Source: a virus
Taxonomy: Duplodnaviria > Heunggongvirae > Uroviricota > Caudoviricetes
IMG/VR virus record: IMGVR_UViG_2579779149_000003
Length of the DNA: 22,140 nucleotides
Reading direction: 5' to 3' (one strand)
Numbering within the stretch: the stretch's first letter is position 1; every line of letters starts with the position of its first letter. The translations under genes and the position numbers were made by a program. Below the pieces are notes generated by a model. It saw nothing but the letters and a program-made list of their open reading frames with translations, searched no databases and was not told the DNA's origin. Below, piece after piece: positions 1 through 22,140 of this stretch.

Positions 1-110
1 AGCTCTGCCACACGGAGCGCCAGTTCTTCTTTCGTCCCCGTCAGGCTGACATCACGGTTCAGTTGTTCACCCAGCGAGCGGAGACGGGCAATCAGTTCAT
101 TTTTCGTCAT
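1..110 (-). CDS. FI: Head-tail/DNA-packaging accessory protein FI, N-terminal 36 codons only (gene runs off the window start)
   Basis: Minus-strand ATG at 110..108 translates MTKDELIARLRSLGEQLNRDVSLTGTKEELALRVAEL, which I recognise as the start of lambda gpFI; it sits directly downstream of E as in lambda. Confidence 0.8.
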   Translation of the reverse strand, partial: MTKNELIARLRSLGEQLNRDVSLTGTKEELALRVAE

Positions 111-151
111 GGACTCCTCCACAGAGAAACAATGGCCCCGAAGGGCCATGA

Positions 152-1177
152 TTACGCCAGTTGTACGGACACGAACTCATCAGGGTCAGCCAGCAGCATC
201 AGCGGTGCTGACTGAATCATGGTGAACTCACGCGCCGGATCGCCGGTGGTCACCCAGTTTTTCGGGTAACGGGCAGAGGCGTTAATGCCTTCGCGCTGTG
301 CGTCCGCATCCTGAATGCAGCCATAGGTGCGCAGACCGCGTGCCTGAGTGTTCCCCAGCACCATCGTGTTGTCCGGCAGGAAGTTCTTTTTGACGCCGTT
401 TTCCACGTACTGTCCGGAATACACGACGATGGCCACATCGCCATACATCCCCTTATAGGACACCGCTTTGCCCAGGTCTTTCACCGCTGTCTCCAGCTCG
501 GAATGAGAGCCACGACGGGTATCCAGCTTCTCCTTGACGGCTTTGAAGGAACGGAACAGCGCCCAGCCTTTCGGATCGAACACGATGATATTCACCACAC
601 CGCTGGCGTTCAGCGCGTAGGCTTCGATATCGTCGGTCGGGTCATACGTGGACTTGTCACGCTTGCTCCACTCCGTGCCGCCGGACTGCGTGATGTTATT
701 CTCCTCACTGCGGCCCATATCCACCTCAACCGGATCGAAGGCTTCACCGGTCATGGTGTATTTGCCCTTAAGCACGGCAGAAACTGCCTGCATCTCTTCG
801 ACCTGAGCAATGGCCAGCTCTTCGTCACGCATGTTCTGCATGATGATGCGACGGCGGCGGTAAGCCGGGTCCGCCAGATTCTGCGGATCTTCATCCGGCA
901 GGCGACGCAGGGTCATCTGCGGATTCACTTCATGCTTCGGCTTGACATATCCCGGCGTAAATTCAGAGGTGGAGCCGCCACGGGAACGGATAACCTCACC
1001 GGAAACAATCGGCGAAACGTACAGCGCCATGTTTACCAGTCCCGGAATTTGTGAGAGATAGACTTTCTCCGTGGTGAAGGGATAGCTCTCACGGAAAAAG
1101 AGACGCAGAAACAGCGGATCAAACTTAAATTTCTGCTCATTTGCCGCCAGCAGTTGGGCGGTTGTGTACATCGACAT
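152..1177 (-). CDS. E: Major capsid protein E (lambda gpE-like, 341 aa)
   Basis: Full-length 341-aa ORF starting MSMYTTAQLLAANEQKFKFDPLFLRLFF, recognised as lambda gpE; sits between D and FI as in lambda. Confidence 0.96.
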   Translation of the reverse strand: MSMYTTAQLLAANEQKFKFDPLFLRLFFRESYPFTTEKVYLSQIPGLVNMALYVSPIVSGEVIRSRGGSTSEFTPGYVKPKHEVNPQMTLRRLPDEDPQNLADPAYRRRRIIMQNMRDEELAIAQVEEMQAVSAVLKGKYTMTGEAFDPVEVDMGRSEENNITQSGGTEWSKRDKSTYDPTDDIEAYALNASGVVNIIVFDPKGWALFRSFKAVKEKLDTRRGSHSELETAVKDLGKAVSYKGMYGDVAIVVYSGQYVENGVKKNFLPDNTMVLGNTQARGLRTYGCIQDADAQREGINASARYPKNWVTTGDPAREFTMIQSAPLMLLADPDEFVSVQLA

Positions 1178-1190
1178 AAAAAAATCCCGT

Positions 1191-1212
1191 AAAAAAAAGC
1201 CGCACAGGCGGC
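1191..1212 (-). terminator. Stem-loop plus U-run in the D-E intergenic space (attenuator or mRNA-stability hairpin rather than a full stop)
   Basis: Minus-strand RNA reads GCCGC-CUGU-GCGGC followed by eight U (plus strand a-run 1191..1198, stem 1199..1203 and 1208..1212). It lies inside the late operon, so a strong terminator is unlikely. Confidence 0.3.
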
Positions 1213-1233
1213 CTTTAGTGATGAAGGGTAAAG

Positions 1234-1566
1234 TTAAACGATGCTGATTGCCGTTCCGGCAAACGCGGTCCGTTTTTTCGTCTCGTCGCTGGCAGCCTCC
1301 GGCCAGAGCACATCCTCATAACGGAACGTGCCGGACTTGTAGAACGTCAGCGTGGTGCTGGTCTGGTCAGCAGCAACCGCAAGAATGCCAACGGCAGCAC
1401 CGTCGGTGGTGCCATCCCACGCAACCAGCTTACGGCTGGAGGTGTCCAGCATCAGCGGGGTCATTGCAGGCGCTTTCGCACTCAATCCGCCGGGCGCGGT
1501 TGCGGTATGAGCCGGGTCACTGTTGCCCAGCGGCTGGTAATGGGTAAAGGTTTCTTTGCTCGTCAT
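1234..1566 (-). CDS. D: Head decoration protein D (lambda gpD-like, 110 aa)
   Basis: ORF 1234..1572; the lambda gpD start [12 protein letters not shown] corresponds to the third codon, so start is placed at 1566. C-terminus ...[14 protein letters not shown] matches gpD. Confidence 0.93.
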
Positions 1567-1575
1567 AAACATCCC

Positions 1576-2181
1576 TTACACTGGTGTGTTCAGCAAATCG
1601 TTAACGGCATCAGATGCCGGGTTACCTGCAGCCAGCGGTGCCGGTGCCCCCTGCATCAGACGATCCAGCGCAGTGTCACTGCGCGCCTGTGCACTCTGTG
1701 GTGCTGCGGCCAGAATGCGGCGGGCCGTTTCCACGGTCATACCGGGGGTTTCTGCCAGCACGCGTGCCTGTTCTTCGCGTCCGTGAGCCTCCTCACAGTT
1801 GAGGATCCCCATAATGCGGCTGTTTTCTGCCGCAACCGCTGCGGTGATCTGCGCGTTCACGTCCGGCTGCGCCGCGCTGGCGTTTTCGCCCTCCGTCGCT
1901 GGCACCACGTCAGTAACGTCAGCCTGCGAAGCAGTGGCTGAAACAGTTGTTGATTGAGTCTCTTTGGTCATTCGCCCTCCTGAGAGACGGGATTTACGTG
2001 CATCCAGTGCATCACGCATGACGGTGATCGCATCGGTGCTGTTAACAAGTTCATCAGCCAGTCCGGCATCAATGGCCTCCTGACCGCTGTACACTGCAGC
2101 CTCGGTATCCAGCACAGCCTGCACGGACAGGCCGGTATATGCCGACACCTTCTGCGCAAACATCTGGCGGGTTGCGTCCAT
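1576..2181 (-). CDS. Nu3: Scaffolding protein Nu3 (in-frame internal start within C, 201 aa)
   Basis: Internal ATG at 2181..2179 in the C frame gives MDATRQMFAQKV... sharing the C stop; this is the known nested arrangement of lambda Nu3. Confidence 0.7.
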   Translation of the reverse strand: MDATRQMFAQKVSAYTGLSVQAVLDTEAAVYSGQEAIDAGLADELVNSTDAITVMRDALDARKSRLSGGRMTKETQSTTVSATASQADVTDVVPATEGENASAAQPDVNAQITAAVAAENSRIMGILNCEEAHGREEQARVLAETPGMTVETARRILAAAPQSAQARSDTALDRLMQGAPAPLAAGNPASDAVNDLLNTPV

Positions 2182-2875
2182 CCGGGACTGCAGTGTCTCC
2201 CGGACGTCATCCGGAAGATGGCTGTAGGGGTTGCCATCCACCTTATGGCTGCCGCTGTAAATCAGAGTGATTTCCACACCCTGTTTCTCCAGCGCAGCAC
2301 CGTAATTACTGTGAGCCATCATGACGCCGATGGAGCCTGTCCGGGCGGTCTGCGTGACCAGACGCCGGGAGGCGGCACTGGCAAGCAGCTGACCTGCACT
2401 GCAGTTCATGTCGTTGGCCAGCGCCCATACCGGTTTTATGTCACGCACACGGGCGATGATGTCAGCGCAGTCAAATGCCCCCGCCACCATCCCGCCGGGC
2501 GTGTCCATATCGAGCAGAATGCCGTCCACCATCGGATCGCTGGCAGCCTGTTGCAGACGGGCGATAATGCCGTTGTAACCGGTCATCCCCGAGTACGGCT
2601 GCAGCGCCCGCGTCCGGCTGACCAGCGTGCCGGACACCGGCAGCACGGCGATGCCGTTCATGACCTGATAACTGCGGGCCTGTCGTGGTCCGTCATCATC
2701 ACCGGATAATGCCAGCGTCGCGAGTGCCTCCTGGGCAGTCAGGCTGTCGCCGGACACCGCATCCATCAGGCGGCTGATCCCAAGCTGGCCTGCAAGCGCA
2801 CAAAAGAAAACCCGCGCATAGGCGGGTTCAAGCATCAGCGGCTCATTAAAAGCCATGCTGGCAATATGCGGGAGA

Positions 2876-2895
<20 letters not shown>
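1576..2895 (-). CDS. C: Head maturation protease/scaffold C (S49-type, lambda gpC-like, 439 aa, GTG start)
   Basis: The ORF is open from 3030, but the lambda gpC sequence (M)TAELRNLPHIASMAFNEPLML begins at a GTG 439 codons before the stop, giving the usual short overlap with the end of B. Contains the S49-like motif LLDMDTPGGMVAG. Confidence 0.9.
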
Positions 2896-6576
<3,681 letters not shown>

Positions 6577-6602
<26 letters not shown>

Positions 6603-7122
6603 TCAGCAACCCCGGTATCAGTTCATCCAGCGCGGCTGCTTTGTTCATGGCTTTGATGATATCCCGTTTCAGGAAATCAACATGTCGGTTTTCCAGTTCC
6701 GGAAAACGCCGCTGCACCGACAGGGGGATCCCGTCGAGAATACTGGCAATTTCACCTGCGATCCGCGACAGCACGAAAGTACAGAATGCGGTTTCCACCA
6801 CTTCAGCTGAGTCTCTGGCATTCTTCAGTTCCTGTGCGTCGGCCTGCGCACGCGTAAGTCGATGGCGTTCGTACTCAATAGTCCCTGGCTGGAGATCTGC
6901 CTCGCTGGCCTGGCGCAGTTCTTCAACCTCCCGGCGCAGCTTTTCGTTCTCAATTTCAGCATCCCTTTCGGCATACCATTTTATAACGGCGGCAGAGTCA
7001 TAAAGCACCTCATTACCCTTGCCACCGCCTCGCAGAACGGGCATTCCCTGTTCCTGCCAGTTCTGAATGGTACGGATACTCGCACCGAAAATGTCAGCCA
7101 GCTGCTTTTTGTTGACTTCCAT
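6577..7122 (-). CDS. Nu1: Terminase small subunit Nu1 (181 aa)
   Basis: 181-aa ORF MEVNKKQLADIFGASIRTIQNWQEQGMPVLRGGGKGNEVLYDS..., recognised as lambda gpNu1; immediately downstream of cos. Confidence 0.96.
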
Positions 7123-7340
7123 TGTTCATTCCACGGCCAAAAACAGAGAAAGGAAACGACAGAGGCCCAAAAGTTCGTTTTCAGCACCTGTCGTTTCCTT
7201 TCTTTTCAGGGGGTATTTTAAATAAAAACATTAAGTTACGACGAAGAAGAACGGAAACGCCTTAAACCGGAAAATTTTCATAAATAGCGAAAACCCGCGA
7301 GGTCGCCGCCCCGTAGCCTGTCGGATCGCCGGAAAGGACC
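7123..7340 (-). other. cos packaging site (cosB-cosN-cosQ); cosN 12-nt cohesive-end sequence at 7300..7311
   Basis: Reverse complement of 7290..7330 reads ...ACAGGCTACG GGGCGGCGACCT CGCGGGTTTTCGCTATTTATGAAAATTTTCCGG, i.e. the lambda right end joined to the left end with GGGCGGCGACCT intact; the following sequence toward Nu1 matches my recollection of lambda cosB. Confidence 0.85.
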
Positions 7341-7434
7341 CGCCAAAATGAAAATAACTATCAATTGTATTTATAGCTATGATATCCAGAATCATTACTG
7401 AAAGACTCTCTTTGATGTGCGCGTGCGATGCGCA

Positions 7435-7459
7435 TAAAAAAGCCCCGCTACTGCGAGGC
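7435..7459 (-). terminator. Rho-independent terminator downstream of the peptidase gene
   Basis: Minus-strand RNA GCCUCGC-AGUA-GCGGGGC (one G-U pair) followed by six U; sits 24 nt after the stop at 7483. Confidence 0.45.
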
Positions 7460-7482
7460 TAATATGGTGTGTAAATAGGTTC

Positions 7483-8385
7483 TTACGATTGCATATTCCA
7501 AATCATAGCATTCCCATTATGGTTTTCTATGATCTTTGCGATCGGGGCTCCACCAAACGAGTGCATGTAACTGTGATGTATGGTCAAAACCAAATCCTGG
7601 AGGACTTGATCACTTTCCAGTTCTGTAACATTCAATCCAATTTTCTGAGCTTTATCGAAATGGATATGTCTCGAATGAGTGTAAGTTGTATGATGATTGT
7701 TCAGCTCTGAGCATACATGAGTTGCTTTTGTTTCTGACTCCGGATCATTTGCAAACATACCCGTCATAAGCCAGTGCTTGACAATCTCATTCGCCCATTG
7801 GATAGCTTTTTCACACTCTCCGATAATAGTGGGGTTGAGTTTCTGAAGTATAAACTGCCACATTTGCACAGCTGCTGGATTGTTAAAAATTTCCGCCTGA
7901 GCTCTATTCCATTCCTCAATAATAGCATGTGTAGAAAATCCATTAAACTGAGGGTCAATCGGGCCAATATTGGACTGTTTACCCATTATGATTTCATTAG
8001 CACAGCACGCAAGCATGGTACCACATGACATTGAAATCATAGGAACGATAGCTCTGATATCAGTCCCAAACTTAGAACGCAGATAATGACCAATAGACTC
8101 TAAGGCAGCGATATCACCTCCAGGGGTATGTAATATTAAATCCACCCCCTTTGTAACATCTAAACCATTAATAACAGTCATTAATCCATTTTTATCATCA
8201 TCTGTCATCAGGGTGAGATGTCGGACTTCTGCACCACCATGTTGCAACCATCCGGAATAATATGTAATTACATTTCTTCCAGTGTGATTAGACAGTTGTA
8301 ATAAATATTTACGGCGAACCTCATCCATCGGACTCTTCTGGGCGAGAGCCGTCATCTCGCCCAGTACGTCACTCCAATTAGGCAT
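7483..8385 (-). CDS. ClpP-fold serine peptidase (S49/SppA-like or SDH-type), 300 aa, AT-rich accessory gene
   Basis: 300-aa ORF with LILHTPGGDIAALESIGHYL and MISMSCGTMLACCAN motifs, resembling the TPGG and active-site serine regions of S49/ClpP-fold peptidases (compare LLDMDTPGG in gpC in this window). No SD; the ATG lies 5 nt after the upstream stop, implying translational coupling. Family assignment is from motif recognition only. Confidence 0.7.
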   Translation of the reverse strand: MPNWSDVLGEMTALAQKSPMDEVRRKYLLQLSNHTGRNVITYYSGWLQHGGAEVRHLTLMTDDDKNGLMTVINGLDVTKGVDLILHTPGGDIAALESIGHYLRSKFGTDIRAIVPMISMSCGTMLACCANEIIMGKQSNIGPIDPQFNGFSTHAIIEEWNRAQAEIFNNPAAVQMWQFILQKLNPTIIGECEKAIQWANEIVKHWLMTGMFANDPESETKATHVCSELNNHHTTYTHSRHIHFDKAQKIGLNVTELESDQVLQDLVLTIHHSYMHSFGGAPIAKIIENHNGNAMIWNMQS

Positions 8386-8390
8386 GGTGT

Positions 8391-8591
8391 TTAGTAGGTG
8401 TAAAGTTGATGATGTGTACTTTGATTTTGCTTAGCCTGCGCTGCAGTACCTTGAGAGTACCAAACGCCGGTACTACCACTCGTACTCGTTTGTTGAGCAA
8501 GTACCCTGGAAGCAAAGTTGTTAACAGTTTCTCCAGTCATCATCTCTGCAGGTTTAATGCCATAGAAATCGTAGAACTCAGCCGGGCTCAT
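8391..8591 (-). CDS. Hypothetical 66-aa protein, first gene of the peptidase operon
   Basis: ORF MSPAEFYDFYGIKPAEMMTGETVNNFASRVLAQQTSTSGSTGVWYSQGTAAQAKQNQSTHHQLYTY with a good SD (AGGAG about 8 nt upstream of the ATG at 8591); its stop is 5 nt before the peptidase ATG. No family recognised. Confidence 0.55.
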   Translation of the reverse strand: MSPAEFYDFYGIKPAEMMTGETVNNFASRVLAQQTSTSGSTGVWYSQGTAAQAKQNQSTHHQLYTY

Positions 8592-8615
8592 AGTGGAATC
8601 TCCTATTGTAGTGCT

Positions 8616-8653
8616 ACATATAGTGTTTTTTTAACACTGAAAACACTATATGT
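8616..8653. promoter_or_regulatory. Nested palindromic operator-like element in the promoter region of the small-ORF/peptidase operon
   Basis: ACATATAGTGTT (8616..8627) and its exact reverse complement AACACTATATGT (8642..8653), with an internal palindrome AGTGTT-TTTTT-AACACT (8622..8638), 25-60 bp upstream of the ATG at 8591. Confidence 0.4.
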
Positions 8654-8676
8654 GCCATTTACTCAATTTCTAAATG

Positions 8677-8700
8677 TGCAAAAAGCCTCAAATGAGGCTT
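8677..8700 (-). terminator. Terminator-like hairpin upstream of the small-ORF/peptidase operon
   Basis: Perfect inverted repeat AGCCTC-AAAT-GAGGCT (8684..8699); on the minus-strand RNA it is followed by UUUUU. Separates the operon from upstream minus-strand transcription. Confidence 0.4.
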
Positions 8701-8853
8701 AAAAAAAATGAAAAGCTGCTTTCTATGGCTGAACTATAGCGAGTTCCCCACATTTTTTACAACCACAAAATGCTCTTTTACGGCAAAACAATTCTTAGAT
8801 AAAACACACAACCATGTCGCACTTACACACATTCGCTTACAAAAGTATTAGTT

Positions 8854-9069
8854 TCAATACATTCTACAGTTAGCCTGCACTGATTTGTTATGCGCCAATA
8901 TGTCCCGCTTCGTCTGCTTATCCTGCACGGTAATATCGTGCTCAGTGAGGTAGATGATGTTCACCCAGTCACAAGCCGTGTCTGTTACTGCAGTTTTTTC
9001 GGGTAAATCTTTCGCGCAACTCACGGTCAACATCGCCATCAGGAAGATGATTAACAATCTGCTGTACAT
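8854..9069 (-). CDS. Putative o-spanin-like secreted or lipoprotein (71 aa), overlapping the 3' end of the preceding gene in another frame
   Basis: MYSRLLIIFLMAMLTVSCAKDLPEKTAV... has a signal-peptide-like N-terminus with Cys18 (non-canonical lipobox TVSC). It starts inside and extends beyond the 8969..9247 ORF, the overlapped Rz/Rz1-type architecture. Confidence 0.35.
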   Translation of the reverse strand: MYSRLLIIFLMAMLTVSCAKDLPEKTAVTDTACDWVNIIYLTEHDITVQDKQTKRDILAHNKSVQANCRMY

Positions 9070-9247
9070 CCCAGGCTCCTTTTGTTGTTTCTACCCGGCG
9101 TATTGCAACGACTTCAGTAGCAGTTGCACGTTCTTTAGTGCGTTGCTGGTTCGCTTTTGTCTCAGCGATACTTGCACCGCGAGATTTACCCAGACCAAAA
9201 GCACCGGCTATTACTGCCAGCAAGGCAGCAATCAGGCCGACAATCAT
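8969..9247 (-). CDS. Putative i-spanin-like membrane protein (92 aa from the internal ATG at 9247)
   Basis: From ATG 9247: MIVGLIAALLAVIAGAFGLGKSRGASIAETKANQQRTKERATATEVV..., an N-terminal TM helix followed by a charged domain. Starts 20 nt after the stop of the endolysin remnant. The longer 166-aa version of this ORF was rejected. Confidence 0.35.
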   Translation of the reverse strand: MIVGLIAALLAVIAGAFGLGKSRGASIAETKANQQRTKERATATEVVAIRRVETTKGAWDVQQIVNHLPDGDVDRELRERFTRKNCSNRHGL

Positions 9248-9269
9248 TTCAATTCCCACATAGACCTCA

Positions 9270-9440
9270 CACCAATGCGGCTTTAGCTTTGACGTAACGT
9301 TCACGGCGGTCTTTAATGCCGTTTTTCCCACCATTAATAATCTGCGTGACGCGCTCCAGATCTTCCGGGTAAAGGAGACAACCACGTAACGTGAAGAACC
9401 AAGCAGCAGAACGGGGAGCATGAGAGACAAACCCGCGAAC
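9270..9440 (-). pseudogene. 3' remnant of a GH19 (chitinase-like) endolysin gene
   Basis: The minus-strand frame ending at stop 9267..9269 translates ...SAAWFFTLRGCLLYPEDLERVTQIINGGKNGIKDRRERYVKAKAALV, matching the conserved C-terminal IINGG-NG-DR-RY motif of GH19 endolysins. The frame upstream has no credible N-terminal catalytic domain and is closed by a stop near 9500. Confidence 0.5.
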
Positions 9441-9677
9441 CATAAACGCGGTAAAAACCCTGTGTGCATCGTTTTTAATTATTCCCGGACACTCCCGCAG
9501 AGAAGTTCCCCGTCAGGGCTGTGGACATAGTTAATCCGGGAATACAATGACGATTCATCGCACCTGACATACATTAATAAATATTAACAATATGAAATTT
9601 CAACTCATTGTTTAGGGTTTGTTTAATTTTCTACACATACGATTCTGCGAACTTCAAAAAGCATCGGGAATAACACC

Positions 9678-9971
9678 ATGAAAAAAATGCTACTCGCTAC
9701 TGCGCTGGCCCTGCTTATTACAGGATGTGCTCAACAGACGTTTACTGTTCAAAACAAACCGGCAGCAGTAGCACCAAAGGAAACCATCACCCATCATTTC
9801 TTCGTTTCGGGAATTGGACAGGAGAAAACTGTTGATGCAGCCAAAATTTGTGGCGGCGCAGAAAATGTTGTTAAAACAGAAACCCAGCAAACATTCGTAA
9901 ATGGATTTCTCGGTTTTATTACTTTAGGCATTTATACTCCACTGGAAGCGCGTGTGTATTGCTCACAATAA
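9678..9971 (+). CDS. bor: Bor lipoprotein (serum-resistance lysogenic-conversion protein, 97 aa)
   Basis: MKKMLLATALALLITGCAQQTFTVQNKPAAVAPKETITHHFFVSGIGQ... matches lambda Bor; opposite strand to the lysis genes as in lambda. Confidence 0.95.
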   Translation: MKKMLLATALALLITGCAQQTFTVQNKPAAVAPKETITHHFFVSGIGQEKTVDAAKICGGAENVVKTETQQTFVNGFLGFITLGIYTPLEARVYCSQ

Positions 9972-10002
9972 TTGCATGAGTTGCCCATCGATATGGGCAG
10001 CT

Positions 10003-10479
10003 CTATCTGCACTGCTCATTAATATACTTCTGGGTTCCTTCCAGTTGTTTTTGCATAGTGATCAGCCTCTCTCTGAGGGTGAAATAATCCCGTTCAGCGG
10101 TGTCTGCCAGTCGGGGGCTGGTTGCATTATCCACGCCGGAGGCGGTGGTGGCTTCACGCACTGACTGACAGACTGCTTTGATGTGCAACCGACGACGACC
10201 AGCGGCAACATCAGCGCGCAGAGTTTCATTTTCAGCTTTCGCATTGGCTAATTCTCTCGAGTACTTTGCATCGAGTGCAGCAACATCACGCTGACGCTGC
10301 TGCATGTCAGCGATGGTGGCGATCGACTGCTTCAGCTCACTGACTTTTTTATCACGCTGTTCTTTGTAGGCGATGGCGTTATCACGGTAATGATTGACCG
10401 CCCACGACAGGCAGACGATGATGCAGATAACCAAAGCATAAATAATCGCGGCGACTCTGCTCACTGCTCTATCCCCCAA
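10003..10479 (-). CDS. Rz: i-spanin Rz (lambda-like)
   Basis: 158-aa ORF with N-terminal TM segment [25 protein letters not shown] and C-terminus ...[23 protein letters not shown], as in lambda Rz. Confidence 0.9.
10062..10244 (-). CDS. Rz1: o-spanin Rz1 lipoprotein, embedded in Rz in the +1 frame
   Basis: [60 protein letters not shown]: lipobox VVGC and proline-rich tail, lambda Rz1-like. Confidence 0.9.
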
Positions 10480-10994
10480 CAGGCTAATGCGCTTTCCTGG
10501 TCACGACGAATAACCTGTCCATAGCAGTTATTTGAACGTATGCGGCAATCGCGCCCACCATCTTTTATCCACCAGCGAATCGCCTCGCATGCGCCCTTAC
10601 GATCACCGGCATTCAGCCGCTTATAAAACGTCGACGGGAAACACTTACCGGGGCCAATGTTATAGGGACAGAATGACGCTATACCCGCTTTTTGTGGTTC
10701 GGTCAGTGGTACTTTAATATTGCGCTCCACCCATGCCAGCGCCTTATCACGCTCAATGGCGTTGACCTGGTCGCATTTTTCCTTCGACAGTTTCATACCG
10801 GGAAAAACGGGTTTTCCATCCACCATCGTGGCACCCCGACAGATGGTCCAGATGCCGGACCCATCGCGGTATGCCGTTGTGTGGTTACCTTCTTTTTCAT
10901 CCAGAAACTGGTCGAGAATATCAGGCGCGGGCGCACCGACGGCAATCAGTGCCAGAACGGCAGCCGACAGGCCGTATCTGATTTTTGCGTTCAT
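10461..10994 (-). CDS. R: SAR endolysin (T4-lysozyme-type muramidase, RrrQ/R21-like, 177 aa)
   Basis: N-terminal signal-anchor-release-like segment [17 protein letters not shown] followed by the catalytic region [20 protein letters not shown]; resembles the E. coli Qin-prophage lysozyme RrrQ as I recall it. Confidence 0.88.
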
Positions 10995-11057
10995 GGATAT
11001 TTATCAGGATTTATCGGTTTCTGCCCACGGACAGGTTTATCTGTTCCGGTCAGTGAC

Positions 11058-11408
11058 TTAAGGTTGTGATTCCGGAGGAGTCTTCAGAGAACCAGTAATT
11101 CTTCCCGGTAGCTTTCCTTTGTAGGTTATCCATACATTCTGCGCCTCTAAAATTACGGGGCGCTTTTCCGGCGACTGCTCATCCCCTTCACATAACCCGG
11201 CAGCAACATCCAGGAAGACCTGTCTGATGCTCATTCTGGCTGCTGCCTCATAAAACTCCAGCGCGGCACCTTCAACACGGTCCAGCGAGATGTCCAGGTC
11301 AAAAATTTCACCGTCAAAGCGTTTTTTGTCCCGTAACGCTAAAGTTACCGTAACTTTATTCTCAAAATTGCGGATCCCTTTCACAATCAGTTCATAGTTT
11401 TGAGTCAT
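11058..11408 (-). CDS. Hypothetical protein between holin and endolysin (YdfR-like, possibly DUF1327), 116 aa
   Basis: Soluble 116-aa ORF in the position occupied by ydfR in Qin-type lysis cassettes; family assignment from gene position and vague recollection only. Confidence 0.5.
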   Translation of the reverse strand: MTQNYELIVKGIRNFENKVTVTLALRDKKRFDGEIFDLDISLDRVEGAALEFYEAAARMSIRQVFLDVAAGLCEGDEQSPEKRPVILEAQNVWITYKGKLPGRITGSLKTPPESQP

Positions 11409-11412
11409 TGAA

Positions 11413-11628
11413 TTACTCTCCCCGTGCAGCCTTACGCTTGTCTTCTCTGATTTTGAAGTACAGATTTGTCAGATAAGTCAGGAAGCCCAGAACCAGACTC
11501 CCAAGTACACCAATCGCAGCCCACTGTGACGGACTGACCTGATCAAGCCACTGTAAAAACCAGTAGCCAGCACTGCCTGCGGAGGTGCCGTAGGCAATGC
11601 CCGTTGAAATTTTGTCCATGGATTTCAT
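11413..11628 (-). CDS. S: Class II pinholin (phage 21 S21 / EssQ-like, 71 aa, dual-start motif MKSM)
   Basis: [71 protein letters not shown] matches the S21 pinholin: two TM segments and a Met-Lys-Ser-Met dual start. Confidence 0.9.
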
Positions 11629-11788
11629 AGCCTCACCTCCGCAAATAACGGATGGCGTAGTTTTACACTGAGAAATGAAAGGGATTTGAAAAGAAAAAAC
11701 CGCAAAAGCGGGCGAAACGATATATACAGAAAGGAAAGCACTCTATCCAACAAACCACCCACAGTTGATCGGAATAAAAGCAGAGTGC

Positions 11789-11861
11789 TTATGAATGATC
11801 GCCTGCCCGAAGGTTAGTATTTCTGCACAGCAATTTTGCAAAAAAAGGCGATCATTCATAA
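11789..11861. repeat. 16-bp perfect inverted repeat with 41-bp spacer (candidate RNA structure or protein-binding site)
   Basis: TTATGAATGATCGCCT at 11789..11804 and its reverse complement AGGCGATCATTCATAA at 11846..11861. Confidence 0.6.
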
Positions 11862-11920
11862 CTTAAACGTCTTTCAGTCACTCCGGGATTTCCCATCATC
11901 GCAGACTGAAAGACTCTGAC

Positions 11921-11995
<75 letters not shown>

Positions 11996-11998
11996 ATA

Positions 11999-12074
<76 letters not shown>

Positions 12075-12076
12075 AC

Positions 12077-12153
12077 TGGACCGCCACCGGGGACTCGAAC
12101 CTCGCACACTCAACTTAAAGGGTTGACGCTCTTTCCTGATGAGCTAGTGGCGG
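12077..12153 (-). tRNA. tRNA-like gene with atypical anticodon loop CCUUUAA (anticodon UUU by position, C at position 33); identity uncertain
   Basis: Acceptor CCGCCAC/GUGGCGG, D-arm GCUC...GAGC, anticodon stem UCAAC/GUUGA, T-arm CGAGG-UUCGAGU-CCCCG (one mismatch), encoded CCA. Packed 2 nt and 1 nt from neighbouring tRNAs. Confidence 0.45.
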
Positions 12154-12154
12154 T

Positions 12155-12230
12155 TGGTGGCCCTTGCTGGATTTGAACCAGCGACCTGGCGATTATGAGT
12201 CGCTCGCTCTCACCACTGAGCTAAAGGGCC
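12155..12230 (-). tRNA. ileZ: tRNA with anticodon CAU (IleX/IleZ-like tRNA-Ile2, or Met)
   Basis: Reverse complement GGCCCUUUAGCUCAGUGGUGAGAGCGAGCGACUCAUAAUCGCCAGGUCGCUGGUUCAAAUCCAGCAAGGGCCACCA closely resembles E. coli tRNA-Ile2 (ileX) and the ileZ gene of lambdoid prophages; T-arm GCUGG/CCAGC is perfect. Confidence 0.8.
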
Positions 12231-12350
12231 GGGCGCAGGATAATAACGTTACGAAATCAATGTTGCAAGCATTCAAAAATCACCTGGTTAAAAATCACCC
12301 TTATCTCCTCCACCAGCGCATTCACCATGTCTATCCGAGATAAGTGACAC

Positions 12351-12372
12351 AAAAAAACCGCTTGATGCGGGT
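12351..12372 (-). terminator. Weak terminator-like hairpin with U7 on the minus strand (possible tR'-like element of the late promoter region)
   Basis: Minus-strand RNA CCGC-AUCAA-GCGG followed by UUUUUUU (plus strand a-run 12351..12357). The stem is only 4-5 bp. Confidence 0.3.
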
Positions 12373-12419
12373 TTAAGTTGTGTGGCGAAGCGACCACTCT
12401 TAACAGATTAAGATAGTTT

Positions 12420-12449
12420 TTGCGTACGCGTTAGTGATTTTTTCATAAT
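12420..12449 (+). promoter_or_regulatory. Candidate sigma-70 promoter for the three-gene membrane cassette
   Basis: TTGCGT (12420..12425), 18-bp spacer, CATAAT (12444..12449), about 45 nt upstream of the proposed start at 12495. Confidence 0.3.
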
Positions 12450-12494
12450 TATCTGTATCCTGTGGCTATTTCTCTTGCGCAAAGGATGCTTTTG

Positions 12495-13373
12495 ATGACG
12501 CAGCAACTCGAAAACATGCCAATAACAGAAATCGAAATTGCCTACGGTGGAGAGGCATACGCAGATAATCAGATCGACGCGAAAACATTAGGCGAAGCCT
12601 TAACCTCTCTTAGTGCCCTGATTGAACACGCCGAAAAAATAATTAATGGCGAAACAGCAGAGCCGAAAGTCAACATCAAGGCAACAAAAGAAGGTTCATT
12701 TACTTTGCTTGTTGCTGTGATGGGGAGCATAAAAACTATTAACGCCCTTGGCCTCGTTGCAGGTGGTGGAGTTGCCGCAGGTGGCGTACTCGGGATAATC
12801 GAATGGCTCAAAGGGCGTAAAATCAGCTCCATTGTCGTCGATGAACAAAAAGATACAGCAGAAATCGAAGTGGATGGTGAGAAGGTTAAATGCAGTAACG
12901 ACATTCAAAAATTAATAACCAGTCCAATCATCCGAAAAGAACTGGATAAATTAATCTATAAACCCCTGCAGACTGAAAAACCATCCACGTTCTCAGTTTC
13001 ACAGCAGAAGCATAAGGTAGTCAGGGTGACGCAAGCTGAAGCAGTAAGTTTTAAAACTGCAAAATCCACCTTTGTCGAGAAAACGCACGTAACGACACGC
13101 CAAGCTAATGTACATTTTGCTAATGTTCGATTCAAGCAAGGCAAAAGCTGGGATATCATCCTGCCAAATGGCGAAGAAGTTAGCGCATCTATGAAAGATG
13201 AGGCTTTTCTTGAACGGGTTGAACACAACCAAGCAGCATTCTGTAAGGGTGATCTTTTTGTTGTAGAACTGACAGAAACAACAAAAGAAACAAATGGCGC
13301 GCTGTCTAAACCACGCTATAGTATTACTAAGGTTATACGCCACAGAGCGGCGGCAGATAGGAAACTACTTTAA
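12495..13373 (+). CDS. Hypothetical membrane-associated protein (about 292 aa), first gene of an AT-rich three-gene cassette
   Basis: ORF open from 12462 (GTG); the preferred start ATG 12495 (MTQQLENMPITEIEIAYGGE...) has AAGGA 9 nt upstream. Central glycine-rich hydrophobic segment SFTLLVAVMGSIKTINALGLVAGGGVAAGGVLGIIEWL flanked by soluble N- and C-terminal regions. No family recognised. Confidence 0.65.
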   Translation: MTQQLENMPITEIEIAYGGEAYADNQIDAKTLGEALTSLSALIEHAEKIINGETAEPKVNIKATKEGSFTLLVAVMGSIKTINALGLVAGGGVAAGGVLGIIEWLKGRKISSIVVDEQKDTAEIEVDGEKVKCSNDIQKLITSPIIRKELDKLIYKPLQTEKPSTFSVSQQKHKVVRVTQAEAVSFKTAKSTFVEKTHVTTRQANVHFANVRFKQGKSWDIILPNGEEVSASMKDEAFLERVEHNQAAFCKGDLFVVELTETTKETNGALSKPRYSITKVIRHRAAADRKLL

Positions 13374-13376
13374 ATC

Positions 13377-13622
13377 ATGTCAATCCTAAGCATTATGCTT
13401 TACATCACTGTATTCATGGCTGTCGCAGCGACGGTCAGATATGCTGTGCTTAGGTTCTTGGTTTGGGTAAAGCCGAATGCGTATATTGAACTAACCTACA
13501 CCGATCCTGAAGGCAGAACCGCTAAAAGGAAAGTCAGCGTTAGAAACGAAAATGACGCAGAAGAGTTGGCGCTACTGCTACGCGAACTCAAAACTCGCAA
13601 CGAAGCAAGTGCAGGAAGGTGA
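13377..13622 (+). CDS. Hypothetical small membrane protein (81 aa, one N-terminal TM helix)
   Basis: MSILSIMLYITVFMAVAATVRYAVLRFLVWV... then a charged tail; starts 3 nt after the stop of the upstream gene. Confidence 0.6.
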   Translation: MSILSIMLYITVFMAVAATVRYAVLRFLVWVKPNAYIELTYTDPEGRTAKRKVSVRNENDAEELALLLRELKTRNEASAGR

Positions 13623-14009
13623 ATGGCGAACACTAAATCCTACCTGGCAATGCAGGCATGGTTTACCACCCTTATCACTGCGGGATTGAATTTCCTTTTT
13701 GACTGGCTTCCTCAATTAGCCTTCTTCAAATCATTGGCGCCTGGAGCTGCTGTCGGCTTATCTCATGTGGTAATTCTTCTTATCGCTTACATAGGTTTGC
13801 CTACGCTTAATGATGTAAGAATGAAAAGGGAAATAAAAACGGCCAGAAAATTCATCACGAACTGCCTGGCCAACCCTAACCTAACACCAGACCAAATTGC
13901 GCACTACAACCAATGTCTTATCGATCTAGACAATAAGCTATTAAAAAACATAAATATTCGTATTGATGCTTTATCTGACGCCGAATCGAAAGCTCAAGCA
14001 AACGAGTAG
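13623..14009 (+). CDS. Hypothetical membrane protein (128 aa, two predicted TM helices)
   Basis: MANTKSYLAMQAWFTTLITAGLNFLFDWLPQLAFFKSLAPGAAVGLSHVVILLIAYIGL... then a soluble tail; the ATG directly abuts the upstream stop (tgaATG). Confidence 0.6.
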   Translation: MANTKSYLAMQAWFTTLITAGLNFLFDWLPQLAFFKSLAPGAAVGLSHVVILLIAYIGLPTLNDVRMKREIKTARKFITNCLANPNLTPDQIAHYNQCLIDLDNKLLKNINIRIDALSDAESKAQANE

Positions 14010-14022
14010 TAACAGTCATAAC

Positions 14023-14382
14023 TTATGATAGAATCAAGCATATACATCCATCAATAAAGCCTAATGCAGTTTGCAGCTCCTTTCTTATAGTTCCATCTGA
14101 GCACCTGCGTTTCTTCGCGATTGAGCGTAGAGAAACACCAATAACAAAGTGAGCTATGAGCAGCTCATATTCCTCTGGTTTATACTTTCGCAACCGAGCC
14201 ACACAACCGTCTATCATGATGCCTTCATCATCATCACACTGGAGACGTGACTTTTTGCCATGTGGCAAAAGCCCCTTGAAGCCCGCTGCTATCGGTTGCC
14301 AATCGACACCGCTATTTTCTGCTGCAGCCCATGCCCCCCAGCGATCTAAAACCTCATACATATCACGCCCCATTACCATCAC
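14023..14382 (-). CDS. Q: Late-gene antiterminator Q (QuuD/Phage_antitermQ-type, about 116-119 aa)
   Basis: MMVMGRDMYEVLDRWGAWAAAENSGVDWQPIAAGFKGLLPHGKKSRLQCDDD...CSDGTIRKELQTALGFIDG aligns by eye with DLP12 QuuD (ERWGAWAA, IAAGFKGL, KSRPQC, CSDG). The start may be the internal ATG at 14373. Confidence 0.85.
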   Translation of the reverse strand: MMVMGRDMYEVLDRWGAWAAAENSGVDWQPIAAGFKGLLPHGKKSRLQCDDDEGIMIDGCVARLRKYKPEEYELLIAHFVIGVSLRSIAKKRRCSDGTIRKELQTALGFIDGCICLILS

Positions 14383-14740
14383 CTCTGATTTCGCAAATCT
14401 TCACGCCCAGTCGCCCACCAGGAACGAGCTGACCGCGCACAATATTGATTTCATCAAACTGCTCGTCGTCTATGAGAAGCCCCGCATGCGTCAGTGCATC
14501 CAGCGGTGCTTTCAGGATATTGTCCAGGTCCCGACGGCGCTTATCCGGCGGCTCTGCAGTAATTTTTATTGCCAGTCTTCCGGACAGGTTTAATTTCAGC
14601 CGCTGCTGGCGAACAATTAGCGCCACATCACGGCGATAACGCTTTCCGGCCTCCGAGATGAAATACGTATTGCCATGACGTCGCCAGTAGGTATTCACCG
14701 TCGGCGGGTAAGGCAAAACAAATTCTATGCGTTCAGTCAT
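14363..14740 (-). CDS. rusA: Holliday-junction resolvase RusA
   Basis: MTERIEFVLPYPPTVNTYWRRHGNTYFISEAGKRYRRDV...PDKRRRDLDNILKAPLDALTHAGLLIDDEQ shows the conserved RusA motifs (PPS/TVN, DxRRRDLDN, DDxQ); typical nin-region position before Q. Confidence 0.9.
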   Translation of the reverse strand: MTERIEFVLPYPPTVNTYWRRHGNTYFISEAGKRYRRDVALIVRQQRLKLNLSGRLAIKITAEPPDKRRRDLDNILKAPLDALTHAGLLIDDEQFDEINIVRGQLVPGGRLGVKICEIRGDGNGA

Positions 14741-15724
14741 TCATGCTTTCCACTTCAGGACACCCGAATTTCTCGCGTGCATTAAAAAACGAATCAGCAA
14801 CAACAGCTGGCTGCCGTGTTTTTCTTCAAAATCTTTTACCCCGGCGTGCAGTTCGTTATGACATTTACGGCACAGCGGAATAACAAACAAATCATCAGCC
14901 TTTGTTCCCATCCCTCCCAGTCCATGACCAATGATGTGATGCGGATCATCTGCCTGATTACCGCACGTCATGCATTTCTGCGTTTTTACCCAGCGCGTGT
15001 ATACAGGCATCTCTTCCCGTTGTGGTTTCTGGCGCTGGAGATACTGAGCCGGTGACTCCGGATCAACAGCAATGCTGACCACCGTCTTTTCCTGTGGCGG
15101 TTTTTGCTGGTGGGCGTGAGGCAGCGGCGCAAGATTTTTTGTGCGCTGCTTCAGTATGCTGGTGGCGGTCTGCTCTCCCGGTACGATGTCGCTTTCACGG
15201 TACATTGAACGGATTTTTTCCGCACGCAACCCCAGCGAACGACGTAATACCGCTTCCGGTAGCGCGTCCGCCACCTGATTGCGGACCGCCCACCAGGATA
15301 ATTCAGCCAGAGATAATTCACGCTCCTGCGTACCGCTTATTGCGTGACCGATGACGTCAATCATCCATGCTGACAGGTTTTGATGAGCAAGTTGCCCGAG
15401 TGATTCGGATGTCTGGTCACGCAACTGGTTGTCGCAGTGCCAGCACAACACCATCGCGCCGGTACCGTAACGATGTATGACGATTTCACTGTGATGATAG
15501 TCACCATGAGGCCACTGGCAGGATTTGACATGACGCAACAGCCAGTCAGACAGTGCCCCAGCGCCGCCAGCAGCACGAATCACCCGCTCATCGCTGAAAA
15601 ATGGCAGTAATGATTTATCCTCCGCCAGCGGCTGGCGAACGGCAGGGACGACTCCGGACGGCAGACCGCGCATGCTTTTCGGTTCAGGCTCCACCAGCAC
15701 TCGAGGGTTATGAAATACTTGCAT
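14741..15724 (-). CDS. DUF968-type protein with C-terminal HNH-like zinc finger (YdfU-like)
   Basis: C-terminus CMTCGNQADDPHHIIGHGLGGMGTKADDLFVIPLCRKCHNELHAG (CxxC...HH...CxxCH). The ORF is open to 15868, but the start is placed at the internal ATG 15724 (MQVFHNPRVLVEPEP) because the extension overlaps the neighbouring gene in another frame; start uncertain. Confidence 0.7.
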   Translation of the reverse strand: MQVFHNPRVLVEPEPKSMRGLPSGVVPAVRQPLAEDKSLLPFFSDERVIRAAGGAGALSDWLLRHVKSCQWPHGDYHHSEIVIHRYGTGAMVLCWHCDNQLRDQTSESLGQLAHQNLSAWMIDVIGHAISGTQERELSLAELSWWAVRNQVADALPEAVLRRSLGLRAEKIRSMYRESDIVPGEQTATSILKQRTKNLAPLPHAHQQKPPQEKTVVSIAVDPESPAQYLQRQKPQREEMPVYTRWVKTQKCMTCGNQADDPHHIIGHGLGGMGTKADDLFVIPLCRKCHNELHAGVKDFEEKHGSQLLLLIRFLMHARNSGVLKWKA

Positions 15725-15797
15725 GGATTCACGGCCCGGCCTAAGGACCACCAGCCCGAGTTCCGGTACCAGAACAGGTCGAAGTAATATCCGCACG

Positions 15798-16076
15798 TTA
15801 CCTCCAGATCCGTTGCTGGTATGTGCGGGATGGGCGCGGTGGGCGTTCGGAATAAGGGAGCCTGACATAGATTATCCAGTGACGATAATCGAGGCTGAGG
15901 GCTTTCTTAATCTCGTATCCGCGTCTGCGATAGTTATGAATTAGCCATTCGGCCTGTTCTTCAGTACATGGGTCATGCTGGAACCAGTCAGATTTGAAAG
16001 TGCGGGAACGCCGCCCGTGCCTGCTGGCAAAGACGGCAGAATCATCAGAATTGTGTAATTTGGTATCGTGCGCCAT
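15798..16076 (-). CDS. Hypothetical nin-region protein (about 93 aa from the internal ATG)
   Basis: ORF 15798..16157; preferred start ATG 16076 (MAHDTKLHNSDDSAVFASRHGRRSRTFKSDWFQHDPCTEEQAEWLIHNYRRRGYEIKK...). No family recognised and the C-terminal end is unusual. Confidence 0.4.
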   Translation of the reverse strand: MAHDTKLHNSDDSAVFASRHGRRSRTFKSDWFQHDPCTEEQAEWLIHNYRRRGYEIKKALSLDYRHWIIYVRLPYSERPPRPSRTYQQRIWR

Positions 16077-16149
16077 CGGTTGTCTCTGCTGGCGCAGCAG
16101 GTGCCAGTTGTTCAGGCTGGCGTGCGAATTGTAAACCAGAATGCCAGGA

Positions 16150-16174
16150 AAAAACAAAACCCGCCGAAGCGGGT
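16150..16174 (-). terminator. Rho-independent terminator downstream of the lipoprotein gene
   Basis: Minus-strand RNA CCCGC-UUCG-GCGGG followed by UUUUGUUUUU (stem 16060-series plus coordinates 16160..16173; a-run 16150..16159). Confidence 0.5.
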
Positions 16175-16372
16175 ATGCTAAAACAAACTGAAAGTAATAT
16201 ACCGGACTTGTAAAGGAACGATAGAATAATTATTGGATTAAACCCTGACTCAATCCAGATTTTATAGGCAACAACTACGGACTAATCATCACAGTCATGT
16301 TTGATAGGCTTAGTCCACATTGGGTGAGGGTTTACGGCGTTTTCACTAATAATTTATCGTCCAAACTATACA

Positions 16373-16765
16373 CTACTGCCCTGTTTTAACGAAGTTTTTA
16401 AAGGAAACAACTGCCTGATAGGGGTTTGGTTGACAGCCAAACATATTATCGCAAAAAGGCTTGATGAAAATTCTTGAGGATCCATCTTCATTTGGCATTT
16501 TACTCACTTGATAAGCGAGGAATGGACTATTTGGAGAGGGATTATAAGTGGAAATTAGCGTGTCTGTCGCCGTTTGAATTTTCCATGAGGAATTATTAGC
16601 CAACCAGAATTGCGCTCGTTTCCAATAAAAGTCACATTGCTTTTCATCATTACATGTTAGTGGCTTCATTGCTTCTGCTTTCAACGCTGGATCGACCTTT
16701 GCTGCACACCCTCCCAACATTACTGTTGCAATCATTACACCTGCGACTAAAACAAGTTTCTTCAT
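16373..16765 (-). CDS. Putative lipoprotein (130 aa), AT-rich moron
   Basis: MKKLVLVAGVMIATVMLGGCAAK... has a signal peptide with canonical lipobox LGGC; flanked by terminator-like hairpins sharing the 13-mer CGCCGAAGCGGGT. No family recognised. Confidence 0.7.
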   Translation of the reverse strand: MKKLVLVAGVMIATVMLGGCAAKVDPALKAEAMKPLTCNDEKQCDFYWKRAQFWLANNSSWKIQTATDTLISTYNPSPNSPFLAYQVSKMPNEDGSSRIFIKPFCDNMFGCQPNPYQAVVSFKNFVKTGQ

Positions 16766-16908
16766 CTCCCTGCCCCATCAATAAAAGTTCGGTTCTCTAA
16801 TAACTAGAGTTAATCAACGGAAAAAACGCCGAAGCGGGTTAAGTGCGGGTGCGTTGAGGATGCCTGACACATCAGAGGTGGCGAGGGATTTCTCCCCCGC
16901 CAGGTCTC

Positions 16909-17064
16909 TTACTCCTCAGGTTCGTAAGCTGTGAAGACAGCGACCTCCGTCTGGCCGGTTCGGATTCGTACCTCGCAGAGGTCTTTCCTCGTTACCAGTG
17001 CCGTCACAATGACGGTTAAACAGATGACGATCAGGGCGATTAACATCGCCTTTTGCTGCTTCAT
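16909..17064 (-). CDS. hokD: Hok-family type I toxin (HokD/RelF-like, 51 aa)
   Basis: From the internal ATG at 17064: MKQQKAMLIALIVICLTVIVTALVTRKDLCEVRIRTGQTEVAVFTAYEPEE, recognised as HokD/RelF. The in-frame upstream extension (ORF from 17121) is probably leader sequence. Confidence 0.85.
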   Translation of the reverse strand: MKQQKAMLIALIVICLTVIVTALVTRKDLCEVRIRTGQTEVAVFTAYEPEE

Positions 17065-17275
17065 AGCCTGCTTCTCCTTGCCTTTCGGCACGTAAGAGGC
17101 TAACCTAGATTTGCCGTTCATAGATTGAGCCTCAGATTAATGTTAAGCGTCTTGCAGGACGCGTAATGTTAACTGGGGCTTTTCTCTATCTGCCTTTGGT
17201 GTTCATGCCTGAGACAGATAGCCTCAAGCACCCGCAGCCATTCTACTTAACTCCCGTTACCTCGCCAATATAAAA

Positions 17276-17365
17276 TCAATCAGAAAGGCGATCCATAAGA
17301 ACAACAGCAAGACAATAAATTGCCATTACAGCTGCAATAGCCAGCGCACATTTGAGAACCAGCAC
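17276..17365 (-). CDS. Candidate small hydrophobic peptide (29 codons, GTG start) with consensus SD; type-I-toxin-like
   Basis: Minus strand reads AGGAGG-ttgtc-GTG CTG GTT CTC AAA TGT ... GAT TGA, giving (M)LVLKCALAIAAVMAIYCLAVVLMDRLSD. It is in a different frame from the rejected 107-aa ORF 17280..17603. Confidence 0.3.
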   Translation of the reverse strand: MLVLKCALAIAAVMAIYCLAVVLMDRLSD

Positions 17366-17650
17366 GACAACCTCCTGTATTGGACGTACACCAGTCCTGA
17401 TAAATATGAGGCTGTCTCATCATTGATTCAATATAACTATTGGGTATAGTTTCTGTGATTTTGTTCTGTAGAAATGGAACACAACAACCAGTCACCACCA
17501 GCACTTCTTTAAATACGCCAAGTCCGACGCAAGCTAACCTTCTAGTCCGCTTTGGGCGAAGACCGGACGTTCGATAGGTGTGAACTAGTAACTTTAAAAA
17601 CATTTAATTACCAGTAAAAAAACAAGAATATACTATCACTTTTCCAATTT

Positions 17651-18688
17651 TTAATTACCCTTATCAATTTTAAGAAATACATTTCCAATCTCATCAGAAT
17701 AATCCTGTATTATTTTTGAAATGACGGCATGATCAATGGTTGGTTTTAAAAATAAAAGTGTCACAGTAATCTGCATCAAACTAATAGCAGTAGCATGGGC
17801 TGGATCAGCCATTCCTGAATCACTTTGCCCGACCAATAATATATCATCACCAGTTTCACAGAGACCAAGCCTATTTCTCATTGCCTTGGAACCGGTGTGT
17901 ACATTCTGACTCGCCCACTTATAATAAGGGCGCATGTGTTCTAACTGAACATCTTTCTCAATAGCTCCAAACCCCACTTTATTATGGTTAGGGAAAATAT
18001 AAGATGCCCAGCCATAATTATCTGCATATTTTTTGCCATATTTTTTTATTAATATATCAAATTGAACTTTACACTCAGCTATTTCTTCAATAGTTGGACC
18101 TTTTGCTTCTAACCGGTGCTCGTACTTTTTGTGTTCCAACATTCCAGTATATGAATCAACCACTTCATGGTAGTAAAAGCGCTCAGCACACTCTTTTCCA
18201 TGCTTTGCTATAAACATAGCTGTGGCCGCTACCTCATGAAGTGCTCGCCATCTCGCTTGGGCAGCATCTGCAAATCCATTCTTTAAGAGACACAAAATTT
18301 CGTTGGCGATGTGGCAAGCTCTTGCGTGATGCCGAACGACTAAATCAAAAACCACATCCTCTTCAGAGGCAGCTTGTGGTCTATAAGAACGATTGAACTC
18401 TTCACCGGACTCCGTGCATATCACTATAAGTGTTTCGAGCAAATCAAAAGCCTCTGCCCATCTTGAAATATTTCTCTCAACAAATTCATCACAAAGAGAA
18501 CGATGTTCTCTAAGCATTGCATTGGCCGAGCCAATAAGAGATTTTTTAACGACAATGGCTATTTTGGGAATTAGGTTATTAATTTCTTTTTCGATATCAG
18601 CGTCACCAGATAAATCAAGTCTCTCTTTTAAAAGGCTGTCTATGTGCTCAAGCAAAATATTATGAAAAGTATCCATGTCATATCTCAA
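17651..18688 (-). CDS. Hypothetical 345-aa protein, AT-rich orphan gene (candidate defence or abortive-infection gene)
   Basis: Long ORF MRYDMDTFHNILLEHIDSLLKERLDLSGDADIEKEINNLIPK... with K/I/N/E-rich composition, flanked by AT-rich intergenic regions. No family recognised. Confidence 0.7.
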   Translation of the reverse strand: MRYDMDTFHNILLEHIDSLLKERLDLSGDADIEKEINNLIPKIAIVVKKSLIGSANAMLREHRSLCDEFVERNISRWAEAFDLLETLIVICTESGEEFNRSYRPQAASEEDVVFDLVVRHHARACHIANEILCLLKNGFADAAQARWRALHEVAATAMFIAKHGKECAERFYYHEVVDSYTGMLEHKKYEHRLEAKGPTIEEIAECKVQFDILIKKYGKKYADNYGWASYIFPNHNKVGFGAIEKDVQLEHMRPYYKWASQNVHTGSKAMRNRLGLCETGDDILLVGQSDSGMADPAHATAISLMQITVTLLFLKPTIDHAVISKIIQDYSDEIGNVFLKIDKGN

Positions 18689-18903
18689 TAAGTTTTAAAT
18701 CCATGTGGCACACCCATAATATAAAAATAAACAGCATGCCAGTCTAAGTCTGGCTATTTGTATATCATATCACCTGAAACATTGACAGATGTAACCCACC
18801 AAAATATTATCAATGACCACTCTTGGCACAAAGCGAACAACCACGCTAGCTCTACCTTGTGCCATGAAAATGTCAATGCATATCTGAACTAATGCCCTTT
18901 AAT

Positions 18904-19329
18904 CTAGTAACGTCTAAAATACCTAACATTTCCCTGATAAAATGCCAGAATGCGCTGCATAACTTCGCTCTTCCGGCACTCGCGACAGATTATGTTTAGA
19001 CAACTATCGTAGCGACGTATTTCTCCGTCAGGTAATGACCAGATAAGGTCCGGATCAACCGCAGATGGTTTCTTCAGCTTTGCCCTTGAGAGCTTTTTAC
19101 GGGCATTTTGCCAGTCCTTACGCGCCTGTTCAGACGGGAATAACCCGTAACCAGAGTTGTATACATCGCCACTGGCAACCAGCTCTCTGGCCAGAACGTT
19201 CATCAGATATCTTGTTGCCCCAGTTTTAGTTTCCAGTTGTCTTAACGTCTCGCGCCCACTCTGGCGTACGAGTTCAACAACCTGCCCTTTAATTTTTTCC
19301 CGCTCTTCTTGTGTAAAAACTTTTGCCAC
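18904..19329 (-). CDS. Hypothetical 141-aa protein downstream of the replication initiator gene
   Basis: MAKVFTQEEREKIKGQVVELVRQSGRETLRQLETKTGATRYLMNVLARELVASGD... contains a Cys cluster CLNIICRECRK. It lies where a helicase loader (P/DnaC-like) would be expected but is too small and unlike either. Confidence 0.5.
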   Translation of the reverse strand: MAKVFTQEEREKIKGQVVELVRQSGRETLRQLETKTGATRYLMNVLARELVASGDVYNSGYGLFPSEQARKDWQNARKKLSRAKLKKPSAVDPDLIWSLPDGEIRRYDSCLNIICRECRKSEVMQRILAFYQGNVRYFRRY

Positions 19330-19369
19330 AAGCCCTCCTGAAAATTACCTCATGACCAGAAATTAACAC

Positions 19370-20458
19370 TTACCCCCTGAAGCCCGGCGGAATTTCGTTA
19401 TCCGGTTCAGAAATATGATTCACACAACGCTGGTTGTTCGTGCCGCTTACCGGGAGCAACCAGGGGTTCTCAAAATTCCGGTCCGGTCCAAAAAACGTCG
19501 TCGCTCGCTGAACAAATTCCGTTCCCGTTTTCCCGGTAGCCGCCAAGTATCTTGCGTAACGCCTCACGCCATCCAGCATGGCCTCTGGTGGCACCCCCTC
19601 GCGTAATCTGGCCTTCCAGGCACTGAAAGCGGATTTCTTCGGGTTTGCCCCAGCACGCAACGGGTACTCCCGCCAGACCTGTTCGAACACATCCGGATAA
19701 TCCACTCGTCCCACAGACTGCCCGGTGTTTTCCGGGACTACCCGATCGGCTTCCCGCTGAATGGCGGAATCGGCTTCGGGCTGCTGCAGTTGGTGTGATT
19801 GCTCCGGCCTTGCGGTCATCACCTGCTGCACAGCGCCCGAATCGGCTTTCAGCGCATACGCTGAATCGGCTTCCGGTGTCGTGCCTGCTGGCTGACCAAG
19901 ATTGACGGTCTGAACATCCCCTGCCTGGTTCGTGGCGTTTTTTACGCCATGGACCATAGTGTTTTGATCTTCTTGATCTGTATCTTTATCTGTATCTTTA
20001 TCTGTATCTTTATCTGTCGTGACTCGTCGTGACATGTGCGTGACATTTCGTGACGCGCCGTGACAATCGCCATTTTGTTCCCGCTTTCTTTCCCTCTCTC
20101 GCTGCGCCCTCTTGCGCTCTGCAGGAGATTTTGCGGTTTGCGAAATATTGCCGTTGTCCTCTTTAAGCACCTGGCGTTTTTCCCATCCAGTGATTAAATC
20201 ACCATCAAGTACCCGCCCCTGCATCGTCTGCAAAATTGAATCAATTACCTCTTCTGTCACGTCGAGCGCACTTGCCAAATCTTCTGTCGTGACATCAATG
20301 TGACCTCGCGTGACATTTCGTGACGCGCTCACCAGGAGGTGGATATACACTGCCATCACTGTTGCAATTGGCTGCCCTGACACCCTGGCAATTGTTCGCC
20401 ACTTAGGGTCATTTGGCATGTCATGCCATAATCTGAGCCAGGCGTTAGCCATACTCAC
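19370..20458 (-). CDS. Putative replication initiation protein (lambda O-like organisation: iterons inside the gene, O-like C-terminal motif), 362 aa
   Basis: The C-terminal region DVFEQVWREYPLRAGANPKKSAFSAWKARL...FFGPDRNFENPWLLP resembles the F-x-W-x-YP...K...W motif I recall from phage O-type replisome organisers. The gene contains two clusters of CGTGAC direct repeats at helical spacing and an adjacent AT-rich tandem repeat. Confidence 0.7.
   Translation of the reverse strand: MSMANAWLRLWHDMPNDPKWRTIARVSGQPIATVMAVYIHLLVSASRNVTRGHIDVTTEDLASALDVTEEVIDSILQTMQGRVLDGDLITGWEKRQVLKEDNGNISQTAKSPAERKRAQRERERKREQNGDCHGASRNVTHMSRRVTTDKDTDKDTDKDTDQEDQNTMVHGVKNATNQAGDVQTVNLGQPAGTTPEADSAYALKADSGAVQQVMTARPEQSHQLQQPEADSAIQREADRVVPENTGQSVGRVDYPDVFEQVWREYPLRAGANPKKSAFSAWKARLREGVPPEAMLDGVRRYARYLAATGKTGTEFVQRATTFFGPDRNFENPWLLPVSGTNNQRCVNHISEPDNEIPPGFRG
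19981..20016. repeat. AT-rich tandem repeat, 3 x 12 bp (TATCTTTATCTG), adjacent to the iterons (ori AT-rich region analogue)
   Basis: Three exact tandem copies at 19981..20016; on the minus strand they encode DKDTDKDTDKDTD within the initiator protein. Confidence 0.8.
20018..20064. repeat. Iteron cluster 1: five direct CGTGAC repeats at 10-11 bp spacing (putative ori)
   Basis: CGTGAC at 20018, 20028, 20039, 20049 and 20059. Includes the 21-mer GCGTGACATTTCGTGACGCGC that recurs in cluster 2. Confidence 0.75.
20256..20324. repeat. Iteron cluster 2: CGTGAC-type repeats (three direct plus one variant and one inverted copy)
   Basis: GTCACG (inverted) at 20256, CGTGAC at 20288, 20309 and 20319, and TGTGAC at 20299. 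Both clusters encode SRNVT-type peptide repeats in the initiator. Confidence 0.7.
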
Positions 20459-20523
20459 CTCTTTTGATACCGAATCTTTTTACTCACAAATTGCCGGAAG
20501 TGATCCGGTATGAATATTGCGAG

Positions 20524-20949
20524 TCAATGCACAGCCACAATATTTCCTGCAGGGCCACCACGATTCATCTGGTTGAAACCAGCGATCGCCACTGCGACAA
20601 AATCATCAGCGTCTCTCACCAGTCGTTCCCGCGTCTCCACTAGTTCCCGAAAATAGGCTGAGCTATGACTGCGCATTCGGGCCACCAGCAGAGGTGGCAT
20701 TGCTTTTTCGATAGCTGGTAACAACGCCTGAATTTTTTTAACCGCATCAGGGGTGTCTTTCTCCACCCAGCGGAAAATTTTCTGAGTATTGCGAGCCAGG
20801 GCTTCCGGATGGCTGTCGTCATACAGTTCTGGGAACGTCATACCCAGTTCAAAATAAGCCCTGGTTATTTCAGCTGCCGGAACTTTTTCACCGTCCGGAT
20901 GCGCCCAGGCATTCATCGCCATGCGGATGTGTTCATGCTTGATTTTCAT
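20524..20949 (-). CDS. YdaT-like protein (CII-position gene of Rac-type immunity regions), 141 aa
   Basis: Begins MKIKHEHI..., which I associate with Rac YdaT-family proteins; sits between the Cro-like gene and the replication initiator. Identity is from weak recollection plus position. Confidence 0.55.
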   Translation of the reverse strand: MKIKHEHIRMAMNAWAHPDGEKVPAAEITRAYFELGMTFPELYDDSHPEALARNTQKIFRWVEKDTPDAVKKIQALLPAIEKAMPPLLVARMRSHSSAYFRELVETRERLVRDADDFVAVAIAGFNQMNRGGPAGNIVAVH

Positions 20950-21214
20950 GAATCAAGCTCCTAGAAAGTGGTTGTGTTAACGTTTTGGTATCTTCCAGCT
21001 CGGGCCAAATATTCATCCAATCAAAAGGCCTTAGTTGCTGACGTGTAACTTCACCATTACTGGCTCGCTCAATAAGGACACATAACGATGCCCCTAACAC
21101 TTGACCTTTACTCAATGCCTTTCTTAGATAACCGATGCTGGTACCACACTCGCATGCAAACATACGCTGTTCATCTGACGAAAGAGAATTGAGAAATATT
21201 CTTAATTCTTCCAT
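20933..21214 (-). CDS. Cro-like HTH regulator (YdaS/DicC-position), 93 aa
   Basis: Transcribed divergently from the repressor; good SD (AAGGAG 6 nt upstream of ATG 21214); HTH-like segment GTSIGYLRKALSKGQ. Confidence 0.65.
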   Translation of the reverse strand: MEELRIFLNSLSSDEQRMFACECGTSIGYLRKALSKGQVLGASLCVLIERASNGEVTRQQLRPFDWMNIWPELEDTKTLTQPLSRSLIHENQA

Positions 21215-21243
21215 AGCTACTCCTTAGTAAACACAGTAAAGAA

Positions 21244-21294
21244 TACCCGCAGGTAAACAAAAGTCAATACCCACAGGTTGTTTACCTTGCGGTA
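21244..21294. promoter_or_regulatory. Divergent promoter/operator region (OR analogue) with three TACC-N5-GGTA-like 12-mers
   Basis: TACCCGCAGGTA (21244..21255), TACCCACAGGTT (21268..21279) and TACCTTGCGGTA (21283..21294) between the Cro-like and repressor genes. A TATTAT -10-like hexamer lies about 7 nt before the repressor ATG, suggesting a leaderless mRNA. Confidence 0.55.
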
Positions 21295-21314
21295 ATCGCA
21301 TCTATTATTTACCT

Positions 21315-21734
21315 ATGGACAAATATGAATTTAGACGACAGCAACTCATCAAAATTCGTGATGAGAAATGCGATGGTAAAGCGGTTAACGTGGCCAGAAA
21401 GATCGGGCGCGAGCCTTCTTATGTATCAAGAATGTTGTACCCAGAGGGGAAAAAGGGAAAAAAACGGATCGCTGATGATATGGTGGAGATTATCGAAGAG
21501 TCCTTTGGGTTACCCCGGGGATGGATGGATGGTATCGTTTCATCATCAACGAACACAGCCTCCAGTTATGAAACAAGGGTTCTAACGCCACGACAACGTA
21601 TTTTTTTAGATCTCTTAGACGAACTGCCAGAAAGTGAAGCGGATAACTTATTAAAAACTCTTGAAGAGAAAAAACAGTATTACAATATGATCTACGAAGA
21701 AATCCGTAAAAAGAAAGCACAAAACGCATCATAG
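21315..21734 (+). CDS. Prophage repressor (DicA/RacR-like HTH protein), 139 aa
   Basis: HTH GKAVNVARKIGREPSYVSRML; the C-terminal LTPRQRIFLDLLDELPESEADNLLKTLEEKKQYYNMIYEEI resembles the DicA tail (LSPKELELLELFNALPESEQDTQL...) as I recall it. Divergent from the Cro-like gene. Confidence 0.75.
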   Translation: MDKYEFRRQQLIKIRDEKCDGKAVNVARKIGREPSYVSRMLYPEGKKGKKRIADDMVEIIEESFGLPRGWMDGIVSSSTNTASSYETRVLTPRQRIFLDLLDELPESEADNLLKTLEEKKQYYNMIYEEIRKKKAQNAS

Positions 21735-21776
21735 CTCACCAAACAACTAGTCACCAGTTAAGACACCGCAAAAAGT

Positions 21777-21813
21777 TACCCATGGGTATTTACTTTTTAA
21801 ATACCTATGGGTA
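21777..21813. promoter_or_regulatory. Second operator pair (OL analogue) downstream of the repressor gene
   Basis: Perfect palindrome TACCCATGGGTA (21777..21788) and TACCTATGGGTA (21802..21813), same TACC-N5-GGTA family as the OR sites. A possible promoter (TTTACT, 17 bp, TATCCT) overlaps the second site. Confidence 0.5.
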
Positions 21814-21999
21814 TCCTTCTTTTCATACCAACCCACCCCGCCCCACAGAATGCAGGGCAATACTTCGAGTTACCAGGCAGTGGTCAGGGGTTAAGTAGCC
21901 AGCCCGAGGCGTAAGAACATGACGGCAGGGTTCAACTTTAATAACTATGCAGCAGGTTTTTGTTCCGCTACCCCGGCGTTAAGGGGAAATGAGGTCAGC

Positions 22000-22140
22000 A
22001 TGGATACTATCGATCTTGGCAACAACGAATCTCTGGTGTACGGCGTGTTTCCCAACCAGGACGGCACGTTCACCGCGATGACGTATACCAAAAGCAAAAC
22101 GTTTAAAACCGAAAATGGTGCCCGTCGCTGGCTGGAAAGA
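22000..22140 (+). CDS. Hypothetical protein, N-terminal 47 codons (gene runs off the window end)
   Basis: ATG at 22000 with GAGGT SD; translates MDTIDLGNNESLVYGVFPNQDGTFTAMTYTKSKTFKTENGARRWLER. It occupies the position of the first leftward early gene. Confidence 0.4.
   Translation, partial: MDTIDLGNNESLVYGVFPNQDGTFTAMTYTKSKTFKTENGARRWLER

Follow-up and report, generated by a model that had tools for sequence, protein, structure and literature searches.

A candidate replication origin with two iteron arrays embedded in the initiator gene of a lambdoid Escherichia coli prophage

The window analyzed in this study, a stretch of 22,140 nucleotides, is a lambdoid E. coli prophage in reverse orientation. 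From left to right, it carries capsid, portal, terminase and lysis genes, DUF968, hok/sok and a DUF5677 gene, followed by a DUF977/Ren-like gene, the initiator gene, a cII/YdaT-like gene, a cro-like gene and a cI-like gene. The initiator gene occupies positions 19370..20452 of the minus strand and encodes 360 aa from the ATG at 20452. This ATG is likely the start codon: a GAGG Shine-Dalgarno sequence lies 5 nt ahead of it, and a RefSeq homologue with 99.8% identity is annotated as starting at the same ATG. The open reading frame itself spans 19370-20458 (minus strand) and amounts to 362 aa when counted from the GTG at 20458; the residue numbers given hereafter are those of this 362-aa frame. 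An earlier, sequence-only reading had given the interval 19966-20330, which covers the origin-like part of the locus and not the whole gene. Its identification of the gene as a phage replication initiator was borne out: a match to PHROG 3729 ('replication initiation protein') extended along the entire protein (E = 4e-256; residues 3-362 aligned with positions 1-356 of the 356-position profile), further matches were to PHROG families named 'replisome organizer', 'DnaD-like helicase loader', 'primosomal protein' and 'replication protein', and the order of the cI-like, cro-like, cII/YdaT-like and initiator genes fits this assignment. No significant Pfam match was obtained for the protein, and no Rfam match was found in the gene.

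The AlphaFold2 model of the initiator was poor as a whole (mean pLDDT 49). Its N-terminal domain (about residues 1-100, encoded by 20150..20452 of the minus strand) is putatively of the winged-helix, origin-binding kind: helices are predicted at residues 3-16, 18-27, 31-47, 58-65 and 69-79, a hairpin at residues 80-88, and a low-confidence loop at residues 48-57. Foldseek returned only weak, non-significant winged-helix regulators (E ~1). The Pfam family PF09681 (Phage_rep_org_N) gave E = 0.13 and 12.7 bits against a cut-off of 23.3 in a match covering 1-118 of 121, and on these profile comparisons the initiator is at most a distant relative of the Phage_rep_org_N replisome organizers. Its homologues are nevertheless labelled 'phage replisome organizer' by NCBI and PHROG. 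The Pfam family Phage_rep_O did not match even at E ≤ 10. Thus, of the O-like initiator that had been proposed, the initiator stands and the lambda O domain does not; as judged from its profile matches, the protein is an initiator but not a lambda O homologue.

The PHROG matches to the 'DnaD-like helicase loader', 'primosomal protein' and 'replication protein' families lie at residues 132-362 and 205-339, and a helical C-terminal domain (about residues 250-335, encoded by 19454..19711 of the minus strand, with the AlphaFold2 helices within residues 256-322) is presumed to recruit the helicase-loading machinery. The last 24 residues (19373..19444, minus strand), SEPDNEIPPGFRG, nearly copy the C-terminus of the E. 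coli primosomal protein I, DnaT, SEPDNHIPPGFRG (PDB 6aep, E = 0.003). Only this tail resembles DnaT, and the rest of the initiator does not: the whole-protein cut-off of the NCBIfam DnaT model NF002770 was failed (19.1 bits against 201), with residues 339-362 alone matching model positions 156-179. In sister initiators, the same N-domain and arrays are joined to a full DnaT DNA-binding domain (PF17948); homology of the C-domain to the DnaT-type C-domain of one sister protein, P0056, was looked for and was not detected. E. coli DnaT is a host factor proposed to recruit DnaB-DnaC (PMC13377028). Unlike in lambda, the window initiator is not followed by a P-like or DnaC-like loader gene, since DUF977 directly follows it, and the initiator therefore probably relies on host loading factors. 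In more distant homologues, a DnaC-like gene comes directly after the initiator.

The initiator gene contains two arrays of a short direct repeat, which reads CGTGAC on the plus strand and GTCACG in the gene sense. In the whole window, 19 copies of this hexamer were found in either orientation, against 8.95 expected from shuffled sequences. Nine of the 19 fall within 307 bp of the initiator gene, where 0.14 would be predicted from the rest of the window (Poisson P = 5e-14). The first array in order of position, hereafter referred to as array B (20018..20064, minus strand; codons 132-147), consists of five direct GTCACG iterons spaced by 10, 10, 11 and 10 bp in the gene sense. The plus-strand starts are 20018, 20028, 20039, 20049 and 20059 (spacings 10, 11, 10 and 10), so that all five repeats are present where the sequence-only reading had put them. 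The other, array A (20288..20324, minus strand; codons 45-57), consists of four direct GTCAC(G) iterons spaced by 10, 10 and 11 bp; three have CGTGAC starts at 20288, 20309 and 20319, and the fourth copy is GTGAC only (20300-20304). An inverted copy is located about 30 bp downstream of array A (20256..20261, plus strand; codons D66-V67-T68). The second cluster described earlier at 20256..20324 is thus made up of four direct copies, one of them shortened, and one inverted copy. The 21-mer GCGTGACATTTCGTGACGCGC, noted as common to both clusters, occurs exactly twice, at 20038-20058 and 20308-20328, against 0 expected. A transcribing polymerase would meet array A first, followed by about 230 bp of intervening sequence, array B, an AT tract and an inverted repeat; the separation between the arrays amounts to about 230-260 bp. 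Intragenic origins of the iteron type have three or more direct repeats within the initiator gene, each about a helical turn from the next, and both arrays have this form.

Both arrays are translated, and ASRNVT-type peptides are encoded by each, in agreement with the SRNVT-type repeats read from them before. The array A peptide, A-S-R-N-V-T-R-G-H-I-D-V-T, corresponds to four iterons in frames 3, 1, 2 and 1. In the AlphaFold2 model, array A encodes the end of the helix at residues 31-47 and the variable loop at residues 48-57, just ahead of the helix-turn-helix, while array B and the adjoining DKDT repeat encode a disordered linker (pLDDT < 50 for residues 130-251). The arrays are therefore located in low-constraint regions of the protein, which can tolerate a sequence dictated by the DNA there.

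Array B is abutted by an AT-rich tandem repeat, (GATAAAGATACA) x 3.9 (19971..20017, minus strand; Tandem Repeats Finder, period 12, 97% matches), which is purine-rich on the coding strand and encodes the DKDT repeats. An AT-rich 12-bp tandem repeat next to the iterons had been reported as three copies at 19981-20016; it is present, but slightly longer. With a GC content of 32%, this tract is the least stable 46-mer of the gene (-49.7 kcal/mol against a mean of -66.0, sd 4.5). An easily melted AT-rich region adjacent to the repeats, as expected of an intragenic origin, is thus found here, and the tract is presumed to be the DNA-unwinding element. Its copy number varies, with 3 full units in the window against 2 in phage Tritos and in a Shigella copy. 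Immediately beyond it lies an imperfect 13-bp inverted repeat with a 5-nt loop (19926..19956; codons 168-178, TMVHGVKNATN). A better inverted repeat with identical codons, CTGGTTCATGGCGAAAAAA.CGCCAGTGAACC, is kept in four homologues with 47-52% protein identity. The AT-rich tract of ori-lambda, too, has an inverted repeat after it. Except for the 19926-19956 inverted repeat, promoter and terminator signals in the region were at chance level.

This arrangement invites comparison with lambda. The lambda-ori-like layout that had been pointed out is real, as the succession of iterons, AT-rich tract and inverted repeat in the direction of transcription inside the initiator linker parallels ori-lambda (PMC3349717). 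Specifically, ori-lambda is likewise contained in the initiator gene, in the stretch that separates the DNA-binding N-domain from the C-domain, with iterons followed by an AT-rich tract (PMC3349717), and there, too, the N-domain and the iterons are exchanged as one specificity module. The difference is that lambda has four internally symmetric iterons of 18-20 bp in one cluster, whereas a 6-bp core occurs here once per helical turn in two arrays. A second likeness is to oriL of SPP1, where the replisome organizer G38P binds direct repeats beside an AT-rich unwinding element in its own gene 38 (PMC6316719). The repeats and the AT-rich AACAATGATAACAA x 3 of SPP1 lie in the linker, at about codons 121-150, and the weak Phage_rep_org_N similarity of the window protein, below the Pfam threshold, spans the whole N-domain. 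SPP1 differs in having a single intragenic cluster, as found by a repeat scan, its second set of sites being a separate origin, oriR, about 13 kb away; it also encodes its own loader and helicase. The presence of two clusters was thus correctly regarded as unusual, the lambda O gene and SPP1 gene 38 having one each.

Since both arrays encode ASRNVT, and since the two arrays of the window have an identical 21-mer, the repeats might be the by-product of a needed peptide motif, or a recent duplication or scar having no function at the DNA level. Synonymous positions provide a means of judging this. Among 22 GTCAC-type loci from many genera, the third codon positions in the array A cores show a mean entropy of 0.05 bits, while 32 equally conserved columns with four- or six-fold degeneracy outside array A show a mean of 1.73 bits (Mann-Whitney p = 3.6e-4). 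The five codons concerned are V = GTC (22/22 loci), T = ACG (22/22), G = GGT (22/22), V = GTC (22/22) and T = ACG (21/22), and the frozen state of these sites holds across 22-24 loci of many genera. The GAACG-type loci behave likewise (E = GAA in 13/13, R = CGC in 13/13 and N = AAC in 12/12). Synonymous positions are invariant inside the cores only. Selection therefore acts on the DNA in array A. A constraint applies to the inverted copy as well: wherever the peptide (L/F)DVT is present among the GTCAC-type loci (18 of 18), its valine codon is GTG, so that GTGAC is kept on the coding strand. Moreover, each of the three codon positions serves as a start of the GTCAC core among the family members (84, 55 and 61 times), so that one core is read in three frames as VT, xH and SR and yields unrelated peptides, and GTAAC(G) never occurs in the frame giving a TAA stop (0/61). 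Taken together, the frozen codons, the reading in three frames and the constraint on the inverted copy exclude a purely peptide-level repeat and a neutral scar. Peptide repeats or chance as the origin of the arrays were rejected on the shuffles, the Poisson statistics and the synonymous-site test. The region is a compact case of a protein-coding and a putative protein-binding code overlapping in three reading frames.

The conservation of the layout bears on the same question. With one genome scanned per species, 55 loci were obtained, which belong to gamma-, beta- and alpha-proteobacteria and to some metagenome bins; 50 of them were scored. A repeated core was found at codons ~44-60 and again at codons ~118-155, with copies 10-11 bp apart and in the same orientation, in 41 of these 50 loci. 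Three core types were seen among them, GTCAC(G) (23 loci), GTAAC(G) (5) and GAACG(C) (13); arrays A and B of any one gene always had the same core, and the types were never mixed. Of the 42 related loci that were typed and scored, 41 have a same-core array at the array B position. A purine-rich AT tract starting with (C/T)AGATAA(A/G)A follows directly after array B in nearly all related loci, whatever the iteron type; on average, these tracts are 61% AT, compared with 44% for the gene, and purines make up 68% of their coding strand. Both clusters, and not just one, are therefore conserved. The sequence-only reading had suggested that the second cluster could be a recent internal duplication or a recombination scar, a suggestion contradicted by the family conservation, the co-varying iteron types and the frozen synonymous sites.

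Four more homologues, obtained by an exact protein look-up, behaved in the same way, and two of them have 29 and 39 identical bases between arrays A and B. Such identity beyond the core is sporadic, and the stretches of up to 39 bases in some genomes indicate that duplication or gene conversion happens occasionally. Nevertheless, a layout that occurs in 41/50 loci across proteobacterial classes, with three core types, led us to reject a recent duplication or scar as its source; the location of the arrays in a loop and a disordered linker argues further against a needed peptide motif, and we accord next to no probability to a by-product or scar of either kind. The second array is instead conserved and under selection in a large initiator family, where it has apparently not been described before. 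The extent of this family is indicated by the N-domain, which matches 2067 representatives of 50%-identity clusters (E ≤ 1e-3). Among 126 usable distant cluster representatives, the loop and the linker share a peptide of at least 3 residues in 93, against about half in mismatched loop-linker pairs, and SRNVT is the commonest peptide common to both.

The arrays also move with a defined part of the protein. Where E. coli genomes match only part of the query, the match ends at query position 596 or 626, corresponding to positions 19965 and 19995 of the window, and these mosaic junctions lie at the outer edge of the AT tract and inside it. Hence, the N-domain and the arrays travel together, and the C-half is exchanged as a separate module. 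The core types, the N-domain classes and the junctions all show the repeats co-varying with the DNA-binding module of the initiator. A further E. coli initiator (L063) has an unrelated N-domain and the same C-half, and it carries a repeat of its own, GGGGCTT. Five copies of GGGGCTT, a number reached in 0 of 200 shuffles, were found in 3.6 kb, all of them intragenic: three are in the linker and two in the N-domain, 256 bp apart. The two-array plan thus recurs independently.

These findings are also relevant to whether the repeats are bound by another protein, such as the cII/YdaT-like or Cro-like neighbour or a host factor, and not by the initiator. In favour of another protein, no N-domain residue outside the loop separates the GTCAC type from the GAACG type; only columns of the loop do so. 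A role of the array A-encoded loop as the specificity determinant was considered and is weakened by one GTCACG locus (L027) and two GTAACG loci (L023 and L026), which encode identical V-T peptides through synonymous change. Against another protein as the binder, the arrays are inherited with the N-domain across mosaic junctions and across alpha- to gamma-proteobacterial hosts with differing neighbour genes, which makes binding by another protein unlikely. In addition, the repeat at these two places is a different one where the N-domain is unrelated, no DnaA boxes were found in the origin region, and lambda O and SPP1 G38P provide precedents for initiators that bind repeats in their own genes (PMC3349717, PMC6316719). 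Binding by a protein other than the initiator is, in our estimation, very improbable. By analogy with these precedents, the window initiator probably binds the repeats.

We therefore favour the reading, with a probability of roughly 0.7, that the interval is the replication origin of the prophage, embedded in the coding sequence of its own initiator, and that arrays A and B cooperate. The N-terminal winged-helix-like domain would bind the direct repeats, with the core GTCACG, once per helical turn. The core origin would comprise array B, the purine-rich AT tract and the small inverted repeat, and we infer that the region fires as an origin. Array A would be a second, co-evolving accessory binding site of the same initiator, situated in the codons for a surface loop of the DNA-binding domain. 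The initiator molecules on the two arrays may cooperate by looping or wrapping the ~230 bp between them, so that the AT tract is melted, after which the host DnaB-DnaC/primosome machinery would be recruited through the C-terminal domain with its DnaT-like tail.

Information on the mutual positions of the arrays is pertinent to the part played by array A. When the distances from the first iteron of array A to the first iteron of array B were compared among the loci, they clustered near multiples of 10 bp (Rayleigh R = 0.68 at period 10.0, shared ancestry being ignored), and 21 of the 23 distinct distances listed were within 2 bp of such a multiple. The phasing and the shared orientation of the two arrays suggest one co-operative looped or wrapped complex. 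The 10-bp phasing is partly produced by the gain or loss of whole repeat units. Not all loci, however, have array A: in L038 and L055 it is absent while array B is present, and L030, L032, L042, L045 and L046 have few or no recognisable repeats. As array A is missing in some lineages, it cannot be essential for such origins in general. Array B, the AT tract and the inverted repeat, on the other hand, are present wherever repeats are recognisable, including L038 and L055. The number of copies in array A also varies among E. coli prophages (4 versus 6), and homologues with six array A iterons have a longer protein loop.

This dispensability and variation would also be understandable if array A were a negative control element, which titrates or handcuffs the origin array or blocks transcription of its own gene, thereby keeping the initiator level and origin firing low. 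Two separated arrays of one initiator-binding repeat are found within ~1 kb of, or around, rep in P1 (incC/incA), F (incB/incC) and P4 (ori/crr), and the paired arrays are thought to interact through the bound initiator. In plasmids, such split arrays classically comprise one origin and one control array (incA of P1 and incC of F). The P1, F and P4 arrays are non-coding and flank the gene, and one of them serves copy-number control (P1 and F) or lies 4.5 kb off (P4). Unlike these, both arrays of the window are translated, have the same orientation and are 230-260 bp apart, with array A inside the codons of the DNA-binding domain. Its position within a transcribed gene means that a protein bound there would meet RNA polymerase, and for lambda, both titration and handcuffing have been considered at the iterons of ori-lambda (PMC3349717). 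Copy-number control, however, is of no obvious use to a lytically replicating phage, and the shared orientation and near-10-bp phasing fit one co-operative complex equally well or better. Although the computed data do not separate positive from negative action of array A, we regard a control element as rather unlikely, and we put the chances that array A acts positively, as a partner of array B in initiation, at about even.

Returning to cooperation between the arrays, we propose only tentatively that it applies to the family as a whole, in which initiators of about 2000 clusters (50% identity) would have a two-part origin in their own codons, with arrays about 25 helical turns apart, in register and acting together, possibly with capture in cis. 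In this last step, array A may capture the nascent initiator on its own template, giving a cis-acting initiator; this is possible because transcription has only just passed array A by the time the N-domain emerges from the ribosome. If the two-part arrangement is real, it would be an origin architecture of its own and a clear instance of dual selection on a code overlapping in three frames, and it would supply a rule for locating origins in many proteobacterial prophages. It would also define replication-specificity (incompatibility) groups by core, namely GTCACG, GTAACG and GAACGC, and offer a clean system for the role of a second iteron array, as array A can be destroyed by synonymous recoding with the protein unchanged. 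The lambda/SPP1-type intragenic origin is known; the conserved second array is apparently new. Literature searches that took in the paper on the Eru replication units of Stx phages gave no description of this origin or initiator family. The E. coli gene was found in 2694 of 5426 complete E. coli genomes, so that an initiator present in about half of them has an origin that was apparently never described. Among sequenced phages, the initiator N-domain is carried by only 22.

The initiator genes compared with that of the window show that the two-array design, in which one repeat core occurs in both the N-domain and the linker coding regions, extends beyond one domain family. This is because the initiator of the E. 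coli 2014C-3057 prophage (locus L063:1499–2614, minus strand), whose C-terminal half is the same as that of the window initiator and whose N-terminal domain is unrelated, has its own repeat in two places. The repeat, GGGGCTT, is spaced at 11 bp (L063:2138–2435): the linker has three copies and the N-domain coding region two, and 256 bp separate the two groups. The encoded peptides are GLEGASKGLK in the N-domain array and FEGALKGLR in the linker array. The usual arrays are absent from two initiator homologues of Serratia and Pantoea (L043:2501–3700 and L056:2501–3810). Both homologues carry, after the N-domain, an insertion of about 100 residues that resembles a GIY-YIG nuclease (…YVYYVATTDG…RNPWAR…), and ACTACG(TA) repeats, 9–11 bp apart, are found in the first codons of this insertion.

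The window initiator gene contains further repeats. One is the 12-bp AT-rich unit (19971–20017), the copy number of which varies (compared with loci L002, L003 and L004): the window and strain XJ6.1 each have three full units, and the count is two for phage Tritos, Shigella flexneri and E. albertii. The gene is 1077 bp, not 1089 bp, in most E. coli copies. Another is an inverted repeat just past the AT tract (19926–19956), with a terminator-like score on the plus strand. A better version of it is kept in four distant homologues, where the codons for L-V-H-G-E-K and A-S-E are identical, and this conservation hints that the repeat is either a third cis-acting origin element or a conserved recombination joint. 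The last is a 36-nt direct repeat (19745–19876), with copies 96 bp apart. Within it are four GAAGCCGAT(T/C) motifs, which are translated in the disordered linker as the acidic peptides PEADSA, KADSG and READR. The DNA motif and the peptide motif are both kept in homologues, and the E. coli protein variant P0006 lacks exactly 32 residues in this region.

The C-terminal 24 residues of the window initiator (19373–19444, minus strand; ending in …SEPDNEIPPGFRG) nearly copy the C-terminus of the E. coli primosomal protein DnaT (PDB 6aep, E = 0.003), and sister initiators instead have an entire DnaT DNA-binding domain. These similarities suggest that the initiator mimics a host replication-restart adaptor. 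In the distant homologues L058–L061 (47–52% identity), a DnaC/IstB-like ATPase gene lies directly 3′ of the initiator gene, whereas the window prophage has no such gene there (18904–19370), and its initiator gene is immediately followed by a DUF977/Ren-like gene.

Elsewhere in the window, a sok antisense RNA (17059–17233; Rfam RF01794, 110 bits), presumably belonging to a hok/sok module, adjoins a 345-aa DUF5677/PHROG 27456 gene (17651–18688). The latter gave no PADLOC match; the DNA that it occupies is both the most AT-rich and the least stable in the window, and the gene was probably acquired as cargo. A 303-aa ORF (12462–13373, plus strand) runs in the opposite direction to the late genes around it. 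Pfam gave no hit for this ORF, and it matches PDC-S42, a candidate defence family of PADLOC (E = 3e-53).

Follow-up and report, generated by a model that had tools for sequence, protein, structure and literature searches.

The window, i.e. the whole stretch of viral DNA that was analysed (22,140 nucleotides), carries a repressor gene and a divergent Cro-like gene close to its right-hand end. The genes and the cassette to which they belong are as follows.

20524 to 20949, minus strand: YdaT/CII-like gene, downstream of cro
20933 to 21214, minus strand: Cro-like gene of the YdaS family (93 amino acids), divergent from the repressor gene
21315 to 21734, plus strand: repressor gene (ORF of 139 amino acids; HTH at residues 1-76, disordered linker at 77-87 and C-terminal helical hairpin at 92-138)
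22001 to 22140, plus strand: start of ydfA, first gene of a dicB-type early-left operon (RefSeq annotation of the homologous CFT073 region), continuing past the end of the window
20956 to 21820, no strand: immunity cassette (cro, OR, repressor and OL/PL), swapped as a unit by comparison with phage vB_EcoS-689R5

The YdaT/CII-like gene product was matched to Pfam YdaT_toxin (39.1 bits; cut-off 21) and to PHROG 163, a CII-like transcriptional activator (E-value 1e-45). When the heteroimmune phage vB_EcoS-689R5 was compared with the window, it matched positions 20400-20955 at 97 % and 21821-22140 at 98 %, and had a different cro, a different repressor and different palindromes over 20956-21820. 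Of 5,426 complete E. coli genomes searched with a 1.6-kb query, 813 (CFT073 included) have the region with at least 80 % of the query covered. A Rem-type antirepressor was sought beside the DUF968 gene, which is the place of rem in K-12, and the ORF within 15798-16157 (minus strand) was unlike Rem.

A chimeric repressor

The repressor ORF encodes 139 amino acids, as originally predicted, and the protein was matched to PHROG 5736 (transcriptional regulator) with an E-value of 4e-70. Its start codon is not in doubt, because residues M1, K3, Y4 and E5 are invariant among the homologues. The AF2 model (mean pLDDT of 87) shows an HTH domain, a flexible linker and a helical hairpin, with REPSYVSRMLY as the recognition helix. 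The Pfam search of the repressor gave no family match, S24 domain included, and neither a family nor a solved relative was found when the repressor or its domain profile was searched against Pfam, NCBIfam and PDB sequences; the only match was the C-terminal DicA-like stretch. Weak matches to ADAR Z-alpha (E-value of about 0.1) were treated as noise.

The two halves of the protein have different relatives. Residues 1-75 share 64-82 % identity with S24 repressors of 221-242 amino acids (76 % with the cI of phage mEp043), and these long homologues carry Peptidase_S24 (PF00717). The C-terminal region is 33 % identical to residues 84-129 of DicA (46 residues by BLASTP, the sole part that aligned). 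With the NCBIfam DicA model NF007257 the score was 23.9 bits (cut-off 101) over residues 86-136 only, so the protein does not qualify as a full-length DicA. Judged by these alignments, the repressor is a chimera of a DNA-binding domain of the mEp043 cI type and a DicA-like helical tail, without the S24 peptidase. RecA-stimulated self-cleavage is therefore unlikely. Frameshifted alleles of the repressor exist and, since the prophage is also defective, the switch may be decaying in some strains.

The best fold match of the model in Foldseek (E-value 8e-4) was Rep of Salmonella phage SPC32H (PDB 5d50 and 5d4z), in which an HTH is likewise followed by a helical domain and which is not cleaved but inactivated by an antirepressor. 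However, the identity is 16-22 %, the TM-score is 0.47 and the DNA-binding mode differs. On the model, this resemblance is a lead on induction and no evidence of membership.

A palindromic motif on both sides of the repressor gene

Five candidate operator sites (no strand assigned) lie on the two flanks of the repressor gene.

21244 to 21255: S1, TACCCGCAGGTA, exact motif, in the spacer of the leftward PR-like promoter
21268 to 21279: S2, TACCCACAGGTT, one mismatch (GGTT), between two -35 hexamers
21283 to 21294: S3, TACCTTGCGGTA, exact motif, overlapping the -35 and the spacer of the repressor promoter
21777 to 21788: S4, TACCCATGGGTA, exact motif, distal OL site, abutting the PL-like -35
21802 to 21813: S5, TACCTATGGGTA, exact motif, proximal OL site, in the PL spacer

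The original prediction had placed five 12-mers of one motif family in 21244-21813, and they were all found in their places. It had also written the motif with a spacer of five nucleotides, which has to be corrected: TACC-N5-GGTA has no match in the window and the true spacer is N4. Four exact matches to TACC-N4-GGTA were found in the 22,140 nucleotides, all within 21244-21813, where 0.13 were expected for the whole window, and none of 100 shuffled windows contained four or more. A search across the prophage had been proposed as well; in 41.6 kb of the closest genome, comprising the whole prophage and its flanks, the same four were the only exact matches. When up to one mismatch was allowed, six sites were found in the window against 4.77 expected, which is not above chance, and the GGTT site S2 is thus not significant alone. 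It is backed by its position, 24 nt from S1, in a slot (-47/-48 from the ATG) where exactly one mismatch (GGTT, GGGA or GGTC) was seen in 26 of the 41 related loci described below. A possible further site, TACCTATGGACA (21310-21321), spans the start codon; as it carries two mismatches and is not conserved elsewhere, it was not counted.

The 41 loci, from other species, were collected via the N-terminal domain that they share with the repressor. In their 207.8 kb, exact motifs number 115 where 3.2 were expected, and 61 lie within the OR slot. With up to one mismatch, the S1, S2 and S3 slots are occupied in 36, 27 and 33 of the 41 loci, respectively. The S1 slot (-72/-73) holds an exact site in 34 loci, and the S3 slot (-32/-33) an exact site in 25 and a one-mismatch site in eight; phage mEp043 also has sites in all three slots. 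The motif tracks the DNA-binding domain of the repressor across beta- and gammaproteobacteria. Could the repeats be chance matches or functionless leftovers of duplication? The window count at one mismatch would agree with this, but the shuffled windows and the excess in the related loci do not, and TACC and GGTA stay at fixed positions across distant genera while the four central bases vary freely. We consider the probability of this explanation to be negligible.

It was also considered whether the sites serve the Cro-like YdaS protein only, the 139-amino acid protein binding elsewhere or being no DNA-binding repressor. A YdaS homologue is found in the same place in most related loci, co-conserved with the sites, and the YdaS of CP-933P gives footprints on its intergenic region (PMC8630535). 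However, in four Klebsiella loci without a divergent cro, S1 is still present together with one or more downstream sites, and S3 as well in three of the four. The loci were gathered via the repressor domain, and the motif vanishes exactly where the recognition helix changes: three loci with a changed helix (L022, L038 and L042) have no sites in the OR slots. The 139-amino acid protein itself has a confident HTH fold in addition to the PHROG match. As the operators of lambda and CP-933P are common to both proteins, binding by Cro would be compatible with binding by the repressor, and an exclusive use by YdaS is very unlikely.

On sequence evidence, the repressor of this defective lambda-like E. 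coli prophage very probably binds the five repeats, which would be its OR and OL. Literature searches with the motif in four spellings and with six individual site sequences gave nothing relevant in the literature covered, which in itself is no proof that the motif is unpublished. Among the papers mentioning mEp043, none dealt with its operators as far as titles and abstracts tell. The operator sequence and the DNA-binding domain of the repressor appear to be undescribed, recurring unchanged in many bacteria.

Predicted promoters and the start of the repressor transcript

The candidate promoter elements and one hairpin are listed here.

21240 to 21245, minus strand: PR-like -10, TATTCT (promoter scan)
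21262 to 21267, minus strand: PR-like -35, TTGACT (promoter scan, 9/12 matches), abutting S2
21281 to 21286, plus strand: PRM-like -35, TTTACC (promoter scan), its TACC in common with S3
21303 to 21308, plus strand: PRM-like -10, TATTAT (promoter scan and locus comparison)
21789 to 21794, plus strand: PL-like -35, TTTACT (sequence), aligned with the conserved TTGACx that abuts the first downstream site of related loci
21812 to 21817, plus strand: PL-like -10, TATCCT (sequence and related loci), with a 17-nt spacer
21777 to 21823, plus strand: hairpin of S4 and S5 (16 pairs, 5-nt loop) with the T-rich tail TCCTTCTTTT, a possible terminator of the repressor transcript

The cro-like and repressor genes are separated by 100 bp with promoter-like sites on both strands, and S1, S2 and S3 are interleaved with the -35 and -10 elements of two predicted back-to-back promoters. 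On the leftward side, the TA of S1 doubles as part of the PR -10, and the string TCAATACC at the PR-like -35 is conserved across loci. The predicted PR start (about 21232-21234) leaves a leader of about 19 nt, with AAGGAG, ahead of the cro-like ATG at 21214. On the repressor side, TTTACC or TTTACT with a spacer of 16-18 nt is found in most related loci. The centre of S2 lies at -41.5 from the predicted PRM start and 15 nt from the centre of S3; because of this short distance, joint occupancy of S2 and S3 may be hindered. A small hairpin reported by the terminator scan (21288-21300), inside the PRM spacer and with a 5-bp stem, was taken as chance.

A leaderless repressor transcript had been suggested from TATTAT about 7 nt before the ATG and from the lack of a Shine-Dalgarno sequence. 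In the window, TATTAT and the A of the ATG (21315) are separated by 6 nt, and none of GGAG, GAGG, AGGA and AAGG occurs between -16 and -4, so a usable Shine-Dalgarno sequence is absent. The comparison supports the suggestion as a prediction: the start codon is ATG in all 42 loci, and in 35 of them it is preceded, at a distance of 6-7 nt, by the end of a -10-like hexamer. The repressor mRNA is probably leaderless by these signals, with a predicted start at or next to 21315. In CP-933P, where the module is of the same type, the leaderless repressor mRNA was demonstrated by 5' RACE and N-terminal sequencing, and few leaderless mRNAs are known in E. coli (PMC8630535).

In the alternative explanation, the repressor mRNA has a leader and comes from an upstream promoter, e.g. 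a YdaT-activated PRE-like promoter within cro or ydaT, and TATTAT is no working -10. The cI of lambda is made from a leadered PRE transcript as well, and the promoter-like matches in the 1-kb stretch (two) are no more than in shuffled sequences (2.1 expected). This explanation is at odds with the CP-933P result, with the absence of a usably placed Shine-Dalgarno sequence and the constant ATG, and with the recurring position of the -10-like hexamer. In addition, the operators keep their distance to the repressor ATG to within 1 nt in the majority of the 41 loci, whereas on the cro side it ranges between about 4 and 40 nt. We consider a leadered main transcript to be unlikely; an extra transcript of the PRE type would be compatible with a leaderless one.

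The downstream pair begins 43 nt past the repressor stop codon with its sites 25 nt apart, and the TA of S5 doubles as part of the PL -10. The PL-like promoter of the window is weak (TTTACT/TATCCT, 8/12 matches, under the threshold of the promoter scan). Its predicted start is about A21825, reading toward ydfA-ydfB-ydfC-dicB in the same direction as the repressor gene. In about 30 related loci a pair of sites 25-26 bp apart is accompanied by a conserved TTGACx -35 and TAnnnT -10, and the downstream pairs lie 40 to 1,800 nt from the repressor gene. In mEp043 and one further locus (L019), homology to the lambda PL transcript begins at +1 past the -10 of the pair and includes nutL; gene N comes next in mEp043.

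The pair can also be read mainly as the intrinsic terminator of the repressor transcript, with an incidental likeness to the OR sites. The 16-pair stem with its 5-nt loop is followed by the T-rich tail (7 T in 10), the folding energy is -24.1 kcal/mol (z = -5.1), and the interval from the repressor stop codon to ydfA has no further terminator-like feature. However, S4 and S5, the two arms, each match TACC-N4-GGTA exactly as palindromes in their own right, and two similar palindromes can always pair with each other. The pair with its interleaved -35 and -10 recurs in about 30 other loci, mostly without the T-run, and mEp043 has a GC-rich terminator of its own ahead of the pair. The stem here has five G-C pairs only. 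That the pair is mainly a terminator is highly improbable. Given the strong hairpin and the T-rich run, part of the conservation of S4 and S5 here could serve termination in addition to operator function, but such a secondary role in this prophage is less likely than not. No RNA families were found by Rfam in 21100-22140.

Taken together, the suggested OR/OL arrangement of lambdoid immunity regions was borne out in the parts of it that sequence can test, namely the divergent repressor and cro-like genes, the interlocked OR promoters and the conserved downstream promoter.

Relation to known switches and proposed mechanism

The region was compared with known systems, among them the following four. 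In lambda, as here, a tripartite OR lies between divergent promoters, paired sites are about 24-25 bp apart, one site is near -42 of PRM, the -10 ends 6 nt before the ATG, and OL/PL comes after the repressor gene and reads the same way. The lambda sites are 17 bp and not 12 bp, the distance corresponding to S2-S3 is 23 nt instead of 15, OL has three sites instead of two, and OR and OL are 2.3 kb apart instead of about 530 bp; the S24 domain is missing here.

Prophage CP-933P of E. coli O157:H7 (Jurenas et al. 2021, PMC8630535) has a repressor divergent from ydaS (cro-like) and ydaT (cII-like), an intergenic region of 97 bp (100 bp here), back-to-back PR and PRM, repeated palindromic operators over both promoters, a further PL controlled by the repressor, and a small non-cleavable repressor with a leaderless mRNA (by 5' RACE there, predicted here). 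Its operators are 18-bp palindromes on GTTTAGTAA, unlike the 12-bp TACC-N4-GGTA (PMC8630535), and no toxin-antitoxin genes follow the repressor here.

In the Qin prophage of K-12, the repressor gene also lies directly upstream of ydfA-ydfB-ydfC-dicF-dicB, and dicBp is repressed by DicA through operators in the dicA-ydfA spacer (Bejar et al. 1988, as cited in PMC10448788). The dicBp layout is the same: a site, the -35, a site in the spacer and the -10. DicA shares the homologous C-terminal domain (33 % over 46 residues) and the lack of an Ala-Gly/S24 cleavage module, but its N-terminal DNA-binding domain is unrelated by sequence, its operators are of the TGTTAG-N-CTAACA type (spacers dicC-dicA and dicA-ydfA of K-12), and the divergent gene is dicC there and YdaS-like here. 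The proposed comparison with DicA thus held for position and C-terminal domain and failed for the operators, which are of the TGTTAG type.

The cI of mEp043 and the S24 'LexA family' repressors of Salmonella, Klebsiella, Pantoea and Edwardsiella share the N-terminal domain, the operator motif, its spacing and the distance to the ATG. They differ in having 221-242 amino acids with PF00717, where the present protein has a helical hairpin of 50 residues.

The motif statistics, the site positions and their conservation, the borders of the cassette and the domain composition and predicted fold of the protein are shown by the analysis. How the switch works (binding to the sites, cooperativity, activation from S2, where transcription starts and how induction occurs) is inferred as follows. 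The 139-amino acid protein would be the CI-type repressor of the prophage, and its HTH (REPSYVSRMLY) most likely binds the palindrome TACC-YRYR-GGTA as a dimer. Joint occupancy of S1 and S2, 24 nt apart, would turn off cro, ydaT and the replication genes. A lambda-like order of site filling is assumed here by analogy. S2, which abuts the -35 of the leftward promoter, could also activate the repressor promoter from -41.5. The cI of lambda at OR2 activates PRM from about the same position. S3, lying over the PRM -35 and spacer, would either let the repressor limit its own synthesis or be bound preferentially by the Cro-like protein, which may use the same sites as the repressor. The OL side repeats the PR layout rightward, with a site, the -35, a site in the spacer and a -10 sharing the TA of that site, and filling of S4 and S5 would silence ydfA-dicB. 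Because the -10 of the repressor promoter ends 6 nt before the ATG, the maintenance transcript would start with the AUG itself and be translated as a leaderless mRNA, as are those of lambda cI and CP-933P paaR2. With the DicA-like helical domain in place of S24, the repressor would not be cleaved on RecA activation, and inactivation by an antirepressor or by instability is more likely.

The layout is ordinary for lambda-like phages and is not a new kind of system. We are fairly confident that the region, with these operators and a leaderless repressor mRNA, serves as the immunity switch in a defective Qin-like lambdoid prophage between potB and potC. A broader reading, to which we give even chances, is that the repressors form an undescribed family of DNA-binding domains without a Pfam entry, with a conserved operator code and OR geometry and a swapped effector domain. 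The signature of the domain may be MDKYE...REPSYVSRMLY...GWMD. From Enterobacterales to Neisseria, Burkholderia and Xanthomonas, the TACC-YRYR-GGTA code may have persisted together with a rigid OR geometry, in which the sites are at -72, -47 and -32 from a leaderless ATG and the middle one is usually weakened. The effector may have been exchanged between the S24 peptidase and the DicA-like helical hairpin. In beta-proteobacteria and xanthomonads, cro likewise appears to be leaderless.

The RefSeq 'hypothetical' protein WP_000362155 gains a predicted function, operator sequence and promoter map. Silencing of the cell-division inhibitor DicB and other genes of the prophage is its probable role, and its mRNA is one more probable leaderless mRNA for E. 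coli. The conservation of the family offers a compact natural series in which one operator and promoter design is combined with exchanged domains for oligomerisation and induction of the repressor. Cross-immunity between the cryptic prophage and live phage mEp043 is predicted. If the broader reading is true, the repressor of a defective prophage present in about 15 % of complete E. coli genomes would give SOS-insensitive immunity to functional phages such as mEp043.

Prophage setting and probable operator motif

The region 20500-22140 shares 99 % identity with DNA of E. coli CFT073 and many other strains, and 813 of 5,426 complete genomes contain a stretch that covers 80 % or more of this 1.6-kb query. 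The host element is a defective lambdoid prophage inserted between potB and potC. Its minus-strand genes are the replication genes, a YdaT/CII-like gene and a YdaS/Cro-like gene, and the plus-strand order is 139-aa gene, ydfA, ydfB, ydfC, dicB, ydfD, exo, xis and int. By gene order, the 139-aa gene (RefSeq 'hypothetical protein' WP_000362155) stands in place of dicA of the K-12 Qin prophage. The prophage also carries a sok antisense RNA (17059-17233, minus strand; Rfam RF01794, 110 bits) and a hokD-type toxin ORF (16909-17121, minus strand), which are a type I toxin-antitoxin pair. A four-tRNA cluster lies in the late-gene regulatory region (11924-12230, minus strand; Rfam tRNA, 44-72 bits); at the matching place, just two tRNAs are annotated in the closest complete genome.

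Features of the switch region
20933-21214, minus: cro-like (YdaS) gene
21244-21255: S1, OR-type candidate operator
21267 to 21240, minus: PR, predicted promoter TTGACT-16-TATTCT (promoter scan)
21268-21279: S2, OR-type candidate operator
21283-21294: S3, OR-type candidate operator
21281 to 21308, plus: PRM, predicted promoter TTTACC-16-TATTAT (promoter scan)
21315-21734, plus: 139-aa repressor gene
21777-21788: S4, OL-type candidate operator
21789-21794, plus: PL-like -35, TTTACT
21802-21813: S5, OL-type candidate operator
21812-21817, plus: PL-like -10, TATCCT

The five 12-mers of the original prediction were all found in the window at their places. Its N5 spacing has to be corrected, as TACC-N5-GGTA gave no match in the window and the true family is TACC-N4-GGTA. 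Exact copies occur at 21244, 21283, 21777 and 21802 (four in 22,140 nt, against 0.13 expected), and four or more were never reached in 100 dinucleotide-preserving shuffles of the window. When the search was extended across the prophage, the same four were the only exact copies in 41.6 kb of the closest complete genome (whole prophage plus flanks). The fifth copy, at 21268 (GGTT), is one mismatch away. Since one-mismatch copies in the window were not above chance (6 against 4.77 expected), this copy needs other support, which is given by the comparative data.

Conservation of the sites and the immunity cassette

A profile of the repressor N-terminal domain, scanned over one genome per species, yielded 41 loci from Enterobacterales to Aeromonas, Neisseria, Burkholderia, Ferrovum, Xanthomonas and Stenotrophomonas. 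These loci (207.8 kb) contain 115 exact TACC-N4-GGTA motifs against 3.2 expected from base composition, 61 of them 20-90 nt 5' of the repressor ATG. Site positions relative to the ATG are nearly fixed (-72/-73, -47/-48 and -32/-33; -71, -47 and -32 in the window), while the central four bases are variable, with Y-R-Y-R favoured. Slot 1 is exact in 34 of the 41 loci, and slot 3 is exact in 25 and has one mismatch in 8. In 26 loci slot 2 is off by exactly one base (GGTT, GGGA or GGTC), and the weak second site of the window is therefore a family trait and not decay. A downstream site pair, 25-26 nt apart, is found in about 30 loci, approximately 40 to 1,800 nt past the repressor stop codon.

Three loci have an altered 'SYVSRMLY' helix (L022, SYVNRIFY; L038, ASISHMLY; L042, ATISHLLL), and TACC-N4-GGTA sites are absent from all three. 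Four Klebsiella loci lack a divergent cro-like gene; S1 and at least one downstream site are present in all four and S3 in three. The sites thus track the repressor DNA-binding domain. Site presence goes with the helix SYVSRMLY (repressor residues 34-42) when these three loci are set against all others, a sequence correlation that points to the residues that would read the operator.

S1 occupies the PR spacer and shares TA with the PR -10. The two -35 hexamers are separated by 13 nt, all taken up by S2, whose centre falls at -41.5 relative to the predicted PRM start. S3 overlaps both the -35 and the spacer of PRM. Both TCAATACC (PR -35 plus S2) and ATTTACC (PRM -35 plus S3) are kept across loci.

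The S4-S5 pair has the same design as PR, read in plus orientation. In most loci the first site runs into GGTA-TTGACx and the second ends in a TAnnnT hexamer 17-18 nt on; the PL-like promoter of the window is weak, with only 8 of 12 matches. In an Escherichia sp. locus (L019) and in mEp043, a viable lambdoid phage whose cI has an S24 domain, homology to the lambda PL transcript follows the PL-type -10 and starts with the first base of that transcript. The homologous DNA, ATCAGCAGGACGCAC..., contains nutL, and gene N follows in mEp043. This homology places the downstream pair at OL/PL. Phage vB_EcoS-689R5 matches the window (97-98 %) at 20400-20955 and 21821-22140 and has between these flanks another cro and another repressor, together with palindromes of its own. 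The exchanged unit is therefore 20956-21820, its right end falling between the PL -10 and the start predicted near A21825. Unit exchange of this kind is what classically defines an immunity region, and 20956-21820 is a heteroimmune lambdoid immunity cassette.

The OR/OL arrangement that had been proposed is thus supported by slot conservation, PL homology, cassette exchange and the helix correlation, and the five sites are very probably the operators of the 139-aa repressor. By analogy, a lambda-like logic might tentatively be considered, with S1-S2 cooperativity, activation from S2 and autorepression at S3.

S4 and S5, being similar palindromes, can pair with each other (16 pairs, -24.1 kcal/mol, z = -5.1), and TCCTTCTTTT follows. 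No other terminator-like feature was found between the repressor gene and PL in the window, and termination is a possible secondary role of the pair in this prophage. It is not taken as the reason the sites exist, because mEp043 has a separate GC-rich terminator 5' of OL and the T-run is missing in most loci.

A wider inverted repeat, TACCTG-N10-CAGGTA (TACC-N14-GGTA), occurs in mEp043 (L045, 3553-3574) and in loci L008, L010, L014 and L019, about 20 nt 5' of the OL pair. The window has no such repeat. Possible readings are a third OL element with other spacing, the site of another protein or a small hairpin.

Repressor protein and its transcript

Pfam gave no family for the 139-aa protein, which matched PHROG 5736 'transcriptional regulator' (E 4e-70). 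Its first 75 residues share 64-82 % identity with the N-terminal part of 221-242-aa Peptidase_S24 prophage repressors from Salmonella, Klebsiella, Pantoea, Edwardsiella and other genera. An AlphaFold2 model built from a 44-sequence alignment (mean pLDDT 87) predicted:
residues 3-18, 23-30, 34-40 and 54-63: helices of a helix-turn-helix domain
residues 77-87: disordered linker
residues 92-138: helical hairpin

Foldseek matches were XRE-type regulators, the top one being Rep of Salmonella phage SPC32H (E 8e-4), a non-cleavable repressor whose structure was solved with its antirepressor. Residues 89-134 share 33 % identity with DicA 84-129, and the NCBIfam match is limited to 86-136. The protein is thus chimeric, joining a DNA-binding domain of the mEp043-cI type to a C-terminal domain of the DicA type; as it has no S24 domain, a direct RecA response is not expected. 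Repression by DicA is lifted by the antirepressor Rem and by instability (PMC10448788). No Rem homologue was found, an ORF at 15798-16157 (minus strand) having no similarity to Rem, and no antirepressor candidate was identified in the window. This ORF adjoins a DUF968 gene, where K-12 has rem. Several E. coli genomes encode 135-136-aa variants (proteins P0012, P0013, P0015, P0016 and P0018; window 21325-21470) that start in the +1 frame (MNLDDSNSS..., ORF from 21325) and return to the repressor frame close to the A-runs GGGGAAAAAGGGAAAAAAAC (~21446-21466). They look like alleles frameshifted at homopolymer tracts, or sequencing errors.

The TATTAT hexamer lies at 21303-21308, 6 nt ahead of the ATG (about 7 in the original prediction), and no SD-like tetramer precedes this ATG in the window. 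When 42 loci, window included, were anchored on the repressor ATG, a -10-like hexamer (TAnAAT, GAAAAT, TTGAAT or similar) ended 6 or 7 nt ahead of the A in 35, with a TTTACC-type -35 at 16-18 nt 5' of it. Where SD-like tetramers were flagged, in a few loci, they coincide with the -10 or precede it and would be outside the transcript. Every locus has an ATG start codon, residues M1, K3, Y4 and E5 are invariant, and the first helix of the model begins at residue 3. Between S1 and the cro start codon there are about 4 to 40 nt, depending on the locus, so the fixed geometry at the repressor start is not something the whole region shares. The repressor-side geometry is that of lambda PRM. In CP-933P, a module of the same kind, leaderless repressor expression was found by 5' RACE and N-terminal sequencing (PMC8630535). 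The suspected leaderless mRNA is thus supported by the 35-locus geometry, the missing SD and the invariant ATG and residues, and the repressor maintenance transcript of this locus is likely to be leaderless.

In ten loci from Burkholderia, Massilia/Herbaspirillum, Lysobacterales and Xanthomonas/Stenotrophomonas (L024, L026, L029, L030, L032, L034, L037 and L039-L041), the cro-like ATG lies 6-7 nt past the PR -10 and about 12 nt left of S1 (e.g. L026, -84 from the repressor ATG). Judged from these sequences, both switch genes would be leaderless there. The window and other Enterobacterales have a cro leader of about 19 nt with AAGGAG.

Relation to known switches

The switch has the architecture of lambda, of Qin (DicA/DicC/dicBp) and most of all of CP-933P (PaaR2/YdaS/YdaT), whose switches have all been experimentally characterised. 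The difference lies in specificity, DicA sites being of TGTTAG type, and also in the repressor domain combination. A comparison with the DicA operators of K-12 Qin (L044, 1345-1434, dicC-dicA; 1860-1935, dicA-ydfA) revealed the same layout with TGTTAG/CTAACA repeats, the common order being site, -35, site in spacer and -10. Homology between the window and K-12 begins only at 21962. The sequence AGTCAATAC around the PR-type -35 is common to both. The CP-933P operators are GTTTAGTAA palindromes (PMC8630535), unlike those of the window. The literature searched contained nothing relevant on the motif or the individual site sequences, and among papers mentioning mEp043 no title or abstract concerned its operators. 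The operator code and the DNA-binding domain family appear to be undescribed and unusually well conserved.
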